From: Escherichia virus TH22
Sequence record: MT446396.1
DNA: 64,000 bases
Strand: one strand, 5' to 3'
In this document: positions 1-64,000 of the stretch, one piece after another
How positions within the stretch are numbered: the first letter of the stretch is position 1
Layout of the letters: each line of letters opens with the position of its first letter
Notes under the pieces: generated by a model
Told to the model about the DNA's origin: nothing
Database searches by the model: none
The model's input: only the letters and a program-made list of their open reading frames with translations
Program-made: the position numbers and the translations under genes

Positions 1-144
1 GTATGATTTTGATAAATGTGTGGCATCAAAATCATATGAATAAAGGATACCGTGGACGAGTTAAAGAGTGGGAACAAAAATGTGTTTCCCTACAAGAAGA
101 GCACAAAATTAAATGTGCCGAAGAATTTATTAAGGAGGTTCGTA

Positions 145-498
145 ATGGAACGGCCTAGTCTTGCATCACATGTTTATCAATTGGCTGAATATGATATTGG
201 TGCCAATTTATTATTAGGAATTGTCACCGCTATGCTCGGGGGGCTGGTTGGCCTGGTAATGACCACAGTTATGGCTGCAATCGAGGGAGTCATGCCTATT
301 GAGATGGGCTTCTTTATGATAATTGCTCCGGCTGTTGTGGCTTATTTTATCCCGGTTGTGTATGATATCTGTCACACAAATGCCTTGAATGCTCCTAGCC
401 GCAAGAGATACGCTTCGGCAATGGCTGAGTATAATAAGTTCCTAGACAAAACAAAACGCAATGACCTTGAAACCTTTATTAAGGAATGTAAATCATGA
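145..498 (+). CDS. hypothetical membrane protein
   Basis: ATG at 145 preceded by AAGGAGG; hydrophobic segments (LLLGIVTAMLGGLVGLVMTTVMAAI, FFMIIAPAVVAYFIPVV); track ORF 52..498 starts at GTG. Confidence 0.5.
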   Translation: MERPSLASHVYQLAEYDIGANLLLGIVTAMLGGLVGLVMTTVMAAIEGVMPIEMGFFMIIAPAVVAYFIPVVYDICHTNALNAPSRKRYASAMAEYNKFLDKTKRNDLETFIKECKS

Positions 499-785
499 AT
501 AAAATTGAAATTGCTATCCCCAAGTATTATGATGAGAAATCTGCAGAAAAAGCTATCTATTCTCTTCTAAATAAGACCTCTGAAATTGAAAAACACTGTG
601 AAGAAATCGCAGATGAATATGGTATCGAATTCAGCACTGGTGATTACGGCACCGGCCGTACATATCACCCAGTCGGTTATGGATGCTCTGAATGGTTCGC
701 TCACCATATTGAAAACAACGGCGGGCAAGTTGAAAACGGCATTGTTACTGTTGGTGCCTGGGTTTCCTCTTCTGAGGTGTGCTAA
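495..785 (+). CDS. small protein, WVSSS-x-EC C-terminal family, member 1
   Basis: ATGA overlap with upstream gene; C-terminus GAWVSSSEVC shared with next three genes. Confidence 0.55.
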   Translation: MNKIEIAIPKYYDEKSAEKAIYSLLNKTSEIEKHCEEIADEYGIEFSTGDYGTGRTYHPVGYGCSEWFAHHIENNGGQVENGIVTVGAWVSSSEVC

Positions 786-786
786 T

Positions 787-1068
787 ATGATGAATGATTA
801 CCGTAAAAATAAAGAACTGGCTAACGCAGTAAATGACATCCATAAAGCTATTCGTCGTGCCGAGGAAATTGCAAACAAATATGAGACTCATTTTAATATA
901 TACCCTGCTCGCGGTATGGGCGGTGACTATTATTCTCCTGGCGCCTTGAAAACTGACCTTGCTCATTGGGAAGAACATGGTGAAGCTCAATACGCTATTG
1001 TTAACCAACACGACTACACAACAAGCCTAGAGCATGGTGGTTGGGTGTCCTCTTCTTCTGAATGTTAA
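787..1068 (+). CDS. small protein, WVSSS-x-EC C-terminal family, member 2
   Basis: In-frame ATG at 787 directly after stop of member 1; ends GGWVSSSSEC; N-terminal region resembles member 1. Confidence 0.55.
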   Translation: MMNDYRKNKELANAVNDIHKAIRRAEEIANKYETHFNIYPARGMGGDYYSPGALKTDLAHWEEHGEAQYAIVNQHDYTTSLEHGGWVSSSSEC

Positions 1069-1076
1069 GGAATTAT

Positions 1077-1274
1077 ATGTCTCGTGAATTAGATTGTGCA
1101 ATCCGTACTGCTGCGGCAGCTATTGAAAACGTTATCCAGATTTGCAAAGAAGAACGCGAAGAAGCTGATATCTACATTGATGGTGTTCGTGACTTAGAAC
1201 GACATATCACGCTTTATAACGGTTGTATTACTATTAGTGGTACCTCTTGGGTATCATCCTCTTACGAATGCTAA
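1077..1274 (+). CDS. small protein, WVSSS-x-EC C-terminal family, member 3
   Basis: ATG 1077 with AAGGA upstream; ends TSWVSSSYEC. Confidence 0.55.
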   Translation: MSRELDCAIRTAAAAIENVIQICKEEREEADIYIDGVRDLERHITLYNGCITISGTSWVSSSYEC

Positions 1275-1284
1275 GGAAATAAAA

Positions 1285-1509
1285 ATGTCTGATATTAATG
1301 AATTAGAAAAAGCAGCACTTGAACTGGCTGCATTGTATAAGAAAGTAAAAGATATGGCTTCTGCTCAAGATTTTGGTGTCGAGCTCGATGATTATGACGG
1401 CGAAGTCCGACTTGAAGACTGGTTGAACAGCTCTTGTTATGGTGAAGAAGCTGGCCGTACCTTCGTTGCTCGTGCCGATGGTAAAATCTGGTACCCGAGC
1501 AGCTGCTAA
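1285..1509 (+). CDS. small protein, divergent member 4 of C-terminal Cys family
   Basis: ATG 1285 with AAGGAA SD; ends KIWYPSSC (W-x-x-SS-C, terminal Cys). Confidence 0.5.
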   Translation: MSDINELEKAALELAALYKKVKDMASAQDFGVELDDYDGEVRLEDWLNSSCYGEEAGRTFVARADGKIWYPSSC

Positions 1510-1539
1510 AATTATCACAAGGATGTGATAGGAGGACTT

Positions 1540-1869
1540 ATGCACAGAGATTCAGTATTTAAATATCTTTTAAAAACAGATAAAGAATTTTATATGGATG
1601 GACAAGCATTCTTGTTCGTTCGCGGTAAGCGTGAAATGTTTTATAAATGCGACCTCTCCATGCATCATCACATGTACCATACCCATGGCGAGTCCATACT
1701 AGGGTTCTCTGGTGATGAGACTAAACATATAGCTATGTATTATGACCATTTCAAGCTTAATGATTGTGGTGATAATGCTTTGGTCTGGAATCCATCTTGG
1801 TGTCGGTGGGATACAATAGACAACAATAAATTATTTTTAGAATATTGCAGAAGTAGTATACAACTCTAG
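1540..1869 (+). CDS. hypothetical His/Cys-rich protein
   Basis: ATG 1540 after SD ATAGGAGGA; His-rich stretch MHHHMYHTHGE. Confidence 0.45.
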   Translation: MHRDSVFKYLLKTDKEFYMDGQAFLFVRGKREMFYKCDLSMHHHMYHTHGESILGFSGDETKHIAMYYDHFKLNDCGDNALVWNPSWCRWDTIDNNKLFLEYCRSSIQL

Positions 1870-1933
1870 AAAATCGTGTTACTATTCTCTTATCAACTGA
1901 TGACACTCACGTTATCAGAACAGGAGAATAAAA

Positions 1934-2134
1934 ATGTCTATCGCAAACGAATTAATCAAAGTTCTGAACGAAGCCAAAGCCAACCAACTGGAGGTTAATC
2001 TCCAGGAAGTTTCAGATGGCATTAAAGTAACCATCAGCGGCGATGGCGTTCCAGGCACTACAGAGGTTTACGATTCTTTGGAAGAAGTGGTTTCTTGCAT
2101 TAAAAGAGCCGTTTACTTATATGGTATAATTTGA
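1934..2134 (+). CDS. hypothetical protein
   Basis: ORF with SD AGGAGAATAAAA upstream. Confidence 0.45.
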   Translation: MSIANELIKVLNEAKANQLEVNLQEVSDGIKVTISGDGVPGTTEVYDSLEEVVSCIKRAVYLYGII

Positions 2135-2325
2135 GGAAAATATTATGTATAATGTTCTTATTGTTTTTGTCACTCATCCGCAAGGTGGAGTAAGACAGAA
2201 TACTTCTCAAGTGGTTCAATTTTCTTCACTAGAGGCCGCCAATCTTGCTGCCTCACGAATTGAAGCGAAAAAATCGGCACTTGGAAAATATGAAGTAACT
2301 CGTCTTTACTAATGAGGAAAATATT

Positions 2326-3285
2326 ATGATGTTAGTTATTGGCTCTCGCGCATTGCATAACGCCGGTCTGATTGAAAGTAAGAAAATTGAAAACTCTGAT
2401 TGGGACTTTATAGCAGACCAAGGTTCCTGGAACAACTTTAAAACCCAGATGATGGGGCAGCATGTTCCTGTGGATAACCCAGATGTGCAAGCTTTTAAGT
2501 GTATGCACAACGGTAAAGAAACCTATTTTGAAGCATACATCGTCCGAGCCCTGACAAGTGTTCGTGAGCTGACTGATGAGCTACAAGAGGAAGATTTTAC
2601 TTCCAGTTATCGTCTGCTCAAATATGCGAAGGCGAATATTCAGAAAGACCGTCTATCTGGTTTTTACTGGGCGACTCCTGATATTTGTCTGGCAATTAAA
2701 CTGTCTCATCGTTACCTGAAGAACAATCCATTCTTCCTGAAGACCATGAGTCATATTAATTACCTTCGTAATAAGGGTGTTGTTCTTAATGATGAACTGC
2801 AGAAAATCATGCTGCAACGCCAGGCAGAAACATTGTCATATAGCCACCCTAAACTAGACGTGGGCAAGAAAACTTTCTTTAATGATACAATCTATACCCT
2901 TGACCATGACTCCATCCACGAGGCCGTGGCACTTGCTGATAAGCCTGCATATAAGTTCTATATGAAGGATGATTCAGAAGTCATGACCTCACGTGAAAAA
3001 TTTGAAGCACTCCCTGATGTTATTAAACTGGCAGGGGTTTATGAAGAAGCATGTGTGCTTGCTCTGGAACGTTCACAGGTTCCTAATGAGTTCAATATCT
3101 CTCCATCCGTGAGCTTCCATATTGCTCTGGAAAAAGTCTGTACCTCCATTACTTCTGGATGGTTCCGTGAGTATGCCTGGGAACATTACCAGGATGTGGT
3201 TAATATGTACAACACCCTGGGACACGAAGACTATGTTAAACGTTTCAAAGCTAACCAACATTTAATTCGTCCTTTCGAAAAATAA
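2326..3285 (+). CDS. hypothetical protein, possible nucleotidyltransferase fold
   Basis: N-terminal GS-x16-SDWDF pattern reminiscent of Pol-beta NTase motif; SD GAGGAAAAT. Confidence 0.5.
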   Translation: MMLVIGSRALHNAGLIESKKIENSDWDFIADQGSWNNFKTQMMGQHVPVDNPDVQAFKCMHNGKETYFEAYIVRALTSVRELTDELQEEDFTSSYRLLKYAKANIQKDRLSGFYWATPDICLAIKLSHRYLKNNPFFLKTMSHINYLRNKGVVLNDELQKIMLQRQAETLSYSHPKLDVGKKTFFNDTIYTLDHDSIHEAVALADKPAYKFYMKDDSEVMTSREKFEALPDVIKLAGVYEEACVLALERSQVPNEFNISPSVSFHIALEKVCTSITSGWFREYAWEHYQDVVNMYNTLGHEDYVKRFKANQHLIRPFEK

Positions 3286-3286
3286 G

Positions 3287-3344
3287 TGTGTACAACCAAA
3301 TGGGGCTATGACATAATGGTCCCACAATCAATGAGGAAAATATT
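3287..3344 (+). promoter_or_regulatory. early (sigma70-like) promoter plus leader
   Basis: GTGTACAA -35, 17-nt spacer, CATAAT -10, leader CAATGAGGAAAAT. Confidence 0.5.
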
Positions 3345-4031
3345 ATGAACGGTCCTAAAACTTTTAATAGTCAAGCTCGTGCAGTAGGTGGTTTTGCCGG
3401 CGGTATTTCTAATGATAAAATCAAGAACGAGCCTATGTTCTTCAACTGTAGTTTAGAATTTGCTTATAATAACGGCGGTCCTATTACTCGCAGCTTCATC
3501 ATGAACTTGCCAGATGATTGGAACACCGACCAGGTTGTATTTGATTCTCGGGTTCATATGCTGATGCCTGGTTGGTATCCTGCTATCCCAGGTTATCACC
3601 ATGACGATGTACCACGCCCGGATATTCCGGTTGGTCAACACTTTATTACTGCAGGGCAACCTGATTATGATAATCCTCGTTACCATTCTGAACATATTCT
3701 TGGTCTTGTTAACGCTGATGTGTGTCCTACTTATTTTGCAACCGGAACTGCACAATTTAGTCAGATTCCTGAAGGCGAACTTATCTATCGCCAGTGGCAT
3801 AAAGAAGTTCTGGAAAAAATTGAGTCCAATGAATTAACCAAGTGGGATGCTCCTGACCGCACGTTGCTCCAGTTTGATTGGCAGACATGGCATACAGGTT
3901 CTCGCGCAGTAAGTAACGGTTGGCGCTGGTTTGGTCGCGTGTCTCGTAATACCGACCGTGTTAAAAAGATTACAAATGAAATCCGCGTTAATGCTCAAGT
4001 ATATCTGGAATTCCCTATGGAGGGATGGTAA
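3345..4031 (+). CDS. hypothetical protein
   Basis: Early promoter (GTGTACAA -35, CATAAT -10) and SD upstream; 228 aa. Confidence 0.5.
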   Translation: MNGPKTFNSQARAVGGFAGGISNDKIKNEPMFFNCSLEFAYNNGGPITRSFIMNLPDDWNTDQVVFDSRVHMLMPGWYPAIPGYHHDDVPRPDIPVGQHFITAGQPDYDNPRYHSEHILGLVNADVCPTYFATGTAQFSQIPEGELIYRQWHKEVLEKIESNELTKWDAPDRTLLQFDWQTWHTGSRAVSNGWRWFGRVSRNTDRVKKITNEIRVNAQVYLEFPMEGW

Positions 4032-4606
4032 TGATGTATGAACCCGGTTGCATGGGTGATATGAAAGGTCCACAAGGATGTGCAGGTATTCCAGTTCCAA
4101 GAGATGAATTTATGATTACCAAAAGATATTGGGCAGACCTTGATGATGGCGATGAAGGAATCAAGGTGGAAAACGTTGATTGGTCGCGATGCAATCGCCA
4201 TATGAAAGAGCTTTTAATTGAGGAATATAAAATGAAGCACATCGTTAAAGGTTGGCAACCAGAACCACATAAAGAACAAACACCTGACCCATTGATTTGT
4301 TATAGTGAAAAATATGGTTTTCGTACATGGAGCGATGAATATGACAAGTTAGTGTGCTCCAGATTCTATGCCTGGATGGGAATACTATTTTTTCCAATCC
4401 TGTGGTTTTTCCTGACAACGAAAAATGACTTGCCAGTTTGCATATTCGGGGCAGCAGTGACTGCGGCCATTGCAGGTATTATCGCCTCATTTTTATGGAC
4501 TGCGATTATTGAAGTACCTTTTCGTATTTCTAAAGTTAAAAAGGTATATGACAATATCACAAAGAAAAATACATTGAACTCTTTTATTGAGGAATGTCGC
4601 AAATGA
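4025..4606 (+). CDS. hypothetical membrane protein
   Basis: C-terminal hydrophobic segments (WMGILFFPILWFFL, IFGAAVTAAIAGIIASFLW). Confidence 0.45.
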   Translation: MVMMYEPGCMGDMKGPQGCAGIPVPRDEFMITKRYWADLDDGDEGIKVENVDWSRCNRHMKELLIEEYKMKHIVKGWQPEPHKEQTPDPLICYSEKYGFRTWSDEYDKLVCSRFYAWMGILFFPILWFFLTTKNDLPVCIFGAAVTAAIAGIIASFLWTAIIEVPFRISKVKKVYDNITKKNTLNSFIEECRK

Positions 4607-4839
4607 GTATTGCAATTTATATTAAATCCGAGTCATGTGATTCTTACCTGTATTCCTATGATAAAGGTACGCCCGAAGTTGAAATCAAAGATGATTTAGA
4701 AATTGACCTGGACTTGTTCCGCCCAATTTCTGAATACAGAGTTCAAACTTCTAGTAGTGAATCACCTTCAACAGAAACACGCATTGAAATTATTATGGCT
4801 GAAATCTTTAAAAAATCTTGGGAACGTGATGATGAGTAA
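4603..4839 (+). CDS. hypothetical acidic protein
   Basis: ATGA overlap with upstream gene; start could be 4594. Confidence 0.4.
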   Translation: MSIAIYIKSESCDSYLYSYDKGTPEVEIKDDLEIDLDLFRPISEYRVQTSSSESPSTETRIEIIMAEIFKKSWERDDE

Positions 4840-5290
4840 GAAAAACGTGGTGAAAGAATTATCTGCTGGCATTATTTTCATGACTGAAGATAAAGAGTTA
4901 TTCATGGGGCGCGTGACTGGTTCTCGCAAACCGGGTATGCCTGCGCATAAATGGGATATCCCTAAGGGTCATGTTGAAGCCGGTGAATCCCCGATTGAAG
5001 CAGCTATGCGTGAATGTGAAGAAGAAACAGGCTTTACCCAGTATGACCCGGCATTCTTAAAAGACCTAGGCGAGTTCCGTTATTCAGATAACAAAAACCT
5101 TCACCTGTTTTTGTACACGGCCCCGGTCGAGCATGAGCAGTTCAGACATAGTAAATGCTCTGCCTATCATACCTTCCCGGATGGTAGTTCGGCCCCCGAG
5201 TTTGATGCATTTGCTCTGATTAAACCGAGCCAATGGCAATACGTAATGGGTAAATCGATGTACAAGGTTTTGACTCAAATTTTCGGATAA
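4829..5290 (+). CDS. nudE: Nudix hydrolase NudE-like
   Basis: Nudix box GHVEAGESPIEAAMRECEEETG; sits directly upstream of lysozyme e as in T4. Confidence 0.8.
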   Translation: MMSKKNVVKELSAGIIFMTEDKELFMGRVTGSRKPGMPAHKWDIPKGHVEAGESPIEAAMRECEEETGFTQYDPAFLKDLGEFRYSDNKNLHLFLYTAPVEHEQFRHSKCSAYHTFPDGSSAPEFDAFALIKPSQWQYVMGKSMYKVLTQIFG

Positions 5291-5316
5291 TAAATACCCC
5301 TATATAAGGGGGTATT

Positions 5317-5808
5317 ATGAATATATTCGAAATGTTACGCATAGATGAAGGTTGTAAGTTGGATTTGTACCGTGACACCGAAGGCTTTTGGACCATCGGC
5401 ATCGGTCAATTGATAACTAAGAACCCATCGAAAGACGTTGCTCGCGCTGAGCTGGACAAATTAATGGGTCGTGTTTGCAACGGTAGGATTACCCAGATTG
5501 AAGCTGAAACCTTGTTTAACCGTTCAGTGGAAAAAGCTAAAGCCGGAATCTTGAAACATCCTGTCTTAAAACCTGTTTATGATGTACTGGATGAAGTTCG
5601 TCGTTGCGCACTCATTAATATGGTATTCCAAATGGGTGTAGCTGGTGTAGCTGGTTTTCCTAAGGGGCTGCGATTGCTCAAGGCTAAATCATGGGAAGCT
5701 GCTGCTAAGGAACTGGCTGACTCAAGATGGTATAAAGTCCAGACTCCGAACCGGGCCAAACGAGTTATTGAAACTTTCCGTACTGGAACTTTTGACGCAT
5801 ACAAATGA
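5317..5808 (+). CDS. e: lysozyme (endolysin) e
   Basis: 163 aa; [12 protein letters not shown]...GFWTIGIG matches T4 lysozyme nearly residue for residue over the N-terminus. Confidence 0.95.
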
Positions 5809-5864
5809 GTTTACATCTCCAAACGATAGGGTTATAATGACCCTATCAACTACGGAGAACAAAC
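5809..5864 (+). promoter_or_regulatory. early promoter with -10 inside inverted repeat, upstream of denV
   Basis: GTTTACA -35, TATAAT -10 within GATAGGG..CCCTATC, leader ATCAACTACGGAG. Confidence 0.55.
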
Positions 5865-6281
5865 ATGACTCGCATTAATTTAACCCTGGTATCTGAACTT
5901 GCTGACCAACACCTTATGGCTGAATACCGTGAGCTTCCTCGCGTGTTTGGTGCTGTTCGTAAGCATGTGCAAAATGGTAAAAAGGTGTCTGACTTTAAAA
6001 TCCCATCATCTTTTCTTTTAGGAACTGGTCATGTCACCTTCTTTTATGATAAGCTTTTGTTCCTTAAAAACCGTCATCAAGAACTTATTGCTGAATGTTT
6101 AAAGCGAGGGTTTAATATAAAAGATATTTCTACCCAAGATTTAAATGATATTCCTGATGAATGGAAGAATGATTATCAACCATCAATCTGGTCAATTGAA
6201 ATCAGTCAATCCAGACTGAATGAGAAAATTTCTCAAAAGCCTACCTGGTACAAATACTATGGGAAAGCTGTGTACGCTTAA
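5865..6281 (+). CDS. denV: endonuclease V (pyrimidine dimer DNA glycosylase)
   Basis: 138 aa; [35 protein letters not shown] near-identical to T4 endo V. Confidence 0.95.
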
Positions 6282-6329
6282 CTAAAAAGGTTGTATAATG
6301 ATTTTATCAACCAAACAATGGAATATAAA

Positions 6330-6644
6330 ATGAAAACTTATCAAGAATTTATTACTGAATCTACTCAACAACGTGTTGAAGGTGGTTATGTCTGGATTGA
6401 ACAGTTAACCCCACCAAGTGAAACAAGCACTGGTTCGTGGAAAATTACTGTTGATGGTCCTGGTGGAAAACGCAAGACTATTAAAGAAATTAAAGGTTAT
6501 TATGACGAAGCTAAATCATGGGCTGGTAGTCATGTAATGCAGATTAAAATTGCAAACCCAGATAACGTTCATGCGGCAAAAGCGTTCCGTCGCATTGGTA
6601 ATAAACTTTATGATGCGTTTTTGCGCGATTTCCCTAAAGCTTAA
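6330..6644 (+). CDS. internal protein with capsid-targeting sequence
   Basis: N-terminus MKTYQEFITES matches T4 IP capsid-targeting sequence MKTYQEFIAE; track ORF starts 39 nt earlier. Confidence 0.7.
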   Translation: MKTYQEFITESTQQRVEGGYVWIEQLTPPSETSTGSWKITVDGPGGKRKTIKEIKGYYDEAKSWAGSHVMQIKIANPDNVHAAKAFRRIGNKLYDAFLRDFPKA

Positions 6645-6657
6645 CTAAAGAGCCATT

Positions 6658-6921
6658 ATGAAAACTTATCAAGAATTTATTACTGAATCCGCTAAAGCTC
6701 CTGCTGGTTCCTTTAAAGTCCGCGCCTTCGCTGGTGATGCTGAAGACTTTGGTACCATGAAGCGCAATGGTTATTCTTTCTTTGGCGGCGATGGCAAAGA
6801 AATTGTTACCTATGCAAAACGCCGCGAAATCGCATTTGTGGTTGCTGGTAAGAAAGTTGATGTTGACGATATTGAATGGGACTTTGAGACCTTTGGTATT
6901 GTTTCTGGCGGTAAAGCGTAA
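6658..6921 (+). CDS. internal protein with capsid-targeting sequence
   Basis: N-terminus MKTYQEFITESAKA; cargo domain unrelated to the neighbouring IP. Confidence 0.75.
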   Translation: MKTYQEFITESAKAPAGSFKVRAFAGDAEDFGTMKRNGYSFFGGDGKEIVTYAKRREIAFVVAGKKVDVDDIEWDFETFGIVSGGKA

Positions 6922-7063
6922 TAATTAAATGGGAATAACCTGGACCTCAATCCTGAGGGACTCCCGCCAACCTGTAATAAGGTCGAGCCCGCGGCGGTAA
7001 TGGGTAATACAGGAAGGGATGAATTAATGTGCCAAGGAACGGCCCCACAACTAAGAGACAACT

Positions 7064-7591
7064 ATGAAATTTTTAACTCCAATTTATCTAACCTTAATGC
7101 ACGCCTTCGCTGAACGCGCCATTGAACGCTTAGATTCAGACCAATACACCTGGTATGAACCTACTTCAAGAATGCAAGAGTTTGGTACTCTTAGACTTGA
7201 TGGTGGAAGACAAACAGGTAAAACAAGTGCCATTGCACAGTTCGCCGCAGATTGGGTTTCTAAGGGTAATGATGTGATTGTTATGTCGAGTTCTTCGCAT
7301 CGCTCACGAGAAATCTGTGATATAATAAAGCGGGTTTCTAAAGCACAACCACATCTTAATGTTGAACGACCTGGTTTTGTTGTATATGATACCGTTCGTT
7401 CATTTTTAGACGAAGATAATTTCCATAAGTATCGTGGGTTATCTGTTACTCGATTATTGATTATTATCGAAGAGCCTATTCGCCTTCCAGCGATGGATAA
7501 GTTCTATGAAGCTTACCAGGTAATGCTGAATAAATTTATGTGTCAAGGTTCTAAACCTCTGCCGTTATTCTTTGTGATAGGAATGCAATAA
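7064..7591 (+). CDS. hypothetical protein with P-loop-like motif
   Basis: GGRQTGKTS (Walker A-like) and LLIIIEEP (Walker B-like). Confidence 0.45.
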   Translation: MKFLTPIYLTLMHAFAERAIERLDSDQYTWYEPTSRMQEFGTLRLDGGRQTGKTSAIAQFAADWVSKGNDVIVMSSSSHRSREICDIIKRVSKAQPHLNVERPGFVVYDTVRSFLDEDNFHKYRGLSVTRLLIIIEEPIRLPAMDKFYEAYQVMLNKFMCQGSKPLPLFFVIGMQ

Positions 7592-7887
7592 TGACTCATG
7601 AAGAGCTTTTTGACCAAATCTATTTTATTCCAAAGGTTAGGTCTGAAGATTTCGTAAAGAATTTTGAAATCTTTAATAAAGCAAATTTCTTTGAGTACGT
7701 GTTTTTGTCTGGACCTTTTATTGGGTCCAGATTTCGTTGCACTGCTCCGAGTATTCGCTTGATGAAGTTGGTTCCTTACTTTACTCTGGAATTTATTTCT
7801 GGACCATGTAGGGGTATTATAACTCGTAGCCTCCTGACGTATGACCAGGATGTGCGATTAATTAGTGACTGGAAAAAATATGTCTAA
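7591..7887 (+). CDS. hypothetical protein
   Basis: ORF in compact operon, ATGA overlap with upstream gene. Confidence 0.4.
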   Translation: MTHEELFDQIYFIPKVRSEDFVKNFEIFNKANFFEYVFLSGPFIGSRFRCTAPSIRLMKLVPYFTLEFISGPCRGIITRSLLTYDQDVRLISDWKKYV

Positions 7888-8094
7888 ACTGACGATTGAA
7901 GGCTCTGATGCAGCCTTGAAAAGATTCGTTGAATGGTTTAATGGCCCTGGCGAACAAGACTTTCTGGAAGTCTGGGACGGTGGTCAATGGAACGGTAAAG
8001 AACTGGTTTATCCTAGCACTTATATCTCCGTACAAGGTTGGACGGATGGGCTTCGTTTGGTAGAATATGATATCGCAACCGGCGAGGAAGTGAA

Positions 8095-8098
<4 letters not shown>
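7880..8098 (+). CDS. hypothetical protein
   Basis: ATG 7880 (track ORF starts at GTG 7865). Confidence 0.4.
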
Positions 8099-8677
<579 letters not shown>

Positions 8678-8678
<1 letters not shown>

Positions 8679-8734
8679 TGTACAAGCAGGTTGAAATGAG
8701 TTATGATTATCCCATCAAACAAAAGGAGATAATC
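8678..8734 (+). promoter_or_regulatory. early promoter plus leader upstream of regB
   Basis: GTGTACAAG -35, TATGAT -10, leader CCCATCAAACAAAAGGAG. Confidence 0.5.
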
Positions 8735-9193
8735 ATGACTACTATCGATTCAAGTGTTTACATTCGCCGCAATAAACTTCGTCGTATTTTTGAAACGGAG
8801 TTCCTCAAAATTAATAATGCTATCAACAAGGCTTGTAAAGAAGCAGGTCTTGAAGCATTCTTCATTAAGTACAGTCCACACCTGTTGGACCGTGCAATCC
8901 AACGTGAAATTGACGAACAATATGTTTTTGACTTGTTTGGAAAAATCACACCACATGTAAAAGAAATCGTTGAATTCCTGGAGATGAAACCACTCCCGGA
9001 AGTTGAAGCACAAATTGACCCGAGTGTGAACTACCGTCCACTTCGTCTGGAAATCACAGACAAGAACCTATGGTTAGGAATGACAGTTAACCCAGCTCTT
9101 CCTGGGAAGTCTCCAACCATGTGTTGTCGTATGGCGTTTGTTAACTCTAATCGTCTTGAAGGAAAAATTAGCACAAAAGTGATTTATATCTAA
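8735..9193 (+). CDS. regB: RegB site-specific endoribonuclease
   Basis: VYIRRNKLRR...YSPHLLDRAIQREIDEQYVFDLF...LEITDKNLWLG aligns with T4 RegB; early promoter upstream. Confidence 0.9.
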   Translation: MTTIDSSVYIRRNKLRRIFETEFLKINNAINKACKEAGLEAFFIKYSPHLLDRAIQREIDEQYVFDLFGKITPHVKEIVEFLEMKPLPEVEAQIDPSVNYRPLRLEITDKNLWLGMTVNPALPGKSPTMCCRMAFVNSNRLEGKISTKVIYI

Positions 9194-9203
9194 TGGGGAA
9201 TTC

Positions 9204-9746
9204 ATGAAAAAAGTAATCGCCACCTTACTATTGACAGTTAGTATGTCTGCCCATAGCGTAGAGCCTACTTTCAGTAATGAACAGATGGAAAATCTTCAAT
9301 ATGCTTATGCGTTTGGAGAACAGTTCCAGAAAAATGGTAAGTACAAAGAAAATCCGCACCAACATAATGGTTTGGGATATATCATGGCTGGTTTAACCTG
9401 GCAGGAATCATCTGCTGGTGTTAATACAGGATTAAATAAAGATAAGCATCATGCATATGGTATATTCCAAAATTATCTTCCAACCGTGCGCGAGCGCGTA
9501 AAACAGGTTGGGTGGACAATGACAGATAAAGAAATAATCAAGATGATAAGCAAGAGAGAGAACAGTGCACGCTGGGCTTATATTGAGTTTTCATACTGGT
9601 TAAACATTCACAAGGGGGACATAAGAAAAACACTATCATCATATAACGCAGGGTGGAATGTGAAAGCTGGAAATACGTATGCTTCGCAAGTCCTAGAAAA
9701 AGCTAACTACTTAAAATCACGAGGCCTATTAAAAACGGTGGATTAA
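9204..9746 (+). CDS. secreted lytic-transglycosylase-like protein
   Basis: Signal peptide MKKVIATLLLTVSMSAHS; QESS, YGIFQ and SYNAG motifs resemble SLT domain. Confidence 0.55.
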   Translation: MKKVIATLLLTVSMSAHSVEPTFSNEQMENLQYAYAFGEQFQKNGKYKENPHQHNGLGYIMAGLTWQESSAGVNTGLNKDKHHAYGIFQNYLPTVRERVKQVGWTMTDKEIIKMISKRENSARWAYIEFSYWLNIHKGDIRKTLSSYNAGWNVKAGNTYASQVLEKANYLKSRGLLKTVD

Positions 9747-10106
9747 ATGGTAAGAGTCATAACTTTAGCCATAGGGTTAGTATTCAGCACGGGAGGAATA
9801 GCTTCAGTACAGAGCGATGACAATAATAGCATCATAGAATATGCAACGAGGACGGCCAAAGATTATTGCGCATCAAGCAATGTGGATTGTGTAATCCGGT
9901 TCAGTGCCAAGCTCACCGCGGCATATAAAGACGGTCAAAATGATGTTGAACACACTCTTATGAAAAAGAGCACTTTATCCAACAAATATGAAAAGAAACT
10001 ATTTGAAATGGATTGTATTCTGTCGAGTGCCAAATATAAAGCGGCCTGCACCAGTATGGTTGACAGGTTAGTCGATTCCTATAACAGAGGATTGAACTCT
10101 AAATGA
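9747..10106 (+). CDS. hypothetical secreted protein
   Basis: N-terminal signal-like segment MVRVITLAIGLVFSTGGIASV. Confidence 0.45.
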   Translation: MVRVITLAIGLVFSTGGIASVQSDDNNSIIEYATRTAKDYCASSNVDCVIRFSAKLTAAYKDGQNDVEHTLMKKSTLSNKYEKKLFEMDCILSSAKYKAACTSMVDRLVDSYNRGLNSK

Positions 10107-10567
10107 TTGTTAACTATATTAAGGGCGATATTGTCGCCCTTTTTCTCGAAGGAAACATCATAGCTCATGGCTGTAACTGCTTCCATACAATGGGTTCAGG
10201 CGTTGCTGGCCAACTGGCAAAGGCTTACCCAAAAATTTTAGAAATGGATAAGACAACAACTGAATACGGTTCCCGAGAAAAACTCGGTGATATGTCTATT
10301 GTTTTTAAACATAAGCCAACTGGATTTGGTATGTGCTATAACCTTTATACCCAGTATGAACCGGGTCCAAATCTGGATTATGGCGCTTTAGTAAATTGTA
10401 TGATAGAATTAAATCTACAAGCAGAAACCCTTTTGTTTAAACCGGTAATTTATATTCCCAGGATTGGCTGTGGTATTGCAGGTGGTGATTGGGATAAGGT
10501 TTCCCGGTTAATTGATATGTTTACTCCTGATATTGATTTGATAGTGGTGGATTATGAGTCAAACTAG
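10103..10567 (+). CDS. macro-domain protein (putative ADP-ribose binding/hydrolase)
   Basis: GDI...NIIAHGCNCFHTMGSGVAGQL and IPRIGCGIAGG follow the macro-domain motif pattern. Confidence 0.6.
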   Translation: MIVNYIKGDIVALFLEGNIIAHGCNCFHTMGSGVAGQLAKAYPKILEMDKTTTEYGSREKLGDMSIVFKHKPTGFGMCYNLYTQYEPGPNLDYGALVNCMIELNLQAETLLFKPVIYIPRIGCGIAGGDWDKVSRLIDMFTPDIDLIVVDYESN

Positions 10568-10760
10568 TATTCTTAAAAATGCTCACTGTGAAAAGTGTAA
10601 ATGGCCAGTTGTTTTTGCTTTATGCAACGATGAAATGATATGTGATTTTGATTATTGGTGCTATTGTTCTAATAAAGGGTGTGTGAATCATGCAGGCGCC
10701 GGTTTCTATTCCGGGTTTCAACCGTATCCAGACTTTGTAAAACAAGGTGAACCGAAATGA
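10554..10760 (+). CDS. hypothetical Cys-rich protein
   Basis: Multiple Cys pairs (CEKCKW, CYCSNKGC). Confidence 0.4.
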   Translation: MSQTSILKNAHCEKCKWPVVFALCNDEMICDFDYWCYCSNKGCVNHAGAGFYSGFQPYPDFVKQGEPK

Positions 10761-10942
10761 GTTTAAGTATTAGTCAGAAAAGTAGATTGTTTGAGCTTAT
10801 CCATGAGCTTTTGGACGAGCATACGGAAGCGAACGCTTTTTATGATGAATACGGCCCGATAGATGCCGAGCATCAGGAAGAATTTGCTAATCGGTTTGAT
10901 GAGAAAGAAAACGAATTAATTGCTTATGTGAATACTCTTTAA
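10757..10942 (+). CDS. hypothetical protein
   Basis: ATGA overlap with upstream gene. Confidence 0.4.
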   Translation: MSLSISQKSRLFELIHELLDEHTEANAFYDEYGPIDAEHQEEFANRFDEKENELIAYVNTL

Positions 10943-10951
10943 GAAGGTGAT

Positions 10952-11524
10952 ATGGCGAGTTTAATTTATCATTACGCGGCAATGAATGCAGGCAAAACAG
11001 CTTCATTGCTGACTGCAGCTTATTCCTATAAAGAGCGTGGAATGAGTGTGCTTTTGCTAAAACCTGTTATTGATAATCGGGACTCGGAATCTGAAATTAA
11101 ATCACGTATTGGTATTAGCCAGGAAGCAAACCTGGTAACGGCCGACATGAACCTGTTTGAATTCTATAAATGGGCCGAGTCTCAAAAGGATATCCATTGT
11201 GTCCTGGTCGATGAAGCTCAATTTTTGTTACCAGAGCAAATTGACCAGTTAGCACGAGTGGTTGATAATTATAATATCCCCGTTATGTGTTACGGGCTAA
11301 GAACAGATTTTCGGGGTCAGTTATTTCCCGGTTCGGCCAGACTTCTGGCTATTTCGGATAAACTGGTTGAATTAAAGGGCGTCTGCCATTGCGGCCGGAA
11401 AGCAACCATGACCGCTCGAGTAATCGACGGTGCTGCTGTAAAGGTCGGCGAGCAAGTATTGGTCGGTGGGAATGAATCGTACGTATCTTTATGCAGGAAA
11501 CATTGGCTCGAATTGACAAGCTGA
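10952..11524 (+). CDS. tk: thymidine kinase
   Basis: MASLIYHYAAMNAGKTASLL P-loop and C-terminal zinc motif CHCGRKATMTAR match T4 Tk. Confidence 0.95.
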   Translation: MASLIYHYAAMNAGKTASLLTAAYSYKERGMSVLLLKPVIDNRDSESEIKSRIGISQEANLVTADMNLFEFYKWAESQKDIHCVLVDEAQFLLPEQIDQLARVVDNYNIPVMCYGLRTDFRGQLFPGSARLLAISDKLVELKGVCHCGRKATMTARVIDGAAVKVGEQVLVGGNESYVSLCRKHWLELTS

Positions 11525-11531
11525 GGTCCTT

Positions 11532-11807
11532 ATGATATATAAGATTTGGACGTATATCTCTATTTTTGTTATTGCTGGAATTGCATTTATCCCCACACAA
11601 ACAGATAGCGAGAGATATGAAAGGGAAATTGAAATAGTAGCAAGCACGTACCATTCTGTTAATAAAGAATGCCCGAATAAAAATGGAATAAATTTACAAA
11701 AAGCACATTATATGCTGACTGTTACTAGCCCAGTGCAAAGAATATGGGTTGATAGACATTTTTCTGATTTATTTGCAATATATTGTTTCAAGTTTAAAAG
11801 ATTATAA
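11532..11807 (+). CDS. hypothetical membrane protein
   Basis: N-terminal TM segment IWTYISIFVIAGIAFIP. Confidence 0.45.
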   Translation: MIYKIWTYISIFVIAGIAFIPTQTDSERYEREIEIVASTYHSVNKECPNKNGINLQKAHYMLTVTSPVQRIWVDRHFSDLFAIYCFKFKRL

Positions 11808-11810
11808 ATA
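11803..11810 (+). promoter_or_regulatory. late promoter TATAAATA upstream of rI
   Basis: Exact TATAAATA octamer. Confidence 0.5.
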
Positions 11811-11881
11811 CAGTTACTAACTAGTATTCCGCTATGTTAAGGCTGCAAAGCGTAATCATGACCAACAATAAGGAGTCCTTT

Positions 11882-12178
11882 ATGGACCTTATTCGAGGAC
11901 TTTCTCTAAGTCTATTACTAATGGGCTGTTTAGGCCCAAATCTGTCCTCTGCTACAGATGGTAAATTTACCCAGTACGCAGATAGTGCGATGCAAATCTA
12001 TTCGCAATTCAAAGAACCCAGCGTCGAGCAGTCCGAACAATTTTGGGCTTTTATTAAAACCGAATGGAACAATAAGAGTCAATGTGTAAATGAAATCACA
12101 TGTCAAATTGATGGCCGGGCTGCTGCAGTCGAATACGCTAAATTAATGAAGGTAAAATTGGAAGATGAAATTCGATGA
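11882..12178 (+). CDS. rI: lysis inhibition regulator RI (antiholin)
   Basis: VEQSEQFWAFIKTEWNNKSQC...AAAVEYAKLMKVKLE aligns with T4 RI; late promoter TATAAATA at 11803; start could be 11834 or 11858. Confidence 0.8.
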   Translation: MDLIRGLSLSLLLMGCLGPNLSSATDGKFTQYADSAMQIYSQFKEPSVEQSEQFWAFIKTEWNNKSQCVNEITCQIDGRAAAVEYAKLMKVKLEDEIR

Positions 12179-12548
12179 TTTCGTAACAGGTCGTGGGTCT
12201 GAGGTGGATTCATACATTGGGTGGCTATTAGTCTCTTTAGCATATTTTAAGTCCGCCCATCTTGAAACCAAAAGTTACGCCCGCCATAAAGCTTATGATT
12301 TCTACTTCACAGAAATCCAAGGTCCACTCGACCAGTTCAGTGAGCAATGGTTAGGTTACAGCGGGAAACAATACAAAGCTGCATTACCGTCCGCCTCGGA
12401 CTTGCCGAAAGATACAATTTTGTTTTTAGATGAAATGATTAAAAGCTCTGAAAGAGTCTATAAAGTTGTGCCCAAGGCTATTCAATCGACTCTGGACGAT
12501 ATCGTTGGCGTTTTCTTTCAAACCAAGTACCTGTTAACATTAGAGTAA
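12165..12548 (+). CDS. hypothetical protein
   Basis: ORF followed by UUCG-tetraloop terminator. Confidence 0.45.
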   Translation: MKFDDFVTGRGSEVDSYIGWLLVSLAYFKSAHLETKSYARHKAYDFYFTEIQGPLDQFSEQWLGYSGKQYKAALPSASDLPKDTILFLDEMIKSSERVYKVVPKAIQSTLDDIVGVFFQTKYLLTLE

Positions 12549-12552
12549 TTCA

Positions 12553-12586
12553 AAAGGTCTGCCTTCGGGTGGACCTTTTTTCATTT
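12553..12586 (+). terminator. rho-independent terminator (UUCG tetraloop)
   Basis: GGTCTGCC-TTCG-GGTGGACC stem then T-run. Confidence 0.6.
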
Positions 12587-12590
12587 AGGG

Positions 12591-12648
12591 GTTTACATCC
12601 TCATCAAAAGGGTGTACTATTATCCCATCAACTACTGAGGAGAATACA
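12591..12648 (+). promoter_or_regulatory. early promoter plus conserved leader
   Basis: GTTTACA -35, TACTAT -10, leader ATCAACTACTGAGGAG. Confidence 0.55.
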
Positions 12649-12852
12649 ATGAGAATTAAAAATATCAAGATTGATGCAGTTAATACTGGTGATGAGGTTG
12701 TTATCTATCTTAATGATTATGCAATCTTTATGGACAGTGCCACTGATGAAGAAGTGGTTGAACTCTTACAGAAAGCTCCATTTGAACTGTGTGAAGAAGA
12801 TGCTACCCATCTTTCATCAGCAATTTTCTCATTATCATATGTGGTGGAATAA
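12649..12852 (+). CDS. hypothetical protein
   Basis: Early promoter and conserved leader with SD GAGGAG upstream. Confidence 0.45.
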   Translation: MRIKNIKIDAVNTGDEVVIYLNDYAIFMDSATDEEVVELLQKAPFELCEEDATHLSSAIFSLSYVVE

Positions 12853-13088
12853 TGAAACTTACAAATACCATGGTTTCATTGGAATATGAAACCAATAATC
12901 ATATTCTTGAAATTAAGATATTTGATGACGGAAGCATATTTGCTGATTACCGCGGATATAGAATTCGCCTGGAAAAGGAACAGCTTAAAGATGTTGAGCT
13001 TTTTAAAGAAACATTAAAAAGTTGTGGGTGTAAACTGAAAAATACTCAAGTCCAAGAATTAATTTCTACCATCAACAAATACTGGTGA
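12852..13088 (+). CDS. hypothetical protein
   Basis: Start overlaps upstream stop. Confidence 0.4.
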   Translation: MKLTNTMVSLEYETNNHILEIKIFDDGSIFADYRGYRIRLEKEQLKDVELFKETLKSCGCKLKNTQVQELISTINKYW

Positions 13089-13092
13089 TATT

Positions 13093-13275
13093 ATGTTAAC
13101 TACTGAACAAATTGAAAAAATTATTAAACTCGCCTGGCATATTGAAAATGCATCTAATGACCTGGCAGTGGAATTATGTGAAGGCTATTCATATTCTGGA
13201 ATAGAACAGTGTAAGCGTGATTTGAATAGTTCTAAAGCTAATTTGGTTGAATATCTGAATGGGTTGAAAGCATAA
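13093..13275 (+). CDS. hypothetical protein
   Basis: Compact operon ORF. Confidence 0.4.
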   Translation: MLTTEQIEKIIKLAWHIENASNDLAVELCEGYSYSGIEQCKRDLNSSKANLVEYLNGLKA

Positions 13276-13532
13276 TGGCTGTTGGATTTGCAAAAGATGG
13301 CGCTGAACAGTTAGAGATGGAAGCGGTTGTACAAGCCGCTATCACCCATGCGAGAGCACAGGTTGCAGTTGAAAGGGAGTCTGCTGAATTCTGTTTTGAC
13401 TGCGACGAAAAAATTCCTGAAGCGCGGAGACAAGCGATTAAGGGTGTGATATATTGTGTTGGTTGTCAATCAATGCATGATGAAATTTTTAAACGTGAGC
13501 CACGTAACTGTTGGCATAGGAGCATGAGATGA
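13275..13532 (+). CDS. TraR/DksA-like C4 zinc-finger protein
   Basis: C-x2-C-x17-C-x2-C (CFDCDEK...YCVGCQ). Confidence 0.5.
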   Translation: MAVGFAKDGAEQLEMEAVVQAAITHARAQVAVERESAEFCFDCDEKIPEARRQAIKGVIYCVGCQSMHDEIFKREPRNCWHRSMR

Positions 13533-13623
13533 TTTACTATCTTGAACCTTGGGCTTGGTTAATAATGGCTGTAGGGCCTGTTTTAATTGGTTTATTCTTT
13601 TCATGGTTAGCGAGGAAACTGTA

Positions 13624-13839
13624 ATGTTATACGACCCAAGTGGTAATTCTGAAAATGGTGTGATTGTTCTGGAGCCTGAGCATCCGACTGGTGAGGTGTA
13701 CCGTACCGTTGAAGTGTGTGAATGTAATTTCGTTGAAGGAAATACCGGTGGGATTTCCATTGAGCAAGATGATGATGTTATTTACCTGGATGCAAGCCAA
13801 GTAGAAGCTCTTTATAGTATTTTAAAACATAACCGTTAA
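13624..13839 (+). CDS. hypothetical protein
   Basis: ATG 13624 after SD GAGGAAA (track ORF begins 13549). Confidence 0.4.
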   Translation: MLYDPSGNSENGVIVLEPEHPTGEVYRTVEVCECNFVEGNTGGISIEQDDDVIYLDASQVEALYSILKHNR

Positions 13840-13851
13840 GAGGAAATTAAA

Positions 13852-14406
13852 ATGATTATTGAAAAATCTGGGTTGTTTGGTGACCTGACTGCCGATGTAA
13901 TTGATAATGCAATCGTGCTTAAACAAGAAGATGATACAGTCGTTTTGACCATTCAAGATATTCAGAACCTGTACAAGTTGTCTGTTATTGATGCAGAGCA
14001 GTATATTCGAACTCATAATCGTGTCTTTAAAATTAACGATGAAGTTGTGGCTTGGTTGTATCGAGGTGAAAATGGCTTTAATCTGGAAACCGAATGGGCT
14101 TGTTTATCCATTAAAAACCGTTCAGAATTTTTAGAGAAAATTTTTAAACTGTTCCAAGAAGAGTGTGTACCTGAGCTCGAATGGAAAATCCATGGTTGTG
14201 ATGCTATTATGCATTCAAGCGAAACCTTTGAAGGTGATGAAGAAGGTGATTATAATACTGAATTCAGTGTCCACCAACATCAAGGTCGCGATATGTTATC
14301 TATCATCCAGACCCACGATGGTGAAGCTGAAGTAGTATTCACTAAAGACGAATTAAAAGTTCTGGTAAAATACCTGAACACTGTTATCCCAACTATGAAC
14401 GCATAA
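13852..14406 (+). CDS. hypothetical acidic protein
   Basis: 184 aa, rich in D/E. Confidence 0.45.
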   Translation: MIIEKSGLFGDLTADVIDNAIVLKQEDDTVVLTIQDIQNLYKLSVIDAEQYIRTHNRVFKINDEVVAWLYRGENGFNLETEWACLSIKNRSEFLEKIFKLFQEECVPELEWKIHGCDAIMHSSETFEGDEEGDYNTEFSVHQHQGRDMLSIIQTHDGEAEVVFTKDELKVLVKYLNTVIPTMNA

Positions 14407-14415
14407 GGAATTACA

Positions 14416-14868
14416 ATGATTATTAATGAAAACGCCTGGCACGTTAAATTACACGACCGTTTTTATGGCCATTATTCTCGCCCACACTCTTTGTGTGCTT
14501 ACTTCTGGAAAATTGTATGGGTCTGCTTTATTTGTTCTGTGCTTGCAGGTAGTACAATCTTCGCCTTAACTGTTGCAGGTGCTGGTGTATTGGAGCAGTT
14601 CTTTGTATTAAGTACTCCTGTTGGTTTAGGGTTAGGGTTTATTTTAGGACTAGCTACAATGGCTCTTATTTTGGCGGTAGCATTTGGTTTAATATATGGT
14701 CTAATGAATTTATGGGCCTGGTATGATTTACGTAAAGAAGAAAAAGAATGGGAACGAATTAAAGCCAAACGCGAAGGAAAGGAAATTAAAGAAAACGTTT
14801 TCATTCAATATATCAAAGCTCGTAAATCTAAGATGTGTCCGGTAATCCATTTTGAGGCGAAGAAATGA
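14416..14868 (+). CDS. hypothetical membrane protein
   Basis: Several hydrophobic helices (VWVCFICSVLAGSTIFALTVAG; GLGLGFILGLATMALILAVAFGLIYGL). Confidence 0.45.
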   Translation: MIINENAWHVKLHDRFYGHYSRPHSLCAYFWKIVWVCFICSVLAGSTIFALTVAGAGVLEQFFVLSTPVGLGLGFILGLATMALILAVAFGLIYGLMNLWAWYDLRKEEKEWERIKAKREGKEIKENVFIQYIKARKSKMCPVIHFEAKK

Positions 14869-15875
14869 GAACAGTTATGAAGGGATATTTTGGGTCCCAT
14901 CTTTATGGAACAAGTACTCCGGAATCTGATGTCGATTTTAAGGAAATCTTTGTTCCACATCCACGTGATATTCTGTTAGGTACGGCAATGAATCATACAA
15001 ACTTGAACACGAATAACACGGCATCCAAAAACACTAAAGACGATGTTGACCACGAGCTTTATAGCCTGAAATATTTCTTTAAACTGGCGGCTGAAGGTGA
15101 AACTGTTGCTCTGGACATGATTCACACTCCGGCTAACCTGGTAGTCAAATCCGATTTACCAGATGTATGGAAGTTTATCCAAGACAACCGTTCACGGTTC
15201 TATACGACCAACATGAAAGCATATTTGGGGTACGTCCGTAAGCAAGCTTCAAAATATGGTGTTAAAGGTTCTAGACTGGCTGCTTTACGTGGTGTACTGG
15301 CAATTGTTAACCAGATTCCTGAACAGTGGGTTGACTACCAAGAAGATGGTTCGACTAAACAACGTCGCACTAAAGTTGAAGATATTAAGCATCGTCTCCC
15401 AGAGAATGAATTCTGTGAATGGGTATTCCATAACCATGAGAAAACCGGTCCTCAAACGTTTTATACTGTTCTCGGTCGCAAATACCAAACTACTTTGTCA
15501 TTAATCGAGCTTAAGCAATCTCTGAATAAACTTGATGCCGAATATGGTGAACGCGCTCGTAAGGCCGAAGCTAACGAAGGTATTGACTGGAAAGCTCTGA
15601 GCCACGCTTATCGTGCTGGATATCAGTTGAAGGAAATTTATATGACCGGTGACCTTCAATATCCTTTACGAACAGCCCCATTTATCCTTGAAATCAAACA
15701 AGGGCTACATGCTTTTAAAGATGTACAAGCTGAACTTGAAGCAATCGTCGATGAAGTCGAAACCAATGCCATCTGGGCGGCCAAGAACGGCATGCCCGAT
15801 AAGGTAGACATGAAGTTCTGGGACAAGTTTGTTGAAGAGGTATATCTTGACAACCACAATTCCTATTATCGTTAA
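14865..15875 (+). CDS. nucleotidyltransferase-fold protein (Pol-beta superfamily-like)
   Basis: N-terminal GSHLYGTSTPESDVDF fits the GS-x(9-13)-DhDh NTase motif; ATGA overlap with upstream gene. Confidence 0.55.
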   Translation: MRTVMKGYFGSHLYGTSTPESDVDFKEIFVPHPRDILLGTAMNHTNLNTNNTASKNTKDDVDHELYSLKYFFKLAAEGETVALDMIHTPANLVVKSDLPDVWKFIQDNRSRFYTTNMKAYLGYVRKQASKYGVKGSRLAALRGVLAIVNQIPEQWVDYQEDGSTKQRRTKVEDIKHRLPENEFCEWVFHNHEKTGPQTFYTVLGRKYQTTLSLIELKQSLNKLDAEYGERARKAEANEGIDWKALSHAYRAGYQLKEIYMTGDLQYPLRTAPFILEIKQGLHAFKDVQAELEAIVDEVETNAIWAAKNGMPDKVDMKFWDKFVEEVYLDNHNSYYR

Positions 15876-15884
15876 TGAAGAAAT

Positions 15885-16071
15885 GAAGGTCTTCTTATCA
15901 TATGGAAGACCCAATAAAGGTCGGCGCTGGTATCTCGAAGCAGTCTGTCGGAAAACTGGCAGACGAATCAACATTAAGTACACGTGTAAACCAACTTCCA
16001 AACAAACCAGGCGTTTTGTTAACTGGGCTATCAATATTATAAGATTCCATAATTTTTGGAGTGCAATCTAA
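15885..16071 (+). CDS. hypothetical small basic protein
   Basis: Short ORF ending just before terminator at 16071; weak SD. Confidence 0.3.
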
Positions 16072-16096
16072 GGACCCTTCGGGGTCCTTTTTTATT
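16071..16096 (+). terminator. rho-independent terminator (UUCG tetraloop)
   Basis: AGGACCC-TTCG-GGGTCCT then TTTTTATTTT. Confidence 0.7.
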
Positions 16097-16106
16097 TTAA
16101 AAAGTA

Positions 16107-16174
16107 GTGTACAACAAGATGGTCATGAGGCATAATGATTCCATACTGAGTTACCAAATAAACTGGAGAATAAA
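16107..16174 (+). promoter_or_regulatory. early promoter plus CATACTGAGTTACCAAA leader
   Basis: GTGTACAA -35, CATAAT -10. Confidence 0.5.
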
Positions 16175-16381
16175 ATGTTAGAATTAATCAAAGCTGCTGG
16201 TGAAAAAGGTCTGATGGTTAACACTCGTGACCCTGAACAACGTCAAGCATTTGGTGAGTTAAAAGCCAAAGGTCTGGTTAAAGCATCCCTTGGTATTGGT
16301 AATGCTTTGCGTGTGACTTTGACCCCTGCAGGTAAAGCAATGTTCTTCCCTAAACCATTACCAAAACGTCGTCGCAAGTGA
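16175..16381 (+). CDS. hypothetical protein
   Basis: Terminator then early promoter with CATACTGAGTTACCAAA leader upstream. Confidence 0.45.
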   Translation: MLELIKAAGEKGLMVNTRDPEQRQAFGELKAKGLVKASLGIGNALRVTLTPAGKAMFFPKPLPKRRRK

Positions 16382-16387
16382 GGAATT

Positions 16388-16690
16388 ATGAAAAAGTATG
16401 AAATTGACATGATTGATGCATGTCTGAAATCTGCTGACCATTTTAAATTGAAAATGCACAAGTTAAGAGGAATGGTCAAAACTCCAGAAGAGAAGAAACG
16501 TTATGCTCTGAAGGAGAAATGTAAAGCTCTTATCATGATGGATAAGCTGCAAATGGTCGCCGCAGAAGCTCACAGGACAAGAAAAGCAGAGGCTCTTGGT
16601 GTTTATATGGCTGAACAGATTCATCGCGCACAGCAAGCCGTTAAGAGCGCCTGGTTCAGTGGTGAAAATACTGAAAGAACTTTTAATTAA
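16388..16690 (+). CDS. hypothetical protein
   Basis: SD GAGGAATT upstream. Confidence 0.45.
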   Translation: MKKYEIDMIDACLKSADHFKLKMHKLRGMVKTPEEKKRYALKEKCKALIMMDKLQMVAAEAHRTRKAEALGVYMAEQIHRAQQAVKSAWFSGENTERTFN

Positions 16691-16692
16691 AT

Positions 16693-16760
16693 GTGTACAC
16701 AAGTATGGGAGCGTGGCATAATGTTCCTATACTGAGTTACCAAACAAACGGGAGAATAAA
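16693..16760 (+). promoter_or_regulatory. early promoter plus CATACTGAGTTACCAAA-type leader
   Basis: GTGTACAC -35, CATAAT -10, leader TATACTGAGTTACCAAA. Confidence 0.5.
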
Positions 16761-17285
16761 ATGGAAGCCAAATCAATCTTTAATCTGATTAATTACAATA
16801 ATGGTAATTTTAAATCAGAAGCACAAAGCAAGTTCTTTAATGATGTTGCTTGTGCAGGTGAGATTACAGTATCAGGTGGTCAAACTTATAAAAACGCCTG
16901 GAACTGGATTGTGACTGTTGATTCAGTTGGTATTGTTGATGTGTATAAAAACACTAACAAAAACCGCTCTTTGTTCTGGTCAAGAGAGACTAATGCTGAG
17001 TATCAAGCGGCAAGAGCAAAGAAAAATATGCCAACTGAATCTGATATCCAAAACATCAAATCAGATATCCAATATTATGATGGTCTGATTGCTGAACAAC
17101 AAGCAGTGCTTGATAAGTTCAATGAAATCAAAGCATGTAAAGAGATTCCTGAATTCATGCGGGAATCAGTTAATGAACAATACAATCTCACTTCAGAGCG
17201 TATTGAAACCTATACCAAACAAAGAGCAGAGCGCCAGGTACTCCTTCAGAAGTTTGAAGAGCGTTTAAAGACGGTTCTCGCATAA
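16761..17285 (+). CDS. hypothetical protein
   Basis: Early promoter with CATACTGAGTTACCAAA leader upstream. Confidence 0.45.
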   Translation: MEAKSIFNLINYNNGNFKSEAQSKFFNDVACAGEITVSGGQTYKNAWNWIVTVDSVGIVDVYKNTNKNRSLFWSRETNAEYQAARAKKNMPTESDIQNIKSDIQYYDGLIAEQQAVLDKFNEIKACKEIPEFMRESVNEQYNLTSERIETYTKQRAERQVLLQKFEERLKTVLA

Positions 17286-17348
17286 ACGCTTTATACCAAG
17301 GATGGTATAATGGTTCTGACCTTTGATTAATCTATTGAGGAAATTATT

Positions 17349-18197
17349 ATGTCACAAGCAATTAATGAAATTCGTTCTGAAGTTAAAAAAGTTGTTAAAT
17401 TTAACAGTATTCCAAGCACTAAAGATGTGGTTTTAAATGTTCTATATATGATGTGGAATAAGTTCAATGTTTGTACTAATTCTGCTGAATTCACTAAAAT
17501 CTTTAATAAAACAACGGGCTTGCTTACATTAGAAGACCGAGTCATGAAATCTCTTCAACGTTCAGGTATGTTGTCTCGTGCTAATGTCAAAATTTTACTT
17601 AAAAATTATAATAAAGGTTATGACCTTTATGGTCGTGCGATTAGCACCATGACATTTGATGAAGTGGTCAAAGACCTTCATACTAACCAACGACGTTTAT
17701 TAGCTCTTGGTGCTCGTTTAGCAAGCGGTCAAGATAAACAAATGACCTTTAAAACCAATAATTCTTTAGATTATAAACTATTTAATGTTATTAAAGGTCA
17801 AAATGAAGGCGAATACAGTATTTCTTCTTTTAGCGGATGTCAATACGAAAACTGGAAATTCCACCTCCGTTTGGCTTTGTCTGAACTCGAACATCATGGG
17901 GTTCTTACCTTCTATGATGTTAAAACTGGAGGTGTCCAGCGCATTAAACTATGTCAAATTAAAGACCGAGTTGTAGTTGAGAGTCCTTCAGAGCAAGCTC
18001 CTAAAATGGAACCTGTTCCAGTGCGAAGCAATGAAAAATATTCAGAGCAAATTGAGCTTTTCACTAAACAGATTGAAGAACTTAACATCACTATCCAGCA
18101 GCAAGATGATGAAATTTTCCGTCTGTCAGGACTGAACAATGCAGCGAAAGCCGAACGTCAGAAACTGATGAACGTTATTGAATTGCTTAAGGATTAA
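17349..18197 (+). CDS. hypothetical protein with C-terminal coiled coil
   Basis: Extended -10 promoter (AAGGATGGTATAAT) upstream; heptad-like C-terminus. Confidence 0.5.
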   Translation: MSQAINEIRSEVKKVVKFNSIPSTKDVVLNVLYMMWNKFNVCTNSAEFTKIFNKTTGLLTLEDRVMKSLQRSGMLSRANVKILLKNYNKGYDLYGRAISTMTFDEVVKDLHTNQRRLLALGARLASGQDKQMTFKTNNSLDYKLFNVIKGQNEGEYSISSFSGCQYENWKFHLRLALSELEHHGVLTFYDVKTGGVQRIKLCQIKDRVVVESPSEQAPKMEPVPVRSNEKYSEQIELFTKQIEELNITIQQQDDEIFRLSGLNNAAKAERQKLMNVIELLKD

Positions 18198-18198
18198 T

Positions 18199-18414
18199 AT
18201 GACCATTTTGATTATCAGTATTATTTTTGGTTATCTTTTGACGGGATTTATTACTACCCTGTTGCTCCACAAGTTTGATAGTCCCTACGAAAGTGGGGAC
18301 GAGTATGATGCGGTGTTCACAACATTTTGCTGGCCTATATTCTGGGTAGTCGCTGTTATAATGTGTGTGGCCTGGCCTTTTGCTAAACTCTATAAAAAAT
18401 TATTTGGATTATGA
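18199..18414 (+). CDS. hypothetical membrane protein
   Basis: TM segments ILIISIIFGYLLTGFITTLLL and WPIFWVVAVIMCVAWPF. Confidence 0.4.
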   Translation: MTILIISIIFGYLLTGFITTLLLHKFDSPYESGDEYDAVFTTFCWPIFWVVAVIMCVAWPFAKLYKKLFGL

Positions 18415-18415
18415 T

Positions 18416-19297
18416 ATGAACATTAAAACACGTAAAGAATATTCTCGATTTGAACAGCGTGAAGGTCGTGCAACCCGTCTTATCGCGATGAATTCTCTGG
18501 TTAACTTTGGTAAAATCAAATCAGGTTCTGCCACCCAGGGGTATGGGCAACGTATTGTAAGAATTAACTCTCTGAATGATTACTGCCGCCGCCCTGCGTT
18601 TTTGTTTGGTGCCACAGTTCGTAAGAGCATTAAGGAAATCCTGGCTGGCGGGCTTCGTATTCGCAAGGCTCCGGTTAACATCAAGAACTATAATTTTAAC
18701 TCTGACAACTTGATTATCAATATCAAGAATGATGGTATACAGATTAAGTTCAAACCAACCACCAAGGGCGACGTTGCTCTTTGTGATACCTTTAAAGAGG
18801 TTATGGGTATCGCGCTGTTTTATATGCGCCATGCTGTTGAAGCATACACGTTTGAAGAAGATACAAATTATATCCACCAAACGGAAAAATTCCTTAAAAC
18901 TATAGTCATTGATATTAAATTAACTAAAGAATATCTTTTGTCTTATGCACCTTATCAAGAGAAAAAGGAACCAGAAATGGCAGAACATATCCCTACTGCG
19001 ACATATAACCCAGCAGTTACAGGTCAGTTTAAATCTTACGACCAGGCTAAAATTTCACCACTGGAAGTTAAAAATATGTATCAATGGAAAATCCAGCCAA
19101 ACAGCTCTCTTGAAATCTTTAACCCACCAATGAAGCCTATTGAGAGCTATCATGCTGATGCTATCCAGGAATCAGTCAACCGCTTAAACGGTCTGATTGA
19201 AGATGAGAAAAAGGGTATTCAGGATGTTCTGAATCGCATCAAGAATATGGAAACACAACGCAATAAATTGCAGGCGGCGATTTTAGCATTAAAATAA
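18416..19297 (+). CDS. hypothetical protein with C-terminal coiled coil
   Basis: ATG overlapping upstream stop; C-terminal heptad-like segment. Confidence 0.5.
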   Translation: MNIKTRKEYSRFEQREGRATRLIAMNSLVNFGKIKSGSATQGYGQRIVRINSLNDYCRRPAFLFGATVRKSIKEILAGGLRIRKAPVNIKNYNFNSDNLIINIKNDGIQIKFKPTTKGDVALCDTFKEVMGIALFYMRHAVEAYTFEEDTNYIHQTEKFLKTIVIDIKLTKEYLLSYAPYQEKKEPEMAEHIPTATYNPAVTGQFKSYDQAKISPLEVKNMYQWKIQPNSSLEIFNPPMKPIESYHADAIQESVNRLNGLIEDEKKGIQDVLNRIKNMETQRNKLQAAILALK

Positions 19298-19355
19298 TGT
19301 TTACTTCCAAGGATGGAGGGAGTATAATGAATTCCTACTTTATGAGGAGAACACT

Positions 19356-20345
19356 ATGACACGTAACGAATATATCCAGGCCTTTAACACCACTATCGAT
19401 GCAAAAGTAAAACCATTAATAGGTGAATCGGCTATCCTTTTAATTATCAATTACTGGTTAAATCAGATTGACTCGACGATTGTTGCATCCGGGCGCTTCA
19501 AGAAAGACATTGCGACTATTGCGAGCCGTGCCGGTAAAGATGATATCAAGAAAACTTTTAAAGGTTCCCGAGTCCTGGCATACCTGGTTAATAAAGACCT
19601 TCTTAATAAGTTTGGCGTTGAATCCAGACATGGTAAAGGTACAATTGGATATCATTGGTTTGGTGATGTTGAAAAATACTACCTTGATAAACAAGGCTAT
19701 ACTGTTTCTGAATTCGCAAATTGCTGGGCTCGTGAATTCAGAGATAACAAAATGTCTATCATCAAATCAGCGACAAAATTGATGGGTAGCGATTATCGCA
19801 CTATCTCCCATTTGGCTGAGCACATGATAAATGTTAAAGAGTCTGGTGAAAACCAGGTAATTATTACAGTTAAGTATGAATTCTTTACGCCGGTAGCTAC
19901 TCCAGAAAATGTCAAAAAGTATCTTGATGCCGCGAGCACGCTTACTTCACAGATGCAGTGCGCCCTTAACTATATGCGCACTGTTGAAAAAATTAAAGTA
20001 GACCCTATCACCAGTACTCATGGTTGGAAAGGTTGGAAAATTGTGGTGACATTACGCGAAGTTAAATGCGCAAAACAACCAACTGATGCAGAAATTTATA
20101 AAAAGAAAAGTGAGGAAATTATGAATGCTCCGCAAGAAACCACCCTTGAAGACCTGATTGATAATCTGAATAATGAGCCAGTGGAACAAAAAGCGCCTGA
20201 AATTGTTGCTCTGGAAATGGCGTATAATAAAGCTCTTGCTGTTAATAAAAAGGCAACTGAAGACTATACCAAAGCCAAGCGACTTTGGGAAGAATCAACT
20301 AATCGTCTGGATAAACTGGAACAGGCTCTGGAGCTACTGAAATGA
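19356..20345 (+). CDS. hypothetical protein with C-terminal coiled coil
   Basis: Extended -10 promoter (GGAGTATAAT) upstream; C-terminal heptad-like segment. Confidence 0.5.
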   Translation: MTRNEYIQAFNTTIDAKVKPLIGESAILLIINYWLNQIDSTIVASGRFKKDIATIASRAGKDDIKKTFKGSRVLAYLVNKDLLNKFGVESRHGKGTIGYHWFGDVEKYYLDKQGYTVSEFANCWAREFRDNKMSIIKSATKLMGSDYRTISHLAEHMINVKESGENQVIITVKYEFFTPVATPENVKKYLDAASTLTSQMQCALNYMRTVEKIKVDPITSTHGWKGWKIVVTLREVKCAKQPTDAEIYKKKSEEIMNAPQETTLEDLIDNLNNEPVEQKAPEIVALEMAYNKALAVNKKATEDYTKAKRLWEESTNRLDKLEQALELLK

Positions 20346-20635
20346 AACAACGTTTAGCTGAAGATATTGCAGAAACTGCATTTCCAGAATGGACCCCCGC
20401 AGCGGGGTTTAATAAAGGTCTTATAAACTGGACTGATGATTATAGTCAGGTTCCCGATTGGGATATGGTAATGGCTATGGTTCGCCGCCGTGAACGTGCT
20501 TCTAAGAGCGTTCCTAACTGTCCAGAATGTGGAACTGAACAGGTCCAGTTAGTCCATTGGCAGACTAGTACTCTTCGTTACAAATGCAGACATTGTAAAC
20601 ACAAATTTGAGCGAGACGAAAATGGCAAAGCGTAA
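20342..20635 (+). CDS. hypothetical zinc-ribbon protein
   Basis: CPECG...CRHC pattern. Confidence 0.45.
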
Positions 20636-20864
20636 AGAATATCTTGAGACTGCTGATAAGGCGGTCCGTGAATTAACTCTGGCCTATTATAAAGAACACG
20701 GTAAACTTCCGGATAGTTATTCAGTATTGAAATCTGCTTTAACTCGTTCATATAATAATATGCGTTCAGAAGTTTATGGTATTATGGTCAAACATAAAGA
20801 ACAAACCGGTCAATACCCCGATTATACTGAGACCTTCAAACAAGTATTAGGAATTAAGGAATAA
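20607..20864 (+). CDS. hypothetical protein
   Basis: Start may be ATG 20622 instead. Confidence 0.4.
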
Positions 20865-20865
20865 T

Positions 20866-21129
20866 ATGTTTAAAGTATATGGTTATGATTCATCTATTCA
20901 TCGCTGTGTATTCTGCGATAATGCAAAACGTTTTTTGGATGTTAAAAAACAACCTTACGAGTTCATCAACGTTATGCCAGAAAAAGGTGTGTTTGATGAT
21001 GAGAAGATTGCCCAACTCCTGGCTGCACTTGGTCGCGAATCTCAAATTGGTTTGACCATGCCGCAAGTATTTGCTCCTGACGGAAGTCATATTGGCGGCT
21101 TTGACCAACTGCGAGAATATTTTAAATGA
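20866..21129 (+). CDS. nrdC: thioredoxin/glutaredoxin NrdC
   Basis: 87 aa; MFKVYGYDSSIHRCVFCDNAKR...GLTMPQVFAPDGSHIGGFDQLREYFK closely matches T4 NrdC. Confidence 0.9.
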   Translation: MFKVYGYDSSIHRCVFCDNAKRFLDVKKQPYEFINVMPEKGVFDDEKIAQLLAALGRESQIGLTMPQVFAPDGSHIGGFDQLREYFK

Positions 21130-21293
21130 TTGAATTATCGTTGGGTGTTTTGTATCTTATCATCGGTATTGGTTATGCTAAGACCCTAGCTAAATTAGAT
21201 GATTTCGGTGCAGGTGACTTTTGCTGGTGGCTGACGTCTATGATTTGTTGGCCTTTATTTCTGGTTGGTGCTTCATTCTGGAACTTTAAATGA
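21126..21293 (+). CDS. hypothetical small membrane protein
   Basis: 55-aa ORF with ATGA overlap; hydrophobic. Confidence 0.35.
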   Translation: MIELSLGVLYLIIGIGYAKTLAKLDDFGAGDFCWWLTSMICWPLFLVGASFWNFK

Positions 21294-21466
21294 CCGAATT
21301 TGATATGGCTTATAAAACCTGCGCAAGAGAGTTTGATACTCCTGCGCCTAGTAAAGAAACCGTATTGGCAAATCTCCCGGATTGGTTAAAAGAAGAAGCC
21401 AACGAATGGGGTTGGACTGATACTTGTGTACGCGACCAGTTATTTGAATTTATGGTGGAATTATGA
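21290..21466 (+). CDS. hypothetical protein
   Basis: 58-aa ORF, ATGA overlaps both neighbours. Confidence 0.35.
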   Translation: MTEFDMAYKTCAREFDTPAPSKETVLANLPDWLKEEANEWGWTDTCVRDQLFEFMVEL

Positions 21467-21771
21467 GTGAATTAGACGGACAAACAATTTATCTGGGCGA
21501 TGGCAACGAAGACGACCTGGAATATAAACTATACGAATACATGGTCGCCCTGGCAAAGGAAGAAGGTATTGACTTTGCTGTGGCTAACCCGTATGGTGAG
21601 AACACTGTTGTAATTGGTGGCACTGCTTATGAAGTCCAATGGCAATACGTTGGGCTTGAATCTATAGAATATGAAGAAGATAAGCATGGCGATTGGCATC
21701 CGGTGGGTCCCTGGTACTGGGACGACGGCGAGCCTGATTTTGAAGTATCAAGCTATTGGAGTGACCAATGA
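21463..21771 (+). CDS. hypothetical acidic protein
   Basis: ATGA overlap chain. Confidence 0.4.
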   Translation: MSELDGQTIYLGDGNEDDLEYKLYEYMVALAKEEGIDFAVANPYGENTVVIGGTAYEVQWQYVGLESIEYEEDKHGDWHPVGPWYWDDGEPDFEVSSYWSDQ

Positions 21772-22088
21772 CTATTGAAAATGAATTAGATGTTGATGCT
21801 GTTTTAAGCGAAATCATTGAAGACCATGATGCGTTTACTGAATCATACGAGTTTGAATTTTCGGACTACCTGGTTCCGGTTGAATTAGGCGAATGGACAC
21901 AAACCGGCAAATACCAATATCGCCAGGCAATTTATTTCAGCAAAAAACATAATGTGCATGTGGCTGTAAACGAAACTCGTACCGGTTCTTATCATACCGA
22001 CTGGGACCATATGGTCCCGACTGTTGAACTGGTTAAGCTCCAAGAACGTGTCGTAACCCAAACTATCAGAGAATGGATTACGCTATAA
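21768..22088 (+). CDS. hypothetical protein
   Basis: ATGA overlap chain. Confidence 0.4.
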   Translation: MTIENELDVDAVLSEIIEDHDAFTESYEFEFSDYLVPVELGEWTQTGKYQYRQAIYFSKKHNVHVAVNETRTGSYHTDWDHMVPTVELVKLQERVVTQTIREWITL

Positions 22089-22205
22089 AACCATGGTATA
22101 CCGCTCGATGGGAAACCGTCGAGCCAGAGGAACCTGTTTACAACGATTCCGAAATAGATTATAATGAACCTTCAAACAATGATTTAATCGATATGGAGTT
22201 TGGAT

Positions 22206-22379
22206 ATGAGTACCAAAATTGAAATTGGCCGTCATAAAGGCCGCCTGATTGAAAAATCACTTTATGAACTGTCGGATTCCCGTAAGTTACCTGATGAAGA
22301 ATCTGCTTTAATTTTTGCCGCGGCGGATTATATCCATTGGCTTGAAGCTCAACTTCGCTTTGCTGATGAGGCCTTCTGA
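22206..22379 (+). CDS. hypothetical protein
   Basis: 57-aa ORF, stop overlaps next start. Confidence 0.3.
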   Translation: MSTKIEIGRHKGRLIEKSLYELSDSRKLPDEESALIFAAADYIHWLEAQLRFADEAF

Positions 22380-22681
22380 TGAATTTATTTGAATTTGAAG
22401 GTAAAACTGTTCGTATTACTGAAGAAGATGTTGACCATTATGTTGACTGGCCTGAATTAAACGGCAATCGCGGTTTTGAGTCAGGCGAGCTCTGTGAAGG
22501 TGCTGAAGTTAAAATCTTGAAGGTGGAGATTTCTCCATGGGGCAATCCTGAAATCATTGGCGTAACTGCTATCGAATTCAATGGTAAGGTATACGAATAC
22601 ACTAAAGAAATGTTTGAAGATACTAAAGCTTCATTCTGGTGTTTTTGGACTAACGATGATAATGAATTTGAGGTCGCATGA
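22379..22681 (+). CDS. hypothetical protein
   Basis: ATGA overlap chain. Confidence 0.4.
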   Translation: MNLFEFEGKTVRITEEDVDHYVDWPELNGNRGFESGELCEGAEVKILKVEISPWGNPEIIGVTAIEFNGKVYEYTKEMFEDTKASFWCFWTNDDNEFEVA

Positions 22682-22854
22682 AAACTGCATTAGTCTATAC
22701 CGAAAAGTTAAATGGTGTCAAGGTCTGGAAACTTCTTATTAAAGGAAGTCCTACCGACCAGTTTATGGCCACCTGTGTAGGATTGTATACTCGTCCTACT
22801 AAAAAGATGATTCGTCAATTTAAACGGTTACACCGCGCGTTTTATAAGATTTAA
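22678..22854 (+). CDS. hypothetical small basic protein (RPTK-x-IRQ tail family)
   Basis: 58 aa; C-terminus RPTKKMIRQFKRLHR shared with ORFs at 44599 and 45991. Confidence 0.35.
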   Translation: MKTALVYTEKLNGVKVWKLLIKGSPTDQFMATCVGLYTRPTKKMIRQFKRLHRAFYKI

Positions 22855-22889
22855 TAAATACCCTTATCTAATAATGGTAAGGGTTTATT

Positions 22890-23363
22890 ATGTTGTTGAC
22901 TGGCAAATTATACAAAGAAGAAAAACAAAAACTTTATGATGCACAAGCTGGTAAGTGTCCAATTTGCCACCGTGATTTGGACTCCGATGTTCAGGCCAAC
23001 CATCTTGACCATGACCACGAATTGAACGGGCCAAAAGCTGGTAAGGTTCGCGGGTTACTATGCAATCTGTGCAATGGGACAGAAGGACAAATGAAGCATA
23101 AGTTCAGCCGTTCGGGTCTGAAAAGTCGCGATGTTGACTACCTGGAATGGTTAGAGAGTTTGCTTGTCTATCTGAAATCTGATTATACCGAAAACAATAT
23201 TCACCCCAATTTTGTAACAGACAAAGCCAAAGAGTTCGGTCGTCTGGGGAAAGAAGAAATGATTCGGGAAATGCTTTTGAATGGTATGACTTATAATGAA
23301 TCTGACACCAAAACACAATTAATGGCTTCATTTAAGAAGCAGCTTAGAAAGAGTTTAAAATGA
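22890..23363 (+). CDS. 49: endonuclease VII (Holliday junction resolvase)
   Basis: 157 aa; MLLTGKLYKEEKQKLYDAQAGKCPICHRDLDSDVQANHLDHDHELNGPKAGKVRGLLCNLCN near-identical to T4 gp49. Confidence 0.95.
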   Translation: MLLTGKLYKEEKQKLYDAQAGKCPICHRDLDSDVQANHLDHDHELNGPKAGKVRGLLCNLCNGTEGQMKHKFSRSGLKSRDVDYLEWLESLLVYLKSDYTENNIHPNFVTDKAKEFGRLGKEEMIREMLLNGMTYNESDTKTQLMASFKKQLRKSLK

Positions 23364-25177
23364 CAATTGAAAACGAAATTGAAGGATTGATTCATAAAAC
23401 TAATAAAGACCTTTTAAACGAGAATGCTAATAAAGATTCTCGTGTTTTTCCAACTCAACGGGACCTTATGGCTGGTATTGTATCTAAACACATTGCCAAA
23501 AATATGGTCGCGTCTTTTATTATGAAAGCACATGAAAGTGGAATTATTCATTTCCATGATATTGATTATTCCCCTGCTCTTCCATTTACTAATTGCTGTT
23601 TAGTAGATTTAAAAGGAATGCTTGAGAACGGATTTAAGCTTGGTAATGCACAGATTGAAACTCCTAAATCAATCGGTGTTGCTACTGCAATTATGGCACA
23701 AATTACTGCACAGGTTGCTTCTCACCAATATGGCGGAACGACTTTTGCTAATGTAGACAAAGTATTTTCTCCTTATGTTAAACGTACATACGCAAAACAT
23801 ATTGAAGATGCAGAAAAATGGCAAATCACTGATGCATTGAATTATGCCCAATCTAAAACAGAAAAAGACGTATACGATGCATTCCAAGCTTATGAATATG
23901 AAGTAAATACGCTCTTTAGTTCAAATGGGCAAACGCCTTTTGTGACAATTACGTTTGGCACGGGAACTGACTGGACTGAACGAATGATTCAGAAAGCAAT
24001 TCTGAAAAATCGTATCAAAGGTCTTGGTCGCGATGGGATAACTCCTATTTTCCCTAAACTTGTTATGTTCGTTGAAGAAGGTGTTAATCTTTATAAAGAC
24101 GACCCGAACTATGATATTAAGCAGCTTGCTCTAGAGTGTGCAAGCAAAAGAATGTATCCTGATATTATTTCAGCTAAGAACAATAAAGCTATCACTGGTT
24201 CATCTATTCCTGTTTCTCCAATGGGTTGCCGTAGTTTCTTGGGCGTATGGAAAGATTCGACTGGTAATGAAATTCTTGATGGACGTAATAATCTTGGTGT
24301 TGTAACACTGAATCTTCCTCGCATTGCGTTAGATTCTTATATTGGAACACAGTTCAATGAACAGAAATTTATCGAATTGTTCAATGAGCGAATGGATTTG
24401 TGTTTTGAAGCTTTGATGTGTAGAATTAGTTCTTTAAAAGGAGTTAAAGCGACTGTTGCTCCTATTCTTTACCAAGAAGGTGCATTCGGGGTTCGTCTTA
24501 AACCTGATGATGATATAATTGAGTTATTTAAAAACGGTAGAAGTTCAGTGTCTTTGGGATACATTGGTATTCACGAATTGAATATTCTTGCCGGTCGTGA
24601 TATTGGGCAAGAAATTTTAACTAAAATGAATGCTCGTCTTAAGCAGTGGACTGAAAGAACCGGTTTTGCTTTTAGTTTGTATTCTACACCTGCTGAAAAC
24701 CTTTGTTATCGCTTCTGTAAACTTGATACTGAAAAATATGGAAGTGTAAAAGATGTTACCGATAAAGGATGGTACACTAACAGTTTCCACGTTTCAGTAG
24801 AAGAAAATATTACTCCGTTTGAAAAGATTTCTCGCGAAGCCCCATATCATTTCATTGCGACAGGTGGTCACATTTCTTATGTTGAACTTCCTGATATGAA
24901 AAATAACTTAAAAGGTCTTGAGGCTGTATGGGATTATGCCGCGCAACATTTAGATTATTTTGGTGTTAATATGCCAGTAGATAAATGTTTTACGTGTGGA
25001 AGTACCCATGAAATGACTCCTACTGAAAACGGATTTGTTTGTTCTATTTGTGGAGAAACTGACCCTAAAAAGATGAACACAATAAGAAGAACTTGCGGTT
25101 ATTTGGGAAATCCGAACGAACGTGGATTTAATCTCGGCAAAAATAAAGAAATCATGCATAGGGTTAAACACCAATGA
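23360..25177 (+). CDS. nrdD: anaerobic ribonucleoside-triphosphate reductase
   Basis: 605 aa; C-terminal glycyl-radical region RTCGYLGNP; uninterrupted (no intron). Confidence 0.95.
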   Translation: MTIENEIEGLIHKTNKDLLNENANKDSRVFPTQRDLMAGIVSKHIAKNMVASFIMKAHESGIIHFHDIDYSPALPFTNCCLVDLKGMLENGFKLGNAQIETPKSIGVATAIMAQITAQVASHQYGGTTFANVDKVFSPYVKRTYAKHIEDAEKWQITDALNYAQSKTEKDVYDAFQAYEYEVNTLFSSNGQTPFVTITFGTGTDWTERMIQKAILKNRIKGLGRDGITPIFPKLVMFVEEGVNLYKDDPNYDIKQLALECASKRMYPDIISAKNNKAITGSSIPVSPMGCRSFLGVWKDSTGNEILDGRNNLGVVTLNLPRIALDSYIGTQFNEQKFIELFNERMDLCFEALMCRISSLKGVKATVAPILYQEGAFGVRLKPDDDIIELFKNGRSSVSLGYIGIHELNILAGRDIGQEILTKMNARLKQWTERTGFAFSLYSTPAENLCYRFCKLDTEKYGSVKDVTDKGWYTNSFHVSVEENITPFEKISREAPYHFIATGGHISYVELPDMKNNLKGLEAVWDYAAQHLDYFGVNMPVDKCFTCGSTHEMTPTENGFVCSICGETDPKKMNTIRRTCGYLGNPNERGFNLGKNKEIMHRVKHQ

Positions 25178-25644
25178 ATTATGATAGATTTTATCCTTGT
25201 GATTTTGTGAATGGCCCTGGATGCAGGGTCGTTCTTTTCGTTACAGGTTGTTTGCATAAATGTGAAGGGTGTTATAATAAATCAACATGGAATGCTAGAA
25301 ATGGGGTTCCATTCACTGGTGAAACACTAGAACAATTAATTGAATGTTTGAATAATGATTATATAGAAGGATTAACTATAACTGGAGGAGACCCTCTCTA
25401 TCCTGATAACCGAGATGTTATTCACTCTGTGGTTCAAACTGTTAAAAATCTTTATCCAAATAAAAGCATTTGGATGTGGACAGGATATAAGTTTGAAGAT
25501 ATTAAACAACTAGAAATGCTTAAATATGTTGATGTTATTATTGATGGGAAGTATGAGAAAAATCTTCCGACCAAAAAACTGTGGCGAGGGTCAGATAATC
25601 AGCGACTTTGGTCAAATACCGATGGGGTGTGGAAACATGATTAA
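25174..25644 (+). CDS. nrdG: anaerobic RNR activating protein (radical SAM)
   Basis: 156 aa; CxxxCxxC radical-SAM-type cluster (CLHKCEGC); ATGA overlap with nrdD. Confidence 0.95.
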   Translation: MNYDRFYPCDFVNGPGCRVVLFVTGCLHKCEGCYNKSTWNARNGVPFTGETLEQLIECLNNDYIEGLTITGGDPLYPDNRDVIHSVVQTVKNLYPNKSIWMWTGYKFEDIKQLEMLKYVDVIIDGKYEKNLPTKKLWRGSDNQRLWSNTDGVWKHD

Positions 25645-25758
25645 ATTTAATTATATTATGGATACTATAAATGATATGATTTTTCATTTTGGTCCAGAAT
25701 TTTATTCGCAGTATAGTTTAGTGCTTATCAATGCTTGGTTAATCAATTAAGGGTAAAT

Positions 25759-25974
25759 ATGAATAAATTTCGTAATGCTGTTTCTGATATCCTGGCCAAT
25801 ATTACATTTGTCCTGTTTATTGTGTGCCTTTTAATCCTGGTTATCCCATTTGGATTGCTGTTTGTGATGATTGGTGCCCTGAGTACTGAAAAGGGCCTTG
25901 AAGGGTCTGAGTTCGACAAACGAATCCAGGCTGTCCATAGTGTTATTGCTAAAATGATGAAGGTGAAAGAATGA
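25759..25974 (+). CDS. hypothetical membrane protein
   Basis: TM segment ITFVLFIVCLLILVIPFGLLFVMIGAL. Confidence 0.4.
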   Translation: MNKFRNAVSDILANITFVLFIVCLLILVIPFGLLFVMIGALSTEKGLEGSEFDKRIQAVHSVIAKMMKVKE

Positions 25975-26270
25975 AACGTTTCGAAGAATATGTAGCTACT
26001 AATTGGACCGCATGGGACAAGTTCGGTGATGAATGGTACTTCCATGACTGTGACTTGGACCCGAAATTCTTTGCTGATAAAGAAGAAGACCTTAAAGATA
26101 TCTATGCTCTATCTGAGATTCATGGAATCAAACCGACGGTTTATTTCTCTTTCGATGACACAGGTTTCCTTATTCAGGTTTATGTCCCGTATGCAACCGC
26201 CAGCGATGAAGAAGTTATTAAAACCTGGAACTACCAAGGAGTGATTTCCTGTGGGCCAAAACTCGACTAA
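25971..26270 (+). CDS. hypothetical acidic protein
   Basis: ATGA overlap with upstream gene. Confidence 0.4.
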   Translation: MKRFEEYVATNWTAWDKFGDEWYFHDCDLDPKFFADKEEDLKDIYALSEIHGIKPTVYFSFDDTGFLIQVYVPYATASDEEVIKTWNYQGVISCGPKLD

Positions 26271-26568
26271 GATTGAAATCTATGGTATCCCCGAAGAAGT
26301 CGGTCGATGCCCTGGTTGTATGCACGTCAGGAGCCTTCTGGGCTCCTTAAACCTTCCTTATACATTCTATTCAGTCCTTAACAAACAAGGCTCTGAAATC
26401 GCTTATGACAGGCCTTTAATCGTGTCTTTGGCTAAGCGTGGTGGATATCCTACTCTTAACATTCGTTACCCGGTGATTTTTGTCAATGATGAAAAAATGA
26501 CCAATATTCCTGCCTTTAAAACAAAACTGATATCCCTGGGGTACGACCAGGACTTAATTGAAGATTAA
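26251..26568 (+). CDS. nrdH: glutaredoxin-like protein NrdH
   Basis: CPGC redox motif; GTG start with AAGGAG 9 nt upstream; position next to nrdG. Confidence 0.6.
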   Translation: MGQNSTKIEIYGIPEEVGRCPGCMHVRSLLGSLNLPYTFYSVLNKQGSEIAYDRPLIVSLAKRGGYPTLNIRYPVIFVNDEKMTNIPAFKTKLISLGYDQDLIED

Positions 26569-26635
26569 AAAGGGGTGTACAAGCCCCTTTGAACGGTGTA
26601 TCATTATCCCATCAACTACTGATGAGGAAAACAAA
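26567..26635 (+). promoter_or_regulatory. stem-loop carrying early promoter -35, plus conserved leader
   Basis: AAAGGGG-TGTACAAG-CCCCTTT hairpin with -35 in loop; leader ATCAACTACTGATGAGG. Confidence 0.5.
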
Positions 26636-26812
26636 ATGGTTATTGAAGATAAAGAAATTAAAGTCAACCAGTATTATTCAATCAACGGCAAAGCTGTTTT
26701 AGTAACTGAAATATCTAGCCTGGATGTGTGGTATACCATAATTGACCTTGGTATTAAAATGATTTGTGACCGTGGAGTGTTTTGTTCGATAGCTAAGGAA
26801 ATTAAATTATGA
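26636..26812 (+). CDS. hypothetical protein
   Basis: Early promoter and conserved leader upstream. Confidence 0.35.
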   Translation: MVIEDKEIKVNQYYSINGKAVLVTEISSLDVWYTIIDLGIKMICDRGVFCSIAKEIKL

Positions 26813-27063
26813 GCCTGAAATTACACTCAATGAAAAATATCATTACCCTTAATCTGGATGATGAGCGCCTAATTTTTCTCACCGTCACTGATAAGAATAT
26901 TGAAATTGCAAATGGTCCTAAGACTTATTGTTGCCCAGTGAAGAATTGGAAGCATGTAACCTTTTTGACCCTGTGCGACCGTCTGAAAGACCTTAAGTTG
27001 GATTTGGATGTCAAAGATATTCAGTACATTAAAAATCTTATTGGATACAAACTGTTGAGGTAA
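26809..27063 (+). CDS. hypothetical protein
   Basis: ATGA overlap with upstream gene. Confidence 0.4.
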   Translation: MSLKLHSMKNIITLNLDDERLIFLTVTDKNIEIANGPKTYCCPVKNWKHVTFLTLCDRLKDLKLDLDVKDIQYIKNLIGYKLLR

Positions 27064-27065
27064 CT

Positions 27066-27359
27066 ATGGGTAAAACTATTCGTCGTAAAGATTTGTCTTC
27101 TAAAGATTTTAATTGCATAGCTAGACGTAAAGCGCCTGATGGTGTATCAGAAGAAACTTTAAACGAAAATATCTTCCGTTCAGACAAATGGAAGCGTATG
27201 CGTGGCGTTGATTCAGAAGTCAAGAATGAGATGAATCGTCAACTGCGTAAAGAAGTTCGTCAGTTGAAAAAAGATGTATACGTTGAGGATGATTTGGATT
27301 ATAATACTTCTCATCTTGTTGCAAAACGTAAATCAAACGAGTGCTATCGTTACAGCTGA
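27066..27359 (+). CDS. hypothetical basic protein
   Basis: ORF rich in K/R. Confidence 0.4.
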   Translation: MGKTIRRKDLSSKDFNCIARRKAPDGVSEETLNENIFRSDKWKRMRGVDSEVKNEMNRQLRKEVRQLKKDVYVEDDLDYNTSHLVAKRKSNECYRYS

Positions 27360-27366
27360 GGAAAAC

Positions 27367-27498
27367 ATGAATATCAAACGAATGCTTTTTAAACAAGGAT
27401 TATACGCTTTAAATTCTGCTCCAAAAGGCGATACAACTAAGTGGTCAGTAAATGACTGGATTAAATTTATTGATGAAAACGGTAACTGGAAAATTTAA
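27367..27498 (+). CDS. hypothetical small protein
   Basis: 43-aa ORF, ATG 27367 with SD GAGGAAAA. Confidence 0.3.
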   Translation: MNIKRMLFKQGLYALNSAPKGDTTKWSVNDWIKFIDENGNWKI

Positions 27499-27696
27499 AT
27501 GAATCCTGAATCTAAATTATCACAGCGAATTGTTGAATCTCGTCGTCAGTTCTTTGAAAATATGATAGCTCAAGGTATTGATGATGAAGTTTTTCTGAAC
27601 TGGTTTTGGAATCTCTATTATTCAAAATGTGCAGGAACAATATTATTATCGGCCGCATTGATGTACGAAGGCTGGAAAGGCGCTAAAGCGCAGTAA
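27499..27696 (+). CDS. hypothetical protein
   Basis: Start overlaps upstream stop. Confidence 0.4.
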   Translation: MNPESKLSQRIVESRRQFFENMIAQGIDDEVFLNWFWNLYYSKCAGTILLSAALMYEGWKGAKAQ

Positions 27697-27768
27697 AAAC
27701 CAACGGGGTCATGGTATAATGACCCTAGGATAATAAAATTTTAATTTAATGAGACTGAGGAATATATC

Positions 27769-28095
27769 ATGACTGCATCTATCACTAACATCATCGCTAA
27801 TTTCGCATTTGCTAAAGTTAACACTCTGATGAAATCTGGTTTTGTTACTCCTGAGATTCTGGACCAGTGGGAAGGCGATGTACAGAAACTGATTATTGCA
27901 GAAGGTCAGACAATGGGCAAAGCGCGTATTCGTGAAAGCCTTGTCCAGTATATCCTGAATGAATTTGATGTAGTAGCGTTTGGTTTACCGCTTCTGCGTG
28001 AAAACAAAGAAGTTTCTGATAAAGCTATCAAGCGTATGAAGGCCCAGCGCAAGAAGGGGTTTGTTGACCTGAAAATTGTTAAGGGTGCGAAATGA
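27769..28095 (+). CDS. hypothetical protein
   Basis: Early promoter in inverted repeat GGGGTCATGGTATAATGACCC upstream. Confidence 0.45.
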   Translation: MTASITNIIANFAFAKVNTLMKSGFVTPEILDQWEGDVQKLIIAEGQTMGKARIRESLVQYILNEFDVVAFGLPLLRENKEVSDKAIKRMKAQRKKGFVDLKIVKGAK

Positions 28096-28349
28096 TGTGT
28101 CCTGCTATTGAATTACCTGAAGGTGTTGCGGTAATAGTATCTTACAAGTATGCTAATGGAATTCGCCGAGCTCATAAAATTAGTCACGGTTACTATTTAC
28201 AAAGGATTTTAAATTATTTCATTTCAATGGGATATGAATTCAGAATCTATCCTATGTGTACTAAAACCAAGTACACTAAAATCGATGCTTGGGAAGCTTG
28301 GGGGGAAGGTATGACATTAGACGAATTCCTGGACTACTTAAATGATTAA
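28092..28349 (+). CDS. hypothetical protein
   Basis: ATGA overlap with upstream gene. Confidence 0.4.
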   Translation: MMCPAIELPEGVAVIVSYKYANGIRRAHKISHGYYLQRILNYFISMGYEFRIYPMCTKTKYTKIDAWEAWGEGMTLDEFLDYLND

Positions 28350-28608
28350 AATTAAACTCTCTCATTATGAGAAAAACCTGGAAATGATTGCTATGAAAGA
28401 AGAACTCCTGAATGATGTACGTCTGGCAGGTTATGCTGTTTGTGTCAATGATGTTGGTGTCCTCCAGATTGAAGGTGACCACTTTATTATTGAATATGAA
28501 TTTCATCAGTATTGGTTGTATGCTAAAGATGAAGTAGGTGGGATTGATTATGTTGACCAGTTTGATAAGCTTGACGATGTTTTAGAAGCTGCTCAGATGG
28601 TGTACTGA
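28342..28608 (+). CDS. hypothetical protein
   Basis: Overlapping start/stop chain. Confidence 0.4.
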   Translation: MIKIKLSHYEKNLEMIAMKEELLNDVRLAGYAVCVNDVGVLQIEGDHFIIEYEFHQYWLYAKDEVGGIDYVDQFDKLDDVLEAAQMVY

Positions 28609-28874
28609 TGCACATCAATCATACAATGATATCCGTCCAGGACCTGGGAACGTTTTGGGTGGATGAATTTATGAAAATAACATTCTTCCCGCACGCAGAA
28701 GGGTACGGCTCTTGGGAGTCCCATATTAGTATGCTGAATGAAGGGCAATACCGCAACGAACATGACCGCCTGATGGAATTCATTAGCGATGCCGAGGTTA
28801 TCCCTTATATTGACATTCATGAATTTAAGGCAATTATGGAGAAGGTCTTTCAGGCTTACTGTTTACTTCGCTAA
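28608..28874 (+). CDS. hypothetical protein
   Basis: Overlapping start/stop chain. Confidence 0.4.
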   Translation: MHINHTMISVQDLGTFWVDEFMKITFFPHAEGYGSWESHISMLNEGQYRNEHDRLMEFISDAEVIPYIDIHEFKAIMEKVFQAYCLLR

Positions 28875-28922
28875 TGCTTTGTATTAAGGATGATATAATA
28901 TTCATATACTAAGCGAGGCGAT

Positions 28923-29480
28923 ATGAACGAAATTAAATTAACCAAGAATAACTATGTAAATAATAAAGAGCTTCTGAAAGCTATTTCGGAGTGGAAACAG
29001 AAGCTGAATGCGAACACCGACCCGAATAAAATTATTCGCCAGAACGACGTTATTGGTCTGGCAATTATGCTTATAGCCGAAGGTCTTAGCAAACGTTTCA
29101 ACTTCTCCGGATATACCCAATCCTGGAAGCAAGAAATGATTGCAGACGGAATTGAGGCCGCAATAAAAGGTCTTCACAACTTCGACGAAACAAAATACGA
29201 TAATCCACATGCTTACATAACAATGGCTTGCTTCAATGCTTTCGTTCAGCGTATCAAAAAAGAACGTAAAGAAATGGCAAAGAAATATAGCTACTTCGTC
29301 CATAACGTGTATGATTCACGTGATGACGATATGGTGGCTCTGGCTGATGAAACATTTATCCAGGACATCTATGACAAAATGACACAGTACGAATCCTCTT
29401 TAGTTAAAGCGCCAGGGTCTGATAAGAGCGCCAAAGATAAAGAAGGTGATTTGGATTTTTTATATGGAACATCAATTTGA
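28923..29480 (+). CDS. 55: late-transcription sigma factor gp55
   Basis: 185 aa; [12 protein letters not shown]...[36 protein letters not shown]...[16 protein letters not shown] near-identical to T4 gp55. Confidence 0.95.
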
Positions 29481-29697
29481 TATTACCGATTTTTTAGATA
29501 AAATCGAGGAAGACTTTACTGCGCTCCCATATTTCATTAAACTTTATCTGCGAGACATAAAAGGTCTTCCAATTGATATCGACCCTTTAAACGTCCGGAA
29601 TCTGGAATTTACTTCACCGGATAATAACGTTGATTACCGTTATCATGTAGATAATGCTAATCTATATTTTACAATTGAGTTAACTCCCAAGGATTAA
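29464..29697 (+). CDS. hypothetical protein
   Basis: ATG 29464 overlapping end of gene 55 (track ORF starts at GTG 29446). Confidence 0.4.
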
Positions 29698-29698
29698 T

Positions 29699-30010
29699 AT
29701 GCAAGCTCCAGATATTTCTCAACTGACCGATAAGCAGATTGAAGAAGCACAGGAACGTCTCGAAGAAGCGAACGCACTCGAAGCACAGAGTCAAGCGGCA
29801 AAGATTCTGAAAAAGAATGCTCGTGAAATTGCACGACTGAATAAGCATGCTCAAGGGGCAGTGCTGGAAAACAATTTTGAAGCATACAAATATGCTTTAG
29901 TTAAACTGCGTGGAATTTACCGCCAACCAGTTACGGAAGACCTGATTAAGTTGATGTGGGAAACTACTCGCAAACAAATTTGGGAAATCGTAAATGGCAT
30001 TAGTAAATAA
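29699..30010 (+). CDS. hypothetical protein
   Basis: Start immediately after upstream stop. Confidence 0.4.
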   Translation: MQAPDISQLTDKQIEEAQERLEEANALEAQSQAAKILKKNAREIARLNKHAQGAVLENNFEAYKYALVKLRGIYRQPVTEDLIKLMWETTRKQIWEIVNGISK

Positions 30011-30194
30011 ACCTTTTAAACGGCTTCTTGTTGGAGCCGCTTTCAGACTTCGCTCATATGGTAATATCTGTATCAAGCAGACTGAAACCGAATATAAAAT
30101 GGTTGGGCAGTATTCCGATGAAATTTTTCGGATTGAGCCTGTAGCCAAGGTTTGGGTGGATTCACATCAACTTAAGAAGTGGTGGCAACGATGA
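29994..30194 (+). CDS. hypothetical protein
   Basis: ORF overlapping upstream gene end. Confidence 0.3.
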   Translation: MALVNKPFKRLLVGAAFRLRSYGNICIKQTETEYKMVGQYSDEIFRIEPVAKVWVDSHQLKKWWQR

Positions 30195-30511
30195 TAACAT
30201 GGACTGCCGGTTAATGAATGACGAATACGAAAAAGTTTAAGAGGTGTATTATGACTATTGATGATGTAAATATTCTTACTTCCGACGAATTAAAACGATT
30301 GGGTAATATATTTCAAGACGAACATCCTGATTTTTAAGAGGTCATATGAATGACGAATTCGACGGATTTTGATAAGATTAAATCTGATAAAAATGAGATG
30401 ATACTTCAATTTGAAGCCGCTCGTATTAAAGCAGAAAATGAAGGTACTATTACCCATAAGAAAATCAAGTTCAAGTCTAATCGCGAACCTCTGTATGGTG
30501 TATTAATTGGA

Positions 30512-30540
30512 AAGGAAGCCTAGTGCTTCCTTTTTGCTTT
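30512..30540 (+). terminator. rho-independent terminator
   Basis: GGAAGC-CTAGT-GCTTCC then TTTTTGCTTT. Confidence 0.6.
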
Positions 30541-30719
30541 ATATTCGGGATGATAAAATGAACCAACTGAGGAGATTATATGGAATTATTTTTAGGATAT
30601 GTTGTGTTATTCATGGCATTCTACACATTCACACGAGCTTGTTGGATAGGATTCTTTTCTACTCCTGACGGGTTCATTTCAATAATTTTATTTTGCACTG
30701 CGATAACGGCGCTTGGCTT

Positions 30720-31739
30720 ATGAAAATTTTAAATTTAGGTGATTGGCACTTGGGTGTCAAAGCTGACGACCCATGGGCTCAAAACATTCAACGTGATGGT
30801 ATTTTACAGGCGATTGCATATTCCAAAGCAAATGGAATTAAAGTCTGGATTCAATATGGTGATATTTTTGACGTCCGTAAGGCTGTAACGCATAAGACAA
30901 TGGAATTCAGCCGCGAGATTATGGAACTCCTTCGTGAAGCAGGAATTACTATGCACACGATAGTCGGGAACCATGACATGAATCTGAAGAATAAGATTCA
31001 TCCTAATGCTATCACCGAACTCCTGAATAAGTATGACCATGTTAAAATCTACGACAAGCCAACGACTGTTGATTTTGACGGTTGTCAGATTGATATGATT
31101 CCATGGATGTGTGACGAGAACGCGACTGACATTCATCAACACATCAAAACTTCTGGTGCCGAATATTGCATCGGTCACTGGGAATTAACCGGGTTTTATT
31201 TCTATAAAGGATTGAAATCCCACGGGCTTGAGCCTGATTTCCTTAAGAAGTACAAGCAAGTTTGGTCTGGGCACTTCCATACCATTTCGGAAGCTGCGAA
31301 CGTTAAGTACATAGGAACGCCATGGACATTAACAGCAGGTGATGAGAATGACCCGCGCGGATTCTGGGAATTTGATACAGAAACCGAAGAGATGAAATTT
31401 ATTCCGAATGAAACCACTTGGCATCGGAAGATTTTCTATCCAAACGAAACTATTAACTACGACGACTTCAAAGACTTATCAGTCCGTGTTATTGTAGAAA
31501 AAGTCGATAAAGACCTGACCAAGTTCGAATCTGAATTAGAAAAGCGTGTACATGAATTGCGTGTTGTCAATAAGGTTGATAACAGTGTTGATACGACTGA
31601 CTCCGAAGAAGAGTTAGACATAAAACGCTTAACTGATATGATGGCAGAATATATTGATGCATTACCTGACACCAATGAGAAAGAATCAAAAGCTCTTAAA
31701 GCATTGGCCAACAAATTATATCTTGAGGTGCAACCGTGA
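30720..31739 (+). CDS. 47: recombination endonuclease subunit gp47 (Mre11-like)
   Basis: 339 aa; MKILNLGDWHLGVKADD and phosphoesterase motifs GDIFD, GNHD match T4 gp47. Confidence 0.95.
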   Translation: MKILNLGDWHLGVKADDPWAQNIQRDGILQAIAYSKANGIKVWIQYGDIFDVRKAVTHKTMEFSREIMELLREAGITMHTIVGNHDMNLKNKIHPNAITELLNKYDHVKIYDKPTTVDFDGCQIDMIPWMCDENATDIHQHIKTSGAEYCIGHWELTGFYFYKGLKSHGLEPDFLKKYKQVWSGHFHTISEAANVKYIGTPWTLTAGDENDPRGFWEFDTETEEMKFIPNETTWHRKIFYPNETINYDDFKDLSVRVIVEKVDKDLTKFESELEKRVHELRVVNKVDNSVDTTDSEEELDIKRLTDMMAEYIDALPDTNEKESKALKALANKLYLEVQP

Positions 31740-31999
31740 GACTTTATGATTTTAATGAAGCGGGGCTTGAACATATCCGCGAATGTGATGTGGTTGACGA
31801 CGATAATCAACCGAATACTATTAAGTATTGGTTTGAAGCTATCACTGACCGGGAAACCGGTCAACTTATCAAAGTCTATGTAGTCACCGATTGGGCCGTA
31901 GAATTTAGTTTTAATGTAATGGAAGATGATACTCCAGAGACATTAATTCATATGGCTGAATCATGCATCAAGGATGCTTATTACGATGAAGACTTTTGA
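31736..31999 (+). CDS. hypothetical protein
   Basis: ORF between genes 47 and 46. Confidence 0.45.
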   Translation: MRLYDFNEAGLEHIRECDVVDDDNQPNTIKYWFEAITDRETGQLIKVYVVTDWAVEFSFNVMEDDTPETLIHMAESCIKDAYYDEDF

Positions 32000-32192
32000 A
32001 TTTAATCTTGATGATGAATTTGTAGCAAATATTGATTATACCGAAGAAGATTCTAGATATGTCGGAATAATTTATATCACATCAAAAACGGCGCAGGGAG
32101 TGGTTTGCATGGCTGAATTTGATGAATGCTTTTTAGATTATGATGATATGATAGAATGGTCTAAAAGATACATTAAAAGGAATCTTTTGTGA
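31986..32192 (+). CDS. hypothetical protein
   Basis: ORF between genes 47 and 46; start may be 31974. Confidence 0.4.
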   Translation: MKTFEFNLDDEFVANIDYTEEDSRYVGIIYITSKTAQGVVCMAEFDECFLDYDDMIEWSKRYIKRNLL

Positions 32193-33871
32193 AGACTTTT
32201 AAGCTTAAGAAAGTTATCTATAAAAATATTATGTCGGTTGGTGCTCAACCGATTACTGTTGAACTGGATAAAGTCCAGAAAACTCTTGTAACTGGCAAGA
32301 ATGGCGCAGGTAAATCTACGTTCCTTGAAGCGGTTACCTTTGCTATGTTCGGTAAGCCTTTCCGTGATGTAAAGAAAGGTCAGCTGATTAACTCGAGCAA
32401 CAAAAAAGATATGCTCGTTGAATTGTGGATGGAATATGATGGAAAAGAATACTATATCAAACGCGGGCAAAAACCCAATGTTTTTGAAATCTCTTGTGGC
32501 GGTAAACGTCTTGATGAATCTGCCAGCAGTAAAGACTTCCAAGCGGAATTTGAACAGCTTATCGGAATGTCCTACGCAAGCTTCAAACAAATTGTCGTAC
32601 TCGGCACAGCTGGATATACCCCTTTTATGGGCCTATCCACTCCTGCAAGAAGAAAACTCGTCGAAGACCTGTTAGAGGTTTCTGTACTGGCCGATATGGA
32701 TAAGCTGAACAAATCTCTTATCCGCGAAGTCAATAGTCAAATCCAGGTAATGGATGTGCAGCATGATGGTATCGTTCAACAGATTAAAATCTATCAGGAC
32801 AACGAAGACCGTCAAAGAAAATTGTCAGGTGATAATCTGTTGCGGCTGCAAACGATGTATGATGAACTTGCTACAGAAGCACGTGGAATCAAGGCAACTA
32901 TCGAAGAAGCAACAACAAGACTGACCGAGATAATTTTGGGAGAAGACCCCGAGCACGAACTCACAAAGTTAAAGCAGGAATCATTCCTGATTAAATCGAA
33001 GATTGACGATTACCGAAAGGTTGTTGGTCTGTACGAGAAGGGCGGTTGTTGTCAGACTTGTGCCAGTCAGTTGCATCCAGGAGACCCTATTGTCGCCAGG
33101 ATTGAGTCAAAGATTGAAGAATGTAATGCATCAGCTGATAAGCATAAAGCTCGCCAGAATGCTGTTCAAGAGCAATTTGATGCGTATACCAAGGCAAGAC
33201 AAAACCAGCGTACAATAGCTCAAGACATTCAAACTAAGAAACAAACCTTAGTCCAGACTGTCGAAAAAGCTAAAAAGGTTAAAGCATTAATCGAGCAAGC
33301 TAAGTCAGAATTTATTGACCATGCAGCAGACATTAAAATGCTTCAAGACCAGCTTGATAAAATAGTCAAACAGAAATCCGACCTTGTGATGGAAAAATAT
33401 CAACGTGGTATCCTAACGGATATGCTGAAAGATTCTGGTATTAAGGGCGCGATTATTAAGAAATATATTCCTATCTTTAATAAGCAGATAAACGCTTATC
33501 TTAAAGTTATGGAAGCTGATTATAGCTTTACGTTAGATGAAGAGTTCAACGAAACGATTAAATCTCGTGGTCGTGAAGACTTTAGTTATGCATCATTTAG
33601 CCAGGGTGAAAAAGCTCGTATAGATATTGCATTGCTGTTTACATGGCGCGATATTGCTGCGAAAGTATCTGGTGTTAATATTAACACATTGATTCTGGAT
33701 GAAGTTTTTGACTCGGCCACTGACGTAGAGGGTGTTAAAGCAATTGCTACCATCCTGAACAAATTGGAAGACACCAACATCTTTATCATCAGCCACCGAG
33801 ACCATGACCCGGAAGCATACGGGCAACATCTCCAGATGAAAAAAGTTGGTCGATTCACTGTTATGGAATAA
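32189..33871 (+). CDS. 46: recombination endonuclease subunit gp46 (Rad50-like ATPase)
   Basis: 560 aa; Walker A GKNGAGKST, central coiled coil with CxxC hook (GGCCQTC), C-terminal signature and Walker B ILDEVFD. Confidence 0.95.
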   Translation: MKTFKLKKVIYKNIMSVGAQPITVELDKVQKTLVTGKNGAGKSTFLEAVTFAMFGKPFRDVKKGQLINSSNKKDMLVELWMEYDGKEYYIKRGQKPNVFEISCGGKRLDESASSKDFQAEFEQLIGMSYASFKQIVVLGTAGYTPFMGLSTPARRKLVEDLLEVSVLADMDKLNKSLIREVNSQIQVMDVQHDGIVQQIKIYQDNEDRQRKLSGDNLLRLQTMYDELATEARGIKATIEEATTRLTEIILGEDPEHELTKLKQESFLIKSKIDDYRKVVGLYEKGGCCQTCASQLHPGDPIVARIESKIEECNASADKHKARQNAVQEQFDAYTKARQNQRTIAQDIQTKKQTLVQTVEKAKKVKALIEQAKSEFIDHAADIKMLQDQLDKIVKQKSDLVMEKYQRGILTDMLKDSGIKGAIIKKYIPIFNKQINAYLKVMEADYSFTLDEEFNETIKSRGREDFSYASFSQGEKARIDIALLFTWRDIAAKVSGVNINTLILDEVFDSATDVEGVKAIATILNKLEDTNIFIISHRDHDPEAYGQHLQMKKVGRFTVME

Positions 33872-33905
33872 TGCTTTAAACAAGGATGTTATAATAGAGG
33901 CTATT

Positions 33906-34097
33906 ATGGCTGACTTCTTAACCGGGCAGCATTTACTGGCTGTCCCTGAAATTAAACGGTATGTGTTAGTTAATACCTTTTCGAAAGATGAACACCTTGT
34001 CACTGAACGTGACTTGCAAAACGCTTTCGGTGAAGAATATGTTAAAATAATCGCGAACAGACACAATGCCTGGTTCGCATATGAATACTTTGATTAA
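33906..34097 (+). CDS. hypothetical protein
   Basis: ATG 33906 with SD (track ORF starts at 33846). Confidence 0.4.
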   Translation: MADFLTGQHLLAVPEIKRYVLVNTFSKDEHLVTERDLQNAFGEEYVKIIANRHNAWFAYEYFD

Positions 34098-34121
34098 TTG
34101 ATAATGAATAGAGAGAATATT

Positions 34122-34529
34122 ATGAACAACGTAACTGCTAAAGATATCCAAGTTAAAACCATCCGCACCGACGCTAACCCACATAACCAAAACCGTGTGC
34201 GCAAATCCTGGGTTCTGGCCTGTGATGAAGCATCTGCTACCCGTCTGCAGTCTCTGCCGCAAGAAATTAAATTCATGCTGTACGGTGTGATTGATACTGA
34301 TGTATCTGATAAGTGGATTGAACTGATGCGTAATCACTACAACGATTCACTGGCTGCTGGTGCTAAACTGGTTATCGACCGTGACGGTTCCGAACGTCTT
34401 GAAGATGATTATTGTGTTAATTCTGACGACCATCTGGTGCAAGCTGGTTCTATTATTGCTGCGCAACTTCCAGAGTATATTGAATCTCTTCCGGAAGCTA
34501 TCCGCAAACAAATGGCAGTTGTTGCTTAA
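34122..34529 (+). CDS. RpbA-like protein
   Basis: ~135 aa ORF between genes 46 and 45, where T4 has rpbA; called by synteny and size only. Confidence 0.45.
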   Translation: MNNVTAKDIQVKTIRTDANPHNQNRVRKSWVLACDEASATRLQSLPQEIKFMLYGVIDTDVSDKWIELMRNHYNDSLAAGAKLVIDRDGSERLEDDYCVNSDDHLVQAGSIIAAQLPEYIESLPEAIRKQMAVVA

Positions 34530-34559
34530 TTAATTTTGATTTGAATAAAAGGTAATTAA

Positions 34560-35255
34560 ATGAAATTCTCTAAAGACACTATCACAGTTCTGAAAAACTT
34601 CACTTCCATTTACTCTGGCATTATGCTTAAGCCAGGTAATACCATCCTGACTCGTTCCGTAACTGGAGCGTCATACGGCGAAGCCGAAATCAATGATACA
34701 ATTGACTTTGAAGCTGCAATTTATGACTTGAACGGCTTCTTAAGTATTCTTAGCCTGGTAACTGACCAAGCTGAAGTATCTCTGGCTGAAGACGCATCAA
34801 ACATCATTATCAAAGACCAACGTTCAACGATTCACTGGCCTGCAGCAGACCCGAGCACTATCGTGTTCCCTGCTAAGAAGATTCCTTTCCCGGTAGCTAA
34901 GGTTATCTTCGACCTGAAAGGTAGTGACCTGCAGCAGCTTCTGCGTGTGGCTGGTGGTTTGTCTCTGGATACTTTTGCAATCACCAACAAAGACGGTAAG
35001 ATTGTTATCCATGGTTATAATCAGCTCGAAGATAAAGAGTTAGCGCGTCCATTGTATTCCCTGGTGTGCGGCGACTACGAAGGTGATGCAGCGTTTAAAT
35101 TTATCATTAACAAACTGAACATGAAAATGATTCCGGCCGATTACCGTGTTATGCTTTGGGCGAAAGATGATAAATTTGCTACGAAGTTTGAAGGCACACA
35201 AGCAAGCTATGTGATTGCAATGGAACAAGGCTCTAGCCACGAATTCCAAGATTAA
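34560..35255 (+). CDS. 45: sliding clamp gp45
   Basis: MKFSKDTITVLKNFTSIYSGIMLKPG...IHWPAADPSTIVFPAKKIPFPVA...KMIPADYRVMLWAKD aligns with T4 gp45. Confidence 0.95.
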   Translation: MKFSKDTITVLKNFTSIYSGIMLKPGNTILTRSVTGASYGEAEINDTIDFEAAIYDLNGFLSILSLVTDQAEVSLAEDASNIIIKDQRSTIHWPAADPSTIVFPAKKIPFPVAKVIFDLKGSDLQQLLRVAGGLSLDTFAITNKDGKIVIHGYNQLEDKELARPLYSLVCGDYEGDAAFKFIINKLNMKMIPADYRVMLWAKDDKFATKFEGTQASYVIAMEQGSSHEFQD

Positions 35256-35311
35256 TAAATGGGGCTTCGGCCCCATGGAGTACAAAGTAGAAACTAATAT
35301 GAGGAAAATAT

Positions 35312-36271
35312 ATGTTAACGGTTAATGACAAAGAATTCATGTGGGAACAAAAATACCGCCCAGGTACATTATCAGAGTGTATTCTTCCGGCTCATGATAA
35401 AGAAACATTAGAGGCGATTGTTAAAAAAGGTTTGATTCCCAACTTGATTCTGGTCAGTAGTTCCCCTGGTACTGGTAAGACAACAGTTGCGAAAGCTATG
35501 TGTGCGGATACAAATTCCGATATGCTGTTTGTTAACGGCTCCGATTGCCGAATTGACTTTGTGCGTAATGAATTGACTCGCTTTGCATCATCTAAATCAA
35601 TCGAAGGTCGCCGCAAGGTAATCGTTATCGATGAGTTCGACCGCGCGGGTCTGGCTGAATCACAACGACACCTTCGTAGCTTTATGGAAGCTTATTCGAG
35701 CAACTGTTCAATCATTATGACCGCGAACAATATCGATGGCATCATCACTCCGCTGCAGTCTCGTTGTCGCGTAATTAAGTTTGGTGAAGCAACTCCAGCT
35801 GACCAGACCACTATGATGAAAGAGATGATTCATCGTGCAGTCGCGATATGTAAAAACGAAGGCGTTGAAATCGAAGACCTGAAAGTTGTTGCTGCTCTGG
35901 TTAAGCATAATTTCCCGGACCTGCGTAAGACAATTAATGAGCTTGACCGTTACTCCGCAAAGGGTGTTATCGATTCTGGTATTCTAAGCATCGTGACAAA
36001 CAATCGCACACCAATTGATGATGTGATTGATGCCCTTAAAGACCGTAACTTTAAAGTTCTCCGTGGCCTGGCTCCTAAGCATGCAAATGATTATTCAAGC
36101 TTCATTGCAAAGCTGGCTGATGAAATGTATGGCAAACTGACTGGTGCAAGCATCATCCGTATGTATGAGATTGTGGGTGAGAATAATCAGTACCATGGCA
36201 TTGCAGCCAATACCGAAGTTCACTTGACTTATCTGTTTGCTCAACTGGCTGGGGAAATGAAATGGCTGTAA
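35312..36271 (+). CDS. 44: clamp loader large subunit gp44
   Basis: 319 aa; Walker A SSPGTGKTT and Walker B VIVIDEFD; strong match to T4 gp44. Confidence 0.95.
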   Translation: MLTVNDKEFMWEQKYRPGTLSECILPAHDKETLEAIVKKGLIPNLILVSSSPGTGKTTVAKAMCADTNSDMLFVNGSDCRIDFVRNELTRFASSKSIEGRRKVIVIDEFDRAGLAESQRHLRSFMEAYSSNCSIIMTANNIDGIITPLQSRCRVIKFGEATPADQTTMMKEMIHRAVAICKNEGVEIEDLKVVAALVKHNFPDLRKTINELDRYSAKGVIDSGILSIVTNNRTPIDDVIDALKDRNFKVLRGLAPKHANDYSSFIAKLADEMYGKLTGASIIRMYEIVGENNQYHGIAANTEVHLTYLFAQLAGEMKWL

Positions 36272-36840
36272 GTCTCTTTGATGATGACGTTCAATTAAAC
36301 GAACATGAGGTTGCGTGGAAATCACGCGACTTTAACAAAATTCAGGAATTGTCCGATTCATACAAAGAGAAAGCAGAAAATGAATTGTTCGCGATTCTTA
36401 ATGACATAACCGTTAGTAAAAAACCACGAAACCTGATTCAATCGGAAAACTACAATAAATTCTGGTTAGAAAACGCATTGAGCCAACATGTCGATTGCAT
36501 CATGCAGGTGAACGTGATGAACTTAATCGGTTCCGGGTTAACAGACCAACAGCATTATAATTATTTGCTGCATGCGGTTCCACAAGGCAAGCGTTATGGC
36601 AAATGGGCTAAGGCTGAGCCGGATGTAGTCAGCGTCCAGCTTGTGTTAAAGCTTTTAATGAAATATTATACAATTAATGCAGATGATGCTTTGATGTATA
36701 TGGAAACATTGAAAGTCAAAGGTAGTCTTAAAGATGTTTTGAAAAAGACAAAAGGTCTGGTGACGGATGAATTCTTAAAGACCGTTACCAGTAATGTGAA
36801 AGAACAAAAAGAAATTAAAAAACAAATATTGGAATGGTAA
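36262..36840 (+). CDS. 62: clamp loader small subunit gp62
   Basis: NEHEVAWKSRDF...KGLVTDEFLKTVTSNVKEQK resembles T4 gp62; overlaps gene 44 stop. Confidence 0.9.
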   Translation: MAVSLFDDDVQLNEHEVAWKSRDFNKIQELSDSYKEKAENELFAILNDITVSKKPRNLIQSENYNKFWLENALSQHVDCIMQVNVMNLIGSGLTDQQHYNYLLHAVPQGKRYGKWAKAEPDVVSVQLVLKLLMKYYTINADDALMYMETLKVKGSLKDVLKKTKGLVTDEFLKTVTSNVKEQKEIKKQILEW

Positions 36841-36841
36841 A

Positions 36842-37210
36842 ATGATTGAAATTACATTAAAGCAACCTGAAGACTTCCTGAAAGTTAAAGAAACTCTGAC
36901 CCGTATGGGCATCGCAAATAATAAAGACCGTGTACTTTACCAGAGCTGTCACATCCTCCAAAAGCAAGGCCGTTACTATATTGTTCACTTCAAAGAAATG
37001 CTGCGCATGGATGGCCGCCAGGTGGATATTGATGGTGAAGACTATCAGCGCCGTGATTCCATCGCTCAACTGCTCGAAGACTGGGGCTTAATCACTATCA
37101 AAGAAGAAGAGCATAATGAATTGTTTGCAGTAACAAACAACTTCCGTGTTATCTCCTTTAAACAAAAAGACGACTGGAAGCTCGTAGCCAAATACACAAT
37201 TGGCAATTAA
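36842..37210 (+). CDS. regA: translational repressor RegA
   Basis: 122 aa; MIEITLKQPEDFLKVKETLTRMGIANNKD...YIVHFKEMLRMDGRQV near-identical to T4 RegA. Confidence 0.95.
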   Translation: MIEITLKQPEDFLKVKETLTRMGIANNKDRVLYQSCHILQKQGRYYIVHFKEMLRMDGRQVDIDGEDYQRRDSIAQLLEDWGLITIKEEEHNELFAVTNNFRVISFKQKDDWKLVAKYTIGN

Positions 37211-37217
37211 TTTAAAG

Positions 37218-37239
37218 CAAAGGGACTTCGGTCCCTTTT
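37218..37239 (+). terminator. rho-independent terminator (UUCG tetraloop) between regA and gene 43
   Basis: AAGGGAC-TTCG-GTCCCTT then TTTG. Confidence 0.6.
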
Positions 37240-37299
37240 GTAGTATAATAACATCAAGTCATAAACAAAAGTCAATCACTCGACTATAAAGGAAACCAA

Positions 37300-40014
37300 A
37301 TGCAAGAATTTTATTTAACTATCGAACAAATCGGTGACAACCTACTCGAACGATACATTGACAAGAATGGTCATGAACGTGTTCGTGAAATCCCCTATGC
37401 CCCGTGCCTGTTTATGCATGCCCGCGAAGACCAAGCTGCAAAATATACAGACATCTATAATAAAGGTTGCGTGAAAAAAGAATTCGATTCCATGCGTGAT
37501 GCATCCCAGTGGATGAAGCGAATGAATGACATGGGTCTCGAAGCTATGGGTATGGATGACTTTAAACTCGCATACTTGTCCGACCGTTACCCGCACGAAA
37601 TCAAATACGATTCAAGTAAAATCCGTGTGGCTAACTTCGATATCGAGGTGACATCTCCTGATGGGTTCCCTGAGCCGTCTGAAGCACGTCACCCTATTGA
37701 TGCCCTGACGCACTATGATTCGATAGACGATAAATTCTATGTCTTTGACCTTTTGGGCTCACCATACGCCACTGTGGAGCAATGGTCTATCGATATTGCT
37801 GCTAAGCTGCAAGAAGATGGCGGTGATGAAGTCCCTGAAGAAATCCTGGAAAAAATTGTTTATATGGCTTTCGATTCAGAAGAAGAAATGCTCCAACAGT
37901 ATTTGGTATTCTGGAACGAGAAAACTCCGGTTATGTTAACTGGTTGGAACATCGAGAAGTTTGATATTCCATATATCTACAACCGCCTTAAAAATGTATT
38001 TGGTGAAGCTACGGCAAAACGTTTGAGTCCACATCGTCGTACAAAAGTTAAGGTCATTAACAACGGTTTCGGTGAAGAACAAGAAATCGTTCAGATTCTG
38101 GGTATCTCTGTTCTGGATTATCTGGACCTGTATAAAAAGTTCAGCTTCACAAACCAACCGTCTTATTCGTTGGATTATGTTGCGGAATCTGAGCTGGGTG
38201 TTGGTAAACTCCCGTATGATGGCCCGATTTCTAAACTGCGCGAATCAAATCACCAACGGTATATTTCTTATAACATCATCGATGTTTATCGTGTTGTACA
38301 GATTGACCGTAAGCGTCAGTTTATTAACCTTAGCCAGTCAATGGGTTATTATGCAAAAATGCAGATTCAGTCTGTATTCAGCCCAATCAAAACTTGGGAT
38401 GCGATTATCTTTAACAGCCTGAAGACTCAAAATAAAGTCATTCCGGAAACCAAATCACATGTTCGTCAATCGTTCCCAGGTGCATTTGTTAAGGAACCGA
38501 TTCCGAACGCATACAAATACGTTATGAGCTGTGACTTAACATCTCTGTATCCGAGCATCATCCGACAGATTAACATTAGTCCAGAAACGATTGCCGGGTC
38601 ATTTACACCAGCGCCAATGTACGAATACATCGCAGGAACTGCTGACCGTCCATCTGATACATTTAGTTGTGCTCCAAACGGTATGATGTATTTTAAAGAT
38701 GTTGCGGGTATTATTCCAACAGAAGTCACCAAGGTGTTTAATCAGCGTAAAGAGCACAAAGGTTATATGCTTGCGGCTCAACGTAATGGTGAACTGATTA
38801 AGGAAGCCCTGCGTAATCCAGGAACTGGTACAACCGAGCCTGAAGTTGATTATCGTTATGACTTTGATGATAATATGAAAACAACCTTGCATGGTCTGAA
38901 TCAAACAGTTCTGAATGGTATGTTGTACAAAGCGCAGATGGAAGAAGTTGCAGGCATGACCGCACAGATTAACCGTAAACTGCTTATCAACAGTTGTTAT
39001 GGCGCTCTGGGTAATATCTGGTTCCGTTACTTTGACCTGCGAAATGCAACCGCGATTACATCTTTCGGACAACTTACATTGCAGTGGATTGAGCGTAAAG
39101 TTAACGAATATTTTGATAGTGTTTGTGGTACAAGTGGTGAAACATATGTATTCTATGGCGATACTGACTCCATTTATATCCAGTGCGATAACCTGATTAA
39201 AAAGGTTGGTGGCGAATCTAAATTCCGCGATACAAACCACCTGGTTGACTTCATGGACAAGTTTGCGAAAGACCGTCTGGAACCAGCAATCGATAAAGCT
39301 TTCCGTGAGCTGGCTGAATACATGAACAACAAACAGCACCTTATGTTTATGGACCGTGAAGCGATTGCATGTCCTCCGTTGGGTTCTAAAGGTGTTGGTG
39401 GATTCTGGACGGCGAAGAAGCGTTATGCTCTGAACGTGTACGATATGGAAGGCACCCGATATGCTGTTCCGAAACTGAAAATCATGGGTCTGGAAACTCA
39501 AAAGTCGAGTACGCCAAAAGCATGTCAGAAAGCCCTGAAAGAATGTATCCGTCGCATGCTGCAAGAAGGTGAAGAATCTCTGCAGACATACTTCAAGGAA
39601 TTCAATAAGGAATTTAATGAGCTTAACTACATGACAATCGCAGGTGTATCATCGGTTAACAACATCCAGAAATATAATGAGGGTGGTTTCCCTGGATTTA
39701 AGTGTCCGGCTCATATCAAAGGCGTGCTCGCTTACATGCGTGCAACCAAAGGGTTGAAGACTGTTCCACAAATCATGGAAGGGGAAAAGGTGTATGTGCT
39801 TCCTCTTAAAGTTGGTAACCCGTTTGGCGAAACTGTGATTGCATGGCCATCAGGGATTGAACTCCCGATTGAAATTCGTGACCAGGTTCTGCAGTGGATG
39901 GACTACAACACACTGTTCCAGAAGACTTTTGTCAAACCGTTAACGGGGTTCTCTGAAGCAGCAAAGGTTGATTACGAAAAGAAAGCAACTCTTTTTGATA
40001 TGTTTGACTTTTAA
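37300..40014 (+). CDS. 43: DNA polymerase gp43 (family B)
   Basis: 904 aa; exonuclease motifs (FDIEV) and polymerase motifs (SLYPSII, YGDTDS) aligned with T4 gp43. Confidence 0.97.
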   Translation: MQEFYLTIEQIGDNLLERYIDKNGHERVREIPYAPCLFMHAREDQAAKYTDIYNKGCVKKEFDSMRDASQWMKRMNDMGLEAMGMDDFKLAYLSDRYPHEIKYDSSKIRVANFDIEVTSPDGFPEPSEARHPIDALTHYDSIDDKFYVFDLLGSPYATVEQWSIDIAAKLQEDGGDEVPEEILEKIVYMAFDSEEEMLQQYLVFWNEKTPVMLTGWNIEKFDIPYIYNRLKNVFGEATAKRLSPHRRTKVKVINNGFGEEQEIVQILGISVLDYLDLYKKFSFTNQPSYSLDYVAESELGVGKLPYDGPISKLRESNHQRYISYNIIDVYRVVQIDRKRQFINLSQSMGYYAKMQIQSVFSPIKTWDAIIFNSLKTQNKVIPETKSHVRQSFPGAFVKEPIPNAYKYVMSCDLTSLYPSIIRQINISPETIAGSFTPAPMYEYIAGTADRPSDTFSCAPNGMMYFKDVAGIIPTEVTKVFNQRKEHKGYMLAAQRNGELIKEALRNPGTGTTEPEVDYRYDFDDNMKTTLHGLNQTVLNGMLYKAQMEEVAGMTAQINRKLLINSCYGALGNIWFRYFDLRNATAITSFGQLTLQWIERKVNEYFDSVCGTSGETYVFYGDTDSIYIQCDNLIKKVGGESKFRDTNHLVDFMDKFAKDRLEPAIDKAFRELAEYMNNKQHLMFMDREAIACPPLGSKGVGGFWTAKKRYALNVYDMEGTRYAVPKLKIMGLETQKSSTPKACQKALKECIRRMLQEGEESLQTYFKEFNKEFNELNYMTIAGVSSVNNIQKYNEGGFPGFKCPAHIKGVLAYMRATKGLKTVPQIMEGEKVYVLPLKVGNPFGETVIAWPSGIELPIEIRDQVLQWMDYNTLFQKTFVKPLTGFSEAAKVDYEKKATLFDMFDF

Positions 40015-40086
40015 GTGTTTACAACGGCAAAGGATTGCCGTATGATTACTCCATCAACTACTGATGATTAAATTAAGGATATTAAA

Positions 40087-40329
40087 ATGGAAACATTAAT
40101 TGCAGGTACTGTTGTTCTTGGTGCTGGTTCTTTCTTCCTGGCTGCACTGGCATATTTTCTGCCGTGGATTATCGCGCTACTGCGAGGAACCAAAAGTAAT
40201 TGCGGAATCTTCTTTGTTAACCTCCTGTTAGGTTGGACAATGGTCGGGTGGTTTATTGCATTTATCTGGGCACTCGTTGCTGAACGTAAATCAAACGCAC
40301 AAGTAATTATCATCAAGGAAACCAAATGA
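40087..40329 (+). CDS. imm: superinfection immunity protein Imm-like
   Basis: 80-aa two-TM protein with LLGWTMVGWFIAFIWAL segment; directly downstream of gene 43 as in T4. Confidence 0.7.
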   Translation: METLIAGTVVLGAGSFFLAALAYFLPWIIALLRGTKSNCGIFFVNLLLGWTMVGWFIAFIWALVAERKSNAQVIIIKETK

Positions 40330-40469
40330 AGATGATTACAATTATTGTACTGATTGCATTTTTTGGTATGTCAATCTATTGGGCAATAATGACTCCACAT
40401 ATGATTCCAACTTTAATTTTGGGTTGGGTATTTTTGGGGCTCCAAGCCCGCTATGAATGTTTTAATTGA
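40326..40469 (+). CDS. hypothetical small membrane protein
   Basis: 47-aa hydrophobic ORF, ATGA overlap with imm. Confidence 0.4.
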   Translation: MKMITIIVLIAFFGMSIYWAIMTPHMIPTLILGWVFLGLQARYECFN

Positions 40470-40479
40470 GGAAAATACA

Positions 40480-40983
40480 ATGAAAAAGTTAGCTATCGCA
40501 GCTGTTATACTGTTATCTGGTTGTGCTTACCAGGGTGATGTAGTTAATGCCAGTGAGATTGGTAAAGCGCGAATTGCTGCAGACCGTCAGGTGCATAATG
40601 GTTCCTTTGATTTCAAAGGTGGTACTGGACTTATCTACAAACGCGACAACAATCAATGTGGAAATAACTGCGCGAAATATGCTCAACAAGAAATTGAGTA
40701 CAAACGCGAGCAAGCTGCGAAGCATGATGAAGTAATCGCTAAATTAGAAGCAGAAACTAAGCGACAAAATGACTTGGATACTGTTAACCAGATTTCACAG
40801 GTCTGTATGTCATACATCAATATGCAGATAAACATCATGCGCGCGGAAGCTTATCAGGCAGCAGAGGCTGGTTCTCCAAAAGCTAATGAGTATCGCGATA
40901 TGTATCAGCGTTCTGCTCAAAACCGTCTGAGCTATATTAATAAATGTGTAGCTAAAGAGAAAGCACGCCAAGGTATTAACTAA
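40480..40983 (+). CDS. putative lipoprotein
   Basis: Signal peptide with lipobox (MKKLAIAAVILLSGC); SD GAGGAAAAT. Confidence 0.55.
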   Translation: MKKLAIAAVILLSGCAYQGDVVNASEIGKARIAADRQVHNGSFDFKGGTGLIYKRDNNQCGNNCAKYAQQEIEYKREQAAKHDEVIAKLEAETKRQNDLDTVNQISQVCMSYINMQINIMRAEAYQAAEAGSPKANEYRDMYQRSAQNRLSYINKCVAKEKARQGIN

Positions 40984-41068
40984 CATTAATTGCTCTAAAA
41001 ATACAGTGATATAATTATCCTATCTTAAACCTGTGAGAAAAATATAATGGTGCCTATGGAAAAAATGA

Positions 41069-42247
41069 ATGTCTATTGCAGATTTGAAATCCCGTTTGAT
41101 TAAAGCTTCTACATCCAAAATGACTGCGACTCTTACTAAGTCCAAGTTTTTTAATGATAAAGATGTAGTTCGTACAAAAATCCCGATGCTGAACATTGCA
41201 ATCAGCGGTGCACTAGATGGTGGTATGCAGTCAGGTTTGACTATTTTTGCTGGTCCGTCAAAACACTTTAAATCCAATATGGGTTTAACGATGGTCTCTG
41301 CATATATGAACAAATACCCCGATGCAATCTGTTTGTTCTATGATTCAGAATTTGGTATCACAGAAGCATATCTTCGTGCAATGAAAGTTGACCCGGAACG
41401 TGTTATTCACACACCAATCCAGTCGGTTGAACAATTGAAAGTTGATATGGTTAACCAGCTTGAAGCAATTGAGCGTGGTGAAAAAGTCATTATCTTTATT
41501 GACTCAATCGGTAACATGGCGTCTAAAAAAGAAACAGAAGATGCGATGAACGAAAAAGTCGTTGGCGATATGACTCGCGCTAAATCCCTGAAATCTCTAT
41601 TCCGTATTGTTACCCCATATTTTAGTATCAAGGATATCCCTTGTGTCGCGGTTAACCATACAATTGAGACGATTGAGATGTACAGCAAAACCGTTATGAC
41701 CGGTGGTACAGGTGTTATGTATTCTGCAGACACCGTATTCATTATCGGTAAACGTCAGATTAAAGAAACTGGTAAAGAACTTGAAGGTTTCCAATTTGTT
41801 CTGAACGCCGAAAAATCTCGTATGGTCAAAGAGAAAAGTAAATTCTTCATTGATGTAAAATTCGATGGGGGTATTGACCCGTATTCTGGCCTGCTTGATA
41901 TGGCAATGGAAATTGGATTTGTGGTGAAACCGAAAGTTGGTTGGTATAACCGTGAATATCTTGATGTTGAGACCGGTGAAATGGTCCGCGAAGAAAAATC
42001 ATGGCGTGCAAAAGATACTAACTGTACCGAATTCTGGGGTCCATTGTTCAAGCACGAACCTTTCCGTGATGCAATCAAACGACATTACCAGCTGGGTGCA
42101 ATCGATAGCAATGCTGTTGTTGACGCCGAAGTTGATGCGCTTATTGCCTCCAAGGTTGAAAAATACTCTGCCCCTGAAGGTAAGGCAAAACCATCTGCGG
42201 CAGATATCGAAAACGATTTAGATATGATGGAAGACCTTGATGAATGA
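41069..42247 (+). CDS. uvsX: RecA-like recombinase UvsX
   Basis: 392 aa; Walker A GPSKHFKS; strong match to T4 UvsX along full length. Confidence 0.95.
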   Translation: MSIADLKSRLIKASTSKMTATLTKSKFFNDKDVVRTKIPMLNIAISGALDGGMQSGLTIFAGPSKHFKSNMGLTMVSAYMNKYPDAICLFYDSEFGITEAYLRAMKVDPERVIHTPIQSVEQLKVDMVNQLEAIERGEKVIIFIDSIGNMASKKETEDAMNEKVVGDMTRAKSLKSLFRIVTPYFSIKDIPCVAVNHTIETIEMYSKTVMTGGTGVMYSADTVFIIGKRQIKETGKELEGFQFVLNAEKSRMVKEKSKFFIDVKFDGGIDPYSGLLDMAMEIGFVVKPKVGWYNREYLDVETGEMVREEKSWRAKDTNCTEFWGPLFKHEPFRDAIKRHYQLGAIDSNAVVDAEVDALIASKVEKYSAPEGKAKPSAADIENDLDMMEDLDE

Positions 42248-42581
42248 TATCGATTTATCTGATTTAGATAATTTCGAGAAAGATGCGGAGGGAGCTAAGG
42301 CTCCTTCTGTGCCTTACTACGAAAAAAGTTTGGAGATTATCCGGCAATCCATGGGAACCGTACGACAGGAAATTCTGTTATCACTCCCTGATGGGTCCAA
42401 TCACATTGTGTACGTAACCGGAATTAAAATTGAACCATCTGGAAAAGTTTCAGTTGATTTCGGCACCCCTTCTGAAGACCGCAAAGCGGAGCTTGCAGTG
42501 CATGTAGAAAAGTGTGTTACAATGCAAATACAAGATGAAATTGATAAGATTAAAATGAAAAAGAGGTGGTGGAAGTGGTAG
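42237..42581 (+). CDS. hypothetical protein (gene 40 position)
   Basis: ORF between uvsX and gene 41; called by synteny only. Confidence 0.4.
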   Translation: MMNDIDLSDLDNFEKDAEGAKAPSVPYYEKSLEIIRQSMGTVRQEILLSLPDGSNHIVYVTGIKIEPSGKVSVDFGTPSEDRKAELAVHVEKCVTMQIQDEIDKIKMKKRWWKW

Positions 42582-44005
42582 AAACTATTTTATCCCAGCT
42601 ACTCTTTAACAAGGAATATTTTGTTAAAGTCTGGCCATATCTGAATAGCACATATTTTGAAAAGGGTCCCGCGAAGACCCTTTTTAATACGATTAACGAA
42701 CACGTAAAAGAATATCAAGCTGTACCAACTAAGACTGCACTTGATATTGCACTTGACAACTCTGACCTTTCTGAAGTCGAATATGAAGGCACAAAGAAAC
42801 TTTTAGGAGTCCTGGCCGATACTCCAGAAGACCAGGAATGGTTGGTTAGAGAAACCGAAAAGTATGTACAGAAGTCTGCGATGTTCAATGCCACATCCAG
42901 GATTATCGAAATCCAGAGTAATGCCGAACTTCCTAAAGATAAACGTGATAAACGAATCCCGGATATCGGTGCTATCCCTGACATCATGCGTGATGCATTG
43001 TCCATCTGTTTTGATTCTGCCCTTGGTCATGACTGGTTAAACGATTACGAGGCTCGATTCCAGACTTATCTGAACAAATCGAAGAAAGTTCCGTTCCGCA
43101 TTAACATCCTGAATAAAATTACGAAAGGCGGGGTTGAGTACGGTACAGAGAACGTTTTACTAGCCGGGACGAATGTCGGTAAATCTCTGGGGCTTTGTTC
43201 GTTAGCGGCTGACTATCTTCAGACTGGTCATAACGTTCTTTATATAAGCATGGAAATGGCCGAAGAAGTATGTGCCAAACGTATTGATGCCAACTTGCTG
43301 GATGTATCTCTGGATGATATTGATGAAGGTCATATATCATGGGCGGAATATAAAGCTAAGATGGAAAAATGGCGTGCTTCCGGGACTCTCGGGACTCTGA
43401 AGATAAAACAATATCCAACTGGTGGTGCTCATGCGGATACCTTCCGTGCATTACTGAACGAGTACAAACTGAAGCAAGGGTTTGTACCGGATGTGATTAT
43501 TGTTGACTACCTGGCAATCTGTGCAAGCTCAAGACTGAAAACGTTTACCGAAAACAGTTACGGCCTGATTAAGATGGTTGCAGAAGAACTTCGTGGTCTG
43601 GCAGTTGAGAAAAATGTGGTCTTGTGGACTGCAGCGCAGACAACCAGGGGCGCGAACGTTGCAGCCGAGATTGATATGGCTGACATTGCAGAATCCTTTG
43701 GTATTGCTCACACGGCTGACTTTATGCTGGGTGTTGTTGAGACCGAAGAATTCGCTCAAATGGGGCTGCAGTTAATCAAACAGCTTAAGTCTCGTTATGG
43801 TGATAAGAACTACTATAATAAATTCAAGATGGGTGTTAAGAAAGGTAATCAGCGCTGGTATGAGGTTGATGATGATTCGGCTCCTAAACAAGGCCCTACG
43901 GTTAAAGAAGCCACCGGTGAGATGAATCGCCAGGCCGAAATGAATCGACAAACCAGGGTCAACAGGAGCGACCTGGATGACCTTGCTGCTCAAATGAAAT
44001 TTTAA
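42566..44005 (+). CDS. 41: replicative DNA helicase gp41 (DnaB-like)
   Basis: Walker A GTNVGKS; KQLKSRYGDKN; apparent GTG start overlapping upstream gene; matches T4 gp41. Confidence 0.95.
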   Translation: MVEVVETILSQLLFNKEYFVKVWPYLNSTYFEKGPAKTLFNTINEHVKEYQAVPTKTALDIALDNSDLSEVEYEGTKKLLGVLADTPEDQEWLVRETEKYVQKSAMFNATSRIIEIQSNAELPKDKRDKRIPDIGAIPDIMRDALSICFDSALGHDWLNDYEARFQTYLNKSKKVPFRINILNKITKGGVEYGTENVLLAGTNVGKSLGLCSLAADYLQTGHNVLYISMEMAEEVCAKRIDANLLDVSLDDIDEGHISWAEYKAKMEKWRASGTLGTLKIKQYPTGGAHADTFRALLNEYKLKQGFVPDVIIVDYLAICASSRLKTFTENSYGLIKMVAEELRGLAVEKNVVLWTAAQTTRGANVAAEIDMADIAESFGIAHTADFMLGVVETEEFAQMGLQLIKQLKSRYGDKNYYNKFKMGVKKGNQRWYEVDDDSAPKQGPTVKEATGEMNRQAEMNRQTRVNRSDLDDLAAQMKF

Positions 44006-44014
44006 AATATTTTA

Positions 44015-44038
44015 AAAGGGGCTTACGGCCCCTTTTTC
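44015..44038 (+). terminator. rho-independent terminator after gene 41
   Basis: AAAGGGGC-TTAC-GGCCCCTTT then TTCTT. Confidence 0.65.
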
Positions 44039-44076
44039 TTATGTTATAATGACCCTATCAACTACTGGAGAATAAA

Positions 44077-44394
44077 ATGAAAACTATTGATTGCAAGGCG
44101 GAATACAAAGTTTATTATCATGGCTCAAGCTCTAATGCTGGAATCCAAAATATGCTTTGCCCTCCTGATGCAACTGGTGTTCTGTCAGAAGTTGGGCGTA
44201 AGAAAAATTTAGGGCGTGTGTTTTTTACTGAAGATATTGGTTTGGCGCGTATCTATGCAGGAAGAGCAGCTCGCTCATATGGAGGAGAACCCCGTCTTTA
44301 TCGTGTGATTGCACCTGTTGACGTGGTTTGTTTAAATGATACTAAAGGCGCAACCGTTTATCACGCCGCCTGGGCCTTCTGTGAGGAAATCTAA
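44077..44394 (+). CDS. hypothetical protein
   Basis: Terminator, promoter and conserved leader upstream. Confidence 0.45.
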   Translation: MKTIDCKAEYKVYYHGSSSNAGIQNMLCPPDATGVLSEVGRKKNLGRVFFTEDIGLARIYAGRAARSYGGEPRLYRVIAPVDVVCLNDTKGATVYHAAWAFCEEI

Positions 44395-44598
44395 ATGTAT
44401 AAATTAGAGAACGTAGTGTTTATTGGTTGGTTTGAAAATGGTAATATGTTTACCAAAGAAACCGCGCTGGATGTTAGTGACCAAAATATGATTGAATGGG
44501 TTACAGTGCAGTATGCAGAAGTGAATAATGCGCTGGTTAAAGCCTTTGTTAATGACAATAAAGTTTTTGAATATGATGCCCGCATTGAGGAAATTTAA
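44395..44598 (+). CDS. dmd: Dmd antitoxin (discriminator of mRNA degradation)
   Basis: VVFIGWFENGNMFTKE...VQYAEVNNALVKAFVNDNKVFEYD aligns with T4 Dmd. Confidence 0.85.
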   Translation: MYKLENVVFIGWFENGNMFTKETALDVSDQNMIEWVTVQYAEVNNALVKAFVNDNKVFEYDARIEEI

Positions 44599-44838
44599 AT
44601 GAATATCACATTAATGAAACCTACCCCTAGTTCTTTTTGGAATAAATCTTTTGGTAAGCATAATATGTTTATCCAACGCACCGTAAGCAGCTGGGAACTA
44701 GTTCTTTCGGAAGACCATGGCGGTTATGAACAAGAATACGTAGAGTTCTTCGAATTTCCTGTGAAACCTACCAAGCGTCAGATTCGTCAGACAAAACGCA
44801 AATTCCGTAAAATTTATCTGGAAGATGCATTAAAATAG
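44599..44838 (+). CDS. hypothetical protein (RPTK-x-IRQ tail family)
   Basis: C-terminal KPTKRQIRQTKRKFRK. Confidence 0.45.
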   Translation: MNITLMKPTPSSFWNKSFGKHNMFIQRTVSSWELVLSEDHGGYEQEYVEFFEFPVKPTKRQIRQTKRKFRKIYLEDALK

Positions 44839-44895
44839 TGTACAACAAAGGGATAATGCTGTATATTATCCATATCAACTACTGAGGAGATTGAA
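44838..44895 (+). promoter_or_regulatory. early promoter plus conserved leader upstream of sp
   Basis: GTGTACAAC -35, TATATT -10, leader ATCAACTACTGAGGAG. Confidence 0.5.
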
Positions 44896-45189
44896 ATGAA
44901 AAAGTTATTAATCGCGGCAATTCTTACCGTAGCATCATGTGGTACAGCTCCAGTTACTGCTGGACTTGATAAAAACCTTTGTGAGTGGTCTATGACTGCG
45001 GACCAAACTGATGTTGAAACTCAAATTCGCGCTGACATCATGAATATTACTAAACGTGACCGCCCTGATATGGTTAAAGAAGTATCTGACCAATTGACTT
45101 CTGGTGACGTTATGCAGTATAACTATGTTCTGTATTGCGATGCTTCATTTGACAATAGCAAAATTGTTCAATGGGTTACAGGTGAATAA
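44896..45189 (+). CDS. sp: Spackle periplasmic protein
   Basis: 97 aa with signal peptide; DKNLCEWSMTADQTDVETQIRADIMNITKRDRP...VMQYNYVLYCD matches T4 Sp. Confidence 0.85.
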   Translation: MKKLLIAAILTVASCGTAPVTAGLDKNLCEWSMTADQTDVETQIRADIMNITKRDRPDMVKEVSDQLTSGDVMQYNYVLYCDASFDNSKIVQWVTGE

Positions 45190-45190
45190 A

Positions 45191-45628
45191 ATGATTAACA
45201 GAAATTTGGTTATCAAAAAACTTCGTTGTAAAAATCCAAATGCGCAGGCATACAGGGTGTTTTGGAGCGACGAAATTCAATATCTGGGTTATTTTCTTGT
45301 TGATAGTGATGATAGAATTACGTTTGCTCATAAACTTCTTAACAAAGAATTAAACCATTGGAAAGAACTTATTGCAGTCAAGTCTAAATTATTTTCGCGC
45401 AATACAATGCACCAATTGGTTTATTTTTTCGCTGATGGTATTCCTGACAAGGTTGAGTTTGAAGGGTTTGAATTTAAAGACATCAACCCTGACAATGAAT
45501 TGAATGACAGTATTGTTAATATGGGTATCCCTGGCAAGTACATCAAAAACAGTCTTTTGAAAATTCTGGAAAATCCTGTTTATTCAGTTGACGACCAGAT
45601 TTTTAATGCCTTCATGAAGCGAGATTAG
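45191..45628 (+). CDS. hypothetical protein
   Basis: ATG 45191; C-terminal 11 aa DDQIFNAFMKR identical to next gene. Confidence 0.45.
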   Translation: MINRNLVIKKLRCKNPNAQAYRVFWSDEIQYLGYFLVDSDDRITFAHKLLNKELNHWKELIAVKSKLFSRNTMHQLVYFFADGIPDKVEFEGFEFKDINPDNELNDSIVNMGIPGKYIKNSLLKILENPVYSVDDQIFNAFMKRD

Positions 45629-45629
45629 T

Positions 45630-45989
45630 ATGAGTTATTATAATTTTCTGAATTTTGAACTGGTGAGCAATAATAATGGTAATGCTCACTATGAATTTCG
45701 TGAGCCCCGTTATAATCAGGCGATTGGTTATATCATCGTTAAAGATGGTGTTATCATAAAGGCTCGTTCGTTTATGACAATGAATGGGCCTTGTGAAGAT
45801 AATCGTGGTTATCCATTTGATAAAAAGAACGTACGCGATTGTGCAGTATGGATAACCGGAAACCCTGAAATTGGGGTCATGATATCTACTGAAGCAAATG
45901 ACATTCTGGAAGGGGCTTGGGTTAAAGCTCAAGAACCGCCTACTGATATTGATGACCAGATTTTTAATGCCTTCATGAAGCGAGGTTAA
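45630..45989 (+). CDS. hypothetical protein
   Basis: C-terminal DDQIFNAFMKRG, identical tail to upstream gene. Confidence 0.45.
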   Translation: MSYYNFLNFELVSNNNGNAHYEFREPRYNQAIGYIIVKDGVIIKARSFMTMNGPCEDNRGYPFDKKNVRDCAVWITGNPEIGVMISTEANDILEGAWVKAQEPPTDIDDQIFNAFMKRG

Positions 45990-45990
45990 T

Positions 45991-46212
45991 ATGTTTGTTT
46001 TGACCCAATTCTCTAAAGCAATATATAGTTACTCTTGTCAGTGGGAAGTCTTTATTGATACTCCGTCTCCCAAGTATGGAGTTTTTGGACGAGTAACTAC
46101 TCAAGCTTATGTTGCACGACCGACCAAACGTCAGATTCGTAAACTTAAAAAGGCACATCGTCAATTGATTAAAAGAAGGGAACAATATGAGTGCAATGTG
46201 TACGGGCTCTAA
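45991..46212 (+). CDS. hypothetical protein (RPTK-x-IRQ tail family)
   Basis: C-terminal RPTKRQIRKLKKAHRQLIKRR. Confidence 0.4.
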   Translation: MFVLTQFSKAIYSYSCQWEVFIDTPSPKYGVFGRVTTQAYVARPTKRQIRKLKKAHRQLIKRREQYECNVYGL

Positions 46213-46378
46213 GATTTCGGTCTTCCAGATTTTTGAAGAATATGAAATCGTGTCGCAAGACCAAGAAGCAATCCATGTTATCGCTGATGATGGTGTTACC
46301 TGGATTATTCCGTTGTATCATGAAGACACTTATGAAGTGACTGATGCAAATGGTGATAAAGCTATCTTCGTTGTATAA
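46187..46378 (+). CDS. hypothetical acidic protein
   Basis: 63-aa ORF overlapping upstream stop. Confidence 0.35.
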   Translation: MSAMCTGSKISVFQIFEEYEIVSQDQEAIHVIADDGVTWIIPLYHEDTYEVTDANGDKAIFVV

Positions 46379-46397
46379 ATAGCGGAAAGGGGGTGTT

Positions 46398-46565
46398 ATG
46401 AAAACATTCAAAGATTTTATCAACGAAGATATGGCTGCCGGTGATGCAGGTGGAAACCCAACTAATATCGCAACAGGTACCACTTCCGGGGCAGTTGTCA
46501 ATAAAGGCCCTGAACAAATCCCATCAAAAAAGCGTAAGAATAAAGACGATAAACCTACAGTATAA
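46398..46565 (+). CDS. hypothetical small protein with CTS-like N-terminus
   Basis: 55 aa; N-terminus MKTFKDFINED resembles internal-protein capsid-targeting sequence; SD GGAAAGGGGG. Confidence 0.4.
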   Translation: MKTFKDFINEDMAAGDAGGNPTNIATGTTSGAVVNKGPEQIPSKKRKNKDDKPTV

Positions 46566-46597
46566 TGGTCCTTCGGGGCCATTGAAATGAGGAAACT

Positions 46598-47626
46598 ATG
46601 TCATATATTGATAGAGAATTTGCAGTCAGAGCTTTATCGTATCAACCACGTTATAGAGAAGTCACCGGGAGCACATTTAAGGCAAACTGTCGTTGCAAGG
46701 TTTGTGGTGACTCCCAGAAAGATTCGCACAAGGCTCGATTCTGGGCGTATACCAATCCGTCTGATGGTGCGGTTTACGTGAAATGTTTTAACTGTGACTA
46801 CTCCACGCATATAAGCAAATACATAAAAGAGTTTGAGCCGGATTTGCACCGGGAATATATGGTTGAGAAGTACAAGGAAAACGCCTTCGGTCGACAACGT
46901 AATGAAGTTGCAGAAGCTCCGAAAGAACAAGAAAAAACTCCGGTTATTGAAGAGCTTGCTTTTTGCGAAAGAATCGATACTTTACCAGAAGCGCATCCGA
47001 TAGTTAAGTATGTGAAAAGTCGGTGTATTCCGAGCAATGTTTGGAACCGGTTATGGTTTACAAACAAATGGCCTGCATTAGTTAACTCCGTTAATCCTGG
47101 GACGTATAAGAATGAAACGAATGAACCACGCTTGGTTATTCCTATCTTCAACGGCAAAAAAGAAATCGAATCTTTCCAAGGACGAGCTCTTCGCAAAGAT
47201 GCACCACAAAAATATATCACAATCAAAGCTCACCCAGAAGCTTCCAAAGTCTATGGCGTAGACAAGATTGATGAGCGCAAGCGCGTGTGGGTAATGGAAG
47301 GTCCGATTGATAGTTTGTTTATCCCTAACAGCATTGCGATAACCGGTGGAACATTAGCATTGGAAGCCGTTCCTTATGCTGAAACCCGAGTATGGGTAAT
47401 GGACAACGAGCCAAGACATCCGGATACGATTAAACGTATGAAGAAGCTCGTTGAAGCGGGTGAAGCCGTTATGTTCTGGGACAATGCACCATGGCATACG
47501 AAAGACATAAATGAGATGGTTAAATCGGAGGGCGCAACCCCTGAACAAATCGAATCATATATGGCCGATAACATTGCTCAAGGGTTGATGGCGAGAATGC
47601 GACTTTCGAAGTACGCAAAAGTTTAG
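46598..47626 (+). CDS. 61: DNA primase gp61
   Basis: 342 aa; N-terminal zinc-binding region CRCKVCGDS...CFNC and Toprim-like core; matches T4 gp61. Confidence 0.95.
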   Translation: MSYIDREFAVRALSYQPRYREVTGSTFKANCRCKVCGDSQKDSHKARFWAYTNPSDGAVYVKCFNCDYSTHISKYIKEFEPDLHREYMVEKYKENAFGRQRNEVAEAPKEQEKTPVIEELAFCERIDTLPEAHPIVKYVKSRCIPSNVWNRLWFTNKWPALVNSVNPGTYKNETNEPRLVIPIFNGKKEIESFQGRALRKDAPQKYITIKAHPEASKVYGVDKIDERKRVWVMEGPIDSLFIPNSIAITGGTLALEAVPYAETRVWVMDNEPRHPDTIKRMKKLVEAGEAVMFWDNAPWHTKDINEMVKSEGATPEQIESYMADNIAQGLMARMRLSKYAKV

Positions 47627-47747
47627 GAAGGGATTCCGGTAAGTTCCACAGAAAAACATCAAGAGCTAAAAAGCCCATGATGTTTCTTGTCTTTCTTACT
47701 GGTTAATTTCCAAATCCGATGGAATAATATTCACATTATTCCATCTA

Positions 47748-47942
47748 TATAAGGCCGATTAATGCCAGTAAAATATCTACAACTGATTCGAGTGCAATGA
47801 CTGGTAATATAACACCATGTGTCAATGCAACAGGGGCAACAACGAAGTTCCAGAGTAGAACTAAACAGAGTATCGAAAGGACCAGAATCGTTCGCTTACG
47901 ACTGCCTTTGATGGCTTGAATTAGACTAGATAGTTTGAGCAT
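47748..47942 (-). CDS. hypothetical small hydrophobic protein
   Basis: Only non-overlapped minus-strand ORF; ATG preceded by AAGGAGG; two hydrophobic segments. Confidence 0.45.
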
Positions 47943-47961
47943 ATATCCTCCTTCCGTGTAT

Positions 47962-47990
47962 TTATGCTTCAAACCAATATGATATAATTA
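47962..47990 (+). promoter_or_regulatory. middle promoter (MotA box) upstream of gene 56
   Basis: TATGCTTCA MotA-box-like about 12 bp upstream of TATAAT. Confidence 0.5.
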
Positions 47991-48027
47991 ACATACAAAA
48001 TAACATGAATTGATAAGGAAAAATATA

Positions 48028-48546
48028 ATGGCTCATTTTAATGAATGTTCACAACTGATTGCCGGTGTTGATAAAGCTGAAGAAGCTTATGACAATGCAA
48101 TTACAAAAGGTACTGACCCGCTGCAGATTATGCTTGATATGCAGAAATCATTGCAAGTTCGTCTGGCTACTGAAAAACCAGAATATAACTCACATCCAGA
48201 TGAATTGGCTACTGCAGGTGATGTTGTTGCATGGCTTCGTAACCAGAAAGATTATGTCGACGACGAATTCCGTGAACTTCTGACTTCTCTCGGTGGTATG
48301 TCTAATGGCGAGAAAGCTGCATCTAGTGTATGGAAACCATGGAAAGTCCAACATGCTGAATTCCGTAATCGTCGTATTGATGAGTTGTCTCCCGAAGACC
48401 AGCTCGAAATTAAATTTGAGATGATTGATATCCTGCACTTTGTTCTGAACATGTTCCATGGCCTTGGACTGACTGCAGAAGAAATCTTTAAATTGTATTA
48501 CCTGAAAAACGCTGAGAACTTTGCTCGTCAGGACCGGGGTTATTAA
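48028..48546 (+). CDS. 56: dCTPase/dUTPase gp56-like (all-alpha NTP pyrophosphatase)
   Basis: MAHFNEC...DPLQIMLDMQ...ETAGDVVAWLRNQKD...IDILHFVLNMF...IFKLYYLKNAENFARQDRGY closely matches T4 gp56. Confidence 0.9.
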   Translation: MAHFNECSQLIAGVDKAEEAYDNAITKGTDPLQIMLDMQKSLQVRLATEKPEYNSHPDELATAGDVVAWLRNQKDYVDDEFRELLTSLGGMSNGEKAASSVWKPWKVQHAEFRNRRIDELSPEDQLEIKFEMIDILHFVLNMFHGLGLTAEEIFKLYYLKNAENFARQDRGY

Positions 48547-48548
48547 GT

Positions 48549-48556
48549 TATAAATA
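48549..48556 (+). promoter_or_regulatory. late promoter TATAAATA upstream of soc
   Basis: Exact TATAAATA about 30 nt upstream of soc ATG. Confidence 0.6.
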
Positions 48557-48587
48557 CACCCGTAATTAAACAACAAAGGAGTTAATT

Positions 48588-48821
48588 ATGGGTGGTTTCG
48601 TTAATATCAAAACCTTTACGCATCCAGCTGGTGAAGGTAAAGAAGTTAAAGGTGTTGAAGTATCTGTTCCGTTTGAAATCTATTCAAATGAGCATCGTAT
48701 TGCAAATGCACACTATCAGACTTTTCCTTCCGAAAAGGCCGCTTATGTCACCGTAGCGTCTAGTGCAGCTGATTGGCGAACTAAGAACGCGGCGATGTTT
48801 ACGCCTACCCCAGTAGTTTAA
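48588..48821 (+). CDS. soc: small outer capsid protein Soc
   Basis: GFVNIKTF...AHYQTFPSEKAAY matches T4 Soc; late promoter TATAAATA 30 nt upstream. Confidence 0.85.
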   Translation: MGGFVNIKTFTHPAGEGKEVKGVEVSVPFEIYSNEHRIANAHYQTFPSEKAAYVTVASSAADWRTKNAAMFTPTPVV

Positions 48822-48825
48822 TTAT

Positions 48826-48852
48826 AGGGACTCTTCGGAGTCCCTTTTTGCT
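48826..48852 (+). terminator. rho-independent terminator after soc
   Basis: GGGACTC-TTCG-GAGTCCC then TTTTTGC. Confidence 0.7.
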
Positions 48853-48897
48853 TTTAATAGAAGCGGTATAATTATTTCAATTACAGAGGAGAATACT

Positions 48898-49095
48898 ATG
48901 TTAAACCGTTGGATTAAACCAAACAAAGCTTTAGATGAAATTATTGCGCATGATGTCCATTTTAAGTATGGTCTGGGTGTGTTTGATGAAGTTATCGTAC
49001 ATTCATTCATGATGCATGACGATGACTCTTTAGAATTCAATATTGAAATCAGTTATGATGATGGTCAAGTTGAATTTAAACGAGGTTTCCTATGA
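48898..49095 (+). CDS. hypothetical protein
   Basis: Follows terminator at 48826; SD GAGGAGAATA. Confidence 0.4.
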   Translation: MLNRWIKPNKALDEIIAHDVHFKYGLGVFDEVIVHSFMMHDDDSLEFNIEISYDDGQVEFKRGFL

Positions 49096-49433
49096 TTAGT
49101 TGGCTCAAGAATTTATTCAAGACTAAACCAAACGAGGGCGTGGTTCCAGTTAGCCCGCCAGATGTTAAGCTAAGAGAATATGCTTACATGGGTGATGGTA
49201 TGATGGAAGAAGTGGTCAAATCGAAATCAAAAGACCTATATTCTACAATGTCAGAAGAAGACTTACAAAAACGTTTAACTCGACTGCAAGAACAAAGAGC
49301 CCAAGCGCAAAGCAGTATCGATACTACTTCGATTGTGGTCACCGCTGCCGCAGTTAGTTCGTGGACCGGTGATTCGTCTTATTCCTCCTATGATTCGGGA
49401 AGCTGTGATTCGTCTTCCAGCTCGTGTGATTAA
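49092..49433 (+). CDS. hypothetical protein with Ser/Cys-rich C-terminus
   Basis: C-terminal SSWTGDSSYSSYDSGSCDSSSSSCD. Confidence 0.4.
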   Translation: MISWLKNLFKTKPNEGVVPVSPPDVKLREYAYMGDGMMEEVVKSKSKDLYSTMSEEDLQKRLTRLQEQRAQAQSSIDTTSIVVTAAAVSSWTGDSSYSSYDSGSCDSSSSSCD

Positions 49434-49628
49434 ATGAGAATTACAAGTTGGCTTAAAGATTGGTTGGTTACTCCAGGGATTGATGATTCCTGGGTGGCCA
49501 GAGCCGAGGAAGAAATGCAGCGCGAAGCCGAAGAATGGGCCGTTAACGGGCTTAAAGCCATGCAGGAAAAGAAGACCGAACGAGCAGCGCTTAAACTGAT
49601 GCGTGATATCTACGGAGATAAATCATGA
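49434..49628 (+). CDS. hypothetical protein
   Basis: Start immediately after upstream stop. Confidence 0.4.
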
Positions 49629-49774
49629 CACAAGAAGATGCTGAACGCCGAGCAAAAGAAGCACTGGATTTGCTTTTGAAAATTGGCAGTAAAATGATGG
49701 AAGAAAACGAAAAGTACATCAAGGAAAATAAAGTTCCTGATGGTCCATTAGTCGGTAAGAGGAAAACATTATGA
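49625..49774 (+). CDS. hypothetical small protein
   Basis: 49-aa ORF with ATGA overlaps both sides. Confidence 0.3.
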
Positions 49775-50253
49775 AAGTATATGAATTAGAATTCTATGTC
49801 CGTGATTCGGCAGGTCAAACACGACCTTACGATGCTACCGCATGCCTTATCATGGTTTACAATGGCATGGATTCGGTCACTGCATTGGAAACAAAATTAA
49901 TGAACTTGACGATGCCAGAAAACGTTATGCTGAAGGTATTTCATAGAAAAAACGTTGATGTTGCCGAAGGGTGTCCGTTTACTGTTTCTGAAGCTCTGCA
50001 CATCAAAGGCTATCGTCACCCAGACCTTTATGGCGAAGATACCATTTTCTATAAAGATAGAGATAAAATGGCCACTGAACGTCTTCAAGGTCGCACATAT
50101 CTGATTTCCACTACCGACGACCTTGCTGAAGTCGAACGTCAGATTTGGAAACACTTTGATATTGGTCTGCGCTTTACTTTAACAGAAGAAGCTCTGCACG
50201 ATACTAAAGTCCGAGCTCGTATGTATGGTTACGGCCCTATCGGTGGTTACTAA
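49771..50253 (+). CDS. hypothetical protein
   Basis: 160-aa ORF; in the T4 mrh/srh region by synteny, no sequence assignment. Confidence 0.45.
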
Positions 50254-50432
50254 TGGATTTATTTGAACTTTTTGAAGAGCCTAAAGCTCCTACGGAAGCC
50301 CGTGTGGACCTAGTTGACGAACTTGATGCGATTATACAGAAGCACGGTTTTAGCCTCCCAATGGAAGTTCTACGCGACCTGGCCTCATATTACGATGACC
50401 CACCTCCATGGGCACCATGGGTGAAACAATGA
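50253..50432 (+). CDS. hypothetical small protein
   Basis: 59-aa ORF with overlapping start/stop. Confidence 0.3.
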   Translation: MDLFELFEEPKAPTEARVDLVDELDAIIQKHGFSLPMEVLRDLASYYDDPPPWAPWVKQ

Positions 50433-50677
50433 ACTGGTTAACAAATATTCCCACATCGGCGCTGGATATCGACCGTAAACATGCTCATAAGGAAATCGAG
50501 CAACAAAAAATTAATCGTTTACAAAGGCTTAAGACTGAATCCGAGACAATTAAAGTCGAAACCCCGATAAAATCGAAAAGTTCTTACTCATCATATCAAT
50601 CTCCATCATACCAATCTCCGATTGGTATGGCCGTAGACATTGCAGTCTTTGGCGTTCCACTTGGAGTGTTTAAGTAG
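50429..50677 (+). CDS. hypothetical protein with Ser/Tyr-rich segment
   Basis: KSSYSSYQSPSYQSP followed by hydrophobic C-terminus. Confidence 0.4.
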   Translation: MNWLTNIPTSALDIDRKHAHKEIEQQKINRLQRLKTESETIKVETPIKSKSSYSSYQSPSYQSPIGMAVDIAVFGVPLGVFK

Positions 50678-50733
50678 TTTACTTACTCCCCTCCTAATGA
50701 CATAATGGTCTTTCTTACAACAGAGAGACCATT

Positions 50734-51294
50734 ATGAACATCATCAAATCTGATACCGAACCCAACCAGTTAAAATTTAGTGAAATGGAGATAGCTTCAT
50801 TATTTGAATGCCGTACATCAAAGGTTGATAAGACCTTGCATTCAAATGTCAACTCAATCATCAAGTCAAGGTTGTCTATACCCGATACAGTCTTGTGGCG
50901 CGGGGTAACCCAGCAAGAGATTGATTTGTTAGATGAAGCAAAAGAATCAATGCAACCTTTTGAATTTGGACGGATAACCTCCTTTACAGAAGACTATGGT
51001 ATTGCCAGGGATTTTGCTGCAATGGAATATGTGACTAGGACTATCGTCAGATTGAATCAGACCAAAGCTTTTTGTTACCATGATGCGATGCGCAAAATCG
51101 CACTTGATGTTCCACTTGAATTCTTCAATACAGCTTCTGGTTCCGCACGGGCAGCTACATTAAGGCGTGAAGAATACATGGACATGATTGATTCCGAGCT
51201 TGAATGGTTTGTTCCAGTTGACCAGAAATTCGTGGTAGTTGATGCTGGATTTATTGATGATTATTATGTTCTTGACTGTGTACAAGAGCAATAA
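50734..51294 (+). CDS. ADP-ribosyltransferase, ModA/ModB family
   Basis: R-S-E signature: LWRG, SFTEDYGIARDFA (STS-like), ELEWFVP (ExE-like). Confidence 0.55.
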   Translation: MNIIKSDTEPNQLKFSEMEIASLFECRTSKVDKTLHSNVNSIIKSRLSIPDTVLWRGVTQQEIDLLDEAKESMQPFEFGRITSFTEDYGIARDFAAMEYVTRTIVRLNQTKAFCYHDAMRKIALDVPLEFFNTASGSARAATLRREEYMDMIDSELEWFVPVDQKFVVVDAGFIDDYYVLDCVQEQ

Positions 51295-51338
51295 GACACG
51301 TTAAGATGTTCCTATCAACTACTGATGAGGATAATAAA

Positions 51339-51953
51339 ATGCTGTACACTGATGACGTTTTGAATGGAATTATTGACACTGCCGCTTCTAGTGAGTCTTT
51401 TCGTAACCAATGCCAAGCGGAGATTGATGCTCTTTATACAGATAATGAGCAATCAGTACTCTGGCAGTGTATGGAAAATAAACCTGACCTGATTCAAGAA
51501 GACTTGTCCAGGATTATCCGCAACAATCTGAATACTGCACCACCCCCGGCGTTGTTCCGTGGTATATCAAAGAAAACTATGGAATACCTGGAAGATTTAA
51601 GATATGTTGGTGCAACGATTGAATTCAATCGTGTAATGAGTTTTTCCAGGGACTGGCAGGTTGCAAGAAATTTCGCATCATACAGTTTCTATGGAACAAG
51701 GAATATTTTCTGCATAAACAATGCACCATATGCGTATAACTATCAGGAAGCAATCTTCAAAATGATTTGTGGTGCTCCTCCTGAAGAGTTCAATGGTGCA
51801 TATCCAGAAGCAACCAGGAAGTCAAACTTGCACCTGGTTAATGATGAAGATGAGTTTATGTTTCCCGCTGGGACTACGCTCCGCGTAGACTTGATTGAAA
51901 CACACCCATTGAATAACCTGTATACTGTTTGGCATTTGACTGTTTTGAACTAA
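51339..51953 (+). CDS. ADP-ribosyltransferase, ModA/ModB family
   Basis: LFRG, SFSRDWQVARNFA, EDEFMFP; paralog of upstream gene. Confidence 0.55.
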   Translation: MLYTDDVLNGIIDTAASSESFRNQCQAEIDALYTDNEQSVLWQCMENKPDLIQEDLSRIIRNNLNTAPPPALFRGISKKTMEYLEDLRYVGATIEFNRVMSFSRDWQVARNFASYSFYGTRNIFCINNAPYAYNYQEAIFKMICGAPPEEFNGAYPEATRKSNLHLVNDEDEFMFPAGTTLRVDLIETHPLNNLYTVWHLTVLN

Positions 51954-52088
51954 CCAAAGACCTTAGAACCATTATACACAGTAAAAATAAAAGCGTTAAA
52001 GGCGAAAAAGTGGTGTACATGAAAGATGAACGGTGTATAATAATTTCATACTGAGTTACCAAATCGTCCGTAAGATGAGAAAAATATC

Positions 52089-52835
52089 ATGACTTTATCA
52101 AAAACCAAAACGCTGAAAGTTAAACGTCGCCTGGAACACACTCAAGCTTCTGCTAAACGTCGTGGCAAGGACTTTAACCTGGATTTCAATTACCTGGTTA
52201 ACATTCTTGACCAAAAAGTTTGTGCTTATTCTGGTGAAACATTTAATAACTCTATTGAAGGTGAGAAGTTATCATTAGAGCGTTTTAACAATGACATTGG
52301 TTATATCAAAGGTAATGTTATTCCTGTTAAAAAGAAATACAACACCATGCGTTCTGATTGGTCCCTGGATGAGCTTAAACAACGTCGTGATGATGTTGCT
52401 GTAAAAATTGCTCGTCCATCTGTCAAGAAGATTGAAAAGTTAAATCTGACTGCAGAGAAATGGGAACAGATTAAAAAGTCATATACCCATATCAAGAACA
52501 TCCAACACAAACGTGAGAATCGCGTTAAGCATTATGCTCAAATGAGTAAATCAGAGCAGTCCAAAGAAAACCAATTAAAAATGGTTGCTCTGAAGGCTCG
52601 CATTGATGGTTCCCGTATTGCGGAAGGTCATGAGCTTACTAAATTGAACGTCTTGCTCAAAGGTAATGACTGGAAAGTTACCAAGAAATTAACTAATGCT
52701 GAAACGCTTTTTGATTGCTATGATAAAATCATTCAAGGTCTTGAGCGTTTTGAGAAGATTGGTTTTATTGGTAAATTAAAACTGAAACGTGGTCTGCCTT
52801 TGAACGCGTCAATTTTTAAACTGATTAGAGGTTAA
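52089..52835 (+). CDS. hypothetical protein with degenerate HNH-like motif (Srd position)
   Basis: CAYSGETF...LSLERFNNDIGYIKGNVIPVKKKYNTMRSD resembles an HNH pattern with Cys/His replaced. Confidence 0.45.
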   Translation: MTLSKTKTLKVKRRLEHTQASAKRRGKDFNLDFNYLVNILDQKVCAYSGETFNNSIEGEKLSLERFNNDIGYIKGNVIPVKKKYNTMRSDWSLDELKQRRDDVAVKIARPSVKKIEKLNLTAEKWEQIKKSYTHIKNIQHKRENRVKHYAQMSKSEQSKENQLKMVALKARIDGSRIAEGHELTKLNVLLKGNDWKVTKKLTNAETLFDCYDKIIQGLERFEKIGFIGKLKLKRGLPLNASIFKLIRG

Positions 52836-52839
52836 TGTG

Positions 52840-53136
52840 ATGTACTACGCATATGTGCTGGTCCACAAAGATAAAGATGGTTTTGAACACCCATTGGAGT
52901 ATGATGGAAAGGTTACCTTATACACCACAAAAGTGGGCGCAGAATATGAACTTGCCAACTATTCATATACTACAAGCCGCTATTTACGCATGGGACGTAT
53001 TGAAACAGTATGCACACCTAGAAAATGGTGGTTTGATAAGTGGGAAACAAAAACTGTTTTTCCTACTGAAGAACACGCACGAGAATTGAAATTAATTTTA
53101 GATACTTTATATGTTAAGCGAGTAAAATTGGCATGA
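52840..53136 (+). CDS. hypothetical protein
   Basis: ATG 52840 (track start GTG 52837); directly upstream of dda. Confidence 0.4.
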   Translation: MYYAYVLVHKDKDGFEHPLEYDGKVTLYTTKVGAEYELANYSYTTSRYLRMGRIETVCTPRKWWFDKWETKTVFPTEEHARELKLILDTLYVKRVKLA

Positions 53137-54461
53137 TTAAATTTGAAGACTTGAACACAGGACAAAAAGAAGCTTTTGATTATATTACTGAAGCTATTCA
53201 GCGACGTTCAGGGGAATGTATCACTCTGAATGGTCCAGCTGGCACAGGTAAGACCACTCTGACAAAATTTGTCATTGACCACTTAGTGCGTAATGGAGTT
53301 ATGGGAATTGTGCTTGCTGCACCAACTCACCAGGCGAAAAAAGTTTTATCTAAATTGTCTGGTCAAACAGCGAATACAATCCATAGTATCTTGAAGATTA
53401 ACCCAACGACATATGAAGACCAAAACGTTTTTGAACAGCGCGAAATGCCTGACATGTCAAAATGCAATGTTCTGGTTTGTGATGAAGCAAGTATGTATGA
53501 CGGGTCTCTGTTTAAGATTATTCTTAACTCTGTTCCTGAATGGTGCACTATTCTTGGAATTGGTGATATGCACCAGCTGCAGCCAGTTGACCCGGGAAGC
53601 ACACAGCAAAAGATAAGCCCGTTCTTTACGCATCCTAAGTTCAAACAGATTCATCTGACTGAGGTCATGCGAAGCAATGCTCCTATCATTGAAGTGGCGA
53701 CAGAAATTCGCAATGGCGGCTGGTTCCGTGACTGTATGTATGAAGGTCATGGCGTGCAAGGTTTCACCTCACAAACCGCTTTAAAGGATTTCATGGTAAA
53801 CTATTTCAGTATTGTAAAAGATGCTGATATGTTGATGGAAAACAGGATGTATGCATACACGAATAAATCAGTTGAAAAACTGAACAATATTATTCGTCGC
53901 AAGCTCTATGAAACGGATAAAGCATTTTTACCGTATGAAGTCCTGGTTATGCAAGAGCCGCACATGAAAGAGCTGGAATTTGAAGGTAAGAAATTCAGCG
54001 AAACCATTTTTAATAATGGTCAGTTGGTTCGCATCAAGGATTGCAAATACACTTCCACTATTCTCCGCTGTAAAGGCGAATCGCACCAGTTAGTGATTAA
54101 TTACTGGGACCTGGAAGTTGAGTCAATTGATGAAGATGAAGAATATCAGGTTGACCGCATCAAAGTTTTACCAGAAGACCAGCAACCAAAATTCCAGGCA
54201 TATCTGGCGAAAGTTGCTGACACATACAAACAGATGAAAGCCGCTGGTAAACGTCCAGAGTGGAAAGACTTCTGGAAAGCGCGCAGGACCTTCTTGAAAG
54301 TCCGTGCTCTTCCGGTCAGTACAATCCACAAGGCCCAAGGCGTTTCAGTGGACAAAGCATTCATCTATACTCCATGCATCCATATGGCCGAAGCTTCATT
54401 AGCGAGCCAGTTGGCTTATGTTGGAATCACACGAGCGAGGTACGACGCATATTATGTATAA
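53133..54461 (+). CDS. dda: DNA helicase Dda (SF1B)
   Basis: Walker A GPAGTGKTT, LAAPTHQAKKVLSKLSG, C-terminal YVGITRARYD; matches T4 Dda. Confidence 0.95.
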   Translation: MIKFEDLNTGQKEAFDYITEAIQRRSGECITLNGPAGTGKTTLTKFVIDHLVRNGVMGIVLAAPTHQAKKVLSKLSGQTANTIHSILKINPTTYEDQNVFEQREMPDMSKCNVLVCDEASMYDGSLFKIILNSVPEWCTILGIGDMHQLQPVDPGSTQQKISPFFTHPKFKQIHLTEVMRSNAPIIEVATEIRNGGWFRDCMYEGHGVQGFTSQTALKDFMVNYFSIVKDADMLMENRMYAYTNKSVEKLNNIIRRKLYETDKAFLPYEVLVMQEPHMKELEFEGKKFSETIFNNGQLVRIKDCKYTSTILRCKGESHQLVINYWDLEVESIDEDEEYQVDRIKVLPEDQQPKFQAYLAKVADTYKQMKAAGKRPEWKDFWKARRTFLKVRALPVSTIHKAQGVSVDKAFIYTPCIHMAEASLASQLAYVGITRARYDAYYV

Positions 54462-54699
54462 AGTACATAAAGAAGATTTAGATAATCTTATCTATGGTAT
54501 TCAGGACGCGGTTGAATTTTTCGAAGATAATCCGACTATCGTCGTGCAGGGTAATTACGTTTTGCTGGAACTGAATCTTATTCGGAAACGTATGGCCGCG
54601 ATTGAATATTTTAACAATGAAGAGCCAGGGATTTTTATCTCCGACTATGTTGCTGGTGAAATTCAGAAATTAAAAGAGATGTGCGATGGTTGCTGGTGA
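54454..54699 (+). CDS. hypothetical protein
   Basis: C-terminus altered by 40-bp tandem duplication at 54649-54728. Confidence 0.4.
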   Translation: MYKVHKEDLDNLIYGIQDAVEFFEDNPTIVVQGNYVLLELNLIRKRMAAIEYFNNEEPGIFISDYVAGEIQKLKEMCDGCW

Positions 54700-54728
54700 A
54701 ATTCAAAAATTAAAAGAGATGTGCGATG
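54649..54728 (+). repeat. 40-bp tandem direct duplication (2 copies, 1 mismatch)
   Basis: GTTGCTGGTGAAATTCA(G/A)AAATTAAAAGAGATGTGCGATG twice in tandem; second copy ends in dexA ATG. Confidence 0.85.
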
Positions 54729-55409
54729 ATTGATGCTATTATTGACTTTGAAACTCTGGGAAACGGCTCGAAGGGAGCCGTTATTGACCTGGCTCTGATT
54801 ACATTCGAATCTGACCCTGCTATTGTGGAATCATTCGAAACCCTGGTTAATCGCGGCAAACGTATCAAGTTTAGCCTTGAATACCAAAAAGGTAAGCGTC
54901 TGTTCGATACAACAACCATGGGTTGGTGGAAAAAGCAATCAGCAGAAGCCCGTGTTAACTTGGCTCCTTCTGCGCAAGATGTTGATACTCTGACCGGTAT
55001 CCAACAGGCAATTGATTATCTGAATGGTAATGGAATTAACAAATACGAAAGCCTTATGTGGTGTCGTGGAATGTCTTTTGACTTCCCGTTGTTTGTTGAC
55101 CTTATCCGTGACCTACAGCGCAATGAGGGTATTCCCGAGCGTGAATTGAATACCTATGGCCTGGAGCCGGTTGTATTCTGGAACCAGCGAGATATCAGGA
55201 CAGCAATCGAAGCCCTATCACTCGTCCGTAAGATGTGTGAAACTCCATTACCAAAGGGGACTTTAGATGGATTTGTGGCGCATGATTCGGTGCATGACTG
55301 CGCGAAAGATATTTTGATGCTTAAGTACGCCCAGCGCTATGCTCTTGGTTTAGATGAAGTTCCTTCCGAAGAAGATGCAGACCCGTTATCTTTACCGAAA
55401 AAACGATAA
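54726..55409 (+). CDS. dexA: exonuclease A (DexA)
   Basis: 227 aa; DEDDh-like N-terminus MIDAIIDFETLG; position after dda as in T4. Confidence 0.9.
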   Translation: MIDAIIDFETLGNGSKGAVIDLALITFESDPAIVESFETLVNRGKRIKFSLEYQKGKRLFDTTTMGWWKKQSAEARVNLAPSAQDVDTLTGIQQAIDYLNGNGINKYESLMWCRGMSFDFPLFVDLIRDLQRNEGIPERELNTYGLEPVVFWNQRDIRTAIEALSLVRKMCETPLPKGTLDGFVAHDSVHDCAKDILMLKYAQRYALGLDEVPSEEDADPLSLPKKR

Positions 55410-55415
55410 AAAGTA

Positions 55416-55476
55416 GTGTACAAGGCCAATGGAAAGAGACATAATCATCTCATCAACTACTGATGAGGATAACAAA
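55416..55476 (+). promoter_or_regulatory. early promoter plus conserved leader
   Basis: GTGTACAAG -35, CATAAT -10, leader ATCAACTACTGATGAGG. Confidence 0.5.
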
Positions 55477-55734
55477 ATGATTACTTCTTTTGAAATTGGC
55501 CAACAATATGAAATGTCTGCTCTTCAAGCTGCTGAAGCAGGTCTGACTGAAGCGTTTGAATGTGCATTTACAAATATTCGTGGTAAAATCTTTACTGTCA
55601 ATAAAATTGCGGTATATGATAAAGAAACAGACATGAACAAAGGCATCTACCTGAACGTGTCAAACGCCAAAGGTCGTCGTGAAATTATGGTTGTACAACC
55701 TAATCAACTGGCGATGTTCAATAAGGTTGCATAA
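55477..55734 (+). CDS. hypothetical protein
   Basis: Early promoter and conserved leader upstream. Confidence 0.4.
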   Translation: MITSFEIGQQYEMSALQAAEAGLTEAFECAFTNIRGKIFTVNKIAVYDKETDMNKGIYLNVSNAKGRREIMVVQPNQLAMFNKVA

Positions 55735-56486
55735 TGAAACCAGAATTTATTGACTTTGATGTTGTAAGTATGTATGTTCGCCCAATTAAACCATTAAAAC
55801 TTGAGAAACAAAATATGACTATTGAAATTAACAAAACTTATCATCTGGTTAAACCTATTACTCAAAACGCAGCTATGATTTCTGGGTATAATACTCTGGC
55901 TGATGCTTTAGGTGAAGGTGAATTTATTGTTGAAACTTTTGTAAAAAGTAACTGGTTTTATAACGCATATATTCTGCATGCACGTCGCCTTGATACTAAT
56001 GAAGTAGAAAAAATTATTGTTTATGAAGCTGAGATTGAGCTCTTCAAGGAAGTTGAAGAAACTCCTATCAAAGTTGGCAAAATCTATCAACTTGTTGGAT
56101 ATGGTGATTTTGATAATACTAATGCATTGAATGCCGGTTGGCGCGTACTGAAAGGTATTTTTGGATTTGCTCCATTTACCGTTAAAACAGTTAAGTACCA
56201 CAATCACCAAAGCATCTTTGAATTTACTGCGGTCAATGAATCAGGTGACAATCTTGAAGCTATCCTTTATCCGCGTGAATCTGTACTGCTGGAAGAAGTT
56301 AGCGAACTGGGTGACCCTATTGACTTGTTATGTAAACCAGTTCAAATCAAACGCCCATTTAACAGTTCCATTTGTGGTTGGGTAACAGACCAGTGGATTG
56401 AAGATGGCGTTGAACTCCTGAACGTTGTTCATGCTGGTGAATTTACTGTTGTTCCACGTTCCATGGTTGTTGAAATTTTTAATTAA
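55734..56486 (+). CDS. hypothetical protein (paralog of 56565..57056)
   Basis: C-terminal GWVTDQWIEDGVELLNVVHAGEFTVVP shared with next gene. Confidence 0.45.
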   Translation: MKPEFIDFDVVSMYVRPIKPLKLEKQNMTIEINKTYHLVKPITQNAAMISGYNTLADALGEGEFIVETFVKSNWFYNAYILHARRLDTNEVEKIIVYEAEIELFKEVEETPIKVGKIYQLVGYGDFDNTNALNAGWRVLKGIFGFAPFTVKTVKYHNHQSIFEFTAVNESGDNLEAILYPRESVLLEEVSELGDPIDLLCKPVQIKRPFNSSICGWVTDQWIEDGVELLNVVHAGEFTVVPRSMVVEIFN

Positions 56487-56492
56487 ATTTAA

Positions 56493-56564
56493 GTGTACAA
56501 ACTCTTGGGGTCAGAGTATAATGACCCCACTGGAGAATAAACTTATTAACCAAGAGAGAAAATT
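56493..56564 (+). promoter_or_regulatory. early promoter with -10 inside perfect inverted repeat
   Basis: GTGTACAA -35; GGGGTCA-GAGTATAA-TGACCCC. Confidence 0.5.
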
Positions 56565-57056
56565 ATGAAAGTTGAAGCTGGTGATATTGTACGTGTTTCT
56601 AAAGAATCTCGTTCTAAAGCTGCTGGTCGTTTTGTTGAGGTTGTGGGTCTTCGCACTAATTTAGTAGGTGGAATTAAAGAAGTTAAAGTGCGTATTATTC
56701 CTAAAAATGGTCAGACTGAAACTCAATTGGCTTATGTGCATCCTAAATTCCTGGAATCAACCGAATTTACTGGGTACATCGCTCCTGTGACCGAAGAAGT
56801 TGAAACCATTGACCAGTCTCATGTTGGGGTTGATTTTAAATGGAAATTGGGCAAAGGTGTCTTTTTTGTTTCACCTAAACCGTTTGAATATGTTGACGAA
56901 CCTTTTGGTACTTATGAAACCACTAGCATGTCTGGTTACATCACAGACCAGTGGGTTGAAGAAGGCGTTAAGCTCTATAACATTGTGTTCCTTGGAACCT
57001 TTAAGGTGGTTCCTGAAAGCTTTATCGTTGAGTATGCTGATATTCATCGTGCCTAA
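56565..57056 (+). CDS. hypothetical protein (paralog of 55734..56486)
   Basis: C-terminal GYITDQWVEEGVKLYNIVFLGTFKVVP. Confidence 0.45.
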   Translation: MKVEAGDIVRVSKESRSKAAGRFVEVVGLRTNLVGGIKEVKVRIIPKNGQTETQLAYVHPKFLESTEFTGYIAPVTEEVETIDQSHVGVDFKWKLGKGVFFVSPKPFEYVDEPFGTYETTSMSGYITDQWVEEGVKLYNIVFLGTFKVVPESFIVEYADIHRA

Positions 57057-57104
57057 ATTATAAAAATGATAGGGTAATTTTGCCCTATCAATGAGGAGAA
57101 TATT

Positions 57105-57329
57105 ATGTTTAATGAAGATTGTGTGACCACTTCCCTGACCGCTGAAGAGTTTTGGGACACTGCTGAAAGTGATAAAGTGATTGTGAAGAAAAACATCAAT
57201 GAATTTCTTTGCACCACTGATATCATTTATGTGTATGCAGACAAAGACGCAGAATTACCTAGCTATGCGCTGTTCCGCGAAGAATCAGAAGATGGTACAG
57301 ATTTTTGGAAGGAGATTTATAATGTCTAA
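57105..57329 (+). CDS. hypothetical acidic protein
   Basis: Promoter in inverted repeat and leader upstream. Confidence 0.4.
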   Translation: MFNEDCVTTSLTAEEFWDTAESDKVIVKKNINEFLCTTDIIYVYADKDAELPSYALFREESEDGTDFWKEIYNV

Positions 57330-57693
57330 ATTTGAAACTGATAAGTGGTATTATTTTAAAGATAATGTTGCTGAAAGCAGATTCCGTTTGTTATGCACAG
57401 ATAATGATAATATAGCCAATGCTATAATCAATGGCGAGGGATTTAGACCAGTCAGAATTGAAGATGGTGATGTGTATAAAATGGAATTATCAACTGGTGA
57501 ATTTGTGAGTCTATTCATAAAGGAAGACGAATTCCGTTTCTTTGAAGAAGAAAAAGATGACGATACTGAAGATGAATGCGAAGACGCAGCTACATCTGAA
57601 CCAAGCGAATTCCCTTTGACTAAAATCACCATTTCTAATAACTCTGAAGCCTGGACCGTTTACCAGATGTTGAAAGCACACTTTAAGGAATAA
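57322..57693 (+). CDS. hypothetical acidic protein
   Basis: ATG 57322 with SD AAGGAGA. Confidence 0.4.
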   Translation: MSKFETDKWYYFKDNVAESRFRLLCTDNDNIANAIINGEGFRPVRIEDGDVYKMELSTGEFVSLFIKEDEFRFFEEEKDDDTEDECEDAATSEPSEFPLTKITISNNSEAWTVYQMLKAHFKE

Positions 57694-57694
57694 C

Positions 57695-57871
57695 ATGCCA
57701 CTTTATGATTACAAATGCCAATCTGATGACTGCGCGAAAGAATACGAAAAAATCAAGAAAATCTCTGAAAGAGATAATGATGTTTGTCCTGATTGTCATC
57801 GGCTGGCTGTTCGGTTAGTCTCGGCTCCCAAACATGTTAATGGCGGTTTTTACGACCTGCTGACTAAGTGA
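57695..57871 (+). CDS. FmdB-like zinc-ribbon protein
   Basis: 58 aa; MPLYDYKCQSDDC...CPDCH zinc-ribbon pattern. Confidence 0.45.
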   Translation: MPLYDYKCQSDDCAKEYEKIKKISERDNDVCPDCHRLAVRLVSAPKHVNGGFYDLLTK

Positions 57872-57877
57872 GAAATT

Positions 57878-58138
57878 ATGAAATACATTAATCGTTCTAT
57901 TGCTGCGCTGGTTCTGGCAGTTTCATTAGCTGGTTGTACTGATGCAGATAACGCCATTCGTGTATTAGATGCAAACGGCTATGAGCAAATCCAAATCACC
58001 GGATATAATTGGTTCTCTTGTGGTAAAGATGATTTCCAACACACAGGCTTTACGGCCGTGGGTCCAACTGGTAAGAAAGTTGAAGGAACTGTTTGTTCTG
58101 GTTTGTTGTTCAAGAATTCAACCATCCGATTTGAATGA
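57878..58138 (+). CDS. putative lipoprotein
   Basis: Signal peptide with lipobox LAGC. Confidence 0.45.
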   Translation: MKYINRSIAALVLAVSLAGCTDADNAIRVLDANGYEQIQITGYNWFSCGKDDFQHTGFTAVGPTGKKVEGTVCSGLLFKNSTIRFE

Positions 58139-58145
58139 GGATATT

Positions 58146-58550
58146 ATGTTTAAAATTGGAAAGAGTTATTGCATTAAAGATTTAGATGGCTTCCTTAAAC
58201 ATGTCGGTATGCCCGGTTGCATTTTGAACCAGCAAGGAACCTCTATTATTGATTTGATTACTACCAAAGAGTTTTCAGTCACCAAGATGGAAGCAAATGT
58301 TGTGACGGAATTTAGTACTATCGATGGAACTGGATTTTCTTTCCATAGTCGTAATGGAACCGGTCTTATTTTTGGTGATGAATTTAAATATTTTGAAGAA
58401 GCTCCGGTAAAGGAATGTGATTCTGAAATAACCGAACAGGAATCAAAAGAGGATATCGTTGTTACCGGTGGCGATGTTATTATTACGGTTAAAACTGAAG
58501 CCGGTCGCCTACAAGCTATTAAAATGTTAGAGCAGCTTCGATTCAAATAA
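58146..58550 (+). CDS. hypothetical protein
   Basis: ORF followed by UUCG terminator. Confidence 0.45.
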   Translation: MFKIGKSYCIKDLDGFLKHVGMPGCILNQQGTSIIDLITTKEFSVTKMEANVVTEFSTIDGTGFSFHSRNGTGLIFGDEFKYFEEAPVKECDSEITEQESKEDIVVTGGDVIITVKTEAGRLQAIKMLEQLRFK

Positions 58551-58572
58551 AAGGCCTTCGGGCCTTTTTGCT
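58550..58572 (+). terminator. rho-independent terminator upstream of gene 39
   Basis: AAGGCC-TTCG-GGCCTT then TTTGC. Confidence 0.65.
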
Positions 58573-58615
58573 TTAAAATATGTGACTTATAATACCTCCA
58601 TACACAAGAGGAAAG

Positions 58616-60448
58616 ATGATGATTAATAATGAAATTAAAGTACTCTCGGACGTCGAGCATATCAAAAAACGTTCCGGGATGTATATTGGTTCCAGTTCAA
58701 ATGAAGCGCATGAGCGATTCTTGTTTGGTGAATATAAGTCCGTAAGCTATGTTCCTGGTATTGTAAAACTGATTGATGAAATTATTGATAACTCTGTTGA
58801 TGAAGCAATTCGCACCAGTTTTAAATTTGCCAATAAAATTGATGTTCAAATTAAAGACAATCAGATTTCGGTTTCTGATAATGGCCGTGGTATTCCACAA
58901 GCAATGGTTACAGACCAAAACGGTGAACAAATCCCTGGCCCTGTTGCAGCATGGACTATTCCAAAAGCAGGTGGCAACTTCGGTGATGATGCTGAACGTA
59001 AAACTGGCGGGATGAATGGCGTCGGGTCTTCTCTGACCAATATTTTCTCTGTATTGTTCACCGGGATTACCGCTGATGGTGCAAATGAAATCACCGTTAA
59101 CTGCTCCAATGGTATGGAAAACAAAGGTTGGTCTACCAAGAAATCTAAGGGTAAAGGTACAACTGTTATTTTTGTTCCGGACTTCAGTCACTTTGAAGAA
59201 AATAGTCTGTCCCAGATTTATCTGGATATTACATTGGACCGTCTGCAGACTCTTGCGGTTGTTTATCCGGATATTCAGTTTACCTTTAATGGTAAAAAGG
59301 TTGATGGCAATTTCAAGAAGTTCGCCAAGCAATTCGGAACCGAAGTTGTTATCCAGGAAACTGATACAGTATCGATGGCCTTTACGACTAGCCCGGATGG
59401 TTTCCGCCAGTTGACTTATGTCAACAACATTCATACAAAGAATGGTGGGCACCACGTTGAATGTGTTATGGATGATATCTGTGAACATCTTCAGCCAGCC
59501 ATTAAACGCAAATATAAAGGCATTGAGGTGACAAAGGCACGAGTTAAAGAATGCCTCACCATGCTTATGTTCATCCGCGATATGAGCAACATGCGATTTG
59601 ATTCCCAGACTAAGGAGCGATTGACTTCTCCGGCTGGTGAAATTCGAAATCACATTAAGATTGATGCCAAGAAAATCGCACAAGCTATTCTGAAAAATGA
59701 ACCGCTGATTATGCCGATTGTTGAAGCTGCATTAGCCCGTAAATTGGCTGCAGAGAAAGCAGCAGAGACCAAGGCGAATAAGAAAGCTTCAAAGGCCAAG
59801 GTGCAAAAGCATATCAAGGCTAACGAATGGGGCAATGATAAGCTGGAAACGACTCTGTTCCTGACCGAAGGTGATTCTGCAACCGGTCCATTTATCAAGG
59901 TCCGCGACCGTGAATTACAAGGTGCTTATCCGTTACGTGGTAAGTTCAAAAACACATGGGGTCTGAAAGCTGTTGACGTTATGAAGAACGCCGAAGCCTT
60001 TGATGTTTGTGCGATTACTGGTTTAACGATTGGACAACCGGCCGAGAATATGAATTACCGAAACATTGCTATCATGACAGATGCGGATGTGGATGGTGTT
60101 GGTAGTATCTATCCATCGTTATTGGCGTTTTTCAGTAACTGGCCGGAGCTGTTCCATGAAGGGCGAATTCGCTTTGTGAAAACTCCTGTTATTATTGCGC
60201 AGCTCAAAGATAAACAAGAATGGTTTTATTCTCTTCCTGATTATGAAGAAGCTAAGGATAAACTTCCGAAGCATACTATCAGATATATAAAGGGACTTGG
60301 TTCTCTGGAAGATGCCGAGTACAAACGCGTATTGCTCGAACCGGTATTCGAAGTTGTTCAATTGCCCGACAACTGGAAAGAACTGTTCGAAATGCTCTTC
60401 GGTAAAGATTCCCAGCAGCGTAAAGATTGGATGAATGCAACACTATAA
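58616..60448 (+). CDS. 39: DNA topoisomerase II large subunit, fused gp39+gp60 form
   Basis: 610 aa; GHKL ATPase N-terminus and Toprim region in one uninterrupted ORF. Confidence 0.95.
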   Translation: MMINNEIKVLSDVEHIKKRSGMYIGSSSNEAHERFLFGEYKSVSYVPGIVKLIDEIIDNSVDEAIRTSFKFANKIDVQIKDNQISVSDNGRGIPQAMVTDQNGEQIPGPVAAWTIPKAGGNFGDDAERKTGGMNGVGSSLTNIFSVLFTGITADGANEITVNCSNGMENKGWSTKKSKGKGTTVIFVPDFSHFEENSLSQIYLDITLDRLQTLAVVYPDIQFTFNGKKVDGNFKKFAKQFGTEVVIQETDTVSMAFTTSPDGFRQLTYVNNIHTKNGGHHVECVMDDICEHLQPAIKRKYKGIEVTKARVKECLTMLMFIRDMSNMRFDSQTKERLTSPAGEIRNHIKIDAKKIAQAILKNEPLIMPIVEAALARKLAAEKAAETKANKKASKAKVQKHIKANEWGNDKLETTLFLTEGDSATGPFIKVRDRELQGAYPLRGKFKNTWGLKAVDVMKNAEAFDVCAITGLTIGQPAENMNYRNIAIMTDADVDGVGSIYPSLLAFFSNWPELFHEGRIRFVKTPVIIAQLKDKQEWFYSLPDYEEAKDKLPKHTIRYIKGLGSLEDAEYKRVLLEPVFEVVQLPDNWKELFEMLFGKDSQQRKDWMNATL

Positions 60449-60451
60449 ATA
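60444..60451 (+). promoter_or_regulatory. late promoter TATAAATA overlapping stop of gene 39
   Basis: Exact TATAAATA, followed by 16-bp palindrome. Confidence 0.45.
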
Positions 60452-60490
60452 GATGTGGGAGAATATTCTCCCGTCTTATAGGAGAAGTCC

Positions 60491-60643
60491 ATGAAAAAGT
60501 GGTGGGTTACGTTGTCAAATGGCGAATACGGTTATCTGTGGGCCGAGACTAAACCTCTGTTTGCATCCTTTGTCACCATTATGTGCGAGACCTGGGATGG
60601 TGAATACTATACCGCATATGGGCAAGTCTATAAAGTTGAGTAG
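60491..60643 (+). CDS. hypothetical small protein
   Basis: 50-aa ORF; TATAAATA at 60444, palindrome GGGAGAATATTCTCCC, SD and terminator. Confidence 0.35.
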   Translation: MKKWWVTLSNGEYGYLWAETKPLFASFVTIMCETWDGEYYTAYGQVYKVE

Positions 60644-60645
60644 CC

Positions 60646-60670
60646 AAAAGGACCTTCGGGTCCTTTTTTA
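60646..60670 (+). terminator. rho-independent terminator
   Basis: AAAGGACC-TTCG-GGTCCTTT then TTTATT. Confidence 0.7.
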
Positions 60671-60719
60671 TTATGTACAAGCCACAAAAATTGTGTTAAG
60701 ATATCCTTGAGGTGAACAT

Positions 60720-61004
60720 ATGATTATGTCTGACGGAAGTTTAGTTAATCTGCAGAATGTTGCACGTTGTATTATGGAAGCTGGTCTGAGGAAGGTACAG
60801 GAACTCCCAGATAGCGACAGGAAGCGAAGTTACTTGTTGGCTGTAAGAACAGCAGCCATGAGCATTAAGGCTGGTCAGAAGGTCCCTGAGGAGCGAATTG
60901 AAGCACTCCTTGCATTGATATACCATGGCCAAGAACATAAAGCTACCATGCGTAGTATGAGAAAAATATTGCAGGAGATTGGAAATGACAAACTTCAAAG
61001 TTAA
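60720..61004 (+). CDS. hypothetical protein
   Basis: Promoter-like sequence and SD upstream. Confidence 0.4.
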   Translation: MIMSDGSLVNLQNVARCIMEAGLRKVQELPDSDRKRSYLLAVRTAAMSIKAGQKVPEERIEALLALIYHGQEHKATMRSMRKILQEIGNDKLQS

Positions 61005-61188
61005 TATGGAACTGTTTGATAAAGCTGTCCATAAAGAATACCGTGTTATCCAACGATTTTTTGATATAAGAGAAGCTGAAGAGTTTAAAGAACGCTTCAA
61101 AGAAATCCGTATTAAAATAGCTTCAGACACCGCAACAAAGGATGAACTTCTTGAAGTTGCAGAATTAATCAAACGTAACATAAAGTGA
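60985..61188 (+). CDS. hypothetical protein
   Basis: ATG 60985 with SD AGGAGA. Confidence 0.4.
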   Translation: MTNFKVNMELFDKAVHKEYRVIQRFFDIREAEEFKERFKEIRIKIASDTATKDELLEVAELIKRNIK

Positions 61189-61195
61189 GAAAAAC

Positions 61196-63430
61196 ATGAT
61201 TTTAGAAACTGAAAAGGAAACAATCCTTGGTAATGGTGCCAAGGCATCAGCATTCACAATCCAGGCATCTCCAAAGGTGTTTAAGATTCTGACCAGTGAC
61301 CTTTATACAAATAAGGTGCGCGCGGTTGTTCGTGAGCTGATTACCAATATGATTGATGCTCATATGCTCAATGGTTGTCAGGATAAATTCATTGTTCAAG
61401 CTCCTGGTGAACTGGACCCACGCTTTGTGTGTCGTGACTTTGGTCCAGGTATGAGTGATTTCCAGATTCGTGGTGATGAAAACACTCCAGGTCTGTATAA
61501 CAGTTTCTTTGCATCATCCAAGGCCGAATCTAATGATTTTATTGGTGGCTTTGGTTTGGGCTCTAAATCTCCGTTCAGTTATACAGAGACGTTTAGCCTG
61601 ATTTCGTATCATGATGGTCAAGTTAATGGTTATGTCGCTTATATGGACGGCGATGGTCCACAGATTAAGCCAACCTTTAGCGAACCAATGAAACCTGGCG
61701 ACCGCACAGGGATTGAAGTTGTTGTCCCGGTTGATAGTAATGATTTTGGTAAGTTCCGCCACGAGATTGCATATATCATGCGCCCATTTGCTGGACTGGC
61801 TGAAGTACAAGGCGTAGGCGAAATTAATTATTTCCCGGAATTTGATGATTATTATGCTCCAGAGCGTATTAATTATAGCAGTCCAGAACGTTATGGGCTT
61901 TATGCAATTTACGGTGGAATTGTTTATCCAATTGCTGACGGTTATACAAAGAAAACCTGGATGACTGCCAAAAATGATGTTGTCTTTATTAAGTTCCCGA
62001 TGGGTTCGTTGGATATTGCACCTTCTCGCGAAGCATTATCACTGGACAAACGTACTGTAGCAAATATCGTTGAACGTATTGAATCGCTTGATAAGAAGGT
62101 CATGGAAGATGATTGTAAGAAATGGCAGGAAACAGAATGTATCCGCCATACGTATCGCGAATTGCAGAGTCTGAGTTATGAAGCTCGTAATTTTCTGAAA
62201 GCTCGTAATGCTGAAACGAAATTTACGAAATCGCAATTGACCTTTAACCAGATGTACGAAATGTTCGAGCTGGATAAAGACCTTATTAATGCCGGGGTTG
62301 TCTATGATATCTATAGCACTACCCGTCTGAAACGTCTGCGCAACTCAAGCTCGAACACGAATACTGCAAGTCTGACGAGCATGTTTGGTATTCAGAATAA
62401 TACCTTGAACATTGTTATTGACGATGCTAAAGGGCGAATTGCGATGATTCGTGGTATCAGTTCAATGCTATATGACACCAGCGCGAAAGCCAAAAAGCTC
62501 AAAGCATCTGGTAAAGTCCCGACTGTACAAGGTAGTAGTCTATTGTTCGTTGACCCAACCAGCGAAATTCAAACATGTCTGATGGTTCAACTTCAAGAAC
62601 GATTTAAAGGCGATACAGTTAATATCTATCGTACGTCTGAACTGACCGCCCTTGTAAAAGACTGGATTCCGGTTGCTGACCCGAAAGCGCGCGTTAAGTC
62701 AAAGACTCCATCATTGATTCGTTGGACTAAAACTAATGGCAAATGGCAGTCTGTTGAAGAATTTACATGTGCAGCTGATGCAGAGGAAATCGATGGTTAT
62801 GCTGTATTCATTAACCGCAGTAGCATTTCCCCGTTGAATCAAGAATATGGCACCACGACCTTCGGGACCCAGACATTGTGTAAACTGGCAAACCTGTTGG
62901 AAATCAATGAATTCTGTGTTATTCGTCCACAGCTTCAGAAAAAGATTACCAAGCTGGCGCAGTGTGATTGTCTGATTGAAGCTGCAGTCAATCGTTATGT
63001 GGAATTGATTGATGCGGTTGATGCGGACCAGTACATTGCCGCTTCAAGCCGTTCACGTTATTATATTCCTATCCTGTCTGAATATGCAGAACTGAATTTT
63101 ATGTTCAAGTATTTTTATGCAAAAGATGTTCAGAAAGATGTGAATACTGACTATGCCGAACTAATGCAGTTCAATAAGTTCTTTGCTTATAACGCATATA
63201 ACAGTGGAACAGTTGATAAGACCATGCAGGAAACTCTGGTCCTTTGTAATAAGATTTATGACGACCTGACCAAAAACGCTTCGGTAACAAGCGATAAAAT
63301 GGTTTTTGAATTTGAAAAGAATCACCCGATTGTTTCACACTTTTTATATAACCGTAACGCCATGTCAACTGAACAAGTACAGAACGTTGCTCAAATCATG
63401 AAGGCCGTGGAAGCGGCCAATAAGGAATAA
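61196..63430 (+). CDS. rIIA: rIIA protein (membrane-associated, GHKL ATPase-like)
   Basis: 744 aa; TEKETILGNG...FKILTSDLYTN...RAVVRELITNMIDAH...DFIGGFGLGSKSPFSYT...YVAYMDGDGPQIKPTF matches T4 rIIA. Confidence 0.95.
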   Translation: MILETEKETILGNGAKASAFTIQASPKVFKILTSDLYTNKVRAVVRELITNMIDAHMLNGCQDKFIVQAPGELDPRFVCRDFGPGMSDFQIRGDENTPGLYNSFFASSKAESNDFIGGFGLGSKSPFSYTETFSLISYHDGQVNGYVAYMDGDGPQIKPTFSEPMKPGDRTGIEVVVPVDSNDFGKFRHEIAYIMRPFAGLAEVQGVGEINYFPEFDDYYAPERINYSSPERYGLYAIYGGIVYPIADGYTKKTWMTAKNDVVFIKFPMGSLDIAPSREALSLDKRTVANIVERIESLDKKVMEDDCKKWQETECIRHTYRELQSLSYEARNFLKARNAETKFTKSQLTFNQMYEMFELDKDLINAGVVYDIYSTTRLKRLRNSSSNTNTASLTSMFGIQNNTLNIVIDDAKGRIAMIRGISSMLYDTSAKAKKLKASGKVPTVQGSSLLFVDPTSEIQTCLMVQLQERFKGDTVNIYRTSELTALVKDWIPVADPKARVKSKTPSLIRWTKTNGKWQSVEEFTCAADAEEIDGYAVFINRSSISPLNQEYGTTTFGTQTLCKLANLLEINEFCVIRPQLQKKITKLAQCDCLIEAAVNRYVELIDAVDADQYIAASSRSRYYIPILSEYAELNFMFKYFYAKDVQKDVNTDYAELMQFNKFFAYNAYNSGTVDKTMQETLVLCNKIYDDLTKNASVTSDKMVFEFEKNHPIVSHFLYNRNAMSTEQVQNVAQIMKAVEAANKE

Positions 63431-63431
63431 T

Positions 63432-64000
63432 ATGTTTAATATCAAATGTATGTCTAAAGCCGAACAAGCTGATGTGGTCCAGATGTATTCAACGGGCAAT
63501 TATACCCAGCCTGAATTGGCAGAATATTTTGCTGTGTCCGTTGACACCATTCGCCGCGTTTTGAAAAATGATAAAGAATCAAAATTAGCTAAAACCATTT
63601 CTGCATCACTGAAAGCAGCTGTTGGTGTGGCGATTAATGCTCCGGTGACAGTAACGGTTGAAGTCCCGGTTACTGATACAATCGGCGGAAGCCGACCGGA
63701 AATCGTATGGAATGCATCAAGCAAATTCGTTTCCATCACTGAAGGCCGTACAGTCTGGAACGCAACAAAAGACCATAAACACTTTGATGATATTATTCAG
63801 GCACTCAAAGAATCTCGTTTTGACGATGCTATCGAGTTTATCTCAATCAAAGCTGCAGTACAAAAATATGTGAAAGGCGATGTGCGTATTGAAGGCGGTA
63901 GTCTGTTCTATCAGGGAATTGAACTGCGCTCTGGTCTGGTTACTCGTATCATCGATTCAATGCAAAATGGCGAAGACTTTGAATTCTATCTGCCGTTCCT
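63432..64000 (+). CDS. rIIB: rIIB protein (5' partial, runs off window end)
   Basis: NIKC..K.EQA.VV..YS.GNYTQ.ELA and RIEGGSLFYQGIELRSGLV match T4 rIIB. Confidence 0.9.
   Translation, partial: MFNIKCMSKAEQADVVQMYSTGNYTQPELAEYFAVSVDTIRRVLKNDKESKLAKTISASLKAAVGVAINAPVTVTVEVPVTDTIGGSRPEIVWNASSKFVSITEGRTVWNATKDHKHFDDIIQALKESRFDDAIEFISIKAAVQKYVKGDVRIEGGSLFYQGIELRSGLVTRIIDSMQNGEDFEFYLPF

Follow-up and report, generated by a model that had tools for sequence, protein, structure and literature searches.

What is encoded by the 55-codon reading frame that directly precedes the primase gene of a T4-like Escherichia phage, and whose product begins much like the capsid-targeting sequence (CTS) of the internal proteins? 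We addressed this question in a 64,000-nucleotide stretch of DNA from Escherichia virus TH22 (MT446396.1), referred to below as the window. The original prediction for this locus had described a mini-protein with a CTS-like N-terminus, a Gly/Thr-rich remainder and a basic tail, possibly a very small packaged peptide. Read directly from the sequence, the frame lies on the plus strand at 46398..46565, with the start codon ATG at 46398 and the stop codon TAA at 46563-46565, and its translation of 55 residues is MKTFKDFINEDMAAGDAGGNPTNIATGTTSGAVVNKGPEQIPSKKRKNKDDKPTV. Coordinates and translation agree exactly with the prediction, as does the position directly 5' of the primase gene. A Shine-Dalgarno-like sequence, AAAGGGGGTG (46386..46395, plus strand; also read directly), ends 2 nt 5' of the ATG. 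The conserved downstream neighbour, gene 61 encoding a DNA primase of 342 residues (46598..47626, plus strand), is considered here as context only and lies outside the element. The Gly/Thr-rich middle and a Lys/Arg cluster are both present in the sequence. For the basic tail, the cluster stands, but the extreme C-terminus is acidic or basic depending on the phage, the T4 protein ending in KKKKEESKEKEE.

The window region is 100% identical to that of Escherichia virus TH55, a T4-like phage (Gaprivervirus), and 99.9% identical to that of phage UPEC07 (genus Gaprivervirus, VR7/SP18 group); the 55-residue protein itself is 100% identical in both. In PHROGs, the protein was assigned to phrog_1823, for which no function is given there (E 1.5e-31, residues 1-52). 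Its T4 ortholog is the product of gene 61.1 (NP_049649, 'hypothetical protein'; MKTFKEFIKEDMVAGDSGGNPENISIGTTSGAVVNKGPEQIPKKKKEESKEKEE). The two proteins have equal length and approximately 70% identity, and the leader, a central module and a charged tail are common to both. The order of gene 41 (42566-44005), 61.1 and gene 61 in the window is identical to that in T4, with 61.1 placed in both between small ORFs on the gene 41 side and the primase gene; in T4 its immediate neighbours are 61.2 and gene 61. A comparison with orthologous loci of related phages, proposed along with the original prediction, was made by tblastn against 50,697 phage records; hundreds of T4-like genomes contain the protein, which is annotated as gp61.1 in VR7, SP18 and others. 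The gene was found directly 5' of gene 61 in every Straboviridae genome examined. Scans of Pfam and NCBIfam with the short and long forms of the protein (see below) gave no matches, and the literature searched records no function for T4 gp61.1, which appears in gene lists only. Gene 61.1 itself is thus already known, and named without an assigned function. Within the module, non-synonymous differences among short-form orthologs amounted to 0.06-0.19 per site, against saturated synonymous differences of 0.54-0.78. As the former are much smaller than the latter, 61.1 is a true gene under strong purifying selection. Elsewhere in this cluster, two adjacent plus-strand ORFs (45104-45628 and 45630-45989) both have the C-terminal sequence DDQIFNAFMKR[D/G]. 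This end is the C-terminal motif of T4 gp61.2 (DDQIFNAFMNRG), and the two ORFs resemble tandem 61.2-like paralogues.

The primary structure of the N-terminus was compared with those of the internal proteins. Residues 1-10, MKTFKDFINE (46398..46427, plus strand), form the CTS-like leader, predicted from a pattern scan, the alignment with gp23 and motif conservation to be cut by the protease gp21 after Glu10. A strict leader pattern, MK[TS][FYW]x[DEQ][FYLI][ILV]xE, was scanned in six frames over the 64-kb window and gave three matches only, every one at an ORF start. These were 61.1 and the internal-protein-like genes at 6330 and 6658, both of which begin with MKTYQEFITE; the likeness to a CTS is therefore specific. 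Compared with MKTYQEFITE, the 61.1 leader has six of ten residues identical and three conservatively replaced. At the DNA level, just 22 of 30 bases match, and recent recombination with the internal-protein leaders was therefore rejected. The CTS of IPII and IPIII from T4, approximately ten residues removed by gp21, is likewise N-terminal, starts with MKT-aromatic and ends in [IL]-x-E, as does the 61.1 leader. CTS function has been described (PMC9958956, PMC3012670), and the internal proteins are a highly diverse set to which the leader alone is common (PMC3012670). What follows the leader differs: a variable folded protein in the internal proteins, and in 61.1 a 45-residue peptide conserved across genera. 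The loci also differ, that of the internal proteins being situated at 6330-6921, beside e and denV. The two internal-protein-like genes there occupy 6330-6644 and 6658-6921 (plus strand; 104 and 87 residues counted from MKTYQEFITE), just 3' of the e lysozyme gene (5317-5808) and a denV-like gene (5865-6281). Between the two internal-protein-like genes, the 30-nt leader is identical and the bodies are unrelated.

Several public records name the 61.1 product 'major capsid domain-containing protein', and we therefore compared it directly with the major capsid protein gp23. BLASTP of the 55-residue protein against UPEC07 gp23 aligned residues 2-46 with gp23 55-99 (19 identities in 45 positions, E 5e-9), and T4 gp61.1 matched T4 gp23 with an E value of 6e-9. 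When a profile of 14 short forms was compared with a profile of six gp23 N-termini using hhalign, 61.1 residues 2-46 aligned with T4 gp23 57-101 (97.5% probability, E 7e-12). An HMM of the module, applied to six-frame ORFs of the window and of two T4 loci, matched only 61.1 and gp23 (T4 gp23 at 3.7e-11); gp24, whose first 226 residues were included, gave no match. PDB sequence matches to the module were T4 gp23 chains only. The pattern common to gp23 and 61.1 is F..F[LI]xE/..[GA]GD.G....NI[AS].G.[TS][ST]GA[VI]...GP (the slash marks the cut), and a fixed difference between the families is HGY in gp23 against GGN/S in 61.1. Judged from these alignments, residues 2-46 of 61.1 are a paralogue of gp23. 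Residues 11-38 (DMAAGDAGGNPTNIATGTTSGAVVNKGP; 46428..46511, plus strand) correspond to gp23* 66-93, which comprise the N-fist together with the first part of the N-arm. Residues 39-55 (EQIPSKKRKNKDDKPTV; 46512..46562, plus strand) contain the Lys/Arg cluster, the start of which aligns with gp23 VRR (99-101), and a variable charged tail.

The region of gp23 concerned, residues 57-101 (PDB 6UZC, 7VS5, 5VF3), comprises the end of the propeptide, the gp21 cut site, the N-fist and the start of the N-arm. In the unexpanded prohead this segment is disordered and inside the shell, next to the scaffolding core and probably touching it, and the N-terminus of gp23*, consisting of the 25-residue N-fist and the N-arm start, is externalised upon expansion (PMC9958956, PMC9546572). 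The region contacts four subunits, is part of the Soc site and includes the positions of the head-length mutations A66D, A94V and G97S (PMC9958956, PMC9546572). Only 45 residues align, and gp23 has an HK97 fold whose body (A and P domains) is absent from 61.1. The 61.1 product therefore cannot be a capsid subunit, and the database name overstates its relationship to gp23. We also compared the 36-residue module of 61.1 from five phages with six gp23 sequences, their own included. All pairs had 14-19 identities in 36 positions, with no excess towards the gp23 of the same phage, and there was thus no sign of co-evolution or recent gene conversion. By this comparison the paralogy is old, each copy having been conserved independently.

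In both the BLASTP and the profile alignments, Glu10 of 61.1 falls on Glu65 of gp23, placing the predicted cut of 61.1 in the same register as that of gp23. gp21 prefers Leu/Ile-x-Glu immediately before the cut. Residues 8-10 of the 55-residue protein are Ile-Asn-Glu, consistent with LTE65 in gp23 and LRE10 in gp24. Processing by the prohead protease shortens gp23 by 65 and gp24 by 10 residues, and takes short peptides off the N-termini of the internal proteins (PMC9958956). The sequences at the cuts are FLTE/AEIGG in gp23 and ELLRE/S in gp24, and the corresponding sequences in the window are EFITE/S in the internal-protein leaders and DFINE/DMAAG in the mini-protein. Glu10 is invariant in the short forms. 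Throughout the module-bearing relatives collected (134 of 134), a motif [L/I/M/V, one C]-x-Glu is present 0 or 1 residue before the module, which starts with M(V/I)AGD; the first residue of the motif is Leu in 109 and Ile in 13 of them.

Relatives of 61.1 have two architectures. The short form, with 51-62 residues, was found in Tequatrovirus, Gaprivervirus, Dhakavirus, Jiaodavirus and Kanagawavirus as well as in an RB49-like phage, where it is unannotated. The long form, with 135-165 residues (phrog_2086), was found in RB69-like, Gelderlandvirus, Karamvirus and Tegunavirus phages, and also in RB43-like, Acinetobacter, Aeromonas and KVP40-like phages. Loci fetched from divergent phages place both forms directly 5' of the primase gene. 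The long form consists of a conserved N-terminal domain of approximately 100 residues in place of the CTS-like leader, followed by hydrophobic-x-Glu, the module M(V/I)AGD...NIA.G.T.GA...GP and a KKRKR cluster; gp23-like module, cleavage motif, basic cluster and position before the primase gene are thus as in 61.1. The long-form profile aligned with gp23 over residues 53-100 only (97%, E 9e-11), and in this profile comparison the N-terminal domain displayed no resemblance to the gp23 propeptide. AlphaFold2 predicted, with moderate confidence, a helical N-terminal domain (pLDDT 76-88 over residues 10-70) and a disordered module (residues 107-146 of the long-form protein P0016, predicted to be disordered alone). 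A Foldseek search of the PDB with the long-form model gave no match with an E value below 4. An HMM of the N-terminal domain gave no match in the window or in the two T4 loci examined; a splitting-off of the domain from the short form was therefore rejected in favour of its loss. What stays constant between the two forms is the cleavage motif together with the gp23-like module and the basic cluster, and the short form seems to be derived, with a 10-residue leader substituted for the 100-residue domain.

A profile search of 1.84 billion representative sequences with the N-terminal domain gave 1830 matches, 598 of them with E values below 1e-10. Many of the matched proteins have 170-490 residues and aligned over this domain only. 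Such proteins fall in phrog_18642 and include one from Pelagibacter phage HTVC008M (L021:4001-4606), encoded 3.3 kb upstream of the primase gene. The domain family is large and uncharacterised (1830 representative clusters; phrog_2086 and phrog_18642), is joined to various C-terminal domains and extends into marine T4-like phages. Both the long form and phrog_18642 differ from 61.1 in this additional helical domain, and the marine phrog_18642 relatives have other C-terminal domains, often without a clear gp23-like module.

The mini-protein reading of the original prediction is thus upheld as far as its leader is concerned. It had not recognised the protein as the product of the known T4 gene 61.1, the paralogy of its Gly/Thr-rich part with the gp23* N-fist and N-arm, or the many relatives that carry the 100-residue domain instead of the leader. 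The final Glu of that leader falls at the gp21 maturation cut as positioned by the gp23 alignment, with hydrophobic-x-Glu invariant in the family.

We examined the locus for expression signals. A T4-type late-promoter motif, TATAAATA (46374..46381, plus strand), is situated 16 nt before the ATG and overlaps the stop codon of an upstream 63-residue ORF. In the window, NATAAATA occurs six times on the plus strand and once on the minus strand. All six plus-strand occurrences are followed by an ORF start within 16-39 nt, namely those of e lysozyme (5289), a 114-residue signal-peptide ORF (11803), a gp49-like endonuclease VII (22853), 61.1 (46374), a soc-like gene (48549) and a 50-residue ORF (60444). 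The minus-strand occurrence (47959) is at the start of a 75-residue membrane-like ORF (47745-47972). Lysozyme, gene 49 and soc are expressed late in T4. NATAAATA is also present 5' of 61.1 in Dhakavirus, Jiaodavirus, Acinetobacter KARL-1 and Yersinia TG1, and with one mismatch in RB69-like and S16-like phages. On the 3' side, a stem-loop with a UUCG loop (46563..46584, plus strand; fold -13.7 kcal/mol, z -2.1) overlaps the stop codon and has no T-run. A scan of the locus for sigma-70 promoters and terminators gave nothing decisive, and this hairpin was not scored as a terminator. In most lineages a hairpin is present at the corresponding place, with a proper terminator including a T-run in PEi26 and KARL-1. 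T4 61.1 differs in having neither flanking element; in the T4 locus examined, no NATAAATA was found upstream of the gene. Between 61.1 and the primase gene, many lineages (loci L004, L005, L008, L009 and L017-L020) contain a TATAAT-like hexamer and, after it, a GC-rich hairpin, which may act as a terminator, stabilise the RNA or belong to a gene 61 promoter.

Taking these results into account, we consider, with a probability of roughly 45%, that 61.1 encodes a gp21-processed, prohead-associated peptide that mimics the N-terminus of gp23*. The orthology with T4 61.1 and the strong purifying selection fit this reading. The CTS-like leader, the register of Glu10, the invariant cleavage motif and the late-promoter motif are consistent with a processed peptide targeted to the prohead. 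Synthesis of the protein, a step that is partly shown, would draw on early transcripts that read through into 61.1 and, in this phage, also on a late promoter belonging to the gene. The CTS-like leader, the gp23-like segment or both would then take it into the assembling prohead, where the equivalent segment of gp23 is located. There, gp21 would cut behind Glu10, in the way that gp23 is processed at Glu65 and the internal proteins at the end of their leaders; this step is predicted from the alignment and the conservation of the motif. The product would start at residue 11 (DMAAGDAGGNPTNIATG... here, DMVAGDSGGNPENISIG... in T4) and would be a 45-residue look-alike of the gp23* N-terminus, with N-fist and start of the N-arm, followed by the Lys/Arg cluster. 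Speculatively, it might bind the partners of the gp23* N-terminus (the scaffold or protease prior to cleavage, and adjacent capsomers once expansion has taken place) and thereby modulate head assembly or form a minor part of the head. In the long-form relatives, the corresponding cut would release a helical N-terminal domain of approximately 105 residues. The predicted behaviour is of a known kind, that of a prohead component processed by gp21; the unusual part would be the cargo, a copy of the capsid protein's own N-terminus.

Several points count against a processed prohead peptide. A whole-cell proteome of T4 did not include gp61.1, and the 61.1 transcript was assigned there to the early class (PMC9697503, Table S2), although the transcript class by itself is no argument against a role in the head, since the ipII, ipIII and gene 40 transcripts are likewise classed as early (PMC9697503, Table S2). 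The late-promoter motif is absent 5' of T4 61.1, and the gene lies within the replication cluster, its linkage to primase being conserved. For high-resolution T4 capsids, no extra peptide is mentioned in the reviews and structure papers searched (PMC9958956, PMC9546572), and the small products of cleavage are believed to escape from the prohead (PMC9958956). In addition, because the long forms lack a CTS-like N-terminus, the likeness of the leader may be convergent, or simply a reflection of the protease site. A more specific proposal, that the peptide acts in trans as an N-fist copy in capsid sites without a donor, or as a competitor for the scaffold that tunes capsid length or expansion, seems doubtful to us. 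Sites without a donor could be, for example, those in hexamers facing gp24 pentamers or the portal, and would be filled after gp21 cleavage. If either were true, 61.1 would represent an unrecognised, near-universal head component of T4-type phages, structural or regulatory, encoded in the replication cluster.

The main alternative, less probable than a processed prohead peptide and still a serious one, is that 61.1 is never packaged and acts in the cytoplasm as a mimic or decoy of the nascent gp23 N-terminus, competing for a partner that recognises residues ~57-101. The partner could be the scaffold gp22, the protease gp21, a chaperone, EF-Tu or another translation factor, or a host immune sensor of capsid protein; competition would tune assembly or blunt a defence. 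In agreement with this proposal, the module is conserved and paralogous to a segment of gp23 that has several partners, and 61.1 of T4 is transcribed early, ahead of the appearance of gp23. The module counterpart in the long form is predicted to be disordered, as expected of a competitor peptide. A simple decoy, however, requires neither an invariant hydrophobic-x-Glu nor a CTS-like leader, and 61.1 displays no excess similarity to the gp23 of its own phage. With respect to EF-Tu, approximately 100 residues from the first quarter of gp23 bind the factor more stably than the 29-residue Gol core (PMC3014915), which would favour a decoy. On the other hand, Gol, the gp23 peptide that activates the Lit protease, is described as the most conserved part of gp23 (PMC3014915), which in our alignment would place it at ~92-116, mostly past the shared module; at these positions, with Gol placed by conservation only, 61.1 has already diverged into its basic tail. 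The conservation of the family in Acinetobacter, Aeromonas and Vibrio phages also argues against a host-specific defence such as Lit.

The gene order raises the possibility that 61.1 is an accessory of the primase or helicase, with the Lys/Arg cluster binding DNA or gp61 and the likeness to gp23 a mere relic. Besides the position immediately 5' of gene 61 throughout the Straboviridae genomes examined, the relative in Pelagibacter phage HTVC008M is encoded within 3.3 kb of the primase gene, and the T4 transcript is early. We nevertheless regard a replication role, suggested by synteny, as unlikely. In most lineages a hairpin or terminator separates 61.1 from gene 61, and here and in several other lineages the late-promoter motif points to a promoter of its own. 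The conserved residues are exactly those in common with gp23, the protease site included, and profile scans found no similarity to any replication protein family.

Still less probable is that 61.1 encodes a classic internal protein, that is, an injected cargo targeted by its leader and countering a host nuclease, as IPI does. Its CTS-like leader and its small, charged product would suit such a protein. Internal proteins, however, are diverse (PMC3012670), whereas 61.1 is conserved from E. coli phages to Acinetobacter phages and is situated outside the internal-protein locus (6330-6921), and cleavage would leave just a disordered peptide of 45 residues. Finally, a spurious or decaying ORF with a chance resemblance, a reading to which the very small size and the lack of Pfam and NCBIfam matches might lend colour, is refuted by conservation: orthologs occur in hundreds of genomes with dN much smaller than dS, and the matches to phrog_1823 (E 1.5e-31) and the gp23 profile (E 7e-12) are strong.

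T4 head assembly is among the best-studied assembly pathways, and the recruitment of proteins to the scaffolding core is still called mysterious (PMC9958956). Here, a near-universal small gene of T4-like phages copies the cleavage site and N-fist of the capsid protein, and does so in two architectures. It provides a handle on recognition by the protease and the core, on the binding partners of the gp23 N-terminus and on a possible overlooked head peptide. On three points, namely how 61.1 relates to the cleavage site and N-fist of gp23, the conservation of the protease motif, and the dichotomy of long and short forms, the literature searched contained nothing beyond automated names.

The results also correct misleading database names such as 'major capsid protein'. 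Public records name 61.1 inconsistently, as 'major capsid protein', 'major capsid domain-containing protein', 'exonuclease' or 'methyltransferase'. In Escherichia phage UPWr_E1 (PP418985), a short-form 61.1 (MIGFKQFVEENKLKEDMTAGDAGGNPEKIAAGETSGSITNRGP...; L011:1201-1374) is unannotated, and two CDS overlap its ends. The long form of Cronobacter phage Pet-CM3-4 (L009:940-1347) is annotated from an internal Met, and the in-frame upstream sequence encodes the conserved start MSTIKSSIDAVYAYKFIRL. In phage 04086, the CDS immediately 3' of 61.1, the position taken by primase in all the other genomes examined, is labelled thymidylate synthase, an observation that concerns the label only.

Follow-up and report, generated by a model that had tools for sequence, protein, structure and literature searches.

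The interval between the primase gene 61 and the dCTPase gene 56 of Escherichia virus TH22 raises the question of whether a small open reading frame (ORF) on the strand opposite to its neighbors is a genuine gene and, if so, when it is expressed and what its product might do. We analyzed a 64,000-nt stretch of this genome (record MT446396.1), which we refer to as the window. It comes from a Gaprivervirus, a T-even relative of SP18 and VR20 (Tevenvirinae): over bases 47000 to 48600, identity is 100% with Escherichia phages TH55 and UPEC07 and about 92% with VR20 and SP18, and all four are Gaprivervirus members. The equivalent 64 kb of a 99%-identical relative holds about 145 annotated plus-strand genes, running in the order lysozyme, gene 49, nrdD, 55, 45, 43, uvsX, 41, 61, 56, soc, modA/B, and rIIA. 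The genes at the locus are as follows.

46598-47626, plus strand: gene 61 (primase), convergent with the small ORF.
47745-47942, minus strand: small ORF of 65 amino acids plus a TAG stop, MLKLSSLIQAIKGSRKRTILVLSILCLVLLWNFVVAPVALTHGVILPVIALESVVDILLALIGLI; phrog_2024/RB69ORF029w family, T4-like subtype.
48028-48546, plus strand: gene 56 (dCTPase), ATG at 48028, divergent from the small ORF.

The gap between the end of gene 61 (47626) and the ATG of gene 56 (48028) measured 401 nt, in agreement with the roughly 400 nt given by a first-pass annotation made from the sequence of the window. The same annotation put the length of the protein at 64 residues, which needs correcting, as positions 47748 to 47942 comprise 65 sense codons. 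A TTG start at 47972, which would give a 75-aa version, was rejected; it has no Shine-Dalgarno sequence (SD), and the extension is not conserved. We then asked how unusual the orientation is by scanning minus-strand ORFs of at least 35 aa that were not covered by plus-strand ORFs. Two edge ORFs aside, the small ORF was the sole free-standing one in the 64 kb, as its description as a lone antisense gene had implied. The two exceptions lie at 63454 to 63739, and we take them to sit under a plus-strand gene (rIIB in the relative) that runs off the end of the window. Every minus-strand ORF of at least 110 aa overlaps plus-strand genes, and in the 99%-identical phage the small ORF is the sole minus-strand gene annotated in the shared region.

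Next, we looked for homologs. The ORF matched the PHROGs profile phrog_2024 ("unknown function") over its full length (E = 6.4e-26, residues 1 to 65 on positions 1 to 65 of 65), as did 18/18 diverse family members, and it shares the family's length range (60 to 69 aa), slot, and W-N..P..G..P..E/D motif; it is thus a phrog_2024 member. Using tblastn, we found a homolog in 697 phage records, always adjoining the 3' end of the primase gene. At least 11 Tevenvirinae genera, among them that of T4, keep the family in this one slot, on the opposite strand and convergent with gene 61, which answers the first-pass proposal to check conservation in related phages. The family appears in records under the names JS09_0153, AR1_033, CPT_Merlin33, and UPEC07 QUL77728.1, and as RB69ORF029w in Mosigvirus; the small ORF itself is annotated as a "hypothetical protein" in UPEC07 and VR20 and as a "holin family protein" in EAWsc9. 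Labels of "Holin," "DNA packaging ATPase," "dCTP pyrophosphatase," and "head morphogenesis" carried by family members were set aside, as we found no domain or family match behind them: searches of Pfam and NCBIfam with the protein, and of Pfam with 18 family members, returned nothing significant. A literature search found no paper on the small ORF. The gene is already catalogued as a hypothetical family but is uncharacterized.

T4 itself has a homolog, located in the seemingly "empty" 310 nt that separate dam from gene 61.

NC_000866 (NC_000866.4) 17738-17938, plus strand: T4 homolog, with a GATAAATA box and a AAAGGAGG SD.

The T4 protein has 66 aa and is 49% identical to that of the window; for comparison, the primase of the window phage is about 60% identical to that of Tequatrovirus among the matches listed. 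Neither of the two T4 records checked (NC_000866 and MT984581) annotates the gene, and the matching regions of SP18 (NC_014595) and IME08 (HM071924) carry no annotation either. A conserved gene with a late-type promoter is thus missing from both of these records, although T4 is among the best-studied viruses, and studies relying on these annotations would miss it. Being small and tractable, the gene is also an easy target for testing.

To extend the family further, we ran a profile search against 1.84 billion representative proteins, which gave 8 matches, including four distant relatives (E values of 5e-5 to 7e-4), and no link to any characterized family. The contigs of two of these four remote relatives consist of T4-like gene blocks with the gene in the same slot between 56 and 61, again on the opposite strand. 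When three distant relatives were used as tblastn queries, their hits, together with annotated records, brought Karam-, Kanagawa-, Moon-, Gelderland-, Jiaoda-, Marfa-, Mosuguk-, and Dhakavirus into the family. The slot holds no such gene in Krischvirus JSE, Tegunavirus phiR1-RT, a Slopek-like Klebsiella phage, Acinetobacter phage Mokit, or Aeromonas phage avDM4, where the next same-strand gene directly follows gene 61; the family is therefore not universal. Individual records differ in other ways. In T6 (AP018814), the family's usual ATG reads ATT (1492 to 1692 of the compared stretch), and the ORF annotated there is shorter, begins at an internal ATG, and is called a "putative head morphogenesis protein." In the fPS-65 record, the 5' end of the small ORF contains an annotated terminator, which lies on the primase strand (1496 to 1536 of the compared stretch).

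The substitution pattern was that of a coding sequence. Pairwise dN/dS values (Nei-Gojobori) were 0.06 to 0.30 within Tequatrovirus and Mosigvirus and 0.35 to 0.63 within Gaprivervirus, the latter resting on just 5 to 13 nonsynonymous and 5 to 7.5 synonymous changes; between clades, dS was saturated (>1) and dN was about 0.45. Length changes were confined to in-frame three-codon deletions, except in the UNVERIFIED record ERS-1, in which the primase ORF is also truncated. Across subtypes sharing 26 to 36% identity, W31, P37, and G43 never vary, N32 and P47 hardly do, and position 52 always holds Glu or Asp. These results show that the protein is under purifying selection. Taken with the full-length profile match and the 697 homolog records, dN/dS values well below 1 confirm the initial call of a gene at this position: the small ORF is a genuine, conserved phage gene and not an artifact.

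We then examined the upstream region for indications of when the gene is expressed, which involves the following sites.

47947-47953, minus strand: SD AAGGAGG, 4 nt before the ATG at 47940-47942.
47959-47966, minus strand: CATAAATA, 16 nt before the ATG, a probable late (gp55) promoter box of the T4 type with a variant sequence.
47965-47971 and 47983-47988, plus strand: MotA box TGCTTCA and, after an 11-nt spacer, TATAAT, a candidate middle-type promoter of gene 56.
5289, 11803, 22853, 46374, 48549, and 60444 (plus strand) and 47959 (minus strand): copies of NATAAATA.

The near-perfect SD and the octamer one base away from the late-promoter sequence, both pointed out by the first-pass annotation, were found as described and proved to have counterparts throughout the family. 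An AGGAGG-type SD stands 2 to 6 nt before the ATG in 16/16 lineages, and an N[A/T]TAAATA octamer stands 12 to 22 nt before it, likewise in 16/16 lineages, the upstream DNA being otherwise unalignable. The first base of CATAAATA is C, not T. The perfect TATAAATA box occurs in three of the 16 lineages (Entb_45, Marfa, and IME08), and the box in RB69-like and T6-like phages is AATAAATA.

The motif is rare in the window and is placed almost exclusively before genes. VATAAATA was observed 3 times versus an expected 17.3 ± 4.3, and ATAAATA had 7 copies compared with 20 to 40 for heptamers of similar composition. All seven copies of NATAAATA lie 16 to 39 nt upstream of the start of a same-strand ORF; these ORFs include lysozyme, endonuclease VII, and Soc (names taken from relatives) and a 61.1-like ORF, and across the 64 kb the minus strand carries a single copy, that upstream of the small ORF. 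ATAAATA alone thus seems to mark late promoters in the window, which offers a practical rule for annotation, since the motif occurs here almost only as a gene-proximal late promoter. The 61.1-like ORF (55 aa, 46374 to 46565, upstream of the primase gene) has a perfect TATAAATA with the identical 16-nt spacing to its ATG and may also be expressed late. We also observed GC-rich inverted repeats immediately following the late boxes that precede the lysozyme ORF and the gene 49 ORF (5297 to 5316, CCCCTATATAAGGGGG, and 22861 to 22889, CCCTTATC...GGTAAGGG, respectively), which we take to resemble the hairpins that mask the ribosome-binding sites of T4 e, 49, and soc.

[quoted passage not shown] It is at −13, the position reported as least conserved in T4-like phages (PMC1524935, PMC2988020), that CATAAATA deviates. 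Moreover, early and middle transcripts of T4-type phages have a single polarity, and late transcripts come from either strand (PMC2988020), so a gene on the opposite strand would be transcribed late. A T4 dRNA-seq preprint reports 150 phage start sites, 22 of them antisense. The T4-type late unit (gp55/gp33/gp45-dependent), whose transcripts appear only once DNA replication has begun, consists of a TATAAATA-type box at about −13 to −6 and needs no −35 element, a pattern that CATAAATA fits as a one-base variant. The late genes soc, e, and 49, located in the T4-type early region, share such a box 16 to 39 nt upstream of the start codon, but they lie on the same strand as the early genes, whereas the small ORF is the only opposite-strand case in the 64-kb window. 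Overall, it is very probable that CATAAATA works as a late promoter of variant sequence, placed back-to-back with the MotA-type promoter of gene 56. Transcription, by the host RNA polymerase bearing the gp55 sigma factor of the phage, would then begin near 47953 and leave a leader of about 13 nt.

The arrangement of the two promoters had suggested a regulator coupled to gene 56. The TGCTTCA-11 nt-TATAAT arrangement presumably represents the T4 middle-promoter pattern, and the reported overlap with the MotA box is real, with CATAAATA and TGCTTCA sharing 2 nt (47965 and 47966). However, the gene on the divergent side changes: T4 has dam there, Kanagawa-, Moon-, Karam-, and Marfavirus have an unnamed small ORF, and Mosigvirus and Gaprivervirus have gene 56, whereas the constant partner across genera is the 3' end of the primase gene 61. 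Coupling to gene 56 is unlikely, because the divergent neighbor varies while the 3' end of gene 61 does not. As a side observation, the divergent gene upstream begins at a distance of only about 20 nt in Kanagawa-, Moon-, Karam-, and Marfavirus, and its start codon (CAT on the strand of the small ORF) abuts or overlaps the late box, e.g., CATATAAATA.

The region downstream of the ORF, up to the primase stop codon, contained two hairpins and traces of a second gene copy.

47718-47745, minus strand: perfect 11- to 12-bp hairpin, GATGGAATAAT-6 nt-ATTATTCCATC, starting at the TAG stop.
47647-47685, minus strand: terminator-like 14-bp hairpin with arms 47654-47667 and 47672-47685, followed by UUUUUCU.
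47623-47745, minus strand: pseudogene remnant of a second, Dhakavirus-type family copy, retaining ...KKDKK..MGFLALDVFLWN.

The hairpin at the stop codon is 100% complementary (−14.7 kcal/mol, z = −3.6). The second one (47654 to 47685), of which the 5-pair terminator-like match of an initial scan is the tip, folds with −20.6 kcal/mol on the minus strand (z = −4.1) and −13.7 kcal/mol on the plus strand (z = −2.1), and the minus-strand 3' region as a whole folds far better than its shuffles (z = −4.9). A late mRNA would stop at the 47647-47685 hairpin and U-run, before reaching gene 61, and would be monocistronic, with a length of about 300 nt.

The origin of this region was traced by aligning the DNA of the window, VR20, and the Dhakavirus IME08. 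VR20 has a 46-aa fragment, MGFLTLDVFLWNLLVVPIAAIQGVHLPQVTMEHI..., between the ORF and the primase gene. The alignment showed that the stretch corresponds to a whole Dhakavirus-type gene, including its SD and ATG, which is intact in IME08. This second copy is disrupted in VR20 by ATG-TGA and two 2-nt deletions, and the window shows further damage, an internal deletion of 85 nt. The old stop of the remnant overlaps the primase stop, as the stops of intact genes do elsewhere, and the hairpin at 47718 to 47745 is built from the former ribosome-binding site and start region of this copy, as judged by homology to the IME08 gene start. Thus, a T4-type copy bringing its own late box and SD entered this genus immediately upstream of the ancestral copy, which then decayed and whose remains now form both hairpins. 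One working copy is kept per genome. The fixed position in at least 11 genera, together with replacement by a homologous copy and not loss, argues for a useful role.

We next considered the protein itself, which had been described as a two-helix hydrophobic peptide. The description of a small, membrane-type peptide stands, but only residues ~18 to 40 are robustly hydrophobic family-wide, and the predicted fold is not simply two-helical. By hydropathy, the segment from ~18 to 40 is membrane competent in all subtypes, while residues 44 to 65 are marginal, with a summed Hessa-scale energy of +6 to +12 in the T4 and RB69-like sequences compared; this second segment includes prolines and two acidic positions. 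The net charge over the first 19 residues is +5, and the C terminus (...DILLALIGLI) is hydrophobic. AlphaFold, run with a 14-sequence alignment, returned a model with a pLDDT of 78 and helices at residues 2 to 11 (amphipathic), 15 to 41 (long), and 51 to 64 (short). Searching with this model, Foldseek found no PDB match, and among viral models it found family members only.

Basic flanks of membrane segments stay in the cytoplasm (the positive-inside rule), which together with the net charge of +5 suggests an N-in orientation with a single span. The 65-aa product would thus insert into the inner membrane with its basic N terminus in the cytoplasm and would cross the bilayer once through the helix at ~15 to 41. 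The 24 C-terminal residues, made up of a loop with proline and a 14-residue helix bearing the invariant acidic residue, would lie at or in the periplasmic leaflet. A polar Asn in a membrane helix commonly drives helix-helix association, and the Trp-Asn pair within the helix, with the conserved Pro, Gly, Pro, and Glu/Asp, points to specific helix-helix packing, be it self-association or binding to a different membrane protein. With these residues, the product hardly looks like a plain hydrophobic anchor. Set against the T4 and RB69-like versions that were compared, the second hydrophobic segment of the window protein has the greater hydrophobicity, and in this phage the protein may instead adopt a two-span hairpin topology.

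Several known systems offer points of comparison. Like the product of the small ORF, which is probably made late, holins and pinholins (lambda S105, phage 21 S68, T4 T) and the antiholins RI and RIII are small phage proteins acting in or at the inner membrane. Holins have at least one transmembrane domain, and residues ~18 to 40 would provide one. However, the small ORF differs from holins and antiholins in having no sequence or profile match to them, no charged C-terminal tail, and no endolysin neighbor, and in having one convincing span. The i-spanins and RI-type antiholins have an N-terminal membrane anchor and a periplasmic domain of ~70 aa or more, whereas the small protein has only ~24 residues after its helix; the antiholin RIII is cytoplasmic. 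The T4 proteins Imm, Ac, and Sp (superinfection exclusion and acriflavine sensitivity) are also tiny envelope proteins that are dispensable in the laboratory, but they are early genes on the early strand, whereas the small ORF lies on the strand opposite to all early and middle genes of the window and matches only phrog_2024. Type I toxin-antitoxin peptides (Hok, Ldr, and TisB) are short and hydrophobic too, and antisense transcription across the small ORF is possible: a scan inside it found no plus-strand promoter-like site, but read-through from gene 61 could still yield antisense RNA. Against this likeness, the small ORF belongs to a lytic phage, and the match to Ldr_toxin was limited to an E value of 0.1 in 1/18 members; the conserved late promoter, moreover, favors programmed expression over a type I toxin.

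Taken together, these analyses favor a conserved T4-type phage gene making a late inner-membrane microprotein that acts by specific intramembrane contact, a reading to which we assign a probability of roughly three in four on the basis of the sequence and the structural model. As to the process served, we suggest only tentatively, as the most likely role, that the protein is a dispensable accessory factor in late events at the cell envelope, namely, lysis timing, lysis inhibition, or membrane-bound assembly. More speculatively still, the gene left unannotated in T4 could supply a missing membrane component of T-even late physiology, acting through its invariant Trp-Asn either as a partner of the lone transmembrane helix of holin T that tunes lysis timing or inhibition or as a cofactor of prohead initiation.

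A direct contribution to lysis, by a holin, a pinholin, or another lethal, toxin-like peptide that permeabilizes the membrane, would also account for a small, membrane-embedded, and probably late protein, and two database entries do name family members "Holin" or "holin family protein." We take these names to be submitter or propagated labels, with no domain or family match behind them; among Pfam, NCBIfam, and the PHROGs holins we found no match, the best being GTA_holin_3TM with an E value of 0.1 in 1/18 members. The charge sits at the N terminus and the C terminus is hydrophobic, whereas holins typically have a charged tail, and in most genera the second hydrophobic stretch is too short (a 14-residue helix) and too polar to span the membrane. 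The genomic context offers no link to an endolysin, with the lysozyme ORF 42 kb away (5317 to 5808) and the primase and dCTPase genes as neighbors, and these phages presumably carry a dedicated holin T already. The holin-like function first proposed for the ORF thus lacks the expected tail, linkage, and family match, and its toxin-like alternative likewise has neither a toxin family match nor a plus-strand promoter-like site in the scan inside the ORF. We therefore regard a lethal peptide of this kind as unlikely. The same anatomy as that of the microprotein with a specific contact would also serve in another late, membrane-linked process, such as protection against superinfection or lysis from without, the blocking of a membrane-bound host defense or protease, or prohead or portal assembly at the inner membrane. 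The presence in the same gene block of gene 40, a membrane chaperone of head assembly, and the retention of one copy even after replacement are in line with such a role. However, the known exclusion proteins Imm and Sp are encoded by early genes, whereas this gene is on the late-only strand, and neither the profile nor the Foldseek searches found similarity in sequence or fold to characterized proteins; we consider these processes quite improbable.

It is also conceivable that the RNA itself is what functions, with a late antisense transcript silencing gene 61 or disturbing transcription of gene 56 and the ORF being incidental. In most genera the stop of the ORF overlaps the primase stop by 4 nt, so that late transcription would run antisense into gene 61, and in the window the late box runs into the MotA box in front of gene 56. 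Yet selection acts at the protein level, with the residue motif kept at 26 to 36% identity, and the strong SD is conserved in 16/16 lineages. Furthermore, the minus-strand hairpin and U-run before gene 61 weaken an antisense role in this phage, since little antisense RNA should reach gene 61, and the divergent neighbor differs among genera. An RNA function is accordingly very improbable, and the late inner-membrane microprotein remains the reading that we favor.

Beyond the gene itself, we noted differences among relatives in what else they carry. In pEC-M719-6WT.2, a 99%-identical relative, an extra minus-strand gene at 14910 to 15656 of the compared stretch encodes 249 aa with a collagen-like G-x-x repeat (GPPGPKGEPGVPGPKGDPGGDG) and is without a counterpart in the window. 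Several relatives (RZ, P479, DK-13, VR26, and IME08) have homing endonuclease genes (segF, mobE, and others) within the 61-56 interval, which is a hot spot for mobile elements.

Follow-up and report, generated by a model that had tools for sequence, protein, structure and literature searches.

The closest described relatives of the two proteins considered here are the ADP-ribosyltransferases ModA (NP_049635) and ModB (NP_049636) of bacteriophage T4. [quoted passage not shown] ModB is an Arg-specific mono-ADP-ribosyltransferase whose targets are S1, EF-Tu and trigger factor, and it is also an RNAylating enzyme that attaches RNA from NAD-capped RNA. Both T4 enzymes are early proteins (PMC9697503). 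R-S-EXE is the accepted motif of these Arg-specific transferases, mutation of R73 abolishes ModB activity, and the determinants for the use of NAD-capped RNA are unknown even for T4 (PMC10468400). The Mod enzymes are toxic to E. coli, and polymerase that has been modified by ModA is less active on early promoters (PMC2988021; PMC3014915).

Here we analyse the corresponding locus, at positions 50734-51953 of a 64,000-nucleotide stretch of DNA from Escherichia virus TH22 (MT446396.1), referred to below as the window. A preliminary description of this DNA had proposed that the locus encodes tandem ModA/ModB-like transferases with an R-S-E signature, and that a macro-domain protein encoded elsewhere in the window might be an eraser of their modifications.

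Results

The mod locus and its source genome

At the nucleotide level, bases 50000-53200 match two Escherichia phages, UPEC07 (MW250787) and TH55, with 100% identity, while the identity to VR7, VR20, VR25, VR26 and SP18 is 90-95%. All of these phages belong to the genus Gaprivervirus of the Tevenvirinae, and in their GenBank records both genes carry a modA/modB ADP-ribosylase annotation. Comparison with the modA/modB genes of VR7, VR20 and UPEC07 in particular showed no substantive difference, with equal coding sequences, the same ADP-ribosylase annotation and a nucleotide identity of either 100% (UPEC07, TH55) or 92-95%.

The gene order is T4-like and runs soc, mrh.2, mrh.1, srh, modA.4, modA.3, modA.2, the two mod genes, srd, dda.1 and dda, with one small extra ORF between modA.2 and the mod pair in this phage. 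This places the pair in the early cluster, with modA.2 on one side and srd/dda on the other. The downstream neighbour that anchors the synteny of the locus is a srd homologue of 248 aa (52089..52835, plus strand), which matches PHROG 1400 'Srd anti-sigma factor' with an E value of 1e-98 and lies in the same order as in T4, VR7 and JS98. Across 50734-51953 the opposite strand holds no ORF longer than 62 aa. The 50-52 kb bin has a low GC skew, which was considered as a sign of foreign origin and rejected, as its source is the genes upstream of mod and not mod itself.

We are highly confident that the phage is a Gaprivervirus, a T4-type coliphage similar to VR7, and that 50734-51953 is its mod locus, encoding two paralogous early Mod-family enzymes. 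Such a pair of mod genes is ordinary for a T4-type phage, and the present pair is already known, because identical public phage genomes already annotate both genes. Gene identification alone adds nothing here: the sequence is deposited and annotated, and T4 has equal writer genes together with a macro gene.

Both genes encode Mod-family ADP-ribosyltransferases

The first gene, ORF1 (50734..51294, plus strand), encodes a protein of 186 aa and stands in the position of T4 modB, while the second, ORF2 (51339..51953, plus strand), encodes a protein of 204 aa and stands in the position of T4 modA. Both were assigned from the list of open reading frames, PHROG, alignment with the T4 proteins and AF2 models. 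In T4 modB overlaps modA by 4 nt, whereas here the genes are separated by a 44-nt spacer in which ORF2 has its own Shine-Dalgarno sequence. The start of ORF2 is likely to be ATG 51339, because GAGGA lies 7 nt upstream, homologues from other genera begin MLY... and the GenBank start is identical. If translation began at the in-frame ATG further upstream, at 51306, the protein would have 215 aa (51306-51953), and this ATG is without a Shine-Dalgarno site comparable to the GAGGA of ATG 51339.

Profile searches place both proteins in PHROG 832, 'RNA polymerase ADP-ribosylase' (E 6.6e-28 for ORF1 and 2.3e-38 for ORF2). The Pfam family Mod_ADP_RT (PF26816) is recorded on the homologues P0001 (94% identical) and P0008 (98% identical), as well as on both mod genes of a related metagenomic phage locus (L016). 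A search of NCBIfam, and a search of a Pfam-A copy without the PF26816 model, returned no significant family for ORF1 or ORF2, the matches to DRAT, Sld5 and FTR all being sub-threshold. As the copy that was searched lacks PF26816, the null Pfam-A result is not evidence against the Mod assignment.

The motifs quoted in the preliminary description, L(W/F)RG, SF(T/S)... and E-x-E..., are all present as stated, and far beyond chance. They read LWRG (residues 54-57), SFTEDYGIARDFA (83-95) and ELEWFVP (155-161) in ORF1, and LFRG (72-75), SFSRDWQVARNFA (101-113) and EDEFMFP (170-176) in ORF2 by its 204-aa numbering. When the proteins were aligned with T4 ModA and ModB, the check that had been suggested for them, the catalytic Glu proved to be conserved: ORF1 R56/S83/E155/E157 and ORF2 R74/S101/E170/E172 align with ModB R73/S99/E171/E173 and ModA R72/S96/E163/E165. 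The codons of these candidate catalytic residues lie at 50899-50901 (R56), 50980-50982 (S83), 51196-51198 (E155) and 51202-51204 (E157) in ORF1, and at 51558-51560 (R74), 51639-51641 (S101), 51846-51848 (E170) and 51852-51854 (E172) in ORF2. In family alignments of 15 and 20 sequences, R, G, S and E-x-E are invariant.

Word-indexed homologue searches recovered only 2 and 18 proteins, and the alignments available for structure prediction were in consequence shallow (20 sequences). The resulting AF2 models have a pLDDT of 88 for ORF1, of which the first 11 residues are poorly modelled, and of 92 for ORF2. In both models R sits on the first strand and S on the second, with E-x-E immediately ahead of a later strand. 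In Foldseek comparisons the predicted models gave a probability of 1.00 to C3, iota Ia, CDTa, HopU1, Vip2 and Tre1 with a TM of about 0.5, and a TM of 0.75-0.84 to predicted structures of phage Mod proteins. ORF1 was matched to HopU1, C3 and iota Ia, and ORF2 to C3, CDTa, Certhrax and Tre1. The predicted fold of both proteins is that of a C3/iota/HopU1-type transferase; in the models, the fold class and the placement of R, S and (Q/E)-x-E are those of C3bot, iota Ia, CDTa, Vip2, HopU1 and Tre1. The C3-like and binary toxins differ in their low sequence identity to the ORFs (8-15%), in the modest TM given above and in the N-terminal helical region that is specific to Mod. Sequence searches of the PDB gave no match for ORF1 or ORF2, and a profile of the Mod family gave a single weak match there (E 0.057), to the ExE region of XopAI.

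By sequence, then, ORF1 and ORF2 are Mod-family ADP-ribosyltransferases, and the earlier proposal of tandem ModA/ModB-like R-S-E transferases is borne out by PHROG 832, the aligned motifs, the fold and the synteny.

The features of ORF1 raise the question of whether one copy, most plausibly ORF1, could be a pseudo-enzyme without catalytic activity or a duplicate in decay. It is short, sits on a long branch and is without the N-terminal helix, the N-terminal 20 or so residues of most relatives being missing. However, all 12 family-invariant residues are retained in ORF1 (R56, G57, R80, S83, F84, F94, Y99, P127, R145, E155, E157 and P161), the reading frame is unbroken, with 94-95% conservation within the genus, and its fold model is confident. 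The invariant residues are also retained by an ORF1 homologue, 63% identical, in another phage. We therefore consider a dead copy very improbable and treat both proteins as active-looking enzymes.

Neither gene can be equated with T4 modA or modB

The GenBank labels follow gene position, with ORF1 named 'ModB' and ORF2 named 'ModA'. Taken as statements of orthology, they would assign translation factors and RNA attachment to ORF1, and Arg265 of RNA polymerase alpha to ORF2. The order of the two genes does equal that of modB then modA in T4, and the annotations of VR7 and UPEC07 agree with it. Against this, ModB outscores ModA for both ORFs in BLASTP, with 79 bits against 53 for ORF1 and 94 against 69 for ORF2, and the best T4 place in tblastn is modB for ORF1 and ORF2 alike.

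Phylogenetic analysis of 69 sequences speaks against positional orthology as well. The tree contains five subfamilies, each with 72-100% support and with a mutual order supported at no more than 21%. T4 ModA and T4 ModB stand for two of them, and a third is the ORF1 lineage. In the fourth, the ORF2 lineage is joined by the second-position genes of Dhakavirus and Mosigvirus, whose first-position genes make up the fifth. Both the T4 ModA clade (100%, with the homologues P0054 and P0034) and the T4 ModB clade (100%) exclude ORF1 and ORF2, and ORF1 does not group with the first-position Dhakavirus/Mosigvirus genes in our trees. Based on these results, it is quite unlikely that the positional labels reflect orthology.

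If similarity rather than position is taken as the guide, ORF2 would be the functional equivalent of ModB, as the ancestral and widely conserved copy, and ORF1 an additional copy that evolves fast and whose target is new or ModA-like. The identity of ORF2 falls smoothly across genera, from 65% in Dhakavirus and 55% in Mosigvirus to 35-39% where a genus has one mod gene only; for T4 modB it is 37%. In a neighbour-joining tree of 17 sequences, ORF2 forms a clade of 100% support together with T4 ModB and all but one of the five single-copy Mods sampled, and ORF1, T4 ModA and the remaining single-copy Mod, that of PKO111, lie outside it. The identity of ORF1, by comparison, is at least 90% within 33 Gaprivervirus records and no more than 32% in isolate genomes outside this genus, and the stretch IIKSRL...LWRGV is common to ORF1 and T4 ModA. 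This scheme is weakened by the larger analysis, as the fully supported clade of ORF2 and ModB is gone from the 69-sequence tree (support of 13% or less), and either tree may be misled by long branches. We regard a ModB-like ORF2 beside a divergent ORF1 as possible, if somewhat doubtful.

The wider distribution of the family is uneven. A single mod gene occupies the locus in five genera (Gelderlandvirus, Jiaodavirus, Kanagawavirus, Winklervirus and Marfavirus), and some phages carry a third mod paralogue, of 161 aa, elsewhere in the genome. An exhaustive HMMER search of 1.84 billion representative proteins found only 39 Mod-family members, three of which are nearer relatives of ORF1 (64%, 40% and 41% identity); among the same proteins the ORF1 lineage amounts to four clusters at 50% identity. 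Net charge and pI did not separate ModA-like from ModB-like proteins, all of which are acidic, and a PADLOC search with ORF1 gave one chance-level match only.

T4 ModB has the family, the R-S-ExE motif, a similar size and the modA.2-srd locus in common with the proteins described here, and is their best T4 match (31% identity for ORF1 and 37% for ORF2, at the bit scores given above). It is set apart by this low identity and by its own clade. T4 ModA likewise shares the family, motif and locus with both ORFs; it differs in its weaker match and its separate clade, and has SAS where ORF1 and ORF2 have SF(T/S). Both the 69-sequence tree and the BLASTP scores speak against a one-to-one orthologue of ModA among the two ORFs, and taking both T4 enzymes together, neither ORF is demonstrable by sequence as a one-to-one orthologue of ModA or ModB. 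ORF1 is, by the same comparisons, a member of a small separate lineage. With no such orthology demonstrable, the T4 targets are not transferable gene for gene. The safe statement is that the phage has two active-looking Mod enzymes whose targets are not readable from T4.

A candidate early promoter and a predicted start-site hairpin precede ORF1

Consensus and pattern scans located a T4-type early promoter-like site directly upstream of ORF1 (50677..50706, plus strand). It consists of GTTTAC in the -35 region (50677-50682), an 18-nt spacer and a TG-preceded CATAAT as the -10 box (50701-50706). The GTTTAC and the TG of the mod promoter are invariant in an alignment of 10 phage genera. Matches to the promoter consensus are not enriched in the region, where 9 were found and 10.7 expected, and as a consensus match the site is best described as a candidate early promoter.

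A further observation concerns the RNA of this region. A promoter-embedded hairpin lies ahead of the first mod gene and is conserved across genera. It is a predicted RNA hairpin of 15 bp (50701..50736, plus strand), supported by folding, shuffles and a cross-genus alignment, whose 5' arm takes in the -10 box and the next 9 nt and whose 3' arm consists of the Shine-Dalgarno-like bases GAGAG, a spacer and the ORF1 AUG. Its dG is -21.6 kcal/mol (z -6.3), and none of 200 shuffles was equally stable. An equivalent layout was found in 11 loci covering every genus sampled, where it precedes the first or only mod gene: apart from the present phage, these are T4 (modB), VR7, JS98, a Mosigvirus, STP4-a, a Winklervirus, a Kanagawavirus, a Marfavirus, a Jiaodavirus and a metagenomic relative. 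In a small alignment of 10 sequences, from which the structure was itself derived, 89.9% of cells are paired in the 12-bp consensus helix, compared with 34-59% in slid controls. The same alignment, again as the source of the structure, contains 13 compensatory double-change cells, a number reached by 0 of 500 shuffles. The window holds six GTTTAC-type promoters, and a strong hairpin from -10 box to AUG occurs only at mod, the others having values of -0.6 to -4.5 kcal/mol. Rfam returned no family for the hairpin, with a chance match to bantam at E 0.96.

Hairpins of related design are known from T4 genes e, soc, 49 and I-TevI, in which an upstream arm containing the promoter base-pairs with the Shine-Dalgarno sequence and the AUG; only promoter-proximal transcripts should be open (PMC3014915). 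The promoter embedded in the mod hairpin differs from those of the e/soc/49/I-TevI type in being an early, sigma-70-type promoter rather than a late one. The PeSL cassettes of RB49 and phi1 resemble it in another way, in that the stem and the -10 box of an early promoter frequently overlap (PMC2839356). A role as a terminator, as proposed for PeSLs, seems unlikely for the mod hairpin because it is not followed by a U-tract. T4 modB is absent from the examples of sequestering hairpins in a 2010 review (PMC3014915), the older T4 literature lying outside this comparison.

The position of the hairpin suggests how it might operate. Transcription from the mod promoter is expected to begin near 50712-50717 and would yield RNAs that are without the 5' arm and hence translatable, while in read-through transcripts from upstream the ORF1 start site would be occluded. 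Speculatively, a brief, promoter-gated pulse of Mod synthesis would make sense.

The macro-domain protein resembles an anti-DarT2 factor

The macro-domain ORF noted in the preliminary description is real. It encodes a protein of 154 aa (10103..10567, plus strand) that matches Pfam Macro at E 4.4e-8, with 33.5 bits against a cut-off of 22. From this match, its T4 identity and its neighbours, we assign it as an orthologue of T4 Tk.4/AdfM: the two proteins are of equal length and 59% identical, and the gene order vs.1, vs, tk.4, tk.3-tk.1, tk is as in T4. A role like that of AdfM in the present phage is suggested by sequence comparison. The only NCBIfam and PADLOC matches of the protein are to DarG, a DNA ADP-ribosyl glycohydrolase antitoxin.

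It had been proposed that this protein and the mod pair might form a writer/eraser system, in which the macro protein would reverse the ADP-ribosylation made by the Mod enzymes. The genome that carries the mod pair does encode a genuine macro domain, and some macrodomains hydrolyse protein ADP-ribose, with TARG1 and Poa1p among the solved relatives of this protein. However, Arg-linked ADP-ribose is removed by hydrolases of the ARH1/DraG type and not by macrodomains, and cleavage of the N-glycosidic bond of Arg-ADP-ribose is not known for macrodomains. The macro gene also lies 40 kb from mod in a different gene cluster, and is not part of the mod unit. The orthology to AdfM and the DarG-like profile point elsewhere, as a 2025 preprint reported that escape from the DNA-modifying DarTG2 depends on one T4 gene alone, tk.4, which it named adfM, and proposed that AdfM acts by removal of ADP-ribose from DNA (bioRxiv 10.1101/2025.11.20.689424). 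The eraser part of the earlier proposal is thus not supported, and we judge it highly improbable that the macro protein acts on Mod-made modifications; its orthologue is reported to be a DNA-acting anti-DarT2 factor in T4. Nor is the combination of a mod pair and a macro gene special to this phage, because T4 carries all three genes.

Discussion

The analysis places two intact members of the Mod family in the early region of a Gaprivervirus. Both enzymes are predicted to be active and, from the E-x-E motif, Arg-specific, and they are probably expressed early, with expression likely to start from the early promoter directly upstream of ORF1. Each enzyme would most likely transfer ADP-ribose from NAD+ onto arginines of host proteins. 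Within minutes of the onset of infection, such modification would help the phage to take over the machinery of transcription and translation.

With regard to the family as a whole, we tentatively raise a broader reading, which we consider rather unlikely in its entirety. The Mod family may consist of rapidly diversifying lineages instead of a fixed ModA/ModB pair, and the ORF1 lineage may act on a target outside the T4 set, for example a defence protein; Alt is reportedly active against the defence protein Mokosh. The same reading would have the hairpin at the -10 box limit translation to transcripts from the gene's own promoter, giving a brief and self-limiting pulse of enzyme.

Two points are of more general use. 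ModA and ModB labels in T4-like genomes are set by position or best hit and do not track demonstrable orthology, and claims that a given phage 'ADP-ribosylates RNA polymerase alpha' or that it 'RNAylates ribosomes' are not to be carried over from T4. The hairpin ahead of the first mod gene, for its part, offers a cheap and testable case of what may be promoter-dependent translational gating of a toxic early enzyme.

Leader hairpin of the first mod gene

Within 50677-50736, the early promoter of the mod genes overlaps a hairpin that joins its -10 box to the translation start region of the first mod gene, both AUG and Shine-Dalgarno sequence being paired. This structure comprises 15 bp, with a predicted stability of -21.6 kcal/mol. 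The window contains six GTTTAC promoters, and the other five lack a -10-to-AUG hairpin of this kind. A hairpin of the same design is found in the T4 modB leader (L003) and at the comparison loci L002, L006, L007, L008, L010, L012, L013, L014 and L016, and it is conserved with compensatory changes over 10 genera. Promoter choice probably gates translation of the first mod gene through this leader hairpin.

Neighboring genes and their annotation

Upstream, the 'modA.3' gene (49771-50253) encodes an Mrh paralogue (Pfam T4_MRH, E 2e-43), and the related metagenomic locus L016 has two tandem genes of this type. Homologues of the phage genes modA.2, modA.3 and modA.4 are labeled 'molybdenum ABC transporter' in the UPEC07 record (L001; equivalent to 49625-50432). 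Likewise, in T4 RefSeq (L003, L005) mobD.4 is labeled 'molybdopterin-guanine dinucleotide biosynthesis protein MobD' and dexA.2 'dextranase'. All of these labels are public annotation artefacts that arise from gene-name collisions.

A 41-aa ORF with a TTG start (51929-52054) overlaps the end of the second mod gene; UPEC07 lists it as a hypothetical protein, VR7 does not annotate it, and the call is probably spurious. Upstream of srd lies a promoter-like site (TGTACA, 16 nt, TATAAT; 52014-52041). The Srd homologue itself (52089-52835; Srd family, E 1e-98) also matches the PHROG endonuclease, HNH endonuclease and endonuclease VII families over its N-terminal ~100-160 residues (E 8.5e-20 to 3.7e-8). 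These matches are a hint that its fold derives from a nuclease.

Some T4-type phages carry a third, shorter Mod-like paralogue (161 aa) with the R-S-ExE motif at another genomic site, as in Tequatrovirus CJY920 (L009, 3022-3507) and Citrobacter phage Moon (L011, 2519-3004); the 64,000-nt window lacks it.

The macro-domain protein

The preliminary description proposed the macro-domain protein (10103-10567) as a potential eraser of ADP-ribosylation. Its T4 orthologue (59% identity) is Tk.4/AdfM, recently reported as an anti-DarTG2 factor. Because the protein is DarG-like by profile comparison, its likely substrate is DNA; it would most likely remove ADP-ribose from phage DNA, and not from proteins.

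Follow-up and report, generated by a model that had tools for sequence, protein, structure and literature searches.

The window analysed here is a stretch of 64,000 nucleotides from Escherichia virus TH22 (sequence record MT446396.1), and protein identity places its source among the Tevenvirinae phages. At the locus under study lies a gene for a basic protein, preceded by a promoter-like site and a short leader (Table 1). An identical protein (100%) is annotated 'anti-sigma factor Srd' in Escherichia phage UPEC07 (Gaprivervirus). The family phrog_1400 ('Srd anti-sigma factor') is matched from end to end (E 1.1e-98), and T4 Srd aligns over all 248 residues without gaps at 68% identity. Two mod ADP-ribosyltransferase genes (modB/modA), srd, dda.1 and dda follow one another in the same order in the window and in T4. 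The original prediction had placed the gene in the position of T4 srd and proposed an alignment with the T4 protein; judged by sequence and synteny, the open reading frame at 52089-52835 is Srd itself, the ortholog of T4 Srd, and the two proteins are identical at all motif residues discussed below.

Table 1 Features of the srd locus (positions are those of the 64,000-nt window).
Feature	Position	Strand	Details
Promoter-like site, TGTACA - 16 nt - TATAAT	52014..52041	+	10/12 matches; T4 early-promoter type; directly upstream of srd
17-nt shared leader CATACTGAGTTACCAAA	52047..52063	+	3 copies in the window
srd coding sequence	52089..52835	+	ATG start, 248 aa and stop; T4 Srd ortholog
N-terminal zinc-less PacI-type beta-beta-alpha-Me (His-Me finger) domain, aa 1-108	52089..52412	+	
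CAYSGETF, aa 45-52, vestigial first zinc knuckle	52221..52244	+	Cys45 corresponds to PacI Cys63; Ser48 in place of PacI Cys66
LSLERFNNDIGYIKGNVIPVKKKYNTMRSD, aa 61-90, beta-beta-alpha core	52269..52358	+	Profile alignments to PacI
C-terminal half, aa 122-248	52452..52832	+	Helices 122-153 and 159-191 (long hairpin) and a small helical end; basic, pI 10
Conserved C-terminal motif, aa 196-248, ending ...GLERFEKIGFIGKLKLKRGLPLNASIFKLIRG	52674..52832	+	hmmsearch and sequences

Downstream, dda.1 (52837-53136, plus strand) begins 2-5 nt past the srd stop codon, with either a GTG or an ATG start possible; the junction at 52833-52842 reads TAATGTGATG. The end of dda.1 in turn overlaps the start of dda by 4 nt, and this tight packing of srd, dda.1 and dda suggests translational coupling.

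Upstream, the leader probably includes the transcript start, 5 nt past the -10 element. The leader had been predicted to be common to three genes, and this is borne out. The window contains three copies, all on the plus strand (16142-16158, 52047-52063 and, with one mismatch, 16728-16744), against a chance expectation of 0.01. When aligned, all three lie 5-6 nt behind the -10 element of a promoter-like site of the form GTGTACA-N16/17-(T/C)ATAAT. The other two leader genes are small open reading frames without known function, at 16175-16381 (68 aa) and 16761-17285 (174 aa), and both have a GGAG Shine-Dalgarno sequence. T4 srd likewise has an early-type promoter of its own, a GTTTACA...TATAGT/TATAAG site at the equivalent position, but the 17-mer is absent from the compared region upstream of T4 srd. 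The open reading frame at 51929-52054 (plus strand, 41 aa), a 'hypothetical protein' according to the UPEC07 record, overlaps the promoter-like site, ends within the leader and is unlikely to be a gene. In the same record, three small open reading frames of about 50-160 aa that separate srh from the mod genes (161778-162585) bear the label 'molybdenum ABC transporter', which looks like an annotation transfer error.

The AlphaFold model of Srd has a pLDDT of 87 over the full length and of 92 over residues 1-108. The N-terminal domain is built from helices 5-25 and 33-40, strands 61-65 and 77-81, and helices 82-88 and 93-107. [quoted passage not shown] This is the region in which the original prediction had recognized the spacing of an HNH nuclease, and both peptides that it quoted are present in the translation (Table 1). 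The C-terminal half is modelled with a pLDDT of 84-94, except for a loop near residues 191-200, where a 10-residue block averages 57. Sequence conservation is concentrated in the first half: the full-length protein has 20 columns that are invariant across 38 Srd orthologs, and 19 of them fall within residues 22-85.

Profile comparisons place this domain in the HNH superfamily. Three PHROG families match Srd over residues of about 5-100, namely phrog_3322 ('endonuclease', E 8.5e-20), phrog_3118 ('HNH endonuclease', E 5.6e-18) and phrog_1035 ('endonuclease VII', E 3.7e-8). In an hmmsearch against all PDB sequences, a profile of 48 diverse domains that takes in the window sequence matched PacI at E 8.6e-4, and hhalign of the wider-family alignment against PacI gave 92% probability over 76 columns (P 5.8e-7). 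The match is weak when the profile is made from Srd orthologs only (hhalign P 0.0024, 12% probability), so the link to PacI needed the wider family alignment. That family alignment also matched a fragment of a canonical HNH nuclease, Gme HNH (4h9d), at P 7e-5 in the register C45/C, S48/C, E64-R65/D-H, N76/N, K81/C, Y84/C and N85/N. The predicted HNH spacing is thus confirmed: the canonical C-x-Y-C-G ... D-H ... N ... C-x2-C-N is the same as that of Srd, column for column.

The curated family models give a different picture. No HNH model of Pfam or NCBIfam, a group that takes in HNH, HNH_3, HNH_5 and Endonuclease_7, matched Srd (E up to 10) or its 38 orthologs (E up to 1), and the scans of Srd and 37 orthologs returned coiled-coil noise only. 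When 79 distant relatives were compared with curated HNH models, the matches were marginal (Endonuclease_7, 0.01; HNH_5, 0.034). The missing Pfam and NCBIfam matches for Srd and 37 orthologs would fit a chance likeness in a lysine-rich helical protein, without HNH homology, a reading to which we attach almost no probability in view of the PHROG cross-matches (E 1e-20 to 1e-8), the profile match to PacI and the predicted beta-beta-alpha element lying exactly at the motif. We rejected it on the fold match and the PacI profile matches. The original prediction had named a lack of HNH relationship in profile searches as the outcome that would count against it; since the Pfam HNH models miss the Srd family, a search with them would give a false negative, and the relationship is in fact found by the profile comparisons with PacI and Gme HNH. 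Residues 1-108 of the phage early protein Srd are a genuine PacI-type beta-beta-alpha-Me domain of the HNH superfamily, and on this fold and profile agree.

PacI (3ldy/3m7k) belongs to 'group 20' of the His-Me fingers, a small group found mainly in giant viruses (Jablonska et al. 2017, PMC5714182); Srd goes unmentioned in the account of group 20 given there. Passages in PMC5714182 and PMC4081073 describe PacI as lacking the catalytic His, whose role falls to a Tyr of the inter-strand loop, and as holding a single metal ion by an Asp and an Asn. These ligands are given as Asp92 and Asn113 in the passages on PacI in PMC4081073, PMC5714182 and PMC13139853, the last of which lists Arg93, Tyr100 and His42 as the catalytic residues.

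At 17% sequence identity, Srd and PacI can be aligned residue by residue, and the correspondences agree between the hmmsearch and hhalign alignments. Cys45 and Ser48 of Srd fall on PacI Cys63 and Cys66, Glu64-Arg65 on Asp92-Arg93, Gly71-Tyr72 on Gly99-Tyr100, Asn76 on Asn104, Lys81 and Tyr84 on Cys109 and Cys112, Asn85 on Asn113, and Arg88 on Lys116; Asn76 and Asn85 are also aligned with Asn residues of Gme HNH. Lys27 falls on PacI His42 in both profile alignments, in a region that is weakly aligned. Srd accordingly shares with PacI an acidic residue and Arg at the end of strand 1 ([DE]-R, here Glu64-Arg65), a G-Y in the inter-strand loop with Tyr72, a structural Asn before strand 2 (Asn76), and a helix N-x2-[KR] that begins with the metal-binding Asn (Asn85). 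The column of the catalytic His, at the C-terminal end of strand 1, is occupied by Arg65. Both proteins lack this His and both belong to a clade that is predominantly viral.

The differences are equally distinct. PacI has two Cys4 zinc sites and Srd has none: the N-terminal Cys pair is absent from the Srd domain, and a single Cys survives, Cys45. Srd has Glu64 where PacI has Asp92, and Lys27 where PacI has His42. The helical C-terminal half of some 130 residues is found in Srd and not in PacI. Finally, PacI is a proven sequence-specific DNA cutter, whereas the reported role of Srd is the stimulation of RNase E.

Canonical HNH nucleases contain zinc; examples are Gme HNH, McrA, the Cas9 HNH domain, Hpy99I and T4 endonuclease VII. 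Gme HNH is 22% identical to Srd. The His of the canonical HNH motif is Arg in Srd, and three of the four zinc Cys residues are Ser, Lys and Tyr; the loop Tyr of Srd stands in place of the canonical His, as it does in PacI.

The residues that correspond to the PacI active site are strictly conserved. Glu64, Arg65, Tyr72, Asn76 and Asn85 are invariant among the 38 Srd orthologs, down to 27% identity, and so are Lys27, Cys45, Ala46, Tyr47, Ser48, Glu50, Lys81 and Tyr84; T4 Srd carries every invariant motif residue. Lys27 is more variable beyond Srd, with K, L or I at this position in domain relatives and L or I in many of them. Across 245 instances of the domain, the column of Arg65 holds Arg in 241 and His in none, the column of Tyr72 holds Tyr in 242, and Asn is found in 243 at position 76 and in 240 at position 85. 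Position 64 is acidic in 242 of the 245 (Glu in 168, Asp in 74), and Cys45 is retained in 241.

The original prediction had listed the second Cys, the catalytic His and the second Cys pair of the HNH motif as replaced. This is correct as a description, with Ser48, Lys81 and Tyr84 at zinc-Cys positions and Arg65 at that of the His. The absence of the His is, however, a trait of the clade, as the 245 domain instances show. The three replaced ligands of the flanking zinc site are themselves invariant in Srd, and together with Cys45, Ser48, Lys81 and Tyr84 may form a hydrogen-bonded substitute for the zinc knuckle.

The domain family to which Srd belongs is very large and mostly viral. An exhaustive search with the N-terminal-domain profile found 7102 cluster representatives that carry the domain at E <= 0.001; it superseded an earlier homolog search with a 110-aa N-terminal fragment, which had given 10 close matches. 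The family signature is C-x-Y-[ST]-G ... [ST]-x-[DE]-R-x-[DN]-x3-G-Y-x2-x-N ... N-x2-[KR], and zinc-less members are the majority among the 245 instances. Many proteins of the family hold two to four copies of the domain; within the 64-kb window there is no second copy. In a tblastn search with a stand-alone family member of 131 aa, directed at homing-endonuclease-like patchiness, most of the matches in isolate phages were Srd itself. A large and mostly unannotated viral family, which is not in Pfam, is now tied to PacI, the one member that has been both solved and characterised.

For the C-terminal half of Srd, the searches returned coiled-coil or helical-hairpin matches only. The protein as a whole is very basic (pI 10), with 54 Lys and Arg residues against 29 Asp and Glu. 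Its last ~50 residues carry a motif, GL.(K/R)FENLS..DK.K.K.GLPL..S..KLLK, that recurs in Srd-like proteins (270-330 aa) of distantly related T4-like phages and is conserved over a size range of 220-330 aa. In the 38 Srd orthologs G235 of this motif is invariant, and L236 and P237 are conserved in at least 90%. The profile of the motif matched no PDB sequence, and we consider the motif a candidate partner-binding element.

T4 Srd and most database records carry the description 'postulated decoy of sigma factors RpoD and RpoS', and a short stretch of Srd, LKLKRGLPLNA, bears some likeness to LRMRFGIDMNT in region 4 of sigma-70. If Srd were a sigma decoy or anti-sigma factor with 'similarity with rpoD', the HNH-like motif would be incidental; the best-conserved part of the protein is nevertheless the nuclease-like domain and not the C terminus, and we consider this reading very improbable. 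We looked for sigma-70 similarity in three ways and found none. Among 177,635 PDB sequences, the full-length Srd profile retrieved no sigma factor (E up to 10), the profile of the C-terminal motif likewise retrieved no sigma factor from the PDB, and hhalign against a sigma-70 region 4 sequence aligned 11 residues without significance (P 0.07, <1% probability). The 'sigma decoy' label dates from 1998 and receives no support from these sequence tests.

A different activity is on record for the T4 protein. T4 Srd is reported to bind RNase E in its catalytic, N-terminal half and to speed the decay of host mRNA (Qi et al. 2015, as related in PMC13232886, PMC4980113 and PMC9409239). A 2016 eLife paper (PMC4980113) counts only three phage effectors with a reported action on the RNA degradosome; Srd is one of them and the sole RNase E activator of the three.

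The original prediction took the replaced residues to indicate that a nuclease fold had become a binding module. Its HNH homology stands, whereas the idea of a degenerate site does not, since the PacI-type residues are invariant in the 38 orthologs. The PacI clade is active with Arg in place of His, so it does not follow from the replaced His that the domain is a binding module. The change from His to Arg is moreover ancestral to this active clade, so the missing His is not decay specific to Srd; within the PacI clade, 'no catalytic His' cannot mean 'dead HNH'. As far as the alignments can tell, the catalytic constellation of Srd is PacI-type and conserved, and decay is limited to the zinc site.

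The best explanation in our view, and one to which we give an even chance, is a PacI-type domain that includes a putative metal- and phosphodiester-binding site and probably supports cleavage. The site would still bind a divalent metal ion and a nucleic-acid phosphodiester, and we infer that it would probably still support cleavage by the PacI mechanism, in which Tyr72 would act as base or nucleophile and Arg65 would stabilise the phosphate. Contacts with partners, or oligomerisation, would fall to the helical and very basic C-terminal half, and these contacts may include the N-terminal half of RNase E. In this view Srd would influence the decay of host RNA by engaging nucleic acid as a partner of RNase E, and would not be a sigma mimic.

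Several features speak against an active site of the PacI type. Both Cys4 sites are absent, the metal-ligand Asp is Glu, and His42 is Lys27; the polar residues could just as well be strictly conserved for the binding of phosphate or for the stability of the fold. Destabilisation of mRNA by T4 Srd reportedly requires functional RNase E, which argues against Srd degrading those mRNAs alone. It is quite conceivable, though somewhat short of an even chance, that the HNH fold is inert and functions solely as a binding module, whose target would be the backbone of RNA or DNA, or RNase E itself; Srd would then be purely an adaptor for RNase E or its allosteric activator. Such a module would agree with the lost zinc ligands and the absent classical His, with the very basic character of the protein, and with the reported action of Srd through binding to the catalytic half of RNase E. 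Zinc-less domains make up most of the family, however, so loss of zinc alone is no mark of decay. A comparison with domains that are considered inactive is also instructive. [quoted passage not shown] SMAD MH1 and Enpp are other inactive His-Me fingers named beside Tcd. These precedents have lost catalytic and metal-binding residues, whereas Srd keeps every PacI equivalent invariantly, including the Tyr and both metal-ligand equivalents that Tcd lacks. Weighing these comparisons, we rank a site that would be competent for metal and phosphodiester binding, and probably for cleavage, slightly above an inert binding module.

A more far-reaching proposal, which we offer tentatively and consider rather doubtful, is that T4-type Srd is a zinc-independent, tyrosine-dependent endonuclease of the PacI mechanism, which would aid host shut-off by cutting RNA of the host or its cytosine-containing DNA. 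If this were true, Srd chemistry at a substrate bound by RNase E would account, in part or in full, for the 'stimulation of RNase E'. By extension, the zinc-less domains of the form C-x-Y-S-G ... [DE]-R ... G-Y ... N ... N, which number in the thousands among phages and giant viruses, would then be an uncharacterised class of active, His-less HNH nucleases.

Recognizing the best-conserved half of Srd as a PacI-type domain converts a vague question about mechanism into a specific one at the level of residues. In a full-text search of the literature, no paper links Srd with HNH or PacI, and none of the papers found for Srd together with nuclease or AlphaFold deals with the fold of Srd; the PacI-type reading and its mechanistic implication appear undescribed in the literature searched. 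The fold class itself is already known. In a few GenBank records Srd orthologs already bear the label 'HNH endonuclease', so the similarity had been seen by annotation pipelines.
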